DNA from: Microcoleus sp.
GTDB lineage: Bacteria; Cyanobacteriota; Cyanobacteriia; Cyanobacteriales; Microcoleaceae
Direction of reading: 5' to 3'
DNA length: 64,000 nucleotides
Assembly: GCA_042408215.1 (NCBI GenBank)
Contig: JAYFMW010000020.1
Coordinates: 256,001-320,000 of the forward strand
Numbering within the stretch: the first letter of the stretch is position 1; each line of letters starts with the position of its first letter. The translations under genes were made by a program, and so were the position numbers. Below are positions 1 through 64,000 of the stretch, piece by piece. A model generated the notes under the pieces. It saw nothing but the letters and a program-made list of their open reading frames with translations, was not told the DNA's origin and ran no database searches.

Positions 1-1
1 A

Positions 2-1000
2 GAAAAGCTGAGAGACTACGCACTGAAAGTCGATACAGAAGCGCCACAGGGATTGCCACAAAATTTGCAAATTAAGGAATTCAATCAATTAGCAGAGGCC
101 CTAAATAGCATGGTGCTGCGGCTCAGTTCGTGGGCTGGAGAATTGGAGGTGGCAACGAAGGAAGCCCAAGTTGCTAATCAGTTAAAAAATGAGTTTTTGC
201 GGAATATTTCTCACGAGTTGAGAACTCCGCTGAATGGCATGATTAGTTTTCTGCAATTGGTGCGGGACGGCTACTGCGATGACCGAGATGAGGAGATGGA
301 CTTTTTGCAACAGGCCCACGACTCGGCAATGCTATTGCTCAATATCATTAATGATATTTTGGATATTGCTAAAATTGAATCAGGCTCGTTCTCAGTAATT
401 TCGGAAGTAATTGATCTGACCGAGGTGCTTGAGGAAGCGGTTGATTTGCAGGCCGTTCCGATCAAGGAAAAAGGTTTGAATTTGAGTTGGCCAGCCGCTC
501 GCGATCCAATTACTGTTTATGCAGACCCGGAGAAGCTCAAGCAGGTGTTTTTGAATGTGTTGAGCAATGCGGTTAAGTTTACGGAGTCCGGCAGCATTAG
601 TATATCTATGAATCTTGAATCTAGGAAAATCAAAAGTCCTGATGTTGTCAACGGGAATGTACCAGAAAGTACGACAAGCCGCTTCGGTGAAAGCGAATGG
701 GTGGTGGTGACTGTTAAAGATACTGGAATTGGTATCGATCCTGAGCAACAGCAGAAATTGTTTCAACCTTTTGTGATGGCTGACGGCTCTACGACTCGCA
801 AATTTGGCGGCAACGGCTTGGGCTTGGCTATCTCTCGGAAGATCATGGAATCTATGAAAGGGAGCATTACGCTGCACAGTACGGGTATCAATCAAGGTGC
901 TACTGTGGTAATTTCTTTGCCTGTTACTCAGCAGTCGAATTCTTCTGTCGATCGCCAGGATTTGCTAATGGAAAATGCCCTGTTGAAAAGTTATGAGTGA
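2..1000 (+). CDS. Sensor histidine kinase, C-terminal part (HAMP end, HisKA, HATPase_c); begins upstream of the window
   Basis: Frame is open from base 2. H-box ISHELRTPL, N-box NVLSNAVKFT, G boxes DTGIG and GNGLGL. Confidence 0.9.
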   Translation, partial: EKLRDYALKVDTEAPQGLPQNLQIKEFNQLAEALNSMVLRLSSWAGELEVATKEAQVANQLKNEFLRNISHELRTPLNGMISFLQLVRDGYCDDRDEEMDFLQQAHDSAMLLLNIINDILDIAKIESGSFSVISEVIDLTEVLEEAVDLQAVPIKEKGLNLSWPAARDPITVYADPEKLKQVFLNVLSNAVKFTESGSISISMNLESRKIKSPDVVNGNVPESTTSRFGESEWVVVTVKDTGIGIDPEQQQKLFQPFVMADGSTTRKFGGNGLGLAISRKIMESMKGSITLHSTGINQGATVVISLPVTQQSNSSVDRQDLLMENALLKSYE

Positions 1001-1008
1001 TCGGTGAA

Positions 1009-2097
1009 TTAGGGGCCAATTGTTAAGGGTTGTCCACCGAGTTGGAGGGATTTGCTCAAAGCGCTGAGAATACGGATTAATTGGACGGAGGCCGAGCCGG
1101 AAGAGGTCGGGCAGCGGGTATTTGTTTGGACGCAGTTGAGGAAGCGATCGCACACTTGACGCAGCGGTTCTACTGGTTCTAAACTCAATACTTCGCGACT
1201 TTTGATTAGAGTTTGCTGGGAAGTTTGAGAAGGGATAAAACTGTTTTCGTCGCCCCCGCCATCTGAATTGCCTCGCTGTAAAATTAGGGGCGCTTCTGGC
1301 GACATTTCATCAAAAATCAAGGTTCCCAAACTGCCAATAACTGTTAAGCGTCGCTGTTTGTCGGGATTGAGCCAGCACAGGTGAATAAATGCTTGAAATC
1401 CGTCGGGATAGGTGAGTGTTACCCAAACCAAATCTGCTAGTCCTTCTAAAGGATTCACAGTTAAAAATGAAGGGTAAAATTGATTTTGTATTCCTTCTGA
1501 CTTCTCAAATACAGTGCCGATCGCACTTACTAGAATAGGTGTTTGTTGCAGCCAAGTATTGAAAATGGCGATGTCGTGGATAGCTAAGTCCCACAGGGCA
1601 TCAACATCGTGCCGCACGGGTTCGAGATGGGTGCGCTGGGCGTAACCGTAGCGCAATTTTCCGAGTTTATGTTGTTGAATAATTGTTTGGCCTCGATGGA
1701 CTGCTGGATGGAATAAATAAGTGTGATCGACGAACAGTTGTCGCTGCTGTTTTTCGGCTAACTGACAAAGTTCTATTGCTTCAGACAAGTTGAGGGCGAG
1801 AGGTTTTTCTACTAAGACATGGTAGCCACCTTTGAGGGTGGCTCGTGCGAGAGTGTAGTGAGTGGAGGCTGGGGTGGCGATCGCAACGGCTTCTAATCCT
1901 GGCAATTCTTGGACTTGCGACCAATCACCAGCTAAAATTACATTTTCATTGAGATTAAACTGTTTTTGCACAGAAACCAATGAATCTGGGTTCGGATCTA
2001 CGATCGCTAAAACTGCGCTGTGGGGATGTTCGAGAAAGTTGCGAATTAGGTTGACTCCCCAGCGGCCAGCACCCAATACAGCTATTCCGATTTTCAT
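1009..2097 (-). CDS. Gfo/Idh/MocA family oxidoreductase
   Basis: N-terminal Rossmann GAGRWG; EKP motif (VLVEKPL); DLAIHD. Confidence 0.9.
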   Translation of the reverse strand: MKIGIAVLGAGRWGVNLIRNFLEHPHSAVLAIVDPNPDSLVSVQKQFNLNENVILAGDWSQVQELPGLEAVAIATPASTHYTLARATLKGGYHVLVEKPLALNLSEAIELCQLAEKQQRQLFVDHTYLFHPAVHRGQTIIQQHKLGKLRYGYAQRTHLEPVRHDVDALWDLAIHDIAIFNTWLQQTPILVSAIGTVFEKSEGIQNQFYPSFLTVNPLEGLADLVWVTLTYPDGFQAFIHLCWLNPDKQRRLTVIGSLGTLIFDEMSPEAPLILQRGNSDGGGDENSFIPSQTSQQTLIKSREVLSLEPVEPLRQVCDRFLNCVQTNTRCPTSSGSASVQLIRILSALSKSLQLGGQPLTIGP

Positions 2098-2219
2098 TTA
2101 TTATATTTAAAAATTGCAGAGTAATTATACTATGTAATGTTATTTATTATTGGTTATTAGCATCCGCAAACAAATAACTACTGACTAATGACTACTGACT
2201 ACTGACTGCTGACTGCTGA

Positions 2220-2933
2220 CTACTGACTACTAACTAATTTATTAAAAGCAGCCTGAGCGGCGGCTTGTTCGGCAGCTTTGATCGATCGGCCTTTTCCCCA
2301 TGCTAGCAACTCTTCCAGAAGTCTAACTTCTGCGGTAAAACGATCCTCACCGCCCTGGACTGTCCCGGTTTCTTTCACAGTATATTTTGGCAAAGTTTTG
2401 TATTTGCCTTGAGTCAATTCTTGGAGAGCAGCTTTGTAGTTTTGGCGGGCTGGATCGCTGCGAATTTCGGTAGCTAGCCGTTGAAAATGAGGGTCTAACC
2501 AAGGGCGAATTAATTCTAACGTATGGCTACTCAAATAAAGGGCCGCAAGTACGGCTTCCAAAGCATCAGCCAGTCGGCTTTCTGCCCCTGTTTTGTCGCT
2601 GGCGGCACTGCTGGAAACAATCAAATAGCGATCGAATCCGTAACTTTCAGCGATTTTGGCAAGAATGCGATCGCTCACCAGGATCGATCGAATAGCAGCA
2701 AATTCGCCTACAGGACAGTCGGGATAAATCTCGAACAACAATTCCGATGCAGTCAGCCGCACAACTGCATCGCCGACAAATTCTAGTTGCTCATAATTTG
2801 CTTTAGCTGAAGCACTCGAATGAGTCAAAGCTAAATCGAGCAGATGCCATTTAATCGCAGGATTTTCGGGCAGTCCTAATTTTTCAATTAGTTTTTTAAG
2901 TTCTTTTTGGCGGCCCGGATAAATAAGACTCAT
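2220..2933 (-). CDS. rnc: Ribonuclease III
   Basis: RNase III signature YEQLEFVGDA, ADALEA, C-terminal dsRBD (NYKAALQE...KAAEQAAA). Confidence 0.95.
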   Translation of the reverse strand: MSLIYPGRQKELKKLIEKLGLPENPAIKWHLLDLALTHSSASAKANYEQLEFVGDAVVRLTASELLFEIYPDCPVGEFAAIRSILVSDRILAKIAESYGFDRYLIVSSSAASDKTGAESRLADALEAVLAALYLSSHTLELIRPWLDPHFQRLATEIRSDPARQNYKAALQELTQGKYKTLPKYTVKETGTVQGGEDRFTAEVRLLEELLAWGKGRSIKAAEQAAAQAAFNKLVSSQ

Positions 2934-3065
2934 TTGTTATTTGTTATTTGTTATTTGTTATTTGTTATTTGTTACTTGTTATTTGTTATTTGCTCCTTCT
3001 TCCTGACATCCGTTAAATCCGTTACCTAATCCGTTGCCGAACTTCCTTCTGACTGGGATTTGGGA

Positions 3066-3507
3066 GGGGAAAAAGTAGGACATAAGCCGGGTTCTGTTCT
3101 CTCAACTGCAAGCAATTTTCGAGGGCAGTTATCTATCTGGGACGCCTGTTACCAGACGCCTCAAGCGGTACCAAAAAACGGAACCGGTAAAAGACCAACC
3201 GTAGTCCCTCCGACCTTGCTCCCAACCGGGGTTTACCTAGCCAGCACCTCTCGATGCTGCTGGTGCGCTCTTACCGCACCTTTGCACCCTTACCAAATTA
3301 GTTGTTGCTTTGCAGTCAAAAATCCTCAGTTACTTACTAATGACCAATGACTGCTGACTGATGACTAATTGGCGGTATCTTTCTGTGGCACTATCCTCAC
3401 GATCGCTCGCACTGGGCGTTACCCAGCAAGTTTGGTCTTTCGGGAGCCCGGACTTTCCTCAGACTAGCTTTCGCTAATCCGCAACCGCCTGCGCCTACTT
3501 TCTCCCC
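3066..3507 (-). ncRNA. rnpB: RNase P RNA (bacterial type A)
   Basis: Minus strand reads GAGGAAAGTCCGGGCTCC ... AGTGCCACAGAAA ... GGTAAACCCC ... ACAGAACCCGGCTTA. The ends (GGGGAGAAAGTAGG / CCTACTTTTTCCCC) pair as P1. Confidence 0.95.
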
Positions 3508-3531
3508 AGATTTATTATACTCGATCGCTCG

Positions 3532-4713
3532 TTACTTTCCTCGGTCATCTTTAACAGGAGAAAAATTTTCAAACCAGCCGCGCCGCCAGAAGAAGTAAAT
3601 TAAACCCGAGGCGATCGTCACCATCAGCCCCCAACAAAGGGGATAACCAAAATACCAGTTCAGTTCTGGCATATTCAAGGGAGATTTCTCCGTATTGAAA
3701 TTCATGCCATACACTCCAGCCACAAAAGTTAGAGGAATAAAAATGGTAGAAATCACTGTCAGCAGTTTCATAATTTCATTCATTTTATTACCAACAGAAG
3801 ACAGGTAAACATCCATCAAACCCGAAGACAATTCTCGGTAAGTTTCCACCATATCCATCACCTGCACCGTGTGATCGTAACAGTCGCGCAGATAAATTCG
3901 CACCTCGGGACTGATCAAATCGCTGCTATCGCGAATTAAAATATTAATTGCATCCCGCTGCGGCCAAATTGCGCGGCGGAGAGTCAGCAATTCTCTGCGG
4001 ATTTTATAGATTTTTTCAAGAGTTTTGCGGGTGGGCCGCACCACCACTTCATCCTCCAGTTCTTCAATCCGCTCTCCGTAAAGTTCTAATACTGGAAAAA
4101 ATCCATCTATAATCGAATCTAACAGACTATAAGCCAGATAATCTGCTCCGTGTTTGCGGATAAGTCCTTGTCCTTTACGAATGCGATCGCGCACGGTTTC
4201 AAAGCAATCATAGTCCGGTTCTTCCTGAACACTTAACAGGTAATGTTTCCCCAAAATCAAACTCACTTGTTCTTTATGAAACTGATCTGAATTTGGCAGT
4301 AACATCACCATCCAAGCAATAATTAAAATGTGGTCTTCATAGTCTACAACCTTCGGTCGCTGGGGAACATTAACTACATCTTCTTGAGCCATCAGATGCA
4401 AATTAAAGACTTCACCCATTTGCCGCCAAGTTTCTTTATTTCCCAATCCCAACAAATCCACCCAAGAAACAGATTCTGTATCTAAATAGGCAGCAGCTTC
4501 TTGAGGATTTGCTAATTTTGAGCGAGTAGCTGTGGCCTCGCAATAGTCAATTAATACAATATCGGCCGGTGGTGCGTCGGGCTCTAAGTCTAGAGTTCCC
4601 GGCAGCGCCCCCGGATCGTCATAAAAATAATCAACGTAGGAATCATCATCATCATCATCATCTTTAATTGGTTTTGCAACAGCAATAGACCTATTTATGC
4701 CTTTGTATACCAT
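3532..4713 (-). CDS. corA: Magnesium/cobalt transporter CorA
   Basis: YGMNF signature, MPEL loop, two C-terminal TM helices. Confidence 0.95.
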   Translation of the reverse strand: MVYKGINRSIAVAKPIKDDDDDDDSYVDYFYDDPGALPGTLDLEPDAPPADIVLIDYCEATATRSKLANPQEAAAYLDTESVSWVDLLGLGNKETWRQMGEVFNLHLMAQEDVVNVPQRPKVVDYEDHILIIAWMVMLLPNSDQFHKEQVSLILGKHYLLSVQEEPDYDCFETVRDRIRKGQGLIRKHGADYLAYSLLDSIIDGFFPVLELYGERIEELEDEVVVRPTRKTLEKIYKIRRELLTLRRAIWPQRDAINILIRDSSDLISPEVRIYLRDCYDHTVQVMDMVETYRELSSGLMDVYLSSVGNKMNEIMKLLTVISTIFIPLTFVAGVYGMNFNTEKSPLNMPELNWYFGYPLCWGLMVTIASGLIYFFWRRGWFENFSPVKDDRGK

Positions 4714-4817
4714 GTTAATATTCCCTAGTTTTAGGATCTTTAATTAGATTATCATTTTTTCAGTAAAACAACCAATAACTAATGACTAATGACTACTGAC
4801 TAATGACTACTGACTAA

Positions 4818-7800
4818 TTACCTTTGGCGAATTGGAATTTCGATCGCAAATTTAGTTCCTCCTCCCGGTGCAGAAATGCAGCGCAGGGAGCCACAGTGTC
4901 TTTCTACCACAATCTGATAGCTAATCGACAGTCCCAAACCAGTACCTTTTCCTACAGGTTTAGTAGTAAAAAAGGGATCAAATATCCGAGATTTAACAGA
5001 TTCTGCCATTCCTGGGCCATTATCTGAAATTGCGATCGCAATCCGATTATTTTCCAAAACCTCCGTCTGAATCCGAATCGAAGGTGAGGCGTTGCAACTT
5101 ACAGGTAAACCCGGAAAATCTTGCCGTTCGGTTTCCGAATCACCCGCCAATTCCCCCTTCCTATTTCTGACATCTACCAAAGCATCAATAGCATTATTTA
5201 AAATATTCATAAATACTTGATTTAACTGTCCGACATAGCACTGTACTGGTGGTAGTTTGCCATATTCTTTAACTATTTCAATATTGCGAATTCTGCCATT
5301 TTCTTTGAGTCTGTGTTGCAAAATTAACAGAGCACTATCAATTCCTTCATGAATATCAACACGCTTGATATCCGATTCTTCTAGACGAGAAAAGTTACGC
5401 AAAGACAAAACAATGTGGTGGATGCGATCGGCTCCTGTTTGAATTGAGTTGAGTAGGTGCGGGAAATCCTGTTGGATAAATTCTATTTCTATTTCCTCAG
5501 CTAACTCTGCAATCGCAGCAACAGGTTCGGGGTAATGTTCTTCGTACAAACTGCACAATTGTAGCAAGTTTCTGGCGTAATCCCTAGCGTAAATGATATT
5601 CCCGTAAATAAAACTTACAGGATTATTAATTTCGTGAGCAATTCCCGCGACTAGCTGTCCCAAACTAGACATTTTTTCCGCTTGAATTAGTTGAGCTTGA
5701 GTTGTTCCTAATTGTTTCAATGTTTGTTCTAACTGGCGATTTTTATCTTTTAATTGAGATTCGGCTTGTTTCCGCAGAGTTATGTTGCGAGCTAGAATAA
5801 TAATTTGATCGGAATTAAAAGGCAACAGTCTGGCTTCATAAGTTTTTTCTACTTCCGACATGGAAAGCGAATATTCTATGTCCCTCGAATTTCTGTGTTC
5901 GGAAATTTCCAAGATTGCTTGAGCAAATTGGCTGGCGACATTTTGGGGCAATATGTCTGTCATTCGTTGGCCCATAAAATGTTCGGTAGGTAGGTATAAA
6001 TCCGAGGAACTTCCTGACAAATAATCCAAGATTATACCGTCAGAATCTAGTCGGAAATACAAATCGGGCAAAGCGCGAAAAACAGCTTCTAACTCTGAAG
6101 TTTTTTGGCGCAATGCTTCTTGGGCGTAGTAGCGATCGCTAATATCAAAAATCACCCCATCCAAACAGTAAACGCTCCCATCTTCAGCGAATACAGGAGA
6201 ACCTTTATCCCACACCCATTTAATTGTTCCGTCTGCTGCCAGCAAGCGATATTCCAAGCTATAGCACTGTTTATTTTCTATTTCTTTCCGAATTGTTTCT
6301 TCTACTTTTGCCAAATCTTCCGAGTAAATAACGCTGGCAAAAGTCCGCCCTCCCCTGTCGGGAGGCGAGAGAAAATCAGCAGCAGGATAGCCCGCTAGCA
6401 AGTAAACAGCATCGCTAATAAAAGTTGTCGAAAAATCGCAGCGCCAGCGATAAACTACTCCCGGAATATTAGCTACTAAAGAGCGAAATCTTGCTTCACT
6501 TCTACGCAAAGCTTCTTGAGCTTGATGGCGTTCAGTAATATCGTGAGCGAAAGCCAGCACTGCGAATACATTGCCTTCAGCGTCACGCAGAGGGACTTTT
6601 TGGGTATCAAAAATATGTACTGAACCATCAGCAAATGTTGCTGGATCGCAGGGATTGTGGATTATTTCGCCAGCCATTACAGCCGAGTCGTCTGTGCGGA
6701 AGCCTCGGATATTTTCTGCGGGATTGCCAAATACTAATTCTTCGGCAAATCCTAATTCAAGGTCGTTTTTTCCAATGGTTTCTTCTAGGGTTTTGCCAAT
6801 AGCTTCAGCGAAACTCTTGTTTGCCAAAATGTAGCGAAAATTTTGATCTTTGGCAAAAATCCAATCACTGCTTTTGTCAATGACAGTCCGCAGCAATTGT
6901 TCGGAACGTTCGGTTTGTTCCAAAGCTGCCTTGAGTTCTAATTCCAGGCATTTGCGATCGGTAATATTTTCAAAAGCAACGCCGACGCAGTTGTTGGGTA
7001 ATGGGAAAGCTTTCATAGAAAAAGCACGAGTTATTCGCTCGCATTCATCGCAGTCAATATCTTCAAGTTCTACGGCTTTCTGACCACGAATTACCGATGC
7101 AAATACTTGGGGAATATTTTTAGACCGCGAATTTGGAAAAATCTCGTCGATTGTCATTCCCAAAACATCGGCCATTTCTAATCCGGTAAACTTGGTAGCC
7201 GCGGGATTGGAAGCGATCGCCCTTAAGCTGCTGTCGTCGTTTATATTTTCTAAATGGTAGACGTACAAACCTATTTGCATATTTTCGACAATTTGGTCGT
7301 AGAGACGCACGCTTTCGTCTACCTGGCGGCGTTCGGTGATATCTTCAGTAATACCTAAAACGTATTGGGGATTGCCTTGAGCGTCGAGAATTGGCACTTT
7401 GCGGGTATGCAGTATTCTCAAACCTTTGTGGCGAGTTTGGATCGGTTCTTCGGCTATGTCTTTAACGATCGAGTTGCTGTCATAACCTGTTAATATTTCT
7501 CTGTCTTGTGCAGTGAAAACATCAGCTTGTTCTTTGGGATAAATGTCATAGTCATTTTTGCCGATCGCCTCTTGGCTAGTCACACCTGCGATCGCCTCTC
7601 CCGCTTTATTCCACAACACAAATTTTAGGGAGGAAGCATCTTTAGCAAAAACTCCCACCGGCAGATTTTCTACAACCGAATTGAGGAACCCTTTAGCTGC
7701 TTTCAAATCGGCTTCTGCACGCTTGCGCTGGATGCCTAAAGCAATGACATCAGCAACCGATGCCAGAGTGTCCAGAAAAGCTTGTGTCAGCGGCTGGTGG

Positions 7801-9053
7801 CTGACAATTCCCATGACTCCCACCAGCCTTTCTTCGACAATCAAGGGGTAGCCTGCGAAGGTAAAAATCTGCTTTTGGAAATTGGAACTTGCCGCTAGTT
7901 GGCGACTATTAATAATCGCCAATTCCGCATAATTTCCAGTTGTTTCTGCCCCGGATTCTGACTCCCAGCGTCCCAAATTATTCAGTTCAAATCCGCAGTC
8001 AATTTCCGGTTTTTGCTGTTGGGCGATCGAGTTAACCTTACTTTGAATAAAGCTAGTCACAGCTTCTGTGCGAATGTAGACTCCGGCGGCGGCTTGCTGT
8101 TCGAGAATATTTTCTTGATAGTTTAAAGTCCAAATTTCAGCAGAAGCAACATCGAGATTTTGCACCATTGCTTCGCAGCAGGGAAGCAAGATATCTTGGG
8201 GGTGTTTGGTGAGGGCAATGCCGACATCAGCCACCATTGCTGTCAGGCGAGAACCTTGAGCTTTTTCTGCTTCCAGCAGCTTGCGATCGGTGATATCTTC
8301 CACTAAAGAAAGTACCGTAAAAGTATCCCCGCTGCGAATAATCGAGTTAAACCAGCGACACCAAATCACCTCTCCGCTTTTAGTATGATTGCGATTAATA
8401 GAAGTATTGCCTTGTCCCGCAGCCAGTTCAAGTTCGATCGCACTTACAGCCTCTCTATCTTCCTCGCAAACTAAGCCCAAATCGCCAAACTGCTTGCCCA
8501 TCATTTCATCCGATGTCCAGCCAAAAATATCTTCAGCGCGTTTCGACCACTGAACGATCCGAAAATCTTCATCCCAGCCTACCATTGCCAGGGGAGTATT
8601 AGCGGCATTCAACCATAGTAAATGGTTCGAGTGGCGCAACTGCTCAGTTTTCTGCTGTTGCCAGCGGTAGTGCCTGGTAATATCTCGACCAACACTAAAA
8701 ACCCGCATCTGGTTGCTAGAGGCATCCACAACTGGCGTGTAAGCCGTTTCGTAAATTTTTATCCCGCCGTCTTTTGCTGTCACTTCGTGGATAGCAATTC
8801 TTTTTTCCCCTGTAATTAATACTTGTTGCAGGCAGGCATCTATCTGTGCAATAATATTTTTTAGAGCTGGATTGTTGGGATATAATTGCAGTAATTCGTG
8901 ACTTGTTTTGTTGGCTATTTCGACAGGTTCTAATCCCATCCAGGCGGCGGCAACAGGATTAACAGATATGTACTTTTGCTGTATATCGAACTCTAGGAAA
9001 GCATCAACAGAGTTAGATAAGAATGACTGAAACCAGTTGATAACTTCCGGCAT
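4818..9053 (-). CDS. Multi-PAS/GAF sensor histidine kinase
   Basis: Repeated PAS/PAC motifs (DITDRK, DITER), a GAF-like segment, H-box AHEINNP, G boxes DNGPG and GTGLGL. Confidence 0.9.
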   Translation of the reverse strand: MPEVINWFQSFLSNSVDAFLEFDIQQKYISVNPVAAAWMGLEPVEIANKTSHELLQLYPNNPALKNIIAQIDACLQQVLITGEKRIAIHEVTAKDGGIKIYETAYTPVVDASSNQMRVFSVGRDITRHYRWQQQKTEQLRHSNHLLWLNAANTPLAMVGWDEDFRIVQWSKRAEDIFGWTSDEMMGKQFGDLGLVCEEDREAVSAIELELAAGQGNTSINRNHTKSGEVIWCRWFNSIIRSGDTFTVLSLVEDITDRKLLEAEKAQGSRLTAMVADVGIALTKHPQDILLPCCEAMVQNLDVASAEIWTLNYQENILEQQAAAGVYIRTEAVTSFIQSKVNSIAQQQKPEIDCGFELNNLGRWESESGAETTGNYAELAIINSRQLAASSNFQKQIFTFAGYPLIVEERLVGVMGIVSHQPLTQAFLDTLASVADVIALGIQRKRAEADLKAAKGFLNSVVENLPVGVFAKDASSLKFVLWNKAGEAIAGVTSQEAIGKNDYDIYPKEQADVFTAQDREILTGYDSNSIVKDIAEEPIQTRHKGLRILHTRKVPILDAQGNPQYVLGITEDITERRQVDESVRLYDQIVENMQIGLYVYHLENINDDSSLRAIASNPAATKFTGLEMADVLGMTIDEIFPNSRSKNIPQVFASVIRGQKAVELEDIDCDECERITRAFSMKAFPLPNNCVGVAFENITDRKCLELELKAALEQTERSEQLLRTVIDKSSDWIFAKDQNFRYILANKSFAEAIGKTLEETIGKNDLELGFAEELVFGNPAENIRGFRTDDSAVMAGEIIHNPCDPATFADGSVHIFDTQKVPLRDAEGNVFAVLAFAHDITERHQAQEALRRSEARFRSLVANIPGVVYRWRCDFSTTFISDAVYLLAGYPAADFLSPPDRGGRTFASVIYSEDLAKVEETIRKEIENKQCYSLEYRLLAADGTIKWVWDKGSPVFAEDGSVYCLDGVIFDISDRYYAQEALRQKTSELEAVFRALPDLYFRLDSDGIILDYLSGSSSDLYLPTEHFMGQRMTDILPQNVASQFAQAILEISEHRNSRDIEYSLSMSEVEKTYEARLLPFNSDQIIILARNITLRKQAESQLKDKNRQLEQTLKQLGTTQAQLIQAEKMSSLGQLVAGIAHEINNPVSFIYGNIIYARDYARNLLQLCSLYEEHYPEPVAAIAELAEEIEIEFIQQDFPHLLNSIQTGADRIHHIVLSLRNFSRLEESDIKRVDIHEGIDSALLILQHRLKENGRIRNIEIVKEYGKLPPVQCYVGQLNQVFMNILNNAIDALVDVRNRKGELAGDSETERQDFPGLPVSCNASPSIRIQTEVLENNRIAIAISDNGPGMAESVKSRIFDPFFTTKPVGKGTGLGLSISYQIVVERHCGSLRCISAPGGGTKFAIEIPIRQR

Positions 9054-9204
9054 GGGTATTTTTCAAGCTGTTGCAAGTTAAGCTCAAGCATTTTGATAAA
9101 AATAGTTTAACTTACTCAAAGATTTTGTGCAGCCTAGCACTTTTACGCCCGCAACAACTCTTGACGATCCAAAAATTTAATTTAAAGTTTTTTATCAGAA
9201 AATT

Positions 9205-9480
9205 GGGTTTAAAACCCCGTCCTTGTAGGACGGCTTTTTCCATTGTTAAGTAATATAACAACATCCATCTAAACAAATGAATATGGGAGAATAAACAGAT
9301 CAGACAAGATTTAAAAACCTACCCCCGGACTGGGGGAAAGTCTACGCCCAAAACATTCACAGAGGAGACATGACTACGCACTTACGTGCAAACGTGGTCA
9401 GCCTGGGAACTAAGCGCAATAGGGATATTAAGACCGAAAAGTCTTAAGAATCCCCATGCCTTTAGGCTGGGGAGTGTCAA
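9205..9480 (+). mobile_element. Non-autonomous IS200/IS605 derivative (276 bp, no ORF)
   Basis: Left end GGGTTTAAAACCCCGTCCTTGTAGGACGGCTTT matches the left end of the tnpB element at 28057. Right end AAGAATCCCCATGCCTTTAGGCTGGGGAGTGTCAA matches the other right ends in the window. Confidence 0.8.
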
Positions 9481-9564
9481 GGAGATAGCTTAATTAAAGC
9501 AGATTTTCTGTTTCTTAACAAGACGCAACCTATACAAAACATATAGCGGTTCGGTAATTGGGTC

Positions 9565-9707
9565 TAGGGCATGGGGCCTAGGGCATGGGGCATGGGGCAT
9601 GGGGCATGGGGCATGGGGCATTGGTAATTAGTAACTAATGACAACAGTCAACAGTCAACTAATGACTGCTGACTGCTGACTAATGACTAATGACTAATGA
9701 CTAATGA
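9565..9707. repeat. STRR heptamer arrays (GGGCATG)n and (TAATGAC)n. Similar arrays at about 2180-2230, 2935-2990, 4777-4816, 13580-13775, 28110-28220, 29095-29222, 48668-48920, 53286-53440, 53579-53692, 60300-60750 and 63508-63590
   Basis: Visible 7-nt tandem repeats, mostly just downstream of stop codons; typical of filamentous cyanobacteria. Confidence 0.9.
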
Positions 9708-11399
<1,692 letters not shown>

Positions 11400-11430
11400 G
11401 TTTTGTCTCCATTCGCTTACATTAGCAAAT

Positions 11431-11457
11431 TTAGCACTCTCTGAGGCTGAGTGCTAA
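11431..11457. promoter_or_regulatory. CIRCE operator (HrcA site) upstream of groEL
   Basis: Perfect TTAGCACTC-N9-GAGTGCTAA about 30 bp upstream of the groEL start. Confidence 0.95.
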
Positions 11458-11698
11458 TTCGATCGATTTTAGATTTGGGTTGCGGGCGATCGCCCAGTCC
11501 GGTTAAAGTCATCGCAGTGCACAATTCTCGCTTAACAGGCTTTCCGGCCTGTTCCACAAACAGTGAATTTTTTTTGTGGGGAGTAGGGGTTGGGCATCCT
11601 GCCTGCCCTAAACTGAATTATCTGTATACCCACGAACATACGGATATAATGTGATTTGTCACATTTATTAATCAAATTTTCCCTCTTCCTCATTCCTT

Positions 11699-11820
11699 CT
11701 TCCGACCTTCATCGGACTTTCATCCGTTACATCCCGTACATTGCTCGTTGCCGAACTTCCTTCTTCCGACTTTCATCGGACTTTCATCCGTTACATCCCG
11801 TACATTGCTCGTTGCCGAAC
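11699..11820. repeat. Tandem duplication of a ~64-bp unit (CATCCGTTACATCC family); related copy at about 2995-3050
   Basis: TTCATCGGACTTTCATCCGTTACATCCCGTACATTGCTCGTTGCCGAAC occurs twice in a row. Confidence 0.8.
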
Positions 11821-11828
11821 CTCTACCT

Positions 11829-13577
11829 ATGGCTCGTTATTCTCGACTGCAAAAACTGGGCTCTTATATGCGCCCGCACTGGAAACAGGCATTTTGGGGC
11901 GTTTTCTCCCTGTTAATTGTCAATGCTGTGGGCGTTTACATTCCCCTGCTGATTCGGAATGCAGTTGACACTCTGCAAGTAGCGCTCAAATTTGACCAAG
12001 TTTTGAACTACGTGATGCTGATTCTGGTACTCGCCTCAATCATGTGGGTGATTCGGATGGCGTCGCGGATTTTGCTGTTTGGCGTGGGGCGTCAAGTCGA
12101 ATTTGACCTCAAACAGCAAATATTTAATCATTTATTAACTTTAGAACCGTCTTATTTTGCTGCTAATACAGTCGGAGATTTAATTAACCGCGCTACTTCC
12201 GATTTGGACAATATTCGCCGCTTGGTGGGGTTTGCGGTGCTGAGTTTGGCGAATACAGCCTTTGCTTATGCTTTGACTTTGCCGGTGATGTTGGGGATTA
12301 ATGTGCGGCTGACTCTGTTGGCGATCGCAGTTTATCCTTTCATGTTAGTTTTGGTGCAGTTATTTAGCGACAAACTTCGCATCCAGCAGTTAGCTGTGCA
12401 GGAAGAACTGTCAGCGATGAGCGATTTGATTCAAGAGGATATGAGCGGCATTTCCGTAATTAAAATCTACGCTCAAGAAGAGAACGAACGCCGAGCTTTT
12501 CGCAATTGCAACGCAAAATTGCTGGATGCCAATTTAGAACTAGCAAAAACCCGAAATTTTCTTTTTCCGTTGCTGGGCGGTTTGGCAAGTGTGAGTTTGT
12601 TGGTGCTGCTTTCTGCTGGTGCGGGGTCAATTGCTAAGGGCGAAATTAGCGTTGGCGATTTTGTGGCTTTGCTGATTTATGTGGAGCGTTTGGTGTTTCC
12701 GACGGCGCTGTTGGGTTTCACAATTACTGCTTATCAACGGGGAGAAGTGAGTGTCGATCGCATCGAATCAATTCTTACCGTAGAACCCAAAATTTACGAT
12801 CAGGCTGATGCAATGGAAATACCAAATCCAGTCAAAGGCGAGATTGTAGCCCGCCACTTAAATTATAATTATCCTGGTGCTAATACCCCCGCCCTGAAAA
12901 ATGTTAATTTTACCATTAAACCGGGAGAAACCGTAGCAATTGTTGGGGCTATCGGCTCAGGGAAATCGACTTTAGCTAATGCGCTACCGCGACTGCTGGA
13001 CATTGATCCAGGTGAATTATTTGTAGACGGATTAGATATTACTCAGGTAAAGTTGACAGAATTGCGCGGGGCGATCGCCTACGTGCCCCAAGAAAGCTTT
13101 TTGTTCGGTACTACCATCAAGAATAACATCCGCTACGGCAATCCTTTAGCGGAACAGCCGGAGATAGAAGCAGCAGGAAAACAAGCACAAATTCACGCAG
13201 AAATCCTCAACTTTCCCCAGCAGTACAAAACAGTTGTCGGCGAGCGCGGAATTACTTTATCCGGCGGACAAAGACAACGGACAGCCCTGGCTCGCGCTTT
13301 GTTAGTTGACGCTCCCGTGCTGATTTTGGATGACGCTCTTTCGAGTGTTGACAATCAGACTGCTACGGATATTTTGAAAAATTTGGCAACGGGAACCGAT
13401 CGCAAAACAGTGATTTTCATCTCCCATCAAATGTCGGCGGCTGCTAGTGCCGATCGCATTTTTGTGATGGAGAAGGGAGAAATAGTGCAAGTGGGAACTC
13501 ACAGAGAATTAGTAGGGCAAAAAGGGCTTTATCAGTATTTGTGGAACCAGCAACAATTAGAGGAATTATTGCATTAA
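11829..13577 (+). CDS. ABC exporter, fused TMD-NBD (MdlA/MsbA-like)
   Basis: Walker A GAIGSGKS, LSGGQ signature, LILDD. Start moved to ATG 11829 because the longer ORF runs through a repeat. Confidence 0.9.
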   Translation: MARYSRLQKLGSYMRPHWKQAFWGVFSLLIVNAVGVYIPLLIRNAVDTLQVALKFDQVLNYVMLILVLASIMWVIRMASRILLFGVGRQVEFDLKQQIFNHLLTLEPSYFAANTVGDLINRATSDLDNIRRLVGFAVLSLANTAFAYALTLPVMLGINVRLTLLAIAVYPFMLVLVQLFSDKLRIQQLAVQEELSAMSDLIQEDMSGISVIKIYAQEENERRAFRNCNAKLLDANLELAKTRNFLFPLLGGLASVSLLVLLSAGAGSIAKGEISVGDFVALLIYVERLVFPTALLGFTITAYQRGEVSVDRIESILTVEPKIYDQADAMEIPNPVKGEIVARHLNYNYPGANTPALKNVNFTIKPGETVAIVGAIGSGKSTLANALPRLLDIDPGELFVDGLDITQVKLTELRGAIAYVPQESFLFGTTIKNNIRYGNPLAEQPEIEAAGKQAQIHAEILNFPQQYKTVVGERGITLSGGQRQRTALARALLVDAPVLILDDALSSVDNQTATDILKNLATGTDRKTVIFISHQMSAAASADRIFVMEKGEIVQVGTHRELVGQKGLYQYLWNQQQLEELLH

Positions 13578-13774
13578 TTTGGGAATCGGGCATGGGGCAT
13601 CGGGCATGGGGAATTGGGAATGGCTAATTATTCCCAATTACGAATTACGAATTACGAATTACGAATTACGAATTACGAATTACGAATTACGAATTCCCAA
13701 TGCCCCATTCCCAATTCCCTATTCCCTATTCCCAATTCCCCATTCCCCATTCCCAATTCCCAATTCCCAATTCC

Positions 13775-14761
13775 CTATTCCTTCTTCCTTCCCCGGACTT
13801 CTTCAACTCGACTGACTTGAAAAATTAGGGTGAATTTTTGACCCATTTCTTTTTCGATAAATGCTTCTAAAAGCTGCACCTGTTTCGGTGTCAAAGCTTC
13901 ACTGCTGCGAACAGTCAGGCGAACTTCGGCAGGCTCCTTCAACCAGTTAGTATCGCTGTTAATCAATTCCATGCGTTGAAAGGTAATAGTTCGGTTGAGC
14001 AATGCCCGCTTCAGACTGGCTTCGAGTTGGGCTTGCTGGAGCAATTCCGCAAAGCCCACACCCAGGGGAACAATCAGTATCGCCGTCAAACCCAGCGCCC
14101 ACAAAATGGCTTTACGGGCGCGATTTAGGGGGGTGTAGCCTGCTATTAAAAAAGTCAGCATACAGGAGAGAGTAATGCCCAACAAATTGGTCACGTACAG
14201 GAGGCTTGCTCCCAGACTGAGCGACCAATTACCCTGAGATAAACCCAAGCCAATCACACAAATTGGCGGCATGAGAGCCACAGCAATTGCTGTTCCCGCC
14301 AGAGTACCGGAAACTTTGGGCTGAACTTTGGCAAAGCCGCTAATTCCCCCAGCAGCGATCGCAATTCCTAAGTCCAGTAACGTGGGTTTAGAACGAGCTA
14401 AAACTTCGCTCCCAAAGTCTGGAATTCCTACCAAAGAACCGAGCAACCAAGCTAAAATAATTGCGAGAATCGTCCCCACTGCGACTGCAATTAAACCTTT
14501 GCGGAAAATGACTACGTTACCTTCTACCGCTCCAAATGCTAATCCTCTAATTGGCAACATCAGAGGAGCAACGATCATGGCACCGATAATCACGGCGGCA
14601 CTATTGGAAAGCAGTCCAAGAGTGGCGATAATACAGGAGCTTAAAATTAATACAAGATAGTTAATATCTAGGGTGGATTCTGACAATAATTCAATTGTGA
14701 TTTGGTTGAAGTGCTGTGGATCGACATTTTTTGTGTTGAAATATTTGAAGTTGTCTCGCAT
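13775..14761 (-). CDS. DUF389 (TIGR00341-like) membrane protein
   Basis: IATLGLL...AVIIGAMIVAPL and GTAIAVALMPP motifs. Confidence 0.85.
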   Translation of the reverse strand: MRDNFKYFNTKNVDPQHFNQITIELLSESTLDINYLVLILSSCIIATLGLLSNSAAVIIGAMIVAPLMLPIRGLAFGAVEGNVVIFRKGLIAVAVGTILAIILAWLLGSLVGIPDFGSEVLARSKPTLLDLGIAIAAGGISGFAKVQPKVSGTLAGTAIAVALMPPICVIGLGLSQGNWSLSLGASLLYVTNLLGITLSCMLTFLIAGYTPLNRARKAILWALGLTAILIVPLGVGFAELLQQAQLEASLKRALLNRTITFQRMELINSDTNWLKEPAEVRLTVRSSEALTPKQVQLLEAFIEKEMGQKFTLIFQVSRVEEVRGRKKE

Positions 14762-14861
14762 AGTATTTATCCCAGTATTCTGATTGAATTAGCTAGCCAG
14801 CATGACCAAAGATTAAGAGTTACAAATTTGGCTTAAATAGATGTTTTTGAGCGATTAGTTA

Positions 14862-15130
14862 TTAAAGTTTTTTTCGCTCTTGAAAAACTTCTTCTAACAA
14901 AGAAGAAGGCAGCTCGTTCAATTCACCGGAGCGAACGAATTCAGCATAAGTATCGGCTTCGATCGCCCGTAAATCCCCTTCGATTTTCTCGATCGTCAAT
15001 TCCCGCAGTTGAGGAGATCGATCGTACATTTGGTTGATTTCTGCTTGTAGAGAGTCGAATTTTTGTTGAAGGCGACTGACTAGACGATCGTAAAACTCCG
15101 GCTCGATTTTAGGCTCGCTAGATATTTGAG
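14862..15130 (-). pseudogene. C-terminal cytoplasmic fragment of the interrupted Na+/H+ antiporter
   Basis: LRAIEADTYAEFVRSGEL resembles the tail of cyanobacterial CPA1 antiporters; begins directly after the IS right-end TCAA. Confidence 0.75.
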
Positions 15131-16677
15131 TTGACACTCCCCGGTCTAAAGACACGGGGATTCTTAAGGACAAACTTTGGGGGATGAATCCGCCCAAAGT
15201 TTAATTCTTAAAGGGTTAGTCAGAAACCCCCTACCCACTCGCTCAATAATTAAGTCTATGGCTACTTTTGACTTTCTAATGATATTAGCAGCACCGTTAA
15301 CATCTGCATTGATTAACAACCCAGCGCTAGAACGGTACAATCCTCTTTTGATTCTTTTACCCGATGGTTGCCAATTGTCAGGTTTTTCACCGACTTTTAC
15401 TGGCAAAATGTCTCGGTCTAAAAAACTTGCTTTTGATGTGTAAGATTCGTCTTGTTCAACAAATCGCCACCCTCTTAAGTCGCATTCGTGCTGGAGTCTA
15501 TCTTTGACTTTAGCTGTGGGTATTTGGACAAAATTCTGATTAGTTACGACCCCCATATTAACCTCTTGCTTCTGTGCCTTGTTCCAGCCAAAGACTAAGA
15601 CGTTTATTTGGTTATTTTCGCAATAATCTACGATGGTTCTAACTGCTTTGTTGACAGCATCTCTCATCCTTCTAGTGCGAGTTTCCGACAACTGCTGCAA
15701 TCTTTTTGACGAGAAACCTTTAGGCAGTTTATGTATTGCGTGTTCTGATTGAACTCTCGCTTTTTCTTTATTAAACCATTGGTTCCAAGACTTGAGTCTA
15801 AGTCCATCAATGATGAAAGGTTTACCATTGCTAGAGACACAAGTTAACCAGTTATTGATGCCGTGATCGATGCCCAGAACCCCTGTCACTTCCAAGCTGC
15901 AACTAGGGGCTTGTTCAGTCAGAGATTCGTAGACATATTCGACCCATACCGCACCATTCCTAGGGATTAACCTGAGTTCTTTGATCTGGCAATTCTTGAT
16001 CCGTTCAGGTAGTGGAACCCAAATCGCATCTTTCCCAAAGTATTCTTTTCCTTTTTTACCCAGGGGTAATCTGATTTTATTTCCAATTACCTTTAAGGCT
16101 TGACCGGGATATGAAACAGGGTACATTCCCCCTTTGGTTCTGTACCTTGGTAGTCTCGGTTTTTGATGGATTTCTCCTTGATTTGCCAACTTCTCTAAGG
16201 CTCGGAAAGAAGTAAAAGATTCTGCGACAGATTTAAGAGATTGTTGGGCAACTTGAGAGTATAGCAACCCGTAATTTTCGTTGGTTTTGGTGATTTTATA
16301 CAAATCTGGATATTTAACTACGCTTTGGTTCTTAAAGTATTGTTTCCGACTTTCGTAAGTGCCGACATTAAACAGATTATTTGACCATCTTAGTAGTTGT
16401 TCGACAATGGTTTTGTCGAGTCCCTTTAAACGCCAAACATCTTTTTGTACTGCGTACATTTAATTTACTGGCTGTGATGATACTATGTTTAGTATAGAGC
16501 GTGAATTAACCAGTTAATTAATCCTAAACAAATCTTTACCTTGGTCTCAATTGCTAGAAGTATTTGTACGGGACGGTTAAACATTATGTTATATTGAAAC
16601 TTACGAACAGGCAGGATAAATCCTGCCACGCCCTTTCATCCCTGGACTAAAGTCACAGGGTTTTCAGGGTATTTCTT
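15131..16677 (-). mobile_element. IS200/IS605-family element (IS1341 type, tnpB only) inserted after TTTAT
   Basis: Left-end hairpin CCCTGTGACTTTAGTCCAGGG. Right end AAGAATCCCCGTGTCTTTAGACCGGGGAGTGTCAA. No target duplication. Splits the antiporter gene. Confidence 0.88.
15164..16459 (-). CDS. tnpB: RNA-guided endonuclease TnpB (GWN/ESYTS clade, no Cys zinc finger)
   Basis: RuvC-I GIDHG; FGWN where the usual E sits; DESYTS; RuvC-III NADVNGA. Confidence 0.9.
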   Translation of the reverse strand: MYAVQKDVWRLKGLDKTIVEQLLRWSNNLFNVGTYESRKQYFKNQSVVKYPDLYKITKTNENYGLLYSQVAQQSLKSVAESFTSFRALEKLANQGEIHQKPRLPRYRTKGGMYPVSYPGQALKVIGNKIRLPLGKKGKEYFGKDAIWVPLPERIKNCQIKELRLIPRNGAVWVEYVYESLTEQAPSCSLEVTGVLGIDHGINNWLTCVSSNGKPFIIDGLRLKSWNQWFNKEKARVQSEHAIHKLPKGFSSKRLQQLSETRTRRMRDAVNKAVRTIVDYCENNQINVLVFGWNKAQKQEVNMGVVTNQNFVQIPTAKVKDRLQHECDLRGWRFVEQDESYTSKASFLDRDILPVKVGEKPDNWQPSGKRIKRGLYRSSAGLLINADVNGAANIIRKSKVAIDLIIERVGRGFLTNPLRIKLWADSSPKVCP

Positions 16678-17854
16678 ATAAAACTACGCCAAACACGATC
16701 GCAATAATGTTTTCCCGATCGGGGAAAACATCCGGCACGCTCAAAGCTAAAGCAATGGATACAGTGCCCCGCAATCCTCCCCACCAAATCACTGTTTGAT
16801 CGGCTAAGGAAATTTCAGATTTTGCCAACCAATTGCTCAACCATCCCAAACCAAAAATAGATATCGCTCGCGTGAAAAACATCGCTGTAACAGTGATAGC
16901 AATCAGTCCTAAATTCGCTGCCAAACCAGCAAAACTAATTCGATCGCCAATCAGCAGGAACACGATCGAATTTACGAAAAACGCCAAAAAATTCCAAAAT
17001 TGAGTTACCGCCAGTCTGGTACTGGGCTGCATACCGATCCGAGAGCCGAAATTGCCAAATATCAAGCCCATCGCGACCACACCAATCACCCCAGAACCAC
17101 CCAATTCCTCAACAATTATATAAGTGCCGTAGGCGGAAACTAAGGTTAACGATTGCTCTACCAAAGGTAAATCAAACCGTTGGATGAGATAGGAGATCCC
17201 AAAACCGATCGCACTCCCGACAGCAATCCCAATTCCCACAAAAACTAAGAAACGCGCCACCAGCAATGGGATGCCAACTTCATCCGTCCCTAAAGAGAAT
17301 CCCACCAAAAAAATAAAGGCAACAATAGCAATGCCATCATTAAATAAACTCTCACCCTCCACCAGTAAAGCTAGGCGTTTTTCAACTCCCAATTCCTCGA
17401 ACAATGCAATTACTGAAACAGGATCGGTGGCAGATATACTAGCTCCTACCAACAGGGCGATCGCTAAAGAAACTCCAGCTATTTTGTTGAGAGCAAAAAC
17501 CACGCCAGCAACAGAAATAACGACACCCAAAACCGCATAAAGACCGATCGGCACTAAATCCCGCTTGAGTTGAGACCATTCCAAATTCCAAGCAGCTTCA
17601 AACAAAAGAGGCGGCAAAAAAATCAACAGAATCTGTTCGGGCGATAGCGTCACCAGCCGCACATCTACAAAAGCCAAACCCAACCCGACAATTACTAAAA
17701 GCAGCGTGTAGGGAATTTGGCGCAACCAGCCCCATATTTGCGGCAGCACCGCCACAGTTAAGGAAACTGATAGCACTAAGAGAAATTGCTTAAGATTCCC
17801 CTCGATCGTCATTTCGCCAATTAGAGTTTCTGCGGTCATAAAATCCCAAATCAA
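16676..17854 (-). pseudogene. CPA1/NhaP-type Na+/H+ antiporter, N-terminal part truncated by the IS
   Basis: ATDPVSV, EGESLFND and GGLRG motifs. Ends at GVVL with a stop formed at the IS junction. Confidence 0.88.
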
Positions 17855-18029
17855 ATATTTAAGGTTTCAGTCGTCCGGCACCCTTTGAAGGCGATCGCTT
17901 CCCTGTACCGAATACAGCGGGGGACTTAGGGCGAATCAGCTAAATTTGCTGCATTTAATTTCGAGAGGGCGATCGGCAAAAATTGACTTATAATAAAGGT
18001 ATCTACTCCACTCCCATCATACCAGAATC

Positions 18030-18440
18030 ATGCTCGCAGAAACAAAAGCAACACTTTGGCCCAGCCTAGTTACCGCCTCAGCATTATTACTCTATTTTAT
18101 TGTCACGATCAACGTCGGCAGAGCTAGATTCAAATACAAAGTTTCTCCCCCGCAGGTGACAGGAAATCCCGACTTTGAGCGAGTATTGCGAGTGCAGCAA
18201 AACACCTTAGAGCAAATGATTCTATTTTTGCCCTCCCTGTGGCTTTTCTCGCAATTTATCAGCCCAATTTGGGCCGCTGGCATCGGTGCAGTTTGGATAA
18301 TTGGACGCATTTTGTTTGCTTGGGGATATTATCAAGCTGCGGAAAAAAGAGCCGTGGGTTTTGGTATTAGTACCTTAGCTACTTTAGCTCTGCTTGGCGG
18401 TTCCTTTACTGGCATCATCATGTCGCTGCTGAAGGTTTAA
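18030..18440 (+). CDS. MAPEG family membrane protein
   Basis: FERVLRVQQNTLE motif, GR...GY, four TM helices. Confidence 0.9.
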   Translation: MLAETKATLWPSLVTASALLLYFIVTINVGRARFKYKVSPPQVTGNPDFERVLRVQQNTLEQMILFLPSLWLFSQFISPIWAAGIGAVWIIGRILFAWGYYQAAEKRAVGFGISTLATLALLGGSFTGIIMSLLKV

Positions 18441-18520
18441 GCATAGCTTTTTACCGACATAATTGTTGTCTAGCACAGGCAAAATGCCTGTGCTTAATGT
18501 AATAAATTTTAGGAGGAAAT

Positions 18521-18697
18521 ATGTCAGAAACCAATAAACCTGTCTTTCAAATTAGCCCGCAACTTTTTCAGCAACTTGTCGATTGGCAAGAAAAAATTGC
18601 CGAAGAAGATGAATTAGCAAGTGATGCCGAATCCGAAAAACCAACTGAGGTAAAAAATCCGATCGAAAGTCAATCGATTTTAGATTTTAGATTTTAG
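18521..18697 (+). CDS. Small acidic hypothetical protein (58 aa; absent from the ORF track)
   Basis: AGGAGG Shine-Dalgarno 4 nt before the ATG; reads MSETNKPVFQISPQLFQQLVDWQEKIAEEDE... Confidence 0.5.
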   Translation: MSETNKPVFQISPQLFQQLVDWQEKIAEEDELASDAESEKPTEVKNPIESQSILDFRF

Positions 18698-18811
18698 ATT
18701 TTAGATTTACCCCACGTATAAATGCGGGGGCTTGAGGATTTTAGATTTTGGATTTTGGATTGATTCCACGGATAAATCCGGGGGCTTGTACCACCTTTGA
18801 AATTATTGGTC

Positions 18812-19174
18812 ATGAAGAACATTCTCAAACAGATAATTCCTAGCTTGTGGCTGGCGCTATCTTTTGGATTTCCGGTTGCTGTGTCAGCCCAACCGGTGAC
18901 ACCCAGCCCAATTCAGCAAATCAATAGCGGTTTGTTTCCTTCTAATTCTCAAGATTTTTTTCGACAGGGAAATCGCCAACTGGAACAGGAAATTACAACT
19001 TTGTTGCAGAAGCGTTTAACTTCGGTAGGGGAGATTCTTGAGATTGATGAAAAATTGCGCTCTGAGCTTGGTCACAAAGAGTTTAAAATATCATCGCGCA
19101 ATTTTGATACAATAAATGCGGCTCTGGTTGCCAGTGTCAAGACAAAGGTTAAGGACATTTGCAGCCACAATTAA
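18812..19174 (+). CDS. Hypothetical exported protein
   Basis: Signal-peptide-like N-terminus ending VAVSA; SQDFFRQG segment. Confidence 0.6.
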   Translation: MKNILKQIIPSLWLALSFGFPVAVSAQPVTPSPIQQINSGLFPSNSQDFFRQGNRQLEQEITTLLQKRLTSVGEILEIDEKLRSELGHKEFKISSRNFDTINAALVASVKTKVKDICSHN

Positions 19175-19222
19175 AATGAAAGTGAGGGAACTATTCAAAC
19201 TTTAGTGTTGGATCGAGAAGTA

Positions 19223-19381
19223 ATGGCAAAATTGAAACTAGCCATGCTGGAAGCTGAAACGGCTGCTCAATTGACGGCGATCATTATTGATTACACTCAT
19301 GAGGAAATGATGATAGTTTTTCAGGCGCTAGAATGGGAACAGCAGGAGAGAATTAAGACTGTTTGGAAGACTGTTAGTTAA
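19223..19381 (+). CDS. Small hypothetical protein (52 aa; alternative GTG start at 19205)
   Basis: Open frame MAKLKLAMLEAETAAQLTAIIIDYTHEE...WKTVS with helical-protein-like composition. Confidence 0.45.
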   Translation: MAKLKLAMLEAETAAQLTAIIIDYTHEEMMIVFQALEWEQQERIKTVWKTVS

Positions 19382-19520
19382 AGTAGATTTGCAGACAGGG
19401 GTTTTAATTTTTCACCGCAGATGTAAGCAGATAGACGCGGATTAACGCAGATTTAATTGGATTTTTTCTTGTTCGCTGTGTTTAATCATCTGAATTTTTA
19501 CACAGCGAACAATGACATAT

Positions 19521-20867
19521 CTAAACTAGGGTTTCGAGGCACAATTGACGAAAGTGATCGCCCCGTTTCTCGAAGTTTTGGTATTGATCGAAGCTAGCAC
19601 AGGCTGGGGAAAGCAGCACTACTTTTGCATTGTTTTGTTTGCCTAATTCTGCTGCTCTCTTAATTGCTCTTTCCATTGTTTCTACAATTTCCCAAGCGTT
19701 GTAATTTTCTTGTTCGAGCCGATCGCTAAAAATACCTGCCGCATCTCCAATTAGCAACACTGCGGCAGCTTTAGCTTTGATTGTATCAATCCAGGCGCTA
19801 TCTTCGCCTTCTTTTGGGTCGCCACCGGCTATTAAAATCGCCGGGGCGCTCACAGAAGCTAACCCGACTTGGGCGGCGTCATAATTAGTGGCTTTGCTGT
19901 CGTTGATGAAATCTATGCCTTCCCAAGTGCGGATGTGTTCGAGGCGGTGGGCTACTCCGGGGAATTTTGCAATGGCTTGGGCGATCGCACTTTTATCTAT
20001 CCCCGCCAAATTAGCCGCTGCTACCGCCATTAACAAGTTTTGCAAATTGTGTTCTCCCACCATTTTCAAAGACTCAGCCGGCAGAATTTTCTCGCTTTGA
20101 GCTATTACCCAACCGTCTTTAATGTACGCTCCAAAAGCTCGATCGCCCAAAAGTTCATTTTCACCTTTGACGCAAGTCCAACACGCATTAGGCCAAGTGT
20201 CAATGCCTTGTTGCCGCAAATATGGATCGTCGCCGTTGATTACTTGCAATTGAGATTTTTTCAGCAATTGCGCCTTAATTTTATAGTAATTTTCTAAGGT
20301 TTTGTGGCGGCTTAAGTGATCCGGTGTGAAAGTCGTCAAAATGCCAATTCGCGGCGCAAGAGATGACGAAGATTCTATTTGATAGCTGCTGATTTCTGCG
20401 ATGACCCAATCCGGCTGTTTTTCGGCTAAAGCTAATTCGCACGCAGCATAGCCAATATTGCCGCAAGCGGGAGCGTAAAGTCCAGCTTCTTCAAAAATTG
20501 CTGCAATTAAAGCCGTAGTTGTAGTTTTCCCGTTAGTGCCGGTAATTCCCACCCAAGGTGACTTGAGATAGCGCCACGCGAGTTCCATTTCTCCGATTGT
20601 TTCAATCCCTAATTCTCTGGCGCGCACTAATGCTGGAATGTCCCACGGAACCCCTGGGCTTACTACTACTAATTGTACAGATTCGACTGGTTCAAAAGAT
20701 TGACCTAACTCAACTGCTATTCCTTCGTTAGCTAGTTCTTGTTGCTGTTTGAGCAAGTTTGGAGAATCTGAGCGATCGCTCAGCGTTACTTCCCATCCTT
20801 CGCGTTTTAGTAGTCTGGCGGCGGCTATTCCTGATTTTCCTAGTCCAATGATATGAGCGATCGGCAT
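19521..20867 (-). CDS. murD: UDP-N-acetylmuramoylalanine--D-glutamate ligase
   Basis: [29 protein letters not shown]. Confidence 0.96.
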
Positions 20868-20926
20868 AATTTTTGTGTGTGGTAGAGCGAACTTCCCTGG
20901 TTTTTTCCTTTTCGATCGGTTACGGT

Positions 20927-21280
20927 TTTTTTGGATTATTTAACCGCAGAGGGCGCAGAGGGCGCAGAGCAAGATAAGAGAGTATTGAATGTTTCCTATA
21001 CCAATGGATTTTATCTTACATCTTAACCTTTGGCGACTATCTCATTTTTTGGATTATTTAACCGCAGAGGCCGCAGAGGACACAGAGGAGGAGAAGAGAG
21101 TATTGAATAATTCGGATACCAATCGATTTGATCTTACATCAAAACTTTTGGCGACTATCTCATTTTTTGGATTATTTAACCGCAGAGGGCGCAGAGGGCG
21201 CAGAGGAGGAGAAGAGAGAAGATAGAAATTAATAATTCGGATACCAATCGATTTGATCTTACATCAAAACTTTTGGTGGC
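20927..21280. repeat. Three tandem ~119-bp units containing AACCGCAGAGGGCGCAGAG
   Basis: TTTTTTGGATTATTTAACCGCAGAG recurs at about 20928, 21045 and 21163. Confidence 0.85.
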
Positions 21281-21304
21281 TATCTAAAATCCAAAATCTA
21301 AAAT

Positions 21305-23626
21305 CTAAAATCTATTCACGATCGCCCCAAAGTCAGCCAACACCCGCGCATGATTCCGCAGCAATCCCAGTAAACTCAACCGATTGCGCTTAATTTCCGG
21401 GTCAGAATCCATCACTAAAACGCTTTCTGGCCCATCGAAAAAGTTGCTAACAGTCGGAGCAATTTCAGTTAAACTATCTACTAATAGCTGGTAATTGCGA
21501 GTTTGTTTGGATAGCTGGGTTTGTGGCACTAACTGCACTACTGCATCGTAGAAAGCTTGTTCAGACGATTTTTGAAATAATTCTGGTTTCACTGCTTTTT
21601 TCGGTTCTAATTCGATTTTATCCAAATCTCCTTGAGCCGCCAAACGAGTTGAACGATTCACTGTTTCGTAGATTTTATCCAATGTATGATTATTGCGGAT
21701 TTGTTGCAAGAAAAGCGCTCTTTCCAGTGCGTCTAACAAATCTCTCAATGCTCGTTCGGTATATTCTGGGTCGTTTTCTCCCAAAACTGCATTTACCAAA
21801 TCGTAATCTACGTGCTTTTCTTCTTGCAACAAAGTGCGAATTCTTTGCAGGAAAAAGTCATACAATTGTGACAGTAATTCAACAGGTGTTTCGGGGCGAA
21901 GTGCTGTAAATTCACCAACACTTTCTGCAAGTAATTGGTGCAAATTTACAGGCAACTGAGCCGCCCAAATAATGTTAACTATCGCATTGGCGGCGCGGCG
22001 CAAAGCGAAGGGATCGGAGGAACCTGTCGGCAACATTCCTAAGCCGAAGATGCTGACTAATGTATCTAGTTTGTCGGCGATTCCGACAATTTGACCTGTG
22101 ATAGTTTGGGGCAGTTTGTCCCCGGCACCTTTGGGCAAATAATGTTCAACAATCCCTTTGGCTACTGCTTCTGATTCGCCGCTGGCTAAGGCGTATTTCT
22201 GCCCCATGATTCCTTGCATTTCTGGCAGTTCGTAAACCATTTGGGTTACGAGGTCGGCTTTGCAAAGTAAGGCTGCTCTTGCTATGTGTAAGCTTTCTTC
22301 TGCTGTTAGTTGCAGTTGATTGACAATGAGACTGGCAATCTTGCACAGGCGATCGACTTTGGCGCGTACAGTCCCTAAATCTTCTTGGAAAGTCACTGTT
22401 TCCAATTTGGGCAAATAATCTTCTAGAGGTTTTGCCAAGTCTGCTTTGTAGAAAAATTGACCGTCTGCTAATCTCGCCCGAACTACTCGCTCGTTCCCGG
22501 CGGCGATGATGGCTGATTTCGCTGGATCGCCGTTGGAAATTGTAATGAAGTAGGGCAGAAGTTCGGGAGATTTGGGATTTTTTAGAATCGGAAAATACCG
22601 CTGGTTTGTGACAATTATTGTGGTGATTACTTCCGGCGGTAATATCAAAAATTCTTCGTCAAATTTGCCGACTACTGCGTTCGGCCATTCTACTAAATCG
22701 GTTACTTCTTCTAATAAATCATCGCTGATGTCTGCGTAACCGCCTTGTTTTGTGGCGGCCGCTTCTACTTGGGCTTTAATTTGAGTTTTGCGTTGCGATC
22801 GATCGACTTCAACGTAAGCAGCCCGCAGACACTCGACATAGCCCTCGGCTTGCGGAATGGAGACCCCCCCCGTCCCCCCCTTGCTAAGGGGGGGTGTAGG
22901 AAGCGATGTCCCCTCCTTAGCAAGGGGAGGTGTAGGAAGCGTCCCCTCCTTAGCAAGGGGAGGTGTAGGAAGCGATGTCCCCTCCTTAGCAAGGGGAGGT
23001 GTAGGAAGCGTCCCCTCCTTAGCAAGGGGGGGTGTAGGGGGGGTGTGTAAGACGCGGTGCCCTTGGGAAATTCGATCGCTCTTGACTGTATCTGAACCGT
23101 TTACCAGGGCGATCGGCAGTACAGTATCATCAAGTAGTGCCACGATCGATCGAATCGGGCGAGGAAACTTCAACTCACCGTCGGCCCACCGCATAAATCT
23201 CTTACCTTCCAATTTGCTAATCCACAGCGGCACAAGTTCTGCCAAAATATCTGCTGTCTGGCGGCCCGGAATTTTTTTCAGTACAAAAACAAAATCGCCC
23301 TTATCTGTAGCGCGAACTTCCAAAGCATCAATTTCTACGCCCTGCTTTTTCGCAAAACCTTCGGCTGCTTTCGTCGGTTTCCCATCTTTAAAAGCCGAAC
23401 TCGCGGGCGGTCCTTTTACCTCTTCTTCTCTGTCTAATTGCTGAACTGGCAATCCTTTGATCAGAACTGCCAAGCGTCTAGGAGTAGCGTATACATGAAT
23501 TGAGTCATTTGTCAAGAATTGTTCGGCAAGAGTTTCAGGTACAAGTCGCTGCCACTGCTGGGCGCTCCCTGTGACGAAGGATGCGGGCAATTCTTCTGTA
23601 CCGAGTTCTAATAAAAATGCAGCCAT
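21305..23626 (-). CDS. glyS: Glycine--tRNA ligase beta subunit with an in-frame repeat insertion
   Basis: [32 protein letters not shown] motifs. Confidence 0.96.
22864..23043. repeat. In-frame tandem CCCCTCCTTAGCAAGGGG hairpin repeat inside glyS
   Basis: Alternating 33/36-nt units encoding [10 protein letters not shown](S)L, five hairpins in total. Confidence 0.9.
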
Positions 23627-23751
23627 ATCGCACCGTAATGGAATTTAGTTTAGGGTAATTTATCCGATCGTACAATCGTACATCTAAAAAAGACTCAAAA
23701 GTTCAGCAGACCACGTAAAATCGGGGGAGAAAGATCATATCTCAACAGCAC

Positions 23752-24879
23752 ATGACCTTGGCGGAAAGACTAGCACAAGATTGGACGTCTCGACTGGAAA
23801 AAGAGTGCCCGGAGGAGAGCCCTAGCACTCGCCAGAGTGTTGTCCGCTGGCTGTTGGGAGACAAGCCAGATCGATTTGACACTCTCAATCCTACTCAATT
23901 GTCGATCGCGACGGGGGCGATCGACTTTCTGTATCGAATTTTGCTTTCTCGGTATCTGGGTGTGCCGCCAGAAAAAGCTTACCGCAACTTGATCGGGCGG
24001 CTGGGCGGTTTGGTGGTGCTGCGACAAAAAATCCTGGCTTGGGTGTCTCTGAGTCGCGACAGACAGCGCACAGCGGTAGAGGTACTGCAAGAGGTGATTC
24101 AGGAAATGCTCAATTCCGATCGATACCTTCAGCAGCAAGTCGCCTGGATTGCTGAATGTACCTCAGACAGACGCCTGCGAAATTCTTTGCTACTCGCAAG
24201 CGTCGAAGAATATTGTTTGCGCCCGATCCGCAACCAGCCACTGCTAGTCTACCGTTTTGTCAACTACCTGCGACGTTCCCAGCGGGGCGGCTTGACGCAA
24301 GTCCCAGCAGGAGACTGGGTGCGCCTAGTGTCGGAACAAGTTCTCCCCGACGACACAGACGAACCCCTCAGCCTGCTAGACGAACAGGCGATGTCCGAGT
24401 ATCAAGAAAATCAAGCTTGGGAAGACCGGCAAGCTCAGCGGCAAACCGTTCAACAAGAATTTGAGAATTACTTGGCGACGGAAGTCGATCCGCTGGCCTC
24501 CCAGTGGCTACGGCTGTACCTCCAAGGGCGTTCTCAGGAAGCCATCGCCGAAGCTTTGAATGTTCCGATTAAGCAAATTTACCGCTTGCGAGAAAAAGTT
24601 AGCTACCACGCGATTCGGGTTTTCGCCGTCAAACAATCGCCGGAATTAGTCGCTAGCTGGCTGGAAACTTCCCTACAAGAACACAGTTTGGGCTTGACTC
24701 CAAGTCAGTGGGAGCAATATTGGCAAAACCTGACTCCCATTCAGCGGCAGTTGATCGAATCGCTGAAAGCAGGTAAAAGTGTAGAGACGATCGCCTCTGA
24801 ATTGAAATTGAAAACCAATCAGGTCATCGGCGAGTGGAGTAAACTCTATTTAGCAGCTCAATCCCTCCGCAACCAGTGA
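23752..24879 (+). CDS. HetZ-related DNA-binding protein (sigma region-4-like HTH)
   Basis: LQEVIQEML, LVYRFVNYL and SQEAIAEAL...IYRLREK helix-turn-helix. Family assignment from recall. Confidence 0.7.
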   Translation: MTLAERLAQDWTSRLEKECPEESPSTRQSVVRWLLGDKPDRFDTLNPTQLSIATGAIDFLYRILLSRYLGVPPEKAYRNLIGRLGGLVVLRQKILAWVSLSRDRQRTAVEVLQEVIQEMLNSDRYLQQQVAWIAECTSDRRLRNSLLLASVEEYCLRPIRNQPLLVYRFVNYLRRSQRGGLTQVPAGDWVRLVSEQVLPDDTDEPLSLLDEQAMSEYQENQAWEDRQAQRQTVQQEFENYLATEVDPLASQWLRLYLQGRSQEAIAEALNVPIKQIYRLREKVSYHAIRVFAVKQSPELVASWLETSLQEHSLGLTPSQWEQYWQNLTPIQRQLIESLKAGKSVETIASELKLKTNQVIGEWSKLYLAAQSLRNQ

Positions 24880-24953
24880 TCGGTAATCAGTTGCAGGCAA
24901 TTGCTAATTGTTAATTATTTGTAGCATTTGGATGAAATGCTCGCTACAAATCA

Positions 24954-25086
24954 TATCATGTCCGGTTAATTCGTTCTTGTATAATTTGCGCTCTGGTAGG
25001 GCGGGTTTTACCAACCATAATTGTTGAAAACTAAGTATCTCATAAACCCGCTCCCCCCATGCTGTTCGGATGCCACCGGACTTGAG
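24954..25086. mobile_element. MITE-like element with TATCATGTCCGGT...ACCGGACTTGA termini enclosing a GTAGGGCGGGTTT REP
   Basis: Inverted termini; the same terminal motif recurs at 53545-53560, with variants near 28436 and 29887. Confidence 0.6.
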
Positions 25087-25610
25087 CTCAGTTCCCGAAC
25101 CGCCCTCTGATCTGTGAGTTGCCAAATCGTCCTCATCAGCTTAATTTTCAGCAATCAATTGCGATGATTGCTGTGTAGGATAAGATATTAGCAGCACGAT
25201 CGACTTCTCAGGATTTTCTACCCAATCCTCAATTAACTATTACACTGACCTATCTACCAAGCAACGCCGCCGTGCGATGGTGCGAACTGTGGGGTCTAAC
25301 AAATACTGCTTTGAAGTCAATTGAAGCGGTTGTTTATCAATAATCAGTTGTGGTGCATATGTAAAATTTGTGAATTAGTCAAAACATCCCCTTGACATCG
25401 GACGATCGATCCCAGGGGTGTATTGGGTTCACGATTTTTTTTCAAAAGAACTTTCAGTCTTCAGACTTCTACCCCCGTCAGGGAGTGTCAAAGCGTTGAA
25501 TTTGATAGATGAGGTTGGTGTGTCGCAAAAGCGCGATCGGATCGCCATTGTCCCCGACTACTACTTAGTGGCTAATGCTATACACATCTCCAACAGACTC
25601 GGCGACGACA

Positions 25611-26666
25611 ATGAACACCGATCGAATATTTCCATTAATCGATACTGTTGTCCCCTTTGAAGCCTGCCTTTACTATCAAGTTTTGCCTCTGTCTCTAGAA
25701 GGTAATATTTTAAAACTGGGCGTCGTCGATGCACAAGATGACTCGGCTTTAGACTATGTGCAACGGATTTTAGCTTACATGAATTGCTCTGTAACAACGG
25801 AGCCACTTTCATCGGAAACCCATCACTCAATGCTCTCAGCTTACTTGCTGCACAGCAGCCAGGTAAAAGAACCAACCCAGACAGCCGCCACATCGGACAA
25901 GGAGGCCAGGCCCCTACAGACAGCCTCAACTGGTGGGGCTGGGGTGACTGCAACGCTGTCGTCGGAAGCAGAAACATTGCTGTCTCGGCCCGAACCCCAA
26001 ACTCGCCCGGCCAATCCATCGAAATCTTCGCCAACCGGGGTTTCGCAGCCACCAATCCCATTGCAAATTTTGGAGGTAAAAGCCTTGCACTTGTCAAGTC
26101 CTGTGGAAGTTTTAGTAACTTTACCCGCCCCACAACTGCTGCAAGAATTGCTCGGTAGAGTGCTGCGAGAGGGTATCGGCCGCCTGTTTTTTGAGCGACA
26201 GCACTCGCAAGGTCGAATTCTTTGGAGTCAAGACGGTGTTTTGAAATCAATGATCGAAGGTATCGAACCCCTATTGTTCCAAAACATCATCGACGAGTTG
26301 AAGCGACTGACAAATATGCCTCTGAGTCTGGTGGAACACCCCAAACAAGTGGAAGTTGAACGAATTTATCGAAAAACTCATTTGTTATTGCGCTTGCGAG
26401 TAATGCCTGTTAGTGGCGGGGAAGATGCGACGCTGCAAGTGTTGCGCGGTGCGGCTTTGAGGTTTTACGAGCAGCAGCAGTTGTCTAATTTGAGTCGGGA
26501 TGCACTACAACTGGCCAAGGAATTGCAGCGAAAAGTGAATCAAATTCGCGATCGAACTCGGCTTAATCCCTTGCCTTTGGAGGGCTTGCCGGCTTTGGAA
26601 CAGGTGATTAGAAATCTTGACGATCAAATTGAAGCTTTAATGAACGAACACTATCTTGAGCATTGA
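25611..26666 (+). CDS. GspE/PilB N-terminal-domain protein lacking the ATPase domain
   Basis: ACLYYQVLPL...LKLGVVD (MshEN/GspE_N-like); KQVE...LRLRVMP...GEDATLQVL (N2-like); no Walker A. The stop codon lies within the IS end. Confidence 0.65.
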   Translation: MNTDRIFPLIDTVVPFEACLYYQVLPLSLEGNILKLGVVDAQDDSALDYVQRILAYMNCSVTTEPLSSETHHSMLSAYLLHSSQVKEPTQTAATSDKEARPLQTASTGGAGVTATLSSEAETLLSRPEPQTRPANPSKSSPTGVSQPPIPLQILEVKALHLSSPVEVLVTLPAPQLLQELLGRVLREGIGRLFFERQHSQGRILWSQDGVLKSMIEGIEPLLFQNIIDELKRLTNMPLSLVEHPKQVEVERIYRKTHLLLRLRVMPVSGGEDATLQVLRGAALRFYEQQQLSNLSRDALQLAKELQRKVNQIRDRTRLNPLPLEGLPALEQVIRNLDDQIEALMNEHYLEH

Positions 26667-28057
26667 CATACTCCCCGACCGTCGCGGACGGGGATTCTAA
26701 TTCATGGTTCACAGAAGTCCACTTGCTATATCGAGTTTCCCTTCAATAGTAGAGGCGGTCTTCTCCCCACGCTTTCCCTCGGACGAGGCGGATCCTTCTT
26801 GCCCAGAAGTACCGTTTCTTTGCCACTGGGTACCCAAAAGATTCATCCCCTTTTGCAAAATATTGAGAGCCGCATTAGTATCACGGCACTGTTCAATTTT
26901 GCAATTAGGACAGGAATGGGTTCTGGTACTAAGGGCTTTCTTCGCTCTATGACCGCAATTAGAACAATCTTGGGAAGTGTAGTTAGGCGATACTGCTACC
27001 ACCGCTTTGTCCCAAATCCTGCCATAGTAGTCTAGCCATTGAGTGAATTGATACCAACTAGCATCGGAGATGGACTTAGCCAAGTGATGATTTTTCACCA
27101 TATTGGCAATCTTCAAATCTTCATAGACAACCACATCGTTAGAGTGGACTACGCACCGGGCTTGCTTGATTGCCCAGTCTTTACGCTGTCTCTGAATTTT
27201 TAGATGGATTTTACCCAGTCTTTTCCTTTGCTTGTGATAGTTCCTTGATTGGGGTTTAGCACCCTTCACGAATTTCTTACTCAGGCGGCGTTGGGCTTTC
27301 GCCCGTCGCCTTTCTGACTTCCGCAAGAATTGAGGATAAATCACGGCTTTATCGTTTTGGTCTTTGGTGAAAAACTTTAACCCCAAATCTAACCCAACAA
27401 CATTACCCGTATATTTCCCTGTTTCCTTGCGGTCGGCATCAAAGCAAAACTGAGCATAATAACCATCTGCTCTTCTAACTACTCGCACCCGATTAATCTT
27501 TAATCTGTGTAAGTCTTCCTGAGTTTCATTGTTGCCAAATACAGAAAAAGTTCCAGCCTCAAACCCATCAGTGAAAGTAATTAATTTACAATCTTCTGAT
27601 AACTTCCAGCCTGAAACTTTATACTCTACCGAGCGACAATGTTTCTTGAACTTTGGATAGCCCTTCTTCCCCGCACCTTTTCTGCACCGGGAATAAAAGG
27701 TAGAGATGGCAGCCCAAGCCCGTTCCGCACTAGCTTGTCTAGCAGCAGAGTTTAACTTCTTTGCAAAGGGAAACTCTGCCGCTAAGTCCTTGCATAGGCT
27801 ATACAAAACAGCTTTACTAACCTTTTGATTATCCATCCAAAACCGTACAGCTTTATTCCTAATAAACTGCGCTGTTCGGATCGCCTCATCAAGGGCTAAG
27901 TATTGCTCTTTTGTTCCGTTTTTTAGCTTGGCTTCTCTTACTATCATGCTCTAAGTATAACATATTTATCTGGTATTGTAGCGGATAAATATAATTGTAG
28001 AGAATAAATATAGTAGAATAATATAAAGCCGTCCTAGAAGGACAGGGCTTTAGACCC
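26663..28057 (-). mobile_element. IS200/IS605-family element (IS1341 type, tnpB only)
   Basis: Left end GGGTCTAAAGCCCTGTCCTTCTAGGACGGCTTT after AAATT. Right end AGAATCCCCGTCCGCGACGGTCGGGGAGTATGTCAA. Confidence 0.88.
26709..27947 (-). CDS. tnpB: RNA-guided endonuclease TnpB (apparently intact)
   Basis: RuvC GLDLG / YEDL / RDTNAA; zinc ribbon CSNC...CPNC. Confidence 0.93.
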   Translation of the reverse strand: MIVREAKLKNGTKEQYLALDEAIRTAQFIRNKAVRFWMDNQKVSKAVLYSLCKDLAAEFPFAKKLNSAARQASAERAWAAISTFYSRCRKGAGKKGYPKFKKHCRSVEYKVSGWKLSEDCKLITFTDGFEAGTFSVFGNNETQEDLHRLKINRVRVVRRADGYYAQFCFDADRKETGKYTGNVVGLDLGLKFFTKDQNDKAVIYPQFLRKSERRRAKAQRRLSKKFVKGAKPQSRNYHKQRKRLGKIHLKIQRQRKDWAIKQARCVVHSNDVVVYEDLKIANMVKNHHLAKSISDASWYQFTQWLDYYGRIWDKAVVAVSPNYTSQDCSNCGHRAKKALSTRTHSCPNCKIEQCRDTNAALNILQKGMNLLGTQWQRNGTSGQEGSASSEGKRGEKTASTIEGKLDIASGLL

Positions 28058-28450
28058 AATTTTTCGGTAATATAGCCTTTCTCAGTAACAGTGCGGTGCA
28101 GGCTTGATATAGGGCATAGGGCATAGGGCATAGGGCATAGGGCATAGGGCATAGGGCATGGGGCATGGGGCATAGGGCATGGGGCATGGGGCATAGGGCA
28201 TGGGGCATAGGGCATTGGGCATACCTCACCAAGATTGAGAACTGCTATATAGCCGATCGATTTTAGATTTGAGATTTTAGATTGAAGCGATTTGCCTCAA
28301 TTAGGGGGCGGGTTTACGAGATTGTCGGTTTTCGCCAATTCTTGTCGGTGGGGTGGGGGCGGGTTTACGAGATTGTCGGTTTTCGCCAATTCTTGTCGGT
28401 GAAACCCGCCCCTACAGACATATACAAGAATGAATCAACCGGAATTGATA

Positions 28451-29083
28451 TCATCCGTGCTCGAACACATCTTTGTACTGCAATAAATCCAAACTTACAA
28501 AAACTGGCAAACACTGAAAACATTGCTGTGCAACTTCCCAACGTTCTTCTCGCTGCAACATCGCAGTCAACTTCTGTTTAGCGCTCAACAAATAGCGAAC
28601 ATCATTCGCAGCATAATCCAGTTGCTCGTCAGAAAGATTAGTCGCATTTCCCCAGTCTGAACTTTGAGAAGTTTTATTTAATTCTACTTTTTCCAGTTCG
28701 AGAATTACTTCTTTCAGTCCGTGTCTGTTAGTGTAAGTTCTAGCAAGTTTACTAGCTATTTTAGTGCAGAAAACCGGCGCAATGTCAATACTTAAATTGT
28801 AACGCATTGTTGCCATATCAAAGCGAGCAAAATGAAATACTTTCTCGATATTGTCAGCTTCCATTAACTTCTTTAAATTCGGCGCGGTTGTCTGGTTTTT
28901 AGCAATTCGCACCACTGCAACTTTACCTTCCGGGTTGCACAACTGCACCAAACACAGCCGATCGCGCCACGGCATCAAACCCATTGTTTCGGTATCAACA
29001 GCGATCGCCTCCGCCGTCAAATAGTAAGATAAAAGAGAATCGGGAAGATCGCGATCGCACACTTGAAAATCTGCAAATTCCAT
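28451..29083 (-). CDS. RNase D-like DEDDy 3'-5' exonuclease
   Basis: AVDTET, HFARFD, SDW, YAANDV. Confidence 0.88.
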   Translation of the reverse strand: MEFADFQVCDRDLPDSLLSYYLTAEAIAVDTETMGLMPWRDRLCLVQLCNPEGKVAVVRIAKNQTTAPNLKKLMEADNIEKVFHFARFDMATMRYNLSIDIAPVFCTKIASKLARTYTNRHGLKEVILELEKVELNKTSQSSDWGNATNLSDEQLDYAANDVRYLLSAKQKLTAMLQREERWEVAQQCFQCLPVFVSLDLLQYKDVFEHG

Positions 29084-29227
29084 TATTTAAGAATTGGTAA
29101 TTGGTAATTGGTAATTGGGCATGGGGCATTGGGCATTTGTTATTTGTTATTTGTTATTTGCTGTTCTGCTACCAATAACTCATAACTCATAACTAATGAC
29201 TAATGACTAATGACTAATGACTTCAAA

Positions 29228-29734
29228 TTATCGACTGCGGACAAAAAGCTGAGTAAAATAATACTCCCCTTTAGCATTTTTCGCAATCCCAATTCCAGTC
29301 AAATTAAACTGACCTTCCATATTCTTGCGGTGGCCCTCACTCTTAATCCAGCCGTCAACAGCATTGCGTACCGGGTCGCTGAAGCCCATATTGTAAGCCA
29401 CATTTTCAGCTACACTTTGATACGGAATTGCCATCGACTTAGCCCGCCCATCAAATCCATCATGACTAAACTTAACCTTCCCACTCGCCATATTTTCGCT
29501 GTGAATCCTTGCTTGCTGACTAATTCGCGGATCGACACTCAGCGGCGGCAACTTCTTAGATGCTCGATATTGATTAATCTGTTGGTTAGCCGCTTTTTCT
29601 AAATCAGCAATTGAACTAGAAGCAAGAGTCATATTCATGGGAATTTGCGGCTGCGATTCTGTAGGAATTAGCTGGGAAAAATTAGGCAGGATTGTTAGCA
29701 ATCCCAGGGACATCAGAACCAAAGGTTTGTACAT
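29228..29734 (-). CDS. CAP (SCP-like) domain exported protein
   Basis: Signal peptide; INQYR, HSENMA, AENVA, WIKSEGHRKNM. Confidence 0.9.
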   Translation of the reverse strand: MYKPLVLMSLGLLTILPNFSQLIPTESQPQIPMNMTLASSSIADLEKAANQQINQYRASKKLPPLSVDPRISQQARIHSENMASGKVKFSHDGFDGRAKSMAIPYQSVAENVAYNMGFSDPVRNAVDGWIKSEGHRKNMEGQFNLTGIGIAKNAKGEYYFTQLFVRSR

Positions 29735-29944
29735 TACTTAGAACAAGAAATAAATTGAATTTTTAGATTATTAGTCCTGGACGCACGGGTGTCAGAAACC
29801 GGGTTTTTTTACGAAATACTTCGTTAAAGCCCGCAGATTTGGTAAAAAACCCGGTTTCTTTGTCGGAGTGCGTAAGTCCTGCTTGTATAACCGGACATAA
29901 TCTTACCCATTCCTACAGAGCGATCGCCCAAAATTCCGCTCGCA

Positions 29945-31183
29945 CTAGATATTCAGAACCTTCGCCACAGTCTGCACATCCTTATCACCGCGTCCAGAAC
30001 AGTTCAGCACAATGCGCGGATTACCTGTCAACTGCGGACAAAGAGTCTCCAAATAGGCGATCGCATGAGCAGTTTCCAAAGCCGGAATAATCCCCTCCAA
30101 CTGCGACAGCCGTTGAAAAGCATCCAAAGCCTGTGCATCAGTAACACTATAATATTCAGCCCTACCAACATCCTTCAAATAACTATGTTCCGGCCCCACA
30201 CCAGGATAATCCAAACCCGCACTAATCGAATGCGGCTCGATGACTTGGCCCTCATTATCTTGCAACAAATAACTCATCGCCCCGTGCAGAACACCGACAG
30301 TTCCCTTAGTCAAAGTAGCAGCGTGTTTCTCAGTATCCACACCTTCGCCCGCCGCTTCAACACCAATTAACCGCACAGTTTCTTCCCCAACAAACTCGTG
30401 GAAAAGACCCATTGCATTAGAACCGCCGCCCACACAAGCTAATAAAATATCCGGCAAACCAGCCCACTTTTCCTGACACTGAGCGCGGGTTTCTTGACCG
30501 ATAATCGCATGGAAATCGCGCACCATCATCGGGTAAGGATGGGGCCCCGCTACCGAACCGAGAATGTAATGAGTTGTTTCGACATTTGTTACCCAATCGC
30601 GAATCGCTTCAGAAGTAGCATCTTTGAGAGTTCCAGTACCCGCTGAAACACCCCGAACTTCCGCTCCCATCAAGCGCATTCTGAATACATTTAAAGCCTG
30701 TCTTTCCATGTCGTGAACGCCCATGTAGACAACGCATTCGATACCGAAACGAGCGCAAACTGTAGCAGTAGCAACGCCATGTTGACCAGCACCAGTTTCG
30801 GCAATTACTCGTTTTTTGCCCATGCGTTTTGCGAGCAATGCTTGAGCCAAAGCATTGTTAATTTTGTGAGCACCAGTGTGGTTTAAATCTTCGCGTTTGA
30901 GGTAAATTTGCGGGCCGGTTCCGTCTGGTTTAGCGTAGTGCTCTGTGAGGCGTTCGGCGAAATACAATGGGCTGGGGCGGCCGACATAATCCTTGAGTAA
31001 TCCTTGGAGTTGCTTTTGAAATTCGGGTTCGCTGCGGTATTTGTGGAAAGCGGCTTCTAGTTCAAATAAAGCCGGCATCAGGGTTTCGGGGACGTATTTG
31101 CCGCCGAATTTGCCAAATCTACCGAGGGAGTCTGGGCGTTGGGCGGTGGTTTCGGTGGTGAGACGCAGGGGAGTGACAGTCAC
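29945..31183 (-). CDS. trpB: Tryptophan synthase beta chain
   Basis: [28 protein letters not shown]. Likely start is GTG at 31183; the longer ORF runs into the CRISPR leader. Confidence 0.96.
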
Positions 31184-31244
31184 GGACTTTGTGGGGATAA
31201 TAGGACAAATTTCATTATATCGAGTCGATGGGGCTGTGGGCGAT

Positions 31245-31432
31245 CGGGTAATTTTGCGAGGGCTGGCAAAATCGCTGGGATGGCGGAAGTTCGTTCTATC
31301 CTTCGATATATTGTCCTGCAAGGGTTTCAGCGATTTTTATTGTGGGTGACAGCTTGTTTTTAGAGAGATTTTTGGGAGTCCTCGCAAATGGCCTCTGGAC
31401 ACGTTGCGCTGTATGGGGTGTATAATGAAGCT
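31245..31432 (+). promoter_or_regulatory. Putative CRISPR leader
   Basis: Non-coding stretch directly 5' of repeat 1, with cyanobacterial leader-like blocks (TTTGCGAG...AAGGGTTTCAG...CCTCGCAAA). The degenerate repeat is at the opposite end of the array. Confidence 0.6.
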
Positions 31433-31779
31433 CTCCCCACTCGCTGGGGAAACTAATTGAATGGAAACCAGTTTTGGGTTTGAAAATCTGTCCATTTGAG
31501 CCGATCTCCCCACTCGCTGGGGAAACTAATTGAATGGAAACGAATCTTTGAACGCCTTGGGATTAAAAGCGCGACCAGTTTCAAGTCCCCACTCGCTGGG
31601 GAAACTAATTGAATGGAAACTCTCGGTCCGAATCTTGAATCACTCCTAAGTTGGTGATTGCAGTCCCCACTCGCTGGGGAAACTAATTGAATGGAAACAA
31701 AGTGATGCGTTGTTCCTCGATCGCGCTTTGCATAGATTTGTGCCTCCCCACTCGCTGGGAAAACTAATTGAATGGAAAC
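31433..31779 (+). CRISPR. CRISPR array, 5 repeats and 4 spacers, no adjacent cas genes
   Basis: 36-nt repeat (C/G)TCCCCACTCGCTGGGGAAACTAATTGAATGGAAAC at 31433, 31506, 31585, 31663 and 31744; unique spacers of 37, 43, 42 and 45 nt. Confidence 0.96.
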
Positions 31780-31833
31780 TTAACAATTATAAATTCTGTT
31801 CTTGCTAATCCAACGCAATTTTGTCCTTGGGCG

Positions 31834-31962
31834 AGGGCGGGTTTATTATATTTTTGGTTTCCGACGTAGACTATTTGTAAAACCCGCCCCTACATGACCT
31901 GTAGGGGCGGGTTTTACGAATAATATTTAATACCAACAAACAATCTAGATAAACCCGCCCCC
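31834..31962. repeat. REP-like GTAGGGGCGGGTTT...AAACCCGCCCC inverted pairs; more at about 24997-25058, 28301-28415, 33561-33620 and 34026-34092
   Basis: Recurrent intergenic inverted motifs with GTAG ends. Confidence 0.8.
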
Positions 31963-32018
31963 ACACAACCGATAATCTAGATTAACCTCATGTGCGATCT
32001 ATAAAAAGCTACAATCAG

Positions 32019-32402
32019 CTACAAATTAGCTGTTTCCCGCGATAACTTTGATTCCTCAATCATCGATTCCGACTCACCACCCAAATCACCATCTTCGACA
32101 GTAATTCCTAATTTAAAACCCAACGCTTCGAGCAACTCTACAAAACAGTAAATTTCCGAACCTGAACTTGCTGTTAACATTTTATCAAGCCTTTCATGAT
32201 ATTGCTTAGCCGAATCCGAAAGAGCATTCATCCTGATTCGAGCCTCAATTACCTTTCTAATTGCATTTCTGAGCAATTCAGGTTCAGCATCTTTCTCTTC
32301 CAAGATAGCCTCAAGATACCCAGCAGATTCTTCCGGCTCTTTCAGAGATTCAATGAGGTACTCGCGGTAGCTATCACTCCTAGGCATTTTCACATTGTTC
32401 AT
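32019..32402 (-). CDS. Addiction-module antitoxin, copy 2
   Basis: SYREYLIESLKEPEESAGYLEAILEE...LLEALG; overlaps the 3' end of the toxin gene. Confidence 0.8.
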   Translation of the reverse strand: MNNVKMPRSDSYREYLIESLKEPEESAGYLEAILEEKDAEPELLRNAIRKVIEARIRMNALSDSAKQYHERLDKMLTASSGSEIYCFVELLEALGFKLGITVEDGDLGGESESMIEESKLSRETANL

Positions 32403-32718
32403 AATCTTTCCAGTATTCTATAGCTTGTTGAATGTTTTGTGCTTGGGTGCTTTTATCCCCAGCTATGAGGATTACCACAATTGTCAAACCAACTTGTCCG
32501 AAATAGACGCGGTAGCCTGGGCCATAATTAATTCTGAGTTCAAAAACTCCTTCTCCCACCGACTTAAAATCTCCGAGATTACCTTGCTCAACTCGGTCAA
32601 GCCTAGACTTGATTCTAAATCTAACATTCCGATCGCGCAGGGAATCAAGCCACTCAGTAAATGGCGCTCTACCCTCTGCTGTAGTGTAACGTCGAATTTC
32701 CCTGGGTTGTACTTCCAT
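32380..32718 (-). CDS. RelE/HigB-like addiction-module toxin, copy 2
   Basis: GNLGDFKSVGEGVFELRINYGPGYRVYF...GDKSTQ. Confidence 0.88.
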   Translation of the reverse strand: MEVQPREIRRYTTAEGRAPFTEWLDSLRDRNVRFRIKSRLDRVEQGNLGDFKSVGEGVFELRINYGPGYRVYFGQVGLTIVVILIAGDKSTQAQNIQQAIEYWKDYEQCENA

Positions 32719-32743
32719 AATTTTATCACAGTCGATCGGCAAT

Positions 32744-33100
32744 TTATATCATAGGGCGATTAAGAGTACATTCAGCAGGCAACTCACTATCTTCCACAGT
32801 AATCCCTAATTTAAAACCCAACGCTTCGAGCAACTCTACAAAACAGTAAATTTCCGAACCAGAACTTACTGTTAACATTTTGTCAAGTCTTTCATGATAC
32901 TTTTTAGCCGAATCCGAAAGAGCATTCATCCTGATTCGAGCCTCAATTACCTTTCTAATTGCATTTCTGAGCAATTCAGGTTCAGCATCTTTCTCTTCCA
33001 AGATAGCCCCGATAAAATCACCAGCGTGTTCCGCATCTTTCAGAGATTCAATGAGAGACTCGCGGTAGCTATCGCTGGTAGGCATTTTCAGTTGTTTCAT
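32744..33100 (-). CDS. Addiction-module antitoxin, copy 1
   Basis: Near-identical to copy 2 over its C-terminal two thirds. Confidence 0.8.
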   Translation of the reverse strand: MKQLKMPTSDSYRESLIESLKDAEHAGDFIGAILEEKDAEPELLRNAIRKVIEARIRMNALSDSAKKYHERLDKMLTVSSGSEIYCFVELLEALGFKLGITVEDSELPAECTLNRPMI

Positions 33101-33416
33101 AGTCAGTCGAATACTCCTTCGCTTTGAGAATATCTTGTTCTTGGGTACTTTTATCCCCACCACAGAGCAGAAGCACAATTGTCGTTCCTACTTGTCTAAA
33201 ATAGATCCGGTAGCCAGGGCCGTAATTAATCCTGAGTTCATAGACACCATCTCCCACTGACTTATAATCCCCGAAATTACCGAGACTAACTCGCTCAAGC
33301 CTTGCATCAATCTTAACTTGGGCCTTACCATCTCGTAGAGCATAGTACCACTCTAAGAAAGGAATCCTGCCATCGGGTCGGATATAACGTCGAATTTCCC
33401 TGGCTTGTACTTCCAT
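33069..33416 (-). CDS. RelE/HigB-like addiction-module toxin, copy 1
   Basis: GNFGDYKSVGDGVYELRINYGPGYRIYF...LLCGGDKSTQ. Confidence 0.88.
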   Translation of the reverse strand: MEVQAREIRRYIRPDGRIPFLEWYYALRDGKAQVKIDARLERVSLGNFGDYKSVGDGVYELRINYGPGYRIYFRQVGTTIVLLLCGGDKSTQEQDILKAKEYSTDYETTENAYQR

Positions 33417-33652
33417 AATTTTATCGCAGTCGATCGCCAATTTCTATAATAGGGCGATTAGGAGTACATTCAGCAGGCAACTAACTATCGTAGTCAGAAC
33501 ACGATATAATTCAATTGAAACCGGGGAATGTCCGATCGAGCCACCAGAGAATCAATTCCCGTAGGGGCGGGTTCACCAACAATTTAAAATCCTGCAAACA
33601 ATCTAAATAAACCCGCCCCCACCCACAGAAAATCTCCAAACACCAAACTACT

Positions 33653-34021
33653 ATGAGTACATCAAAACCCAAAAACTCCGATACAAATAATCAATCAGGA
33701 AAACGAGTAGTTTACTCCGAATTTGGCAACATAGACAACTCCGCCGCCCTCCAACGAGGCATACAAGAAATCCCCCCAAATCAACAAAACCTCAAAATCG
33801 AAGCATCCCGAAAAGGACGCGGCGGCAAAACAGTTACAGTCATCAGCGGCTTTCAGGGAAAACCCGAAACATTAGCAACTTTAGCAAAACAGCTAAAAGC
33901 CCAATGCGGTACTGGCGGCACTGTCAAAGATCGTGAAATCGAAATTCAAGGCGAACACAAGCAAAAACTCCTCGAAATTATCACAAAATTAGGCTACAAA
34001 GCTAAAATTAGTGGAGGGTAA
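33653..34021 (+). CDS. yciH: SUI1/YciH translation initiation factor homologue
   Basis: KGRGGKTVT, LKAQCGTGG, IEIQGE. Confidence 0.9.
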   Translation: MSTSKPKNSDTNNQSGKRVVYSEFGNIDNSAALQRGIQEIPPNQQNLKIEASRKGRGGKTVTVISGFQGKPETLATLAKQLKAQCGTGGTVKDREIEIQGEHKQKLLEIITKLGYKAKISGG

Positions 34022-34155
34022 ATTAGTAGGGCGGGGCGGGTTTATGAGATACTTATTTTTCAACATAGATGGTTGGTAAAATCCGCCCCTACATCGCGCA
34101 AATCATACAAAAACCAATCCACCGGAAATGATCTTACCAATTACCGCCGAGTTTA

Positions 34156-34749
34156 ATGTACACTAGACCTTTAGCCCGTTTAATCGAACAATTGCAGCGC
34201 TTACCAGGCATCGGCCCAAAAAGTGCCCAGCGACTCGCTTTGCATATTTTAAAACGACCGGAGGAAGAGGTGCAAGCCCTCGCTCGCTCCTTGGTTGATG
34301 CCAAACAGCAAGTAGGTTTTTGTCAGGTATGTTTTCACTTATCCGCTGAACCTGTTTGCGAAATTTGCCGCAATCCTAACCGCGACGATTCTACTATTTG
34401 TGTAGTATCAGACTCCCGCGATGTTATTGCGTTGGAAAAAACGCGGGAATACAGAGGCAAATATCATGTTATCGGTGGTGTTATCTCGCCGATGGATGGC
34501 ATTGGCCCGGAACAATTGAACATTCAACAATTAGTGCGGCGTGTCAGTCAGCAAAAGATTGAAGAGGTAATTATTGCTATTAGTCCGAGTGTGGAAGGTG
34601 AGACTACTACCCTTTATGTTGGCCGCTTATTGAAACCTTTTACGCGGGTGACGCGAATTGCTTTTGGTTTACCGATGGGGGGAGATTTGGAATATGCTGA
34701 TGAGGTGACTTTGGCTCGCGCTTTGGAGGGAAGGAGGGAGTTGGATTAG
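34156..34749 (+). CDS. recR: Recombination mediator RecR
   Basis: [11 protein letters not shown]hH, C4 zinc finger, Toprim, LEYADEVTL. Confidence 0.97.
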
Positions 34750-34862
34750 TTTTGTGATATTATTCGGCGGTTGAAACCGCGTCTACACAAACGAAGTCCG
34801 CCTCCGCGGACTAGGAACAGATAAAAAGTTAAATTAAGCAAAGTTACCGAGAGTGAAAAATC

Positions 34863-36959
34863 ATGGCTACATTCGATCGCCCTTTAACCTACCCCACAAC
34901 GCGCAAAATCGACCAAACCGACGATTACCACGGTGTCCCAGTATCTGACCCCTACAGGTGGCTGGAGGACCCCGACTCTGAGGAAACCCAAGCTTGGGTG
35001 GAAGCCCAAAACCAAGTCACTTTTGGCTACCTCAAGGAAATTCCGGCGCGGGAAAAAATCAAACAGCGACTGACTCAGCTTTGGGATTACGAGAAATATG
35101 GTATACCTTTCAAAGAAGGCGATCGATATTTCTACTACAAGAACGACGGTCTACAAAACCAATCCATACTCTACACTTTAACATCCCTCGATGGCGAACC
35201 GAAAGTATTAATTGACCCCAACACTCTCTCGGAAGATGGCACCGTTGCTTTGGGTGGTATCGCTATTAGCGAAGATGGCAAACTTATGGCCTATGGTTTG
35301 TCAACTTCTGGCTCGGATTGGCAAGAATGGAAAGTCCGTGATGTCGAAACAGGCGCAGATTTATCTGACCATTTAAAGTGGCTCAAATTTTCGGGAGCAT
35401 CTTGGACTCACGACGGGAAAGGCTTTTTTTATAGTCGCTACGACGAACCTAATGAAAAAAGCAAACATGAAGATGTTAACTATTACCAAAAACTGTTTTA
35501 CCATAAGCTAGGCACTCCCCAATCGGAAGATGTCTTAATTTACGATCGCCCTGACCAAAAGGAATGGGGATTTAGTGGTGGCGTTACCGAAGATGGCAAG
35601 TATCTAATTATATCAGTTTGGCTGGGAACTGAAACAAAAAACCTGATTTTCTACAAGGATTTAACCGCACCAGAATCCCCAGTCGTAGAACTAATTAGCG
35701 AATTCGAGGCCGAATACAGCTTTATCGACAATGAAGGCTCTCTTTTCTGGTTTAAAACAGATTTGAATGCACCCCTAGGCCGCATAATTGCGATCGACAC
35801 CAACAACCCCCCTGTATCATCTCTCAGCAGCGCACAAAGTCAAGGGAAATTTACAGAAATTATCCCCGAAGCAGCCGAAACCCTTGGAGGAATTGGCATC
35901 CTCAACAATCAATTTGTCACTTCCTACCTAAAAGATGCCTACACCCAAATTAAAATCTTCAATTTAGATGGCTCTTTCGCGCGACAAATAGCTTTACCCG
36001 GAATCGGTTCGGCGGGAGGATTTGGCGGTAAGCGGCACGAAACCGAAACTTTTTATGCTTATACCAGTTTTACCACGCCTAATACCATTTACAGCTACAA
36101 TATGCTGACAGATGAAAGCAAAATTTATCGCCAGCCCAAGGTAGATTTTAACCCGGATGATTACGAGACAAAACAGGTATTTTATCCCAGCAAAGACGGC
36201 ACGCAAGTACCGATGTTTATTACTCACAAAAAAGGTTTGCAGCTAGATGGTAATAATCCCACATACCTTTATGCTTACGGCGGTTTTGGCATATCCCTAA
36301 CTCCGAGTTTTTCTGTTAGCAGAGTCGTCTGGCTGGAGATGGGTGGAGTTTATGCGATCGCCTGTTTGCGGGGTGGCGGCGAATACGGCGAAGCATGGCA
36401 CCAAGCAGGGACAAAGTTAAACAAGCAAAATGTGTTTGATGACTTTATTGCTGGTGCTGAATGGTTGATAGCAAACAAATACACTCAGCCAGCAAAATTG
36501 GCGATCGCAGGTGGTAGTAATGGCGGCTTATTGGTGGGAGCCTGCATGACTCAGCGGCCGGAATTATTCGGTGCAGCATTGCCGGCTGTCGGTGTTATGG
36601 ATATGTTGCGCTTTCATAAGTTTACCATTGGTTGGGCCTGGACTTCTGAATACGGTTCCCCTGAAAATGCCGAAGAATTTAAAACAATTTACGGCTATTC
36701 TCCCTTGCACAATCTCAAATCGGGTACGGCTTATCCAGCTACAATGATTACAACTGCGGATCATGACGATCGGGTTGTTCCGGCTCATAGTTTCAAGTTT
36801 GCTTCTGCTTTGCAAGAAATGCACGGGGGAGAAAAACCGGTGTTAATTCGCATTGAAACTAAAGCGGGTCATGGTGCTGGAAAACCTACTGCTAAAATCA
36901 TTGAAGAATTGGCTGATGAATGGGCTTTTTTAGTGCGGGAACTCGATATTAACGCTTAG
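34863..36959 (+). CDS. Prolyl oligopeptidase (S9A)
   Basis: DPYRWLED, catalytic GGSNGG, DDRV, AGHG. Confidence 0.95.
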   Translation: MATFDRPLTYPTTRKIDQTDDYHGVPVSDPYRWLEDPDSEETQAWVEAQNQVTFGYLKEIPAREKIKQRLTQLWDYEKYGIPFKEGDRYFYYKNDGLQNQSILYTLTSLDGEPKVLIDPNTLSEDGTVALGGIAISEDGKLMAYGLSTSGSDWQEWKVRDVETGADLSDHLKWLKFSGASWTHDGKGFFYSRYDEPNEKSKHEDVNYYQKLFYHKLGTPQSEDVLIYDRPDQKEWGFSGGVTEDGKYLIISVWLGTETKNLIFYKDLTAPESPVVELISEFEAEYSFIDNEGSLFWFKTDLNAPLGRIIAIDTNNPPVSSLSSAQSQGKFTEIIPEAAETLGGIGILNNQFVTSYLKDAYTQIKIFNLDGSFARQIALPGIGSAGGFGGKRHETETFYAYTSFTTPNTIYSYNMLTDESKIYRQPKVDFNPDDYETKQVFYPSKDGTQVPMFITHKKGLQLDGNNPTYLYAYGGFGISLTPSFSVSRVVWLEMGGVYAIACLRGGGEYGEAWHQAGTKLNKQNVFDDFIAGAEWLIANKYTQPAKLAIAGGSNGGLLVGACMTQRPELFGAALPAVGVMDMLRFHKFTIGWAWTSEYGSPENAEEFKTIYGYSPLHNLKSGTAYPATMITTADHDDRVVPAHSFKFASALQEMHGGEKPVLIRIETKAGHGAGKPTAKIIEELADEWAFLVRELDINA

Positions 36960-37002
36960 ACAGCACGCGCTTGAGGGTGCGATCGACTTATCGTTCAATC
37001 CT

Positions 37003-37559
37003 CCTAGGGACACGGCTCTTGGCGTGTCCCTACTTATCGTTCAATCCTCCTAGGGACACGGCAATGCCCATAGGTGTCAACTTAACGTTAAACCCAGTCA
37101 CAGATTGCTGTTTGACCATTAAGCCTAGATCCCCCCTAGCCCCCCTTAAGAAGGGGGGGACAGGAAGCCTCTTTAAGTCCCCCTTCTTAAGGGGGATTTA
37201 GGGGGATCTAGACTTAGGTAAAAGCGAGAGATACCAAGGGTTTCAGGCTTAAGTTGACACCAATGGGCTCCTGGAGTGTCCCTACTTATCGTTCAATCCT
37301 CGTAGGGACACGGCAATGCCCATAGGTGTCAACTTAACGTTAAACCCAGTCACAGATTGCTGTTTGACCATTAAGCCTAGATCCCCCCTAGCCCCCCTTA
37401 AGAAGGGGGGGATAAGAGTTCGATCAAAGTCAACCCCTACTCACACCCTACTCCCTTCTTAAGGGGGATTTAGGGGGATCTAGACTTGGCTATGAACGAG
37501 AGATACCAAGGCTTTCAGGCTTAAGTTGACACCAATAGGCACGCGCTTAGTGTCCCTAC
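37003..37559. mobile_element. Two tandem composite MITEs (REP > GGTGTCAACTTAA TIR > CCCCCTTAAGAAGGGGG hairpins)
   Basis: TIRs at 37069/37265 and 37321/37536, each inside a TAGGGACAC...GTGTCCCTAC palindrome. Confidence 0.8.
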
Positions 37560-38169
37560 CGTGTTTCATAACAGCGGGAACTGCTGTAAAAAGATGGTGT
37601 AAAGGGCGATCGCACTTGTTGAATGCAAGGGCGATCGCTCTTTTTTGTCAATGCAATCCTACTCGTAACATATTTATACAATTTGTCAAGTTTTTATTTT
37701 GTTAATTTTTGTCACTTTTAGTTGCCCTTGTGACATTGTTGTGATTTCGCTTCACGCCAAATTATTAGTATCAGTATCACTCTCTGTGATTTTGAGGAAA
37801 TCGATATTTTCAGTATATTTACAGTTAAAACTGTCTGAGCGAGCCTCAATGTGAGCCGAATCAGAACAGTAGTACGAGGGCTATGACCCCATGTTCCTTA
37901 GAAATACCTAAGTAATTTATGATAGAACTTGCGACTGGAAATTATATCATTTTCCCCAATCAGAGAGTGTATCATCGAATACAAAGCCCCTCGTCGCTTA
38001 TTCATCTAGGAGTTGCAGCGATCTGCCACATATCTATATCCCAGGGCGATCGCAGCAATTCCTGTCTAATTATTGCCTCAGATCGCAAATGATAAATATA
38101 CGCAATTATTATTTTAATTTTACAGATATAATTAAACAAAAATTTATCTTCTAATGTTGATCGACATTT

Positions 38170-41100
38170 ATGATCAAAAGGGTTAGCTTAAACCTAGTCA
38201 CTAAATTCACCACCAAAACCAAAAATAACCCCAATCTGTCTCATATGTCAGCCGTAAAAACACGTAAATATATCAATATGGCCACTACAACCTTGAGAGG
38301 AGCCGGTTCTAAAGTAGAGACCGCTCACCCAAAAAACCTAGCGATTGTTGACTCAAAAGTAGAAAACTACGAGCAGTTGGTTAGGGGAGTTAAACGTGGT
38401 ACAGAAGTAATCCTGCTGGATCCAGCCCGGGATGGAATAGAGCAAATCACCGAAATTTTGGGCGATCGCAGCGGCATCGACAGCATTCACATAGTCTCTC
38501 ACGGCGCACTAGCAGCACTACAACTAGGCTCAACAGAGCTCAATATTCACAACCTAGACACCTACAGCAGCCAATTGCAGCAGTGGGGAAAATCACTTAG
38601 CGAATCCGCCAGCATTCTACTTTATGGCTGTAACATAGCCGCCGGCGAATCTGGTCTGAAATTTGTACAAAAAATCTGGGAATTAACCGGCGCAAATATT
38701 GCCGCTTCCAACAACCTCACAGGAAGTGCAGCATTAGGAGGCGACTGGGAATTAGAAATTGCGATCGGACAAATCAATGGGGAATTAGCCTTTGAAAAAG
38801 AAGTCCTAGAAGGCTACCCATCAGTCCTAGCTACCTTAGTAACTGAAGACTTTAAACAAACAACAGTAATCGGGCCTTGGATCTATGGAACTGCTGGTAC
38901 TTCTGCTAACCCAGGCTTAACCGCAGGTGCCGCGAACAACCCCAACGGCGTTATTCCCAATTTAGGGACTGGCGATCCAGCCGGATCAGGCGCTTTGAGA
39001 TTAACATCAAACACCAAGAGCCAAGCAGCTTTTGTCCTCTACAACAACCCCATCTCTAGCACTGATGGTCTGAGAGTTACCTTTGATTTCTTTTCTTATA
39101 ACATAAGTGCGGACTCTAGTAATAACTTGGGTGCGGATGGCACAAGTTTTTTCCTCATTGACGGAACAGCTACACCAACAAAAGCGGGAGGTTTTGGCGG
39201 CTCTCTTGGCTATGCTCCAAATAATAATACTGCTCAAACTCTCTCTTCAACCGGTATTTCAGGAGGTTATTTAGGTGTCGGGTTAGATGAGTTTGGCGCT
39301 TTTTCTGTCTCTCAACCAGGAACGGGAGGGCGTGTGGGCGGAGACCTGGCGAAACCTGATTCAGTAGCAGTTAGAGGCCGTGAAAGCACAAGTTATAATT
39401 TTTTAACTACAGCTTCTGTTCCCGGTGGGATAGATAATAAAACAAATAACATAAATACAACCATTCGCAGTGATGCTAAAAGAAGCGTCCAAATTACATT
39501 ATTCCCGGCGACTTCAGCAACACCTAACCGTCTCACCGTTGCTGTAAACTTGAACAACAACTTCGACTCGAACAAAAACCCAATATTCGATCCGGGCGAA
39601 ACACTGATCGATATACCAAATTTGGCAACCACAAACGGAGCCGTACCATCTACTTTTAAATTTGGCTTTGCTGCTTCGACAGGCCCAAGTACAAACATTC
39701 ACGAACTTAACAATCTCCTAGTCGAAACTGTAGACACGCCTACACTCACAGCCGACGTTTCCATTGTTAAAAAAGGCCCGCAGGTTGCCGCACTCGGCAG
39801 CACGATTACCTACACTATTGCTGCCACTAATATAGAACTGAGTACCAGCGACGCGAAAGATGTCCTAATTCAAGATATCCTGCCCCCAGGCTTAACAGGA
39901 GTCAGCGTATCCGACGGCGGTACATACAACACTTTAACGCGGACTGTCTCCTGGCCAGTGATTCCGACTCTGGCCAGCGGTGGTAGCGTCACTTACACCA
40001 TCACCGCTATAGCTCCCGCAACACCCACCACCATAACTAACGTCGCTTATAGCAATTCCAGCACTTTCGATCCCGTTCCTGCGAACAACAATAGTTCGCT
40101 ACCAACATCTAAAGCTATAACTACAATAACTGCTGTTGCCGACCTCGCTACCACCAAAACCGGGCCAGCAACGGAAACTGCGGGTAGGACTGTTAGTTAT
40201 ACAATTTCCACAGTCAACAACGGGCCAAACACCGCAGAGAATGTCACAATTACTGACAGCATCATTCCCGATTTAACAATAGTTAGCATATCCGACGGCG
40301 GTACATACAACAACGGGATTGTCACTTTTCCGGCTGTCACCTTAACCGACAAACAGACTGTCAACCGCACCATCAGCTTCATCGCACCCGCAGGTGTCAC
40401 CGTTAGCAACACCGCCAGCAGTAAATCGAGTGCTTTAGACTTAACTCCCAGCAATGACGCTGCTACATTCACCACCACTCTGACACCCAGTGCCGACCTC
40501 GCTACCACCAAAACCGGGCCAGCAACGGAAACTGCGGGTAGGACTGTTAGTTATACAATCACGACACGAAACAACGGGCCAAGCACAGCCGAAAACGTCA
40601 CAATTACTGACAGCATCATTCCCGATTTAACAATAGTTAGCATATCCGACGGCGGTACATACAACAGCGGGACAGGAATAGTCACCTTCCCTCCTGTCAC
40701 CCTAACCAATACAGCCAGCACCACCCGCACCATCAGCTTCATTGCACCCGCAGGTGTCACCGTTAGCAACACCGCCAGCAGTAAATCGAGTGCTTTAGAC
40801 TTAACTCCCAGCAATGACGCTGCTACATTCACCACGACTCTGACACCCAGTGCCGACCTCGCTACCACCAAAACCGGGCCAGCAACGGAAACTGCGGGTA
40901 GGACTGTTAGTTATACAATCACGACACGAAACAACGGGCCAAGCACAGCCGAAAACGTCACAATTACTGACAGCATCATTCCCGATTTAACAATAGTTAG
41001 CATATCCGACGGCGGTACATACAACAGCGGGACAGGAATAGTCACCTTCCCTCCTGTCACCCTAACCAATACAGCCAGCACCACCCGCACCATCAGCTTC

Positions 41101-44100
41101 ATTGCACCCGCAGGTGTCACCGTTAGCAACACCGCCAGCAGTAAATCGAGTGCTTTAGACTTAACTCCCAGCAATGACGCTGCTACATTCACCACGACTC
41201 TGACACCGACACCAACTCCAACACCAACTCCTCCGACACCAACTCCAACACCAACTCCGACACCAACTCCTCCGACACCAACTCCGACACCAACTCCAAC
41301 ACCAACTCCTCCGACACCAACTCCAACACCAACTCCTCCGACACCAACTCCAACACCAACTCCTCCGACACCGACGCCAACTCCGGTCAACCAACCGCCA
41401 GTCACCAACAATGCCAATCTGGCGATCGCGCCCAATAGCAGCGTCCCACTCCCCGGATTGGGAGGAACCGACCCCGACGGCTCCATCGCCTCTTATACAA
41501 TCAACACCCTACCAACCGCAGCCCAAGGAGTCCTATTCTTAGGCAACCCAGCCCAAGGCGGAGTCGCTGTCACCCCCGGTCAAGTCCTGACTCCTGCACA
41601 GATTCAGCAGTTATTTTTCCAGTCCACAGGTACGTTCACCGGAGCCAACTTCAAGTACACCGCTACTGATGACAAAGGTCTCAGCAGTCCTGCATCTGCT
41701 ACTGTATCGGCCTTGCAGCCCGGAGTCAACCAACCGCCGGTGGCGAACAATGTCAATCTGGCGATCGCACCCAATAGCAGCGTCCCACTCACCGGACTCG
41801 GAGGAACCGACCCCGACGGGACGATCGCCTCTTATACAATCGATACTCTGCCAACCGCAGCCCAAGGAGTCCTATTCTTAGGCGACCCAGCCCAAGGCGG
41901 AGTCGCAATCACCCCCGGTCAAGAGCTGACTCCTGCACAAATTAGCCAGTTATTTTTCCAGTCAACAGGTGCGTTCACCGGAGCCAACTTCAACTACAGC
42001 GCTACTGATGACAAAGGTCTCAGCAGTCCTGCGCCTGCGACTATAGCTGCGCTCCTCGCCCCCGCCCCAACACCGACACCAACACCAGCGCCAACTCCGC
42101 TCAACCAACCGCCAGTCACCAACAATGCCAATCTAGCGATCGCGCCCAATAGCAGCGTCCCACTCCCCGGATTGGGAGGAACCGACCCCGACGGCTCCAT
42201 CGCCTCTTATACAATCAACACCCTACCAACCGCAGCCCAAGGAGTCCTATTTTTAGGCGACCCAGCCCAAGGCGGAGTCGCTGTCACCCCCGGTCAAGTC
42301 CTGACTCCTGCACAGATTCAGCAGTTATTTTTCCAGTCCACAGGTACGTTCACCGGAGCCAACTTCAACTACACCGCTACTGATGACAAAGGTCTCAGCA
42401 GTCCTGCATCTGCGACTGTATCGGCCTTGCAGCCCGGAGTCAACCAACCGCCGGTGGCTAACAATGTCAATACGCCGATCGCCCCCAATAGCAGCGTCCC
42501 ACTCACCGGACTCGGAGGAACCGACCCCGACGGGACGATCGCCTCTTATACAATAGATACTCTACCACCCGCAGCCCAAGGAGTCCTATTCTTAGGCGAC
42601 CCAGCCCAAGGCGGAGTCGCTGTCACCCCCGGTCGAGTGCTGACTCCTGCACAGATTAGCCAGTTATTTTTCAAGTCCACAGATGCGTTCACCGGAGCCA
42701 ACTTCAACTACAGCGCTACTGATGACAAAGGTCTCAGCAGTCCTGCGCCTGCGACTATAGCTGCGCTCCTCGCCCCCGCCCCAACACCGACACCAACACC
42801 AGCGCCAACTCCGCTCAACCAACCGCCAGTCACCAACAATGCCAATCTAGCGATCGCGCCCAATAGCAGCGTCCCACTCCCCGGATTGGGAGGAACCGAC
42901 CCCGACGGCTCCATCGCCTCTTATACAATCAACACCCTACCAACCGCAGCCCAAGGAGTCCTATTTTTAGGCGACCCAGCCCAAGGCGGAGTCGCTGTCA
43001 CCCCCGGTCAAGTCCTGACTCCTGCACAGATTCAGCAGTTATTTTTCCAGTCCACAGGTACGTTCACCGGAGCCAACTTCAACTACACCGCTACTGATGA
43101 CAAAGGTCTCAGCAGTCCTGCATCTGCGACTGTATCGGCCTTGCAGCCCGGAGTCAACCAACCGCCGGTGGCTAACAATGTCAATACGCCGATCGCCCCC
43201 AATAGCAGCGTCCCACTCACCGGACTCGGAGGAACCGACCCCGACGGGACGATCGCCTCTTATACAATCGATACTCTGCCAACCGCAGCCCAAGGAGTCC
43301 TATTCTTAGGCGACCCAGCCCAAGGCGGAGTCGCAATCACCCCCGGTCAAGAGCTGACTCCTGCACAAATTAGCCAGTTATTTTTCCAGTCAACAGGTGC
43401 GTTCACCGGAGCCAACTTCAACTACAGCGCTACTGATGACAAAGGTCTCAGCAGTCCTGCGCCTGCGACTATAGCTGCGCTCCTCGCCCCCGCCCCAACA
43501 CCGACACCAACACCAGCGCCAACTCCGCTCAACCAACCGCCAGTCACCAACAATGCCAATCTAGCGATCGCGCCCAATAGCAGCGTCCCACTCCCCGGAT
43601 TGGGAGGAACCGACCCCGACGGCTCCATCGCCTCTTATACAATCAACACCCTACCAACCGCAGCCCAAGGAGTCCTATTTTTAGGCGACCCAGCCCAAGG
43701 CGGAGTCGCTGTCACCCCCGGTCAAGTCCTGACTCCTGCACAGATTCAGCAGTTATTTTTCCAGTCCACAGGTACGTTCACCGGAGCCAACTTCAACTAC
43801 ACCGCTACTGATGACAAAGGTCTCAGCAGTCCTGCATCTGCGACTGTATCGGCCTTGCAGCCCGGAGTCAACCAACCGCCGGTGGCTAACAATGTCAATA
43901 CGCCGATCGCCCCCAATAGCAGCGTCCCACTCACCGGACTCGGAGGAACCGACCCCGACGGGACGATCGCCTCTTATACAATAGATACTCTACCACCCGC
44001 AGCCCAAGGAGTCCTATTCTTAGGCGACCCAGCCCAAGGCGGAGTCGCTGTCACCCCCGGTCGAGTGCTGACTCCTGCACAGATTAGCCAGTTATTTTTC

Positions 44101-47100
44101 AAGTCCACAGATGCGTTCACCGGAGCCAACTTCAACTACAGCGCTACTGATGACAAAGGTCTCAGCAGTCCTGCGCCTGCGACTATAGCTGCGCTCCTCG
44201 CCCCCGCCCCAACACCGACACCAACACCAGCGCCAACTCCGCTCAACCAACCGCCAGTCACCAACAATGCCAATCTAGCGATCGCGCCCAATAGCAGCGT
44301 CCCACTCCCCGGATTGGGAGGAACCGACCCCGACGGCTCCATCGCCTCTTATACAATCAACACCCTACCAACCGCAGCCCAAGGAGTCCTATTTTTAGGC
44401 GACCCAGCCCAAGGCGGAGTCGCTGTCACCCCCGGTCAAGTCCTGACTCCTGCACAGATTCAGCAGTTATTTTTCCAGTCCACAGGTACGTTCACCGGAG
44501 CCAACTTCAACTACACCGCTACTGATGACAAAGGTCTCAGCAGTCCTGCATCTGCGACTGTATCGGCCTTGCAGCCCGGAGTCAACCAACCGCCGGTGGC
44601 TAACAATGTCAATACGCCGATCGCCCCCAATAGCAGCGTCCCACTCACCGGACTCGGAGGAACCGACCCCGACGGGACGATCGCCTCTTATACAATAGAT
44701 ACTCTACCACCCGCAGCCCAAGGAGTCCTATTCTTAGGCGACCCAGCCCAAGGCGGAGTCGCTGTCACCCCCGGTCAAGTCCTGACACCAGCGCAAATTA
44801 GCCAGTTATTTTTCAAGTCCACAGGTACCTTCACCGGAGCCAACTTCAACTACAGCGCTACTGATGACAAAGGTCTCAGCAGTCCTGCGCCTGCGACTAT
44901 AGCTGCGATACCAGCCCCCGCCGCAACACCGACGCCAACACCAGCGCCAACTCCGGCACCTGTTCCGCTGCCGACGACCGCGCCAATTCCGGCACCAGTT
45001 CCGCTGCCAACACCGACGCCCAACCAACCGCCAGTCGCGACTAATGCTAACTTGAGCATTCCGCCGAACAGCAGCACACCAGTAACGGGATTGAGCGCAA
45101 CCGACCCCGACGGGACGATCGCCTCTTACACCATCAACACCCTGCCAACCGCAGACCAAGGACTGCTATTTTTAGGAGATCCAGCCCAAGGCGGAGTCGC
45201 TGTCACCCCCGGTCAAGTCCTGACTCCTGCACAGATTCAGGAATTATTTTTCCAAACGACTGGCAATTTTACCGGAGCTAATTTCACCTACAGCGCCACC
45301 GACAACAGCGGCGCTACCAGTCCTGCTACGGCTACTGTTGCTGTCGCACTTGGGCAGCCAACTCCGACGCCAACGACCGCGCCCATACCAAATCCGGTTC
45401 CCGAACCAGAAACAGACTGTCAGTGTCAGGCTGTTCTGGAAAAACCGGGAATTAACTTTTTGCCACCAACAGAACCGCCTGGGGTTTCCTTTAACAGCCC
45501 AGGCGCACAAGTCGCAGTTGAGGAACAAACTCTTAAAGGAACCAATGGTAACGACTCCATTCAGGGTAGCAACGCTAACGAAAAAATCATCGGTTTTCAA
45601 GGCCGTGACCTACTTTTAGGTGAAGGTGGCGCAGACGAAATTCACGGCGACGAAGACAACGACACCATTTTTGGCGACATCGGCACGGATATTGTTTACG
45701 GCGGCGACAACAACGATTTAATATTCGCCGGGAAAGACAATGACTGGATTGCTGGTGAATTAGGCTCCGATACCATTTTGGGCGATCGAGGTGCGGATAC
45801 GATTCTCGGAGACACCGGGCTGAACAACTCCCAGAGTCCTAACGATGCTCGCGATTTGATCTTCGGAGGCGACGGTGCAGACGTCATCAACGGTAACGAG
45901 GGCGACGATACCATTCATGCCGGCAAAGGTAACGATATTGCCCTCGGAGGTAAAAACAATGACCTCATCTGGGGCGAACTCGGCTCCGATACTCTGTTGG
46001 GCGGTACAGAAGACGACAGCTTATTTGGCGGAAACCCCGACAAGAGTGTCAGCGACGCCCAGGGACGCGACTTGCTGTACGGAGGTTTCGGCAACGACTT
46101 GCTCAGTGGCCAAGAAAACGAGGATACGCTGATTGGAGGCAAAGATCGCGATCGCGTTTACGGAGGCAAAGGTAATGACCTAATTTTTGGTCAATTAGGC
46201 TCCGATACCCTCTACGGCGGCGAAGGTATTGATACCATCCTCGGTGACAGTGGCAGTTCCAACTCAGTTGGTGATGCTGTTGAACAAGACTTCATCTTTG
46301 GTGGCACCGGTGGGGACTCGATCGCCGGCGGCAACGGCGATGATACCGTGCTAGCAGGTAAGGGCAACGATGGCGTTTGGGGCGGCAAAGATAACGACTT
46401 GATTTGGGGCGAACTCGGTAACGATACCCTTACCGGGGACAGTGGCGACGACACCCTGTACGGCGGGGTTCGAGGTTTAGTGAAAGATGCCGACGGAAAG
46501 GACTTGCTCTTTGGCAATATCGGTTCTGACTTATTATTCGGTGACGAAGCTGACGATACTCTCAGTGGCGGTAAGGGCAATGATTCCCTGTACGGGGGCA
46601 AGGGTAACGACCTCATCAACGGAGACAGCGAGGACGACTTAATTTACGGCGGTGATGGCAACGATGAGCTCTGCGGCGGCGAGGGCAACGATACCATCTA
46701 TGGCGATCGCGCAGATAACAAGGGCGTCCCAGTGGCTGCGGCCGGCCAGCAAGATTGCATCAACGGCGGTGCTGGTAATGACCTAATCTACGGCAACGAA
46801 GGGGAAGATACGCTCAACGGCGATGCTGGTAACGATACCTTGATTGGCGGTAAAGACAACGACATTCTGTTTGGAGGCGAAGGAGATGACTGGCTGTTTG
46901 GAGGCTTGGGTGACAATACTTTATCTGGAGGTGCCGGAAGCGATCAATTTATCTTGAGTGCTGGGAACGGCTCGAATACCATTCTTAACTTCCAGGTTGG
47001 CATCGATCAATTTGTGTTGACCGGTGGGCTGAGTTTCGAGCAGTTGCAACTCACCCCAACCCAGAACGGTACATTGCTGCGAATAGCAGGCACCGGGCAA

Positions 47101-47187
47101 GTTTTAGCGGACTTTGTAGGGGCCTCCGGTGCGATCGGCTCCTCTGATTTCCGATCGAATCTCTTGTCACCAACAAAATGGGTTTGA
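38170..47187 (+). CDS. Giant secreted adhesin-like protein: DUF4347, lectin-like domain, ~4 DUF11-like repeats, PT linker, 11 Ig/cadherin-like repeats, RTX Ca-binding repeats
   Basis: IHIVSHG/LLYGC/GGDWELE; GADG...FGFAASTG; ADLATTKTGP repeats; NQPP...DPDG...ATDDKG repeats; GGxGxD nonapeptides. True start may be 38278. Confidence 0.88.
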   Translation: MIKRVSLNLVTKFTTKTKNNPNLSHMSAVKTRKYINMATTTLRGAGSKVETAHPKNLAIVDSKVENYEQLVRGVKRGTEVILLDPARDGIEQITEILGDRSGIDSIHIVSHGALAALQLGSTELNIHNLDTYSSQLQQWGKSLSESASILLYGCNIAAGESGLKFVQKIWELTGANIAASNNLTGSAALGGDWELEIAIGQINGELAFEKEVLEGYPSVLATLVTEDFKQTTVIGPWIYGTAGTSANPGLTAGAANNPNGVIPNLGTGDPAGSGALRLTSNTKSQAAFVLYNNPISSTDGLRVTFDFFSYNISADSSNNLGADGTSFFLIDGTATPTKAGGFGGSLGYAPNNNTAQTLSSTGISGGYLGVGLDEFGAFSVSQPGTGGRVGGDLAKPDSVAVRGRESTSYNFLTTASVPGGIDNKTNNINTTIRSDAKRSVQITLFPATSATPNRLTVAVNLNNNFDSNKNPIFDPGETLIDIPNLATTNGAVPSTFKFGFAASTGPSTNIHELNNLLVETVDTPTLTADVSIVKKGPQVAALGSTITYTIAATNIELSTSDAKDVLIQDILPPGLTGVSVSDGGTYNTLTRTVSWPVIPTLASGGSVTYTITAIAPATPTTITNVAYSNSSTFDPVPANNNSSLPTSKAITTITAVADLATTKTGPATETAGRTVSYTISTVNNGPNTAENVTITDSIIPDLTIVSISDGGTYNNGIVTFPAVTLTDKQTVNRTISFIAPAGVTVSNTASSKSSALDLTPSNDAATFTTTLTPSADLATTKTGPATETAGRTVSYTITTRNNGPSTAENVTITDSIIPDLTIVSISDGGTYNSGTGIVTFPPVTLTNTASTTRTISFIAPAGVTVSNTASSKSSALDLTPSNDAATFTTTLTPSADLATTKTGPATETAGRTVSYTITTRNNGPSTAENVTITDSIIPDLTIVSISDGGTYNSGTGIVTFPPVTLTNTASTTRTISFIAPAGVTVSNTASSKSSALDLTPSNDAATFTTTLTPTPTPTPTPPTPTPTPTPTPTPPTPTPTPTPTPTPPTPTPTPTPPTPTPTPTPPTPTPTPVNQPPVTNNANLAIAPNSSVPLPGLGGTDPDGSIASYTINTLPTAAQGVLFLGNPAQGGVAVTPGQVLTPAQIQQLFFQSTGTFTGANFKYTATDDKGLSSPASATVSALQPGVNQPPVANNVNLAIAPNSSVPLTGLGGTDPDGTIASYTIDTLPTAAQGVLFLGDPAQGGVAITPGQELTPAQISQLFFQSTGAFTGANFNYSATDDKGLSSPAPATIAALLAPAPTPTPTPAPTPLNQPPVTNNANLAIAPNSSVPLPGLGGTDPDGSIASYTINTLPTAAQGVLFLGDPAQGGVAVTPGQVLTPAQIQQLFFQSTGTFTGANFNYTATDDKGLSSPASATVSALQPGVNQPPVANNVNTPIAPNSSVPLTGLGGTDPDGTIASYTIDTLPPAAQGVLFLGDPAQGGVAVTPGRVLTPAQISQLFFKSTDAFTGANFNYSATDDKGLSSPAPATIAALLAPAPTPTPTPAPTPLNQPPVTNNANLAIAPNSSVPLPGLGGTDPDGSIASYTINTLPTAAQGVLFLGDPAQGGVAVTPGQVLTPAQIQQLFFQSTGTFTGANFNYTATDDKGLSSPASATVSALQPGVNQPPVANNVNTPIAPNSSVPLTGLGGTDPDGTIASYTIDTLPTAAQGVLFLGDPAQGGVAITPGQELTPAQISQLFFQSTGAFTGANFNYSATDDKGLSSPAPATIAALLAPAPTPTPTPAPTPLNQPPVTNNANLAIAPNSSVPLPGLGGTDPDGSIASYTINTLPTAAQGVLFLGDPAQGGVAVTPGQVLTPAQIQQLFFQSTGTFTGANFNYTATDDKGLSSPASATVSALQPGVNQPPVANNVNTPIAPNSSVPLTGLGGTDPDGTIASYTIDTLPPAAQGVLFLGDPAQGGVAVTPGRVLTPAQISQLFFKSTDAFTGANFNYSATDDKGLSSPAPATIAALLAPAPTPTPTPAPTPLNQPPVTNNANLAIAPNSSVPLPGLGGTDPDGSIASYTINTLPTAAQGVLFLGDPAQGGVAVTPGQVLTPAQIQQLFFQSTGTFTGANFNYTATDDKGLSSPASATVSALQPGVNQPPVANNVNTPIAPNSSVPLTGLGGTDPDGTIASYTIDTLPPAAQGVLFLGDPAQGGVAVTPGQVLTPAQISQLFFKSTGTFTGANFNYSATDDKGLSSPAPATIAAIPAPAATPTPTPAPTPAPVPLPTTAPIPAPVPLPTPTPNQPPVATNANLSIPPNSSTPVTGLSATDPDGTIASYTINTLPTADQGLLFLGDPAQGGVAVTPGQVLTPAQIQELFFQTTGNFTGANFTYSATDNSGATSPATATVAVALGQPTPTPTTAPIPNPVPEPETDCQCQAVLEKPGINFLPPTEPPGVSFNSPGAQVAVEEQTLKGTNGNDSIQGSNANEKIIGFQGRDLLLGEGGADEIHGDEDNDTIFGDIGTDIVYGGDNNDLIFAGKDNDWIAGELGSDTILGDRGADTILGDTGLNNSQSPNDARDLIFGGDGADVINGNEGDDTIHAGKGNDIALGGKNNDLIWGELGSDTLLGGTEDDSLFGGNPDKSVSDAQGRDLLYGGFGNDLLSGQENEDTLIGGKDRDRVYGGKGNDLIFGQLGSDTLYGGEGIDTILGDSGSSNSVGDAVEQDFIFGGTGGDSIAGGNGDDTVLAGKGNDGVWGGKDNDLIWGELGNDTLTGDSGDDTLYGGVRGLVKDADGKDLLFGNIGSDLLFGDEADDTLSGGKGNDSLYGGKGNDLINGDSEDDLIYGGDGNDELCGGEGNDTIYGDRADNKGVPVAAAGQQDCINGGAGNDLIYGNEGEDTLNGDAGNDTLIGGKDNDILFGGEGDDWLFGGLGDNTLSGGAGSDQFILSAGNGSNTILNFQVGIDQFVLTGGLSFEQLQLTPTQNGTLLRIAGTGQVLADFVGASGAIGSSDFRSNLLSPTKWV
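41386..44910 (+). repeat. Five 714-bp tandem coding units, each with two Ig-like domains
   Basis: Units start at 41386, 42100, 42814, 43528 and 44242 and are near-identical in DNA. Confidence 0.92.
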
Positions 47188-47567
47188 AGCCCCGTCCTTA
47201 TAGGACGGCTTTAATTGTAAAACTTTGTTGCAATATCAAATATCTTGTGCTAAATAGCTGAGAATTTAGAAAAGCAAGTAAGAACAACCATCTACGTGTT
47301 GAAACGATATCAAAAGGTGAGACTCCTGGGTTGGATCGCTCCTCGGCAATGCCGAGCCTGTCCAAACACGTAATAGTGAATCGTTGAGCGTACCTAACTG
47401 GATTATTGGTGGACTCAGAAAGCAATCTAAAAACAAAAGTAAGCGCAACTGCAATACTTCTCGTACCAGTAGTTGTTTCGAGCGTGTAGAGGTGATTTGA
47501 CAGCGCCTTTAAGACTCAAATTGTGGTCTTAATAATCTCCGTGGCGTTGATTCCCGGAGAGTGTCAA
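47180..47567 (+). mobile_element. Non-autonomous IS200/IS605 derivative (388 bp) inserted in the adhesin stop codon
   Basis: Left end GGGTTTGAAGCCCCGTCCTTATAGGACGGCTTT; right end AATCTCCG...CCCGGAGAGTGTCAA. Removing it restores AAA-TAA-TAG. Confidence 0.82.
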
Positions 47568-47608
47568 AATAGGGTTAGCATTGGGGACTTTCGTCCCCAA
47601 AATCCTAC

Positions 47609-48295
47609 TTATAATTGCTTTCGCAAAAACAGTCGCCGCGGCTGTCCCAAAAGCCAATTACTCCAATGTCCATCCACTTGTTCCAAGCGATAGCCAGCCT
47701 GATAGTATAACTGTCGCGCTGCGTGATTATTTTCCAGAACGTGGAGGTAAATCTCATCAAATCCCCACTCTCGCGCAGTCTTCTCGCAGTTGCTGAGCAA
47801 CTCTTGAGCAACCCCCAGCCGCCGATACTCCGGGTGAACTGCTAAATTCGACAAATAAGGATAGTCCAAACTTGGTAGTTCCCAAGGGAGGCGAGAACGG
47901 AGGGCCATTTCTACGGTTCCGGCTAAACACTCGGCCCGGTTCGATCGATATTTATGTGTCCCATCCTCCATCGATGGTTCGACTGCGTTGATCCTGAGCG
48001 TATTCGAAGGACTCAGGATAAACGCAGTCGTTGGGCTCACCAAGCATCGCATCTCTACAACTAAGCAAATATAATGCTCCGACCCAGAACGGAGTCGATT
48101 TTTTAAATCTTCGTAAATACCCAACCGCAACACCGGATACAACCAATCCACAAACCCCTCACCAGAGTGAAAGCTGAGGGCCAGCAGATCGGCTAGCAGT
48201 GCCAGATCCTTAGACGCAGCCACCCGAACCGAAAAGCCAGAGCTGTCGGGGGTTGTTTGGTGGTGGGAGGTTGAGGGAAAAAAAGAAGGATTCAC
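47609..48295 (-). CDS. GNAT family N-acetyltransferase
   Basis: YLSNLAVHPEYRRLGVA, LHVLENNHAARQLY. Confidence 0.9.
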   Translation of the reverse strand: MNPSFFPSTSHHQTTPDSSGFSVRVAASKDLALLADLLALSFHSGEGFVDWLYPVLRLGIYEDLKNRLRSGSEHYICLVVEMRCLVSPTTAFILSPSNTLRINAVEPSMEDGTHKYRSNRAECLAGTVEMALRSRLPWELPSLDYPYLSNLAVHPEYRRLGVAQELLSNCEKTAREWGFDEIYLHVLENNHAARQLYYQAGYRLEQVDGHWSNWLLGQPRRLFLRKQL

Positions 48296-49785
48296 AATTC
48301 CTTGCCGCTATATTGATTTTTTTTGTACAGACAGCCAGCCAGCCCAGTCAAAGGCTTAAAGATCAGTGCGCAAGATATCAGATATATCTCACTCTACCAC
48401 TGGTCGAACGACCCAGATTCCCACTTTTTTTTGCCAGCCCACCCCGCACTCTCGCCTGTCAGGAAAAAAGTAAGGGAAAAAAGCATCGAACCTTCAGGGA
48501 CGGGGATTCTTGTTTCAAAGATAGTCTATAGCACTTCTGTGTTAAATGAGATATTTAACACAGAAGTGCTATAGCGGTTTTATGAATGAAGTGAGGTACA
48601 GGAGGCAATTGGCAATTCACTTCTCTGAAAAGGAAACATCTATACTTCGACTACGCGAGCGTACAAGTGCCCTATGCCCTATGCCCTATGCCCCATCTTT
48701 GTTATTTGTTATTTGTTATTTGTTAGTTGACGGTTGACTGTTGACGGTTGACTGTTGACTGTTGAGTTTCTTCATTCCCAATGCCCTATGCCCAATGCCC
48801 CATGCCCTATGCCCTATGCCCCATGCCCTATGCCCAATGCCCCATGCCCAATGCCCAATGCCCTATGCCCTATGCCCTATGCCCTATGCCCAATGCCCTA
48901 TGCCCCATGCCCTATGCCCATGAGCACCTCCAGAAACCTGAGAAAGGCTATATATTCTCAACTAACCTGTAAGGTTCAAGGGTTTACCAATCACCGAAAA
49001 CAGTGCAAACAGATTAAATAAACTCGCCGATACCACTCGAAAATTATTTATTAAGAATGGTGCAAAATCTGAGCGATCGTCAATCTTTAAAAATGATTAT
49101 TTGTTGTATTGGCTTGAGCTTAAATTCGTAATTTAAGTTAAACATTTTGTTTCTTCTTTACCTACAGTCAGGGCTAGTCTTACCAAATAGACAACCATTT
49201 TCCTGTGTTGGCTATAGGAGCAGCGGCTGACTTAAGTCAGGGAATGCCCTCTGGTTTTTCGTAGTTGACATCTAGAGCGCTGGGCGAGCGTCGGAACAAC
49301 CTCGATCGACAATTCCTCACTAGCCTTATACTTTGTTACCAAGGACTCAGACAATCTCGATCGAGCTATGTGGCCGGTTTCCAGAGAGTACATCCCTGGT
49401 TAAGATTAACAGATGGATGCTCTCGCTTGCGGTAAAACACCCCAGTAATTGGCAATTTCAGGTCTGTAGGAGGCACAAAAGATGCGGATGATGGGGAAAA
49501 GACAGCAAGTCTCAGTCAAATAGTACAGCTAATTGGGTGACTCGCACAGACGCCTCCCTAGTCTGTGAATATCATTAATAATTGGGGTGTACCACAGAAA
49601 ACTGTGAATCAGAAGAATTCCGAATCGAGAACGGGTAGGTGAAATCAAGGTTTATCTTTGGTGCTGGCTAATTCACAACAACTTCAGATTGACGAACTCT
49701 TGTGACTTAAGCAATTGAAACAGGTAAATTCTTCCAAAATCAGACCGATTAAATTGAACAATCCCCAGGCACAGGAGAGCGGTGG

Positions 49786-52700
49786 ATGAATTCCCAAGAA
49801 AATCCTAAACTAAAAATTCTGGTCGTTGATGATGAACCGGATAACCTCGACTTGCTTTACCGCACCTTCCATCGGGAATACAAAGTGCTCAGGGCTGAAT
49901 CAGGCCCCGCCGCCCTAGAAATTTTGGCTAGATCAGGCGAAGTTGCTGTGATTATCTCGGATCAGCGAATGCCTAAAATGAGCGGTACGGAGTTTCTGAG
50001 TCTGACGGCGGCTCAGTACCCAGACGTGATCCGAATTATTTTAACTGGCTATACGGATGTTGAAGATTTAGTCGAAGCTATTAATGCTGGCAAAGTATTC
50101 AAATATGTTACCAAGCCTTGGGATGCTGAATCACTCAGAGCTCTTGTCCGTCAAGCGGTTGAAACTCACAATCTCCTGAAAGCCCGTACCAATGAACTGC
50201 GTAGGGCCCTCAGCCAAGAATCGCTGCTTTATGCTGTTACCAATACTATCCGATCGGCTCCCAACTACCAGCAGATGCTGCAAAGAATTGTGGAAACAGT
50301 CGGCCAGATGTTTGAGGTCAGTTGCTGTCTGCTGCGGCCGTTCCAAGATGGCTCTGTGGCAGATGAATGGTTCATCTACCAAGGTGCTGAAACGAAACGG
50401 CAAGATGCCGATGGTGTCTCGGAGGGCATCATGTCGCCAGATTTGCTGTCGCTGTTGGTCTGGGAAACTATGGAGGTGGAGGTGATTCAAGATGCCCAAA
50501 CGGACGATCGAGTTTTAAACTGGGAAAATGACCAGCGCTCGGAGGCTTACCGGGCTGCGAAGATCCGCTCTAGCTTAATCGTACCGCTGTTTTATCAACG
50601 GGAACTGATGGCAGTCTTGGCGCTGCACTCCTTCGAGCAGCCACGCCAATGGCAAGACCACGAGGTACAGTTGGTGACTACGGTGGCTGACCAAGCGGCT
50701 TTGGCACTTTCTCAAGCCCGGGCTTACGAACAGGTGCGGGCACTGGCAAAGCGCGAAGCTCTAGTTAATACTATTACTACGGCGATTCGATCGAGCCTCG
50801 ACCCCCAAAATATTTTTGCGGCGATTACTGAACAACTGGGACAAGCTCTACAAGTTGACGGCTGCGCGCTATCTCTGTGGACAGAAGACGACGAGTACGT
50901 CCAATGCGTGGGACTCTACGAAGCGACTAGCGATGCTGTTTCTGTACAAGAGGATTTTAACAGTCCGGGGATACTCCTTGTGACTCCCAGTATTGAGCAA
51001 GGGAATACCAGCGATCAAAGCAGCCCTCGCGCCTGGGTTTTGGCCCATTCTTCCCTACCGCAGTCTTTGGTGCCGATTCAAGGTAATCCGGTTTTACGGC
51101 AAGTTATGATGTCGAAACAGCCGGTGGTGATTGAAGACCTGGACGATCGCCCCGATCTAAATGTTACAGAAGTGCAACTGCGATCGCCCGCCCGCGCCCT
51201 GTTAGTCGTCCCCTTGCTCTGTGACGGCAAAATCATCGGCAGTATTTCCCTGCGCCAAAATACCCATACCCGCCGCTGGCAACCCTCAGAAATTGACCTG
51301 GCTCAAATAGTCGCAACTCAAGCTGCTCTGGCAGTACAGCAGTCCCGCCTCTACCAAACTACCAGACAACAGGCAGAACGGCTGCTAGAAGCCGATCGAC
51401 TCAAAACCGAGTTTTTCCAAAATATCTCTCACGAATTCCGCACACCCCTAACTCTGACCATCGGGCCTTTAGAGTCCGCCTGCGCCCGCCAAGAAGATTT
51501 GCCCTATGCACAAGCGGCCATCGCTCTTCGCAATTCCCGCCGCTTGCTGCGTTTGGTAAATCAACTGCTGGACTTGCAGCGGCTGGATGCCGGACGGATG
51601 CAGCCGAGTTTTCGCCCCTGCGATTTGGTGGGTTTCTGTTACTCTACCGCAGAGTCGTTCCGCGCCTACTGCGAGAAAAAAGGCCTGCATTTAATTACTC
51701 AATTACAAGACAGTCCTTTACTCTATTTGGATATTGAAAGATTTGACAAAGTTCTCTATAACCTGCTATCGAATGCGGTCAAATTTACGCCAGAAGGTGG
51801 AAGCATTACGCTGAAAGTCCAACCCGCTGGCGCTCACTGTTTGCTGCAAGTTAAAGATACCGGCATTGGCATTCGCACCGAACAAATTCCCTATTTGTTT
51901 GAGCGTTTCCGCCAAGCTGAGGGCTCTACCAACCGTTCCTACGAAGGCAGCGGTTTAGGTTTGGCACTGGTAAAGGAATTAGTGGAACTGCACGGCGGTC
52001 AAGTTTCGGTGGAGTCGGTTTATGGTGAAGGCTCTACTTTTACGGTTTGGCTGCACGTCGGTTCGACTCACTTACCTCCTGAACAGGTGCTGGAAATACC
52101 GGCGGAGTTTCACTCATCGAAAGCTGCGGTGGAATTGGCTGATGTGGAAGCCGATTTGTCTGATGCTGAATTTGCCTCTGAGAGTTTTGAGGGGATCAAT
52201 CCTGTAAGTTCAGAAACAGTCGTTGGCACTGTTTTGGTGGTTGACGACAATCCCGATTTGCGCTTCTATGTGTCGGGAATTCTGCGAGATTCCGGCTTTG
52301 CGGTTTTGCTGGCCCGCAACGGGGAGGAAGGATTTGCGGTGGCAAAAAACCGCCTCCCAGATTTGATTGTGACAGATTTAATGATGCCTTTGGTTTCTGG
52401 TTTGGATTTGATCAAGATGCTCCGAGAGGATGAGGAATTGAAAGGAACTCCGGTAATTTTGCTGACGGCTAAAGCTGATGAAGATACTCGAATAGAAGGG
52501 GTAGTACGGGGAGCTGATGCTTATTTGTCTAAGCCTTTTAACGATCGAGAATTATTAGCAGAAGTGCGGAATTTGATCGCCCTCAAACAAAATGAACGCC
52601 GGGTGCAGCAGTTGAATACTTATTTAACTGAGTCGGTGCTGCGCCGATTTTTGCCACCGGCGATGGTGAAGGCGGCGGCGGCGGGAGATTTGGCGCTGGA

Positions 52701-53289
52701 TTTGCGCCCGGAACCGCGATTAATTACTATTTTGTTTAGCGATATTGTCGGTTTTACTGAAATGGCAAATACGCTGAGATCGCGCCGGGTGGCTGAGTTG
52801 TTGAATGAATATTTGGCCGCGATGACAAAGGCGATTTTTGACAGTGGCGGTACGGTGGACAAGTTTGTCGGAGATGCGGTAATGGCAATATTTGGAGCGC
52901 CGGAGGAACTGAGTCCCAACGAGCAGGTGCGCCGTGCTGTGGCGGCTGCAAAGCAAATGCTGCTATCCCTGAAGGAGCTTAACAAGGGCTGGATTGAGCA
53001 GGGAATCGTTGGGGAGAATGGCGTGCCTCCGGTGCGGTTTCGCTGCGGTATTCATCAGGGTACTGCTGTGGTGGGGATGTTTGGCGGCCCGGAGCGATCG
53101 GACTATACTGCGATCGGACCGAGCGTGAATATTGCGGCCCGCTTGCAAGAGGTTGCGGAACCGAATAGTGTGCTGATTTCGGCGGCGGTTGCAGATTATG
53201 TTGAGGAGGATCGAATTGTTAAATATAAGTCGCTGCAACTGAAGGGAATTGATGAAACAGTATTGACTTTTGTACTTAATTGTGATTAG
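49786..53289 (+). CDS. cyaC: Hybrid adenylate cyclase CyaC (REC-GAF-GAF-HisKA-HATPase-REC-cyclase)
   Basis: Domain order matches cyanobacterial CyaC; cyclase motifs FSDIVGFT, DKFVGDA, VNIAARLQ. Confidence 0.9.
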   Translation: MNSQENPKLKILVVDDEPDNLDLLYRTFHREYKVLRAESGPAALEILARSGEVAVIISDQRMPKMSGTEFLSLTAAQYPDVIRIILTGYTDVEDLVEAINAGKVFKYVTKPWDAESLRALVRQAVETHNLLKARTNELRRALSQESLLYAVTNTIRSAPNYQQMLQRIVETVGQMFEVSCCLLRPFQDGSVADEWFIYQGAETKRQDADGVSEGIMSPDLLSLLVWETMEVEVIQDAQTDDRVLNWENDQRSEAYRAAKIRSSLIVPLFYQRELMAVLALHSFEQPRQWQDHEVQLVTTVADQAALALSQARAYEQVRALAKREALVNTITTAIRSSLDPQNIFAAITEQLGQALQVDGCALSLWTEDDEYVQCVGLYEATSDAVSVQEDFNSPGILLVTPSIEQGNTSDQSSPRAWVLAHSSLPQSLVPIQGNPVLRQVMMSKQPVVIEDLDDRPDLNVTEVQLRSPARALLVVPLLCDGKIIGSISLRQNTHTRRWQPSEIDLAQIVATQAALAVQQSRLYQTTRQQAERLLEADRLKTEFFQNISHEFRTPLTLTIGPLESACARQEDLPYAQAAIALRNSRRLLRLVNQLLDLQRLDAGRMQPSFRPCDLVGFCYSTAESFRAYCEKKGLHLITQLQDSPLLYLDIERFDKVLYNLLSNAVKFTPEGGSITLKVQPAGAHCLLQVKDTGIGIRTEQIPYLFERFRQAEGSTNRSYEGSGLGLALVKELVELHGGQVSVESVYGEGSTFTVWLHVGSTHLPPEQVLEIPAEFHSSKAAVELADVEADLSDAEFASESFEGINPVSSETVVGTVLVVDDNPDLRFYVSGILRDSGFAVLLARNGEEGFAVAKNRLPDLIVTDLMMPLVSGLDLIKMLREDEELKGTPVILLTAKADEDTRIEGVVRGADAYLSKPFNDRELLAEVRNLIALKQNERRVQQLNTYLTESVLRRFLPPAMVKAAAAGDLALDLRPEPRLITILFSDIVGFTEMANTLRSRRVAELLNEYLAAMTKAIFDSGGTVDKFVGDAVMAIFGAPEELSPNEQVRRAVAAAKQMLLSLKELNKGWIEQGIVGENGVPPVRFRCGIHQGTAVVGMFGGPERSDYTAIGPSVNIAARLQEVAEPNSVLISAAVADYVEEDRIVKYKSLQLKGIDETVLTFVLNCD

Positions 53290-53703
53290 TCATTAGTCAT
53301 TAGTCATTAGTCATTAGTCATTAGTCATTAGTCATTAGTCATTGGTCATTGGTCATTGGGAATGGGGAATTGGGTTATTGGGAATTCGTAATTCGTAATT
53401 CGTCATTCGTAATTCGTAATTCGTCATTAGTCATTAGTTAGATAGAGTCCGAGCGCTCGCTTATATTTATTGTTGAGTGCGAGTGATTGTTGAGTGCGAG
53501 CTTCTAGCTCGCGAGCTAGAAGCTCGCACTCAAATGATAACTGATTAACCGGACATGATATTATTGGTTACTTGCTACCAATGCCCAATGCCCGATTCCC
53601 AATGCCCGATTCCCAATTCCCAATTCCCAATTCCCAATTCCCAATTCCCAATTCCCAATGCCCAATTCCCAATTCCCAATTCCCCATTCCCAATATTTTA
53701 AAA

Positions 53704-54564
53704 GTGACAAAAACTACTAACAAAAAAGACGGTAAATCTTCAGACTATCCCTTTGACGGTTTATCTTTAGACGATCGCAATCCCGACTTCATTAAACTTA
53801 TGCTGCCGCTGTGGGAGTGGCTGTACCGCTACTATTTTCGCGTACAAAGCGACGGCTGGCAAAACGTCCCCGCCAGCGGAAAAATGCTGATTGTCGGTTC
53901 TCACAACGGAGGAATGGCGACTCCTGATATGTTTATGTTCCTATACGAATGGTTCCGCAGGTACGGCACGGAACGGTTGGCCTACGGATTGATGCACCCG
54001 ACGGTGTGGAAAGTTTCTCCTGATCTTGCTAGCATGGCAGTTCAGTGCGGTGCAGTCAAGGCGCATCCAAAAATGGCGATCGCAGCTTTGCGAAAAAATG
54101 CGCCAGTTCTCGTCTATCCAGGTGGCGCACAAGATACTTTTCGTCCCTATCACTTGCGACATAAAATTTACTTTGCTGGACGTCAGGGATTTATCAAGTT
54201 AGCGCTGCGAGAAGAAGTGCCAATTGTGCCAATTATTTCTACCGGTTCTCACGATACTTTGATGGTACTTGGAGATTTTTACGAACAAGCAAAGCAATTG
54301 CACTCCTTGGGGATGCCGTGGTTATTGGGTGTCGATCCGGTGGTATTTCCGATATATTTAGGATTACCTTGGGGTGTGGGTATTGGGCCTTTGCCGCATC
54401 TACCTTTGCCGGTGCAAATTCGGACTCGCGTGTGTGCGCCTATTGTATTTGAGAGGTACGGTGCGGAGGCTGCGCGCGATCGAGATTATGTGGATGCTTG
54501 TTTCGATCGAGTTACAACTGAAATGCAATTGGAATTAGATCGTTTAGCCTCGGAAATAGTTTGA
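53704..54564 (+). CDS. Lysophospholipid/glycerolipid acyltransferase family protein
   Basis: SHNGG, YPGG, GFIKLAL...PIVP. Likely start is GTG 53704; upstream is STRR. Confidence 0.85.
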
Positions 54565-54587
54565 ATCAATAAAATAAGGGCGATCGC
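54543..54587 (+). repeat. 45-bp direct repeat, left copy
   Basis: TTTAGCCTCGGAAATAGTTTGAATCAATAAAATAAGGGCGATCGC, identical at 56231-56275. Confidence 0.95.
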
Positions 54588-54602
54588 TGTTTAGGTATGA
54601 TA

Positions 54603-54919
54603 TATAGCATTTCTCAGTTGAGTGAAGTACAGATATAGAGTAGGGACACGGCTCCGTGCCCATTGGTGTGAACTTAAAACTAAAACCTTTGAGAAATCGG
54701 GGTTTTATGCCAAGTCTAGATCCCCCTAAATCCCCCTTAAGAAGGGGGACTTTGAGAAGATTCTTGTCCCCCCCTTCTTAAGGGGGGTTAGGGGGGATCG
54801 GGCTTTAATGTTCAAACAGCAGACAGGTAGTACGTTTGACGTTAAGTTGACACGAAGAAGGGCTCTTGGAGTGTCCCTACTGCCGTATCCTGTATGTCAT
54901 CCGATTGAAAACTGCTATA
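54603..54919. mobile_element. Four-layer nested MITE/REP composite
   Basis: TATAGC...GCTATA > GTAGGGACAC...GTGTCCCTAC (54640-54880) > GGTGTGAACTTAA...TTAAGTTGACAC (54661-54853) > GATCCCCC...GGGGGATC core. Confidence 0.8.
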
Positions 54920-54969
54920 ATAGAAATACCTCGACTGAAATCATCCAAAATTAACATTCTGGAAAGCCA

Positions 54970-55581
54970 ATGATTGCCGATCGCACCCACAATTATATCT
55001 CCCCGGAAGAGTATCTGAAGTTAGAAGAACTCAGTCCCCTCAAACATGAGTATATTCAGGGAGAAATCTATGCAAGGGCTGATGCAAATGATGCTCATGT
55101 GACGGTTGCGGGCAACTTATCTGCTCTTTTGAGAAATCATGTTCGGGGTAGCGGCTGTCGTGTTTATATGTCTGACATGAAAGCTAGGATTGAATCTAAG
55201 AATATTTACTACTATCCCGACGTGATGGTAACGTGCGATGAACGGGACAAGGCTTTTCAATCTTTTAAAAGATATCCTTGTTTAATTGTTGAGGTTTTAT
55301 CAAAAGGTACTGAAGGATTCGATCGGGGTGATAAGTTTGCTGACTATCAAGAATTAGAAACGCTTCAAGAGTATGTGTTAATTAGCCAAAAACGTGAGCG
55401 GGTAGAGTGTTTCCGTCGCAATGCTGAAGGGTTGTGGGTTTTGTATTCCTATACTCAAGGCAGCGAAATTCACTTGGCTAGCGTAGATTTTCGCACGGGT
55501 ATTGATGCTATTTATGAGGATGTCATTTTTACTAAGGAAGATTCAGAAGCAGATATTGATGAACTGCGATCTAGGGGATAG
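54970..55581 (+). CDS. Uma2 (DUF820) PD-(D/E)XK family endonuclease
   Basis: KHEYIQG, YYPDVMV, LIVEVLS, DRGDKF, EYVLI. Confidence 0.92.
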   Translation: MIADRTHNYISPEEYLKLEELSPLKHEYIQGEIYARADANDAHVTVAGNLSALLRNHVRGSGCRVYMSDMKARIESKNIYYYPDVMVTCDERDKAFQSFKRYPCLIVEVLSKGTEGFDRGDKFADYQELETLQEYVLISQKRERVECFRRNAEGLWVLYSYTQGSEIHLASVDFRTGIDAIYEDVIFTKEDSEADIDELRSRG

Positions 55582-55672
55582 ATTGAAAATGCGATCGCGC
55601 CTCGCTTAGGAAGGGCGCTCTTGATGTAAGGTTATGGTAAACTGAATTGCAAGTATCCTATATAATTAGTTA

Positions 55673-56035
55673 ATGAGTGGCATTAACCGTGAACTAACAC
55701 CAGATCCAAGAACCAGTTTATTTGACAAACATCTTCCAGAAACGCCACAGGTACAAAGACTGCTGAGAAAAGAAGGAAAAGCTCATGTATTTAATGACAG
55801 AGCCACAATGAATTTAGTGATACAAGCTATTATAGATAGAGGAGAGCTTACAGGGATTCAGGATGAAATCGATGACTACGATCGCTACGGGCTATACTTT
55901 GATTATCCTATAGGTTATCAAATCAGATCCGACGACAGTCACATCCCGCTGTATTACGCAGAAATTAAAATCATCAAAGGAACCGATAATTACCATGTTA
56001 TCCCCCGCACAAAACCTCGTCGAACAAATCAATGA
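55673..56035 (+). CDS. Hypothetical protein, possible Ntox50-like RNase toxin domain
   Basis: DKH near the N-terminus, PIGY, C-terminal YHVIP; motif resemblance only. Confidence 0.5.
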   Translation: MSGINRELTPDPRTSLFDKHLPETPQVQRLLRKEGKAHVFNDRATMNLVIQAIIDRGELTGIQDEIDDYDRYGLYFDYPIGYQIRSDDSHIPLYYAEIKIIKGTDNYHVIPRTKPRRTNQ

Positions 56036-56252
56036 TTGGGACTTTATCGAGTTGTGGGTAGATCCGATTGTTTTCCCGCCTCGGATTCTGATGTTAGTGG
56101 GTGACAAAAATAGTAAGTGTTGTATTTACGATCCATCGGCTAACTACAAACTGCTGTTTTTAAGTTCAAGTTACGATCAGGCTCACTCGTGGCTACTCGA
56201 AGATGAATATGAGCGAGTTGATGGTAGACTTTTAGCCTCGGAAATAGTTTGA
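55995..56252 (+). CDS. Small acidic hypothetical protein, possible immunity/antitoxin
   Basis: Overlaps the upstream ORF by 41 nt; acidic and aromatic (WLLEDEYE). Confidence 0.55.
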   Translation: MLSPAQNLVEQINDWDFIELWVDPIVFPPRILMLVGDKNSKCCIYDPSANYKLLFLSSSYDQAHSWLLEDEYERVDGRLLASEIV

Positions 56253-56275
56253 ATCAATAAAATAAGGGCGATCGC
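56231..56275 (+). repeat. 45-bp direct repeat, right copy
   Basis: Identical to 54543-54587. Confidence 0.95.
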
Positions 56276-56321
56276 GCCTTATGTCAGGAAGGGCGATCGC
56301 ACTATCCTCAAACTTCAGTCA

Positions 56322-56720
56322 TTACTTAAATCTTGGAATCCGAATCTGAAAACGCTTGTCATTATTATTTCCTGGTTGCCAGTCCTTATCATCAATAGAT
56401 GATGGCTGATTGCGAATGTTTATCACACAGTGTCGGTTATTAAGGTGTGCCCAGATATGCCAAGTATTCCTTTCAACATTTTCGTTAAAAATTCCTTCCT
56501 GCCTAAGAGCGCGAAAATTTTCTTTACAGGTGAAATCGGCTTGCTCTTGAGTCATACCGGCAAAACCATTTAAACCAGTGATGAAGACAAATTCATGTGC
56601 TTCGTAAGCTATTGCTTCATGATTGCTTTCTTTCCCTAAGTTTATATTCAAACAAATACAAACTGTTGAAAGAAATAGCATGAGTCCCAGCCATTTATTT
56701 CCCAGAGAATGTTTTGCCAT
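56322..56720 (-). CDS. Hypothetical exported protein, AT-rich
   Basis: Hydrophobic N-terminal segment after MAKH; one Cys pair in the mature part. Confidence 0.6.
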   Translation of the reverse strand: MAKHSLGNKWLGLMLFLSTVCICLNINLGKESNHEAIAYEAHEFVFITGLNGFAGMTQEQADFTCKENFRALRQEGIFNENVERNTWHIWAHLNNRHCVINIRNQPSSIDDKDWQPGNNNDKRFQIRIPRFK

Positions 56721-56932
56721 TGAACCCCCTAAAGTTACTAGCATTAATAAAATGGTTGATTTGGAAACAGAGAAGAGGTGGAAGATATTATAAATTACAC
56801 TAATGCACCTATTCTACCAAACACAATTATATCTCAACCAATATTTTTTTAAAATTTTAAAACGTCATAAAGTGTCATCAATTATTGTTGCTTTTTTAAT
56901 AAAATGTCAGATTTTGTCATCTACGTCATAAA

Positions 56933-58372
56933 ATGTCAGATATAATCCAGTCATCCCCTACCTTTACTATACCGATGGACGTTCAAGAAGTCTTGAGATT
57001 TGCCGACAACATGGTTTTCGCCAAAACGGGAGAACACTTGGACGATCTGCAAAAAGCTATCCTCCTGGGTGCATGGAAAGGTCAAAAATACTCTCAAATC
57101 GCAGAAACATCATACTGTAGCGAAGGTCATATCAGAAATATCGCATCAAAATTATGGAAGCGTTTATCAAATGTATTAGATGAAGATGTAACTCAATCGA
57201 ATTTACGCTCTGCACTTGAGAGACGACAATTATTCATCGTATCATCAAATTTTGGGAATGATTTTCTACACATTGGTAACGTCAATGTTTGTACAGATAC
57301 CCAACCTCCCGAAGTTCCAAAAGATCGATCGCCCTCAACCCCCACCTCAGACACATCCAAACCCCAAACCAGACTAGACTTAGCAGACGCACCTCATATT
57401 TCATCATTGTCCGATCGCACATCCGAACTCGCCACCCTCGAAAAATGGATCGTCCAACAAAAGTGCAACATCGCAGCAATATTAGGAATAAGCGGCCTTG
57501 GCAAAACCGCACTTTCCCTCCACCTCATCCAAAAAATTCAGCATAACTTTGAATACGTCATCTGGCGAAGTCTCCGCCACTCCCCACCCTTAGAAACCAC
57601 CCTAAAAAATCTCCTAAAATTTCTCTTAAATAAACCAGAAATCGAACTCCCTACCAGCATCCCAGAGCGAATTTCCCTGTTAATGGAATATCTGGGAAAA
57701 AACCGCTGTCTCATTATCCTCGACGACGTGCAAACCATTCTCAGCAGCGGACAACTAGCAGGAAATTACCGCCCAGAATGCGAAAATTACAGCATCCTCT
57801 TCAGACAAATCGGAGAAACAACCCACAACAGTTGCTTAATCCTCAATAGTTGGGAACCTCCCAGAGAAATTACCGCCTTAAAAGGTGAAAATTCACCAGT
57901 TCGCACCTTACAACTCAAAGGCATAAGTGCAACTGCTACCGAAATTTTCCGACAAAAAAGTTTACTCAATCCCGAAAAATGGGAAAACCTAATTAACGCC
58001 TACCGAGGTAATCCATTGTGGTTAAAAATAGTCGCCGCCACCATTCAAGAAATATTCCGAGGAAGGGTTGCAGAATTTTTGAAATATGATATGCTATTCT
58101 TAGGGGAAGAATTGGCAGCAACTTTGCACCCGCAGATAAATCGTTTGTCAGAATTAGAGAAAAAGCTAATCTCCCAGCTCAGCCGCGAAGCAAATTCAGT
58201 TTCCATAGAGCAATTGCTACAAGATGCCGATTTATCGCCCTCGGAGTTATTCGATGGGCTGCAATCTTTGGGTAGGCGATCGCTCGTGGAAACTGAGGAA
58301 CAGGAAAATGAAACTCTATTCAATCTTTGTCCTGTGGTGAGACAATATGTGATCTTAAATCCAGTGAATTAG
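56933..58372 (+). CDS. N-terminal HTH plus NB-ARC/STAND ATPase without WD40 repeats
   Basis: KYSQIAE...LWKRLS HTH; Walker A GISGLGKT; Walker B LIILDD; GNPL. Start may be 56975. Confidence 0.85.
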   Translation: MSDIIQSSPTFTIPMDVQEVLRFADNMVFAKTGEHLDDLQKAILLGAWKGQKYSQIAETSYCSEGHIRNIASKLWKRLSNVLDEDVTQSNLRSALERRQLFIVSSNFGNDFLHIGNVNVCTDTQPPEVPKDRSPSTPTSDTSKPQTRLDLADAPHISSLSDRTSELATLEKWIVQQKCNIAAILGISGLGKTALSLHLIQKIQHNFEYVIWRSLRHSPPLETTLKNLLKFLLNKPEIELPTSIPERISLLMEYLGKNRCLIILDDVQTILSSGQLAGNYRPECENYSILFRQIGETTHNSCLILNSWEPPREITALKGENSPVRTLQLKGISATATEIFRQKSLLNPEKWENLINAYRGNPLWLKIVAATIQEIFRGRVAEFLKYDMLFLGEELAATLHPQINRLSELEKKLISQLSREANSVSIEQLLQDADLSPSELFDGLQSLGRRSLVETEEQENETLFNLCPVVRQYVILNPVN

Positions 58373-58383
58373 CCACGATATCT

Positions 58384-58660
58384 GTAGGGACAGGGAAATG
58401 CCCATTGGTGACAACTTAAGACTGAAAGCCTTGGAATCTCTCGTTTTTAGCTGAGTCTAGATCCCCCTAAATCCCCCTTAAGAAGGGGGACTTTGATAAA
58501 TTTTCTTGTCCCCCCCTTAAGAAGGGGGACTTTGATAAATTTTCTTGTCCCCCCCTTCTTAAGGGGGGTTAGGGGGGATCTGGCCTTAATAGTCAAACAG
58601 CATTCTCTGACTGGGTTTGACGTTAAGTTGACACCAATGGGCATTCTCGTTTCCCTACCA
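58384..58660. mobile_element. Composite MITE of the same family as 37069 and 54661, with three inner hairpins
   Basis: CATTGGTGACAACTTAA (58403) ... TTAAGTTGACACCAATG (58639), inside GTAGGG...CCCTAC. Confidence 0.8.
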
Positions 58661-58922
58661 TTTTGAGGAGACGGCATTGCCGTTTCCCTACCATTTTGAG
58701 GAGACGGAAATGCCGTTTCCCTACCATTTTGAGGAGACGGCAATGCCGTTTCCCTACCATTTTGAGGAGACGGAAATGCCGTTTCCCTACCATTTTGAGG
58801 ACACGGCAATGCCGTTTCCCTACTATTTTGAGGAGACGGAAATGCCGTTTCCCTACCATTTTGAGGAGACGGCAATGCCGTTTCCCTACTATTTTGAGGA
58901 GACGGCATTGCCGTTTCCCTAC
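58649..58922. repeat. 33-bp tandem repeat, about 8 copies, each with a hairpin
   Basis: Unit GCCGTTTCCCTACCATTTTGAGGAGACGGCAAT. Confidence 0.92.
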
Positions 58923-58947
58923 CCGCAGCGATGATTTAATATGAAAT

Positions 58948-59523
58948 ATGAATACTTCTGAACCTTCATTAAATAAAACAGAATTAAGACGATCGCTCCT
59001 TCAAACCCGCAAATCCCTATCACCAGAAGCATGGAGAGAAAAGAGCGATCGCATCTGCAACCACCTACAAAACTCGCCGCTATTCACCCAAGCAAAAACA
59101 GTCCTATCCTACTTCAGTTGTCGCCAAGAACCTGATTTAAGTCTATTATTTACCACCCCTAAAAAATGGGGATTTCCCCGCTGTGTCGGCAAAGACCTCT
59201 CCTGGCACATCTGGCAGCCCGGAGATGCTTTACATACCGGCATCTATGGCATTCTCGAACCACTGCCTGATGCTCCTAAAATAGACCATTCAGAGGTAGA
59301 TTTAATCCTTGTACCAGCCGTAGGTTGCGATTTGCGCGGCTATCGTTTGGGTTACGGCGGCGGCTATTATGACAGAATGTTGAGTAAAGCTGAGTGGGAA
59401 TCAAAAGTTGCGATCGGCATGATCTTTGAATTTGCCTCGATCGCCCAACTCCCTGTTGACTCCTGGGATCAACCGCTGCACGGCATTTGTACAGAAAGCG
59501 GTCATCTAAAATCTACAATCTAA
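58948..59523 (+). CDS. 5-formyltetrahydrofolate cyclo-ligase
   Basis: KTELRR, GILEP, GYRLGYGGGYYDR. Confidence 0.93.
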   Translation: MNTSEPSLNKTELRRSLLQTRKSLSPEAWREKSDRICNHLQNSPLFTQAKTVLSYFSCRQEPDLSLLFTTPKKWGFPRCVGKDLSWHIWQPGDALHTGIYGILEPLPDAPKIDHSEVDLILVPAVGCDLRGYRLGYGGGYYDRMLSKAEWESKVAIGMIFEFASIAQLPVDSWDQPLHGICTESGHLKSTI

Positions 59524-59536
59524 AATCCAAAATACT

Positions 59537-60310
59537 ATGGCCGCACGCTACGTTCGAGTTCAAACAGCACAAGGACAAATCCATTACGGTTTACTGCAAC
59601 TGAGCCGCAGCGTTCAGGTACTTGATGCACCTCCCTGGTTGAAAGGACAACCCACTGACTTGGAAATCCCACCAGATACTTACCAAATTCTCGCCCCTTG
59701 CTCTCCCAGCAAAATTATAGCCGTCGGCAAAAATTACAGCGACCACGCCGCCGAAATGGGAGGTTCCGTACCTGAAGAACCGCTACTTTTTTTCAAGCCT
59801 CCCACGGCTGTGATTCCCACAGGTAGGGCGATTCGCTATCCGCATCAGTCCGAGAGAGTAGACTACGAGGGAGAATTGGCCCTGGTCATTGGCGAACATT
59901 GCAGTCAGTGCACTCCAGAACAAGCGCAGGGCAAAATTTGGGGTTATACGATCGCCAATGACATCACAGCCAGAGATTTGCAAAAGCGCGACAACCAGTG
60001 GGTGCGGGCGAAAGGTTTCGATACATTTTGTCCCCTTGGGCCTTGGATTGTCCGCGAATTGAGTCCCGCTGCACAATTGCAGACTTTTGTCAATGATAGC
60101 GATCGCCCGGTACAATCCGATCGCATCGATCGCATGGTATTTTCCCCAGATTTTCTCGTCTCTTACATCAGTCAAATCATGACTCTAATTCCCGGTGATG
60201 TAATCCTGACTGGAACCCCGCAAGGAGTAGGGCCGCTGCAAATAGGCGATCGAGTCCGCATTGAAATAGAAGGTATTGGCAGTCTTGAAAATACAGTTAT
60301 TAGTCATTAG
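59537..60310 (+). CDS. Fumarylacetoacetate hydrolase family protein
   Basis: GKNYSDH, DYEGEL, NDITARD, KGFDTF, ILTGTP. Confidence 0.93.
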   Translation: MAARYVRVQTAQGQIHYGLLQLSRSVQVLDAPPWLKGQPTDLEIPPDTYQILAPCSPSKIIAVGKNYSDHAAEMGGSVPEEPLLFFKPPTAVIPTGRAIRYPHQSERVDYEGELALVIGEHCSQCTPEQAQGKIWGYTIANDITARDLQKRDNQWVRAKGFDTFCPLGPWIVRELSPAAQLQTFVNDSDRPVQSDRIDRMVFSPDFLVSYISQIMTLIPGDVILTGTPQGVGPLQIGDRVRIEIEGIGSLENTVISH

Positions 60311-60748
60311 TCATCAGTCATTAGTCATGTTAGTCTGTTAGTTGTTAGTCATTAGTCATTAGTCATTAGTCATGTTAGTTGTTAGTCATTAGTCATCAGT
60401 CATTAGTTGTTAGTCAGCCTTCAATTATTGATTTGAATTATTAGTCAGCCGTCAATTGTGAGTCATTAGTTATTACCAACAACCTAACCAACCTACATTG
60501 GCTTCAAAGACAACTAACTAATGACTGCTAACTAATGACTGCTGACTAATGACTGCTAACTAATGACTGCTGACTAATGACTAATGACTGCTAACTAATG
60601 ACTGCTGACTAATGACTGCTAACTAATGACTGCTGACTAATGACTAATGACTGCTAACTAATGACTGCTAACTAATGACTGCTGACTAATGACTAATGAC
60701 TGCTAACTAATGACTGCTGACTAATGACTGCTGACTAATGACTAATGA

Positions 60749-61222
60749 CTACCGAACCTGCATATAAACCGCATCCGAAATCGGAGGAATCTCTGCATAA
60801 CGTCCCAATGACGATTGAACGATCGCATAAATAAATGCAGCCAAAACGCCCAAAAACACCATGTTATACAAAGTTTGTGCAATAAATGCGATTTGAAAGG
60901 CATTGCGTAAAATCGGCAAAACCAGGCCGCACAACATCAAAACAATGTCTAAAAGAATCGCCTGCATCGCATTAAAGCGAATGAAGTGACTAATGTTTTC
61001 GTTTCTAACCACCCCTAAATACAGGGCAAAGAAAATCACCAAGCTAGCGAAGGGCAAACTATAAATTTGCATCAAGGGAGCTAGGGGTATCAACAACAGT
61101 TGGAGGACAGGAAACTGTCGAAATAGAAACTGGCCAAACGCCAGCCCGTCAATTAGGGGGAGCAAATAAGGCAAACAAGCAAAAATCCGGTCTGAAACAG
61201 TTGTAGAGCCGCGCCAAGTCAT
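60749..61222 (-). CDS. Tic20/Ycf60 family protein
   Basis: DRIFACLPYLLPL, HFIRFNAMQAILLD. Confidence 0.9.
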   Translation of the reverse strand: MTWRGSTTVSDRIFACLPYLLPLIDGLAFGQFLFRQFPVLQLLLIPLAPLMQIYSLPFASLVIFFALYLGVVRNENISHFIRFNAMQAILLDIVLMLCGLVLPILRNAFQIAFIAQTLYNMVFLGVLAAFIYAIVQSSLGRYAEIPPISDAVYMQVR

Positions 61223-61282
61223 AATGAACTCTCCTGAGTCGATCGACTAACTATCAATTCCCATTAAATTCAGGATAACGCA

Positions 61283-62622
61283 TTGACACTCCTGGGCCTG
61301 AAGGCGTGAGGATTCTTAGTTCTTAGACCGGACTTAAATCAAGAACATTGCTGCACCCGATCCAGAGATCCAATCTCCCTAAGCGTTTACGATCTTTCTT
61401 GGATCGAAGTTCCGACGTGCCCCGTCGTACCTATCCCGCGATTAAGGATATTAATTGCGGCATTATGATCTCTATCCATCTCGCACCCACACTGACAAGC
61501 ATGGGTTCGAGTGGATAGAGATTTTTTAACGACTTCCCCGCAATTACTGCATTCTTGACTGGTGTATGTAGGATTTACCGCAATGGTAATCCGACCAAAC
61601 ACTTTCCCAAAGTATTCTAAGAACACTCTGAACTGATACCAAGAAGCATCGCTGATTGACTTGGCCAGACAATGATTTTTCACCAGGTTAGACACTCTCA
61701 AATCGACCTAAACTACTACGTCGTTTGACGTGATTACGCACCTTGCCAATTTGATAGCATGGTCTTTACGCTGTCTACTTATTTTGAGATGTCGCTTACC
61801 TAAAATCACTCTGGCTTTGCGGCGATTTGACCCACCCTTGACTTTCCGGCTTACAAGACGCCCGGCACGTTTTAACCGCGTTTCACCTCTACGCAGAAAT
61901 CTAGGGTTAGGAGCCGTTTCGCCATTTGAATCAGTATAAAACTCTTTCAATCCCACATCTAATCCAATTGTTTTTCCTGTCATTGGAGCGGTTTCCAGTC
62001 TATCTACAGAGATGCAAAACTGGACGTAATATCCATCTGCTCGTTTAACCAACCGTACCCGCTTAATTTGGTCTGGTTGATAGAAATTTAAGTCGCGAGT
62101 ACCTTTTAACTTCAGTCTACCAATTCCACACTTATCGGTAAAGGTGATTGATTTCCTATCTTCCGAGAGCTTCCAAGAATTAGTTTTGTACTCAACAGAA
62201 CGACAGTCTTTCTGGAATTTAGGAAACCCAACTTTTTTACCTTTGATGCCTTTTTTAACATTATCGTAAAAGCGGGAAATACTAGCCCATGCTCTTTCTG
62301 CACTAGCCTGCCTGGCCATCGCACCTAACTTATTGGCAAAGTCAAATTCAGACGCCCAAATCGCACAATACTTAGAAAGATCGAGCCAAGATTTAGCGCC
62401 ACCGTCCATCAGTCGTGCGAATCGATTTGTTGCGAATGAATTGACCAATTCTAATCGCTTCATTGACCGCCTGAAACTGACATGGTTTTGCGTAAGCCTT
62501 GAATTCGAGAACAAGCATCTTCTTTTCCTCCTGTTCCTATGATAACACATTTATCATAGGAATGCCTGACTTCCTCTAAAAATATGGAGAAAGTCCCCCT
62601 AGAAGGGAGAGGCTCTAACCCC
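61283..62622 (-). mobile_element. IS200/IS605-family element with inactivated tnpB
   Basis: Left end GGGGTTAGAGCCTCTCCCTTCTAGGGGGACTTT after AAATT. Right end AAGAATCCTCACGCCTTCAGGCCCAGGAGTGTCAA. Confidence 0.85.
61387..62518 (-). pseudogene. tnpB: tnpB pseudogene
   Basis: Starts MLVLEFK at 62518; frameshift near 62415; YEDL replaced by stop-VDL at 61710; otherwise clearly similar to TnpB at 26709-27947. Confidence 0.88.
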
Positions 62623-62718
62623 AATTTTCTGGTAGCAGGGTTTGTGTTCCGACTCGCCCGGCGGAATTTGCCCACTCAGAGCGGAGTAGATTCAGGGGGT
62701 ACTTATATCAAGTCGGGT

Positions 62719-63496
62719 GTGCGATTCGTTTAGCCTAAATGGATAGGTTCTCCTATCCAGGGACGGTTAGCCTGACTCCGCTGCGAGTTAGTGATAACTG
62801 ATTACACTTCTGGGTGAGACGTTAAGTCAAGTCCCAGTCCGCAGGTGCAGCGGTAAAAGCATATCCCCTATTTTGTTAGGTAGCAACTAACAGGATAAAG
62901 CGGGGATAAAAGGCAGAAAGACTCTTAGCCAAATGGAGTAGCTGTCGAGCCAGAACATATGCGTAGCGAAAGCAAAAATGTGTCTGAACCACCGTTATGA
63001 TAGATGGTCAAATGGCTGATAGACCAAGCCAAAAGGCAAGGATAGGGCATAAGCAATTATCGGATTGACTTATCAGCACTGCCCAAAAAACCCGGTGGAA
63101 AGCATTACGCTGTCATGTTCAACCAATGTGTAATCGGAACGAAGTAAAGCTCTCACAGCCCTTAAAAATAAGTAGGTTGCTAGCCGTAAGCTGTGAGTGT
63201 GAGGGATGGTTGCAGAAGCTAAAGCTCTGCTGTAATAGCAGAGATCTGCTGACAGCGCCCGGTGGTGTAAAAGATTGAGACTGAGTAACCCTTTAAAAGC
63301 CTAATGCCACAGAAAAATCTGATGGTGGGATGTAGGGGTAAAAGGAAAACTATCAAGCGGTATAAATCATCTCGTGATGCGATCGTACTGTATCCATAAC
63401 CAGGATTACATCACTCAGGAGCCGTGTGCGGTGAAAGTCGCAAGCACGGTTTTGTAGGAGAGATGGTGGGGGACACTCTGCCATCGACTCTCTAAC
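62719..63496 (+). ncRNA. ORF-less group II intron (IIB-like), 778 nt
   Basis: 5' GTGCGATTCGTT; domain V GAGCCGTGTGCGGTGAAAGTCGCAAGCACGGTTT (63419-63452) with AGC triad; domain VI hairpin ending CTAAC; no RT ORF. Confidence 0.88.
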
Positions 63497-63596
63497 TAAA
63501 TAGTCACCATGCCCAATTCCCAATGCCCCATGCCCCATGCCCAATGCCTCATGCCCCATGCCCCATGCCCCATGCCCCATGCCCCATGCCCGATGA

Positions 63597-63794
63597 TTAT
63601 TTAATATTAGCGATCGTGAAGCCCATTTGACACTCGTACCGATCGGGCAAATTTTCCGTAGGTTTGCTAACCGGATGGCCACAACGGAGCTCTCCACCAC
63701 TCCAGCGCGGTTGGCCAGTGCGATCGGCCAGCAAACAACCTTGGCAAACACACTGAGGGGCAAGCATCTGATTTTCCATTAAAATGACTAACAT
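63597..63794 (-). CDS. Small Cys-rich conserved-looking cyanobacterial protein (65 aa)
   Basis: MLVILM...VCQGCLLAD..GQPRW...C...YECQMGF; possible zinc-binding. Confidence 0.7.
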   Translation of the reverse strand: MLVILMENQMLAPQCVCQGCLLADRTGQPRWSGGELRCGHPVSKPTENLPDRYECQMGFTIANIK

Positions 63795-64000
63795 TTGATA
63801 CCTCCGGCAGGTTTCATACCAGTGATTACATTGTATGTCAGGACTTTGGAACAAAGAGCTTAACCTGAACACAATGTAATATTTATGTCAATGGGGCGAA
63901 ATCCGTAGTATCTTAAAAGATCGCAAATTCCCAATCCCCAATTTCTGAAGAGGTTGATTATTGTGACCAAGAATTTCTTGGTGGTACAAGCCCCCGGATC

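Follow-up and report, generated by a model that had tools for sequence, protein, structure and literature searches.

The window, as the 64,000-nt stretch of Microcoleus sp. DNA analysed here is called, contains an ORF-less group II intron that lies between the outer 13 bp of a MITE terminal inverted repeat (TIR) and the remainder of the same element (Table 1). The MITE is followed by a conserved 77-aa gene, the transcript of which would be antisense to the intron and whose TAA stop codon (63597-63599) is the target site of the MITE. The 77-aa protein contains cysteine, and in relatives its gene is located upstream of a Tic20-like gene. Among 30 orthologous loci, 13 were without the MITE, 13 carried an empty MITE, one (this genome) carried the intron and three were of other structure; by sequence comparison, the MITE is one that entered the stop codon of the 77-aa gene and lost its gene-side outer TIR. 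The inverted partner of the 3' flank near 63596, which had been proposed in a first-pass annotation, turned out to be mostly the last codon and the stop of this gene and not the other TIR of the MITE, seven of its ten bases (63597-63603) being present also in the 13 of 30 orthologous loci without MITE. Elsewhere in the window, the RNase P RNA (3068-3501, minus strand) was found to have one helix enlarged by about 60 nt of inserted short tandem repeats, and a 33-bp repeat array at 58447-58944 is open in several frames.

Table 1. Features of the intron, its target and the neighbouring genes in the window.
Feature	Position	Strand	Details
ORF-less group II intron, 778 nt	62719..63496	+	GTGCG at 62719, AAC end at 63496
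EBS2 AUGAUA	62997..63002	+	single-stranded between two domain I stems; covariation, consensus fold
Id3 stem-loop and coordination loop	63045..63084	+	loop with delta (63058) and EBS1 AUCGGA (63059-63064)
gamma nucleotide G	63204	+	partner of the last intron base (C)
Domain IV, short, without ORF	63256..63416 (limits approximate)	+	fold, tblastn
Domain V, AGC triad	63419..63452	+	Rfam RF00029
Domain VI and 3' end, bulged A at 63487	63457..63496	+	folds
One copy of the 3-bp duplication of the MITE (TTA on +, TAA on -)	62703..62705	+	T at -16, A at -14
Outer 13 bp of the MITE TIR, the 5' exon target	62706..62718	+	IBS2 62706-62711, IBS1 62713-62718; intact in L226
Remaining MITE: inner TIR, short tandem repeats	63497..63596	+	far end without outer TIR
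Empty 134-bp MITE of the same family	24954..25087	+	TCA duplicated on both sides
Second empty TIR end of the MITE family	53548..53560	-	
Conserved 77-aa gene	63597..63830	-	in 76/79 genus genomes; no NCBIfam match
Frameshifted IS605-type tnpB	61387..62550	-	Pfam OrfB_IS605, Cas12f1-like_TNB; outside the intron system

The description of the intron as a complete-looking ribozyme without an RT/maturase gene was confirmed. Besides the GTGCG start and the AAC end, Rfam model RF00029 (domain V/VI) matched positions 63417-63493 with 59.4 bits (gathering threshold 40), and an ORF check of 62719-63496 revealed no RT ORF; nor was an ORF remnant detected within the intron, the best tblastn match with two related intron proteins having E = 0.14. 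The ends conform to the group II boundary rule GUGYG...AY with regeneration of the empty site, and the boundaries could be fixed because the intron-free ortholog L226 shows the exact junction, with 98 of 100 flank bases identical. The boundaries fixed in this way regenerate the repeat terminus, as had been anticipated. Pairing of EBS1 with IBS1 and of EBS2 with IBS2, the criterion of subgroup IIB, was found by covariation, and we regard the intron as a probable non-autonomous group IIB intron of the chloroplast-like lineage, a classification that shares the confidence given below for the targeting and retrohoming explanation as a whole.

The genome (7.36 Mb, 30 contigs) contains five full copies of the intron, which are 99.9-100% identical; three are identical to one another and the other two carry the same single change. 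All five junctions are precise and compatible with ordinary reverse splicing. Relative to its neighbours, the window copy is in antisense orientation. The copies at C6:417046-417823 and C6:738291-739068 each have a gene upstream in the same sense, at distances of 84 and 434 nt, and would be likelier donors than the window copy. A promoter scan remained at chance level, with 2 promoters found and 2.1 expected.

All five copies are located after base 13 of a TIR that belongs either to the MITE family or to its IS630-like parent; this position is constant, while no two of the five share an element body or flanks. Each copy is preceded by TATCA-N2-TC-N-GGT. This strict motif has 95 matches in the genome versus 4.7 expected, and a TIR matrix yielded 466 ends at a score of at least 14 versus 25 in the reversed genome. 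The TIR ends pair head to head, giving 84 pairs of 60-400 bp, 43 of them of 96-111 bp; the flanking 3-mers are identical in 66 of the 84 pairs, and in pairs with TNA on both sides the middle base agrees in 64/75 cases (26% by chance). The elements are short and non-coding, carry TIRs, are flanked by a target duplication, exist in many copies and have a parent with the same TIRs, as expected of MITEs. Once joined, the exons of the intron agree with the repeat ends 24954-24969 and 53545-53560 in 14 of 16 positions, exactly as reported earlier. The dispersed repeat named at that time as the target thus stands and can now be described more specifically as the TIR of an IS630-like element and its MITEs.

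The parent (G000:C6:101066-102995) measures 1152 bp without the intron and has perfect 29-bp TIRs, TTA on both sides and two ORFs with HTH_33 and DDE_3; with the IS630 model NF033545 (cut-off 100), ORF B reached 127.7 bits and ORF A 89.3. It is the only full-length parent found in the genome and harbours the intron in its right TIR, and none of the other large TIR pairs that were checked as parents contained a related transposase. Of the 79 genus genomes, 30 encode related transposases. The full-length parents in relatives have the outer 13 bp in common and diverge from base 14 on, and the flanking 3-mers of full-length relatives are identical in 6/8 cases. Elements of the IS630 family duplicate a TA dinucleotide; the parent shows a 3-bp TNA duplication instead and is for this reason called IS630-like. 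Together with L178-L206 it represents an IS630-like clade that duplicates TNA and has a conserved A-run between the two ORFs. An occupied TIR end is probably unusable by the transposase.

As regards recognition of the target, EBS1 (AUCGGA) pairs with TIR bases 8-13 and EBS2 (AUGAUA) with TIR bases 1-6. In the window copy five of six pairs are formed by each, leaving one mismatch apiece, and EBS1 forms 6/6 pairs with the consensus TIR. Covariation was evaluated on 10 related, distinct introns, three of which had been used to spot the EBS positions: EBS1 gave on average 5.4 of 6 pairs versus 3.15 after permutation and EBS2 4.6 of 6 versus 2.81, none of 20000 permutations being as high in either case, and two further introns outside this set gave EBS1 plus EBS2 fits of 6+5 and 6+6. 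Within the TIR-targeting family EBS1 and EBS2 are unchanged in 11/11 rows. Three RT-bearing introns resident in this genome aim at other targets; in them the Id3 loop changes along with the exon and the single strand after the CCAYCGT stem likewise varies with the exon, whereas ACCCGG does not. The latter motif (63090-63095), which had been taken for EBS1, is present in 10/10 introns with different targets, forms a mean of 2.7/6 pairs with their exons and lies outside the Id3 loop, partly paired inside the intron; its 6/6 fit at this locus is a chance match. CTGATA (63016-63021), the former candidate for EBS2, reached 3.0 pairs versus 2.57 after permutation, with 2232 of 20000 permutations as high, and varies in 7/14 family members although the target is constant. 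The location of ACCCGG outside the Id3 loop had been named in the first-pass annotation as a result that would refute its reading. The targeting conclusion nevertheless survives both replacements, because the true EBS1 and EBS2 fit the repeat better than the ones proposed before; the earlier reading was largely right for partly wrong reasons. For EBS3-IBS3, no coordination-loop position pairs consistently, +1 being T, G, A or C in the family, and T at +1 in the five copies is no more than the 154/244 at empty ends predicts. Since the EBSs pair with that part of the TIR which is common to all subfamilies, the intron lands after base 13, inward, and splits the TIR. That the TIR ends are targeted by way of the EBSs is, in our judgement, highly probable.

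The number of compatible sites in the genome depends strongly on the rule applied. By strict pairing alone 1468 sites were obtained, 248 of which are TIRs, and five of five insertions in TIRs would arise by chance with a probability of 1.4e-4; strict pairing plus TNA left 323 sites, 221 of them TIRs, with a corresponding probability of 0.15. The looser pairing rule, which the window copy needs, gave 13979 sites with 346 TIRs, and 1402 sites with 310 TIRs when T-16 and A-14 were added; as the 13-mer and TNA had also served to construct the TIR matrix, the TIR share of all these compatible sites is partly circular. On these counts pairing alone is inadequate to explain the site choice, which suggests that the TNA duplication (T-16, A-14) is part of the recognised site.

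When 5' flanks were selected by intron similarity, 23 of 24 were TIR-like, 22 with both TNA and TIR; the one remaining flank is not a TIR. Of the 3' flanks, 18/29 differ from a known inner TIR at no more than two positions (against a background of 1.2%), five of the other 11 are doubtful and six are clearly unrelated, all six being contig-end fragments with unreadable EBS. With 5/5 copies in this genome and 23/24 5' flanks, the idea of a non-autonomous intron that uses a high-copy non-coding repeat as its target is borne out. The junction pattern was detected in 23 of 79 genus genomes (reversed control 0), which by our reading comprise 12 with a near-complete intron in a TIR, 2 with contig-end fragments, 2 nested, 5 scars and 2 unrelated cases. 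A sample of the phylum comprised 401 genomes, 4 of which had the junction; all four belong to the genus, and one of them has a 5-nt scar only. Among the 381 sampled genomes outside the genus the junction was found in none. The named records with the intron family (11 listed loci) are Microcoleus or Microcoleaceae. The Id3 17-mer was matched exactly 85 times in the species collection, and 73 of these sites did not align to the intron.

At several loci (L147, L153, L157, L275, L278, L280, L291) the TIR end is joined to just 5 to 46 nt from the start of the intron, and such short remnants are probably scars after intron deletion. The possibility that L292-L294 represent another autonomous intron family using this junction was rejected, as they are nested introns: in L292, L293 and L294 (G063, G010) and in L296-L299 an intron beginning with GCGCG is inserted 19 nt from the 5' end of related introns, TIR copies included, which amounts to an intron in an intron in a transposon end.

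A tree of the introns, for which 27 of 29 rows could be cut out, placed the 11 ORF-less introns in one clade apart from 16 RT-bearing ones (100/100), with the eight TIR copies as a clade within the ORF-less clade (100/100). The RT-bearing RNAs are 72-79% identical to the ORF-less introns over the core, and the search for an RT-encoding relative, proposed in the first-pass annotation, yielded no RT-bearing sister above ~79% identity in 79 genus genomes. Three fragments of 85-90% identity were rejected as RT-bearing sisters, being decayed copies without RT. Three ORF-less sisters (L034:1501-2268, L009 and L010) have other EBSs and other targets; the flank of L034 resembles what we take to be an IscB-type leader, and L010 lies just before a tnpB-like start. 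The RT-bearing L166 (G087:C11), 78% identical, interrupts a tnpB-like gene within its first codons; its EBS2 is that of the present intron and its EBS1 differs by two changes, which may indicate a possible route for retargeting.

Four RT introns reside in this genome. One is intact, coding for an RT-maturase-HNH protein (G000:C30:354158-355873) of 571 aa with a YADD motif and 333.7 bits against TIGR04416 (cut-off 300); the other three show YPDD, a stop or a frameshift. One broken RT intron (L143, G000:C6:777311-785208) lies inside tnpB and has several insertion sequences stacked in domain I. The proteins of the RT-bearing relatives comprise RVT_N, RVT_1, GIIM and HNH, and their best PDB match is 6me0_C (E 3e-106), a T. 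elongatus CL protein. The RNA of the intact C30 intron is 76% identical to the ORF-less intron over the core, and its own target has T-14 and C-16. We slightly favour the C30 protein as the helper acting in trans. It is kept as a candidate since trans action is known for T. elongatus introns, whereas homing failed for RmInt2 with foreign proteins.

Taken as a whole, it appears quite probable that the intron retrohomes into the ends of the IS630-like transposon clade and its MITEs. In this process an intron copy would be transcribed by read-through, its RNA would be spliced and then reverse-transcribed by an intron-encoded protein supplied in trans, and recognition would probably be aided by the A/T bases that the TNA duplication supplies at -14 and -16.

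Several alternatives have to be weighed against retrohoming into TIR ends. If the intron inserted at any EBS-pairing site and genic insertions were purged afterwards, the concentration in TIRs would be a survivor effect; 1220 of the 1468 pairing-compatible sites are indeed not TIRs, 6/29 3' flanks from fragmented multi-copy genomes are unrelated to TIRs, and purifying selection was raised by Mohr et al. for the TeI introns in the part of their paper available to us (PMC2882425). We nevertheless judge this improbable, because 22/24 5' flanks display the full TNA and TIR context, the near-identical copies in this genome leave little time for selection and the best-pairing sites are TIRs. Far more improbable is a single entry into one MITE with subsequent spread by MITE transposition or gene conversion: the MITEs are abundant and mobile here, but each copy occupies a different element body, one of them a full-length IS, the orthologous MITE is empty in 13 relatives and the insertion splits the TIR.

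The helper could also be missing from the genome, the copies then stemming from a recent burst via a protein that has since been lost or broken or is encoded on an unassembled replicon. The separate clade (100/100) of the closest RT-bearing RNAs with their 72-79% identity, the damaged appearance of 3/4 resident RT introns and the assembly in 30 contigs speak for this; yet one intact RT-maturase-HNH gene of a related lineage is resident, and as no closer RT-bearing sister was found in 79 genus genomes a distant helper may be the rule, so that we consider an absent helper rather unlikely, if still a serious competitor to the resident C30 protein. A more far-reaching and rather unlikely extension of the retrohoming explanation, which we put forward as speculation, sees the intron as a genus-wide hyperparasite that reads only the invariant outer 13 bp and the duplication and could thereby use the integrated ends of every subfamily, with 3'-exon pairing dropped and the 3' end 2 nt longer; it would pin elements including the only full-length transposase copy, which may keep making MITE targets.

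The 3' end deserves a separate comment. In subgroup IIB the branch A is usually 8 nt from the 3' end; in this intron the distance is 10 nt, and the same holds for the bulged A in 11/11 distinct ORF-less D5-D6 sequences caught. RT-bearing relatives have a spacing of 8 nt, as does a deleted ORF-less copy (L347/L353), and an HNH-bearing intron of another family, the end of which is unverified, has 10 nt. Where the ORF-less introns end is established from the empty sites and from a single compensatory γ-γ' change, this pair being G-C in 11/12 ORF-less rows examined and A-U in L009. A literature search at the level of listings surfaced no paper on a branch-to-end spacing longer by 2 nt. According to the available parts of PMC1865049, PMC3261151 and PMC4424553, introns of the B.c.I4 type likewise have their 3' splice site farther from domain VI than usual, owing to 53-56 extra nt (domain VII), in contrast to an excess of only 2 nt here. 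The conserved 10-nt spacing represents a small natural experiment on 3' splice-site choice.

The two principal ingredients of the system, IS inverted-repeat homing (RmInt2) and trans-mobilised ORF-less cyanobacterial introns (TeI3), are already published. RmInt2 of Sinorhizobium meliloti GR4 (class D, IIB) resides in ISRm17 inverted repeats, as far as the accessible portions of PMC4615759 and PMC5894124 describe it; like the present intron it targets both inverted repeats of an IS by EBS-IBS pairing and has relaxed EBS2 pairing. It differs in encoding its own protein, where our intron has none and probably belongs to the chloroplast-like lineage, and in its target ISRm17, where the present intron finds its targets mostly in the ~470 MITE ends per genome that an IS630-like clade provides. 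When RmInt2 was combined with foreign proteins in Sinorhizobium, it was excised but lost its mobility (PMC4615759). RmInt1 in ISRm2011-2 is, from what is available of PMC5894124, also a parasite of an IS630-family element and was proposed to block its spread; it sits within the element and has its own protein, unlike the present intron, which splits the TIR, a damage that splicing cannot undo. The TeI3 introns of Thermosynechococcus elongatus (CL/IIB1) are ORF-less as well and form families with different EBSs; on the evidence of the available part of PMC2882425, TeI3c is moved by the TeI4c protein with selection for A-14 and A-15, and as in the present lineage mobile DNA is aimed at with a protein in trans (here we infer one) and an A/T preference at -14 to -16. 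The TeI3 introns keep ORF remnants and are close to their helpers; in our case there is no remnant and the closest RT-bearing RNA is <80% identical. That part of the paper also reports none of them in TIRs, unlike this intron. Literature searches did not turn up a description of introns in MITE ends or of this intron, although one may exist in intron databases or in Simon et al. 2008, and the accessible parts of PMC8919778, PMC11602168 and PMC10969869 do not describe this intron or target.

The intron does not reveal a new kind of element. What it offers is a natural three-layer parasitism, with an intron on a MITE on an IS, in which both non-autonomous layers would borrow their enzymes. Because empty sites and an intact candidate helper are available and targets can be scored by the hundred, the system allows direct tests of two questions, namely how distantly related an intron protein and the RNA that it mobilises may be (~76% identity in the present case) and whether transposon spread is held back by introns.
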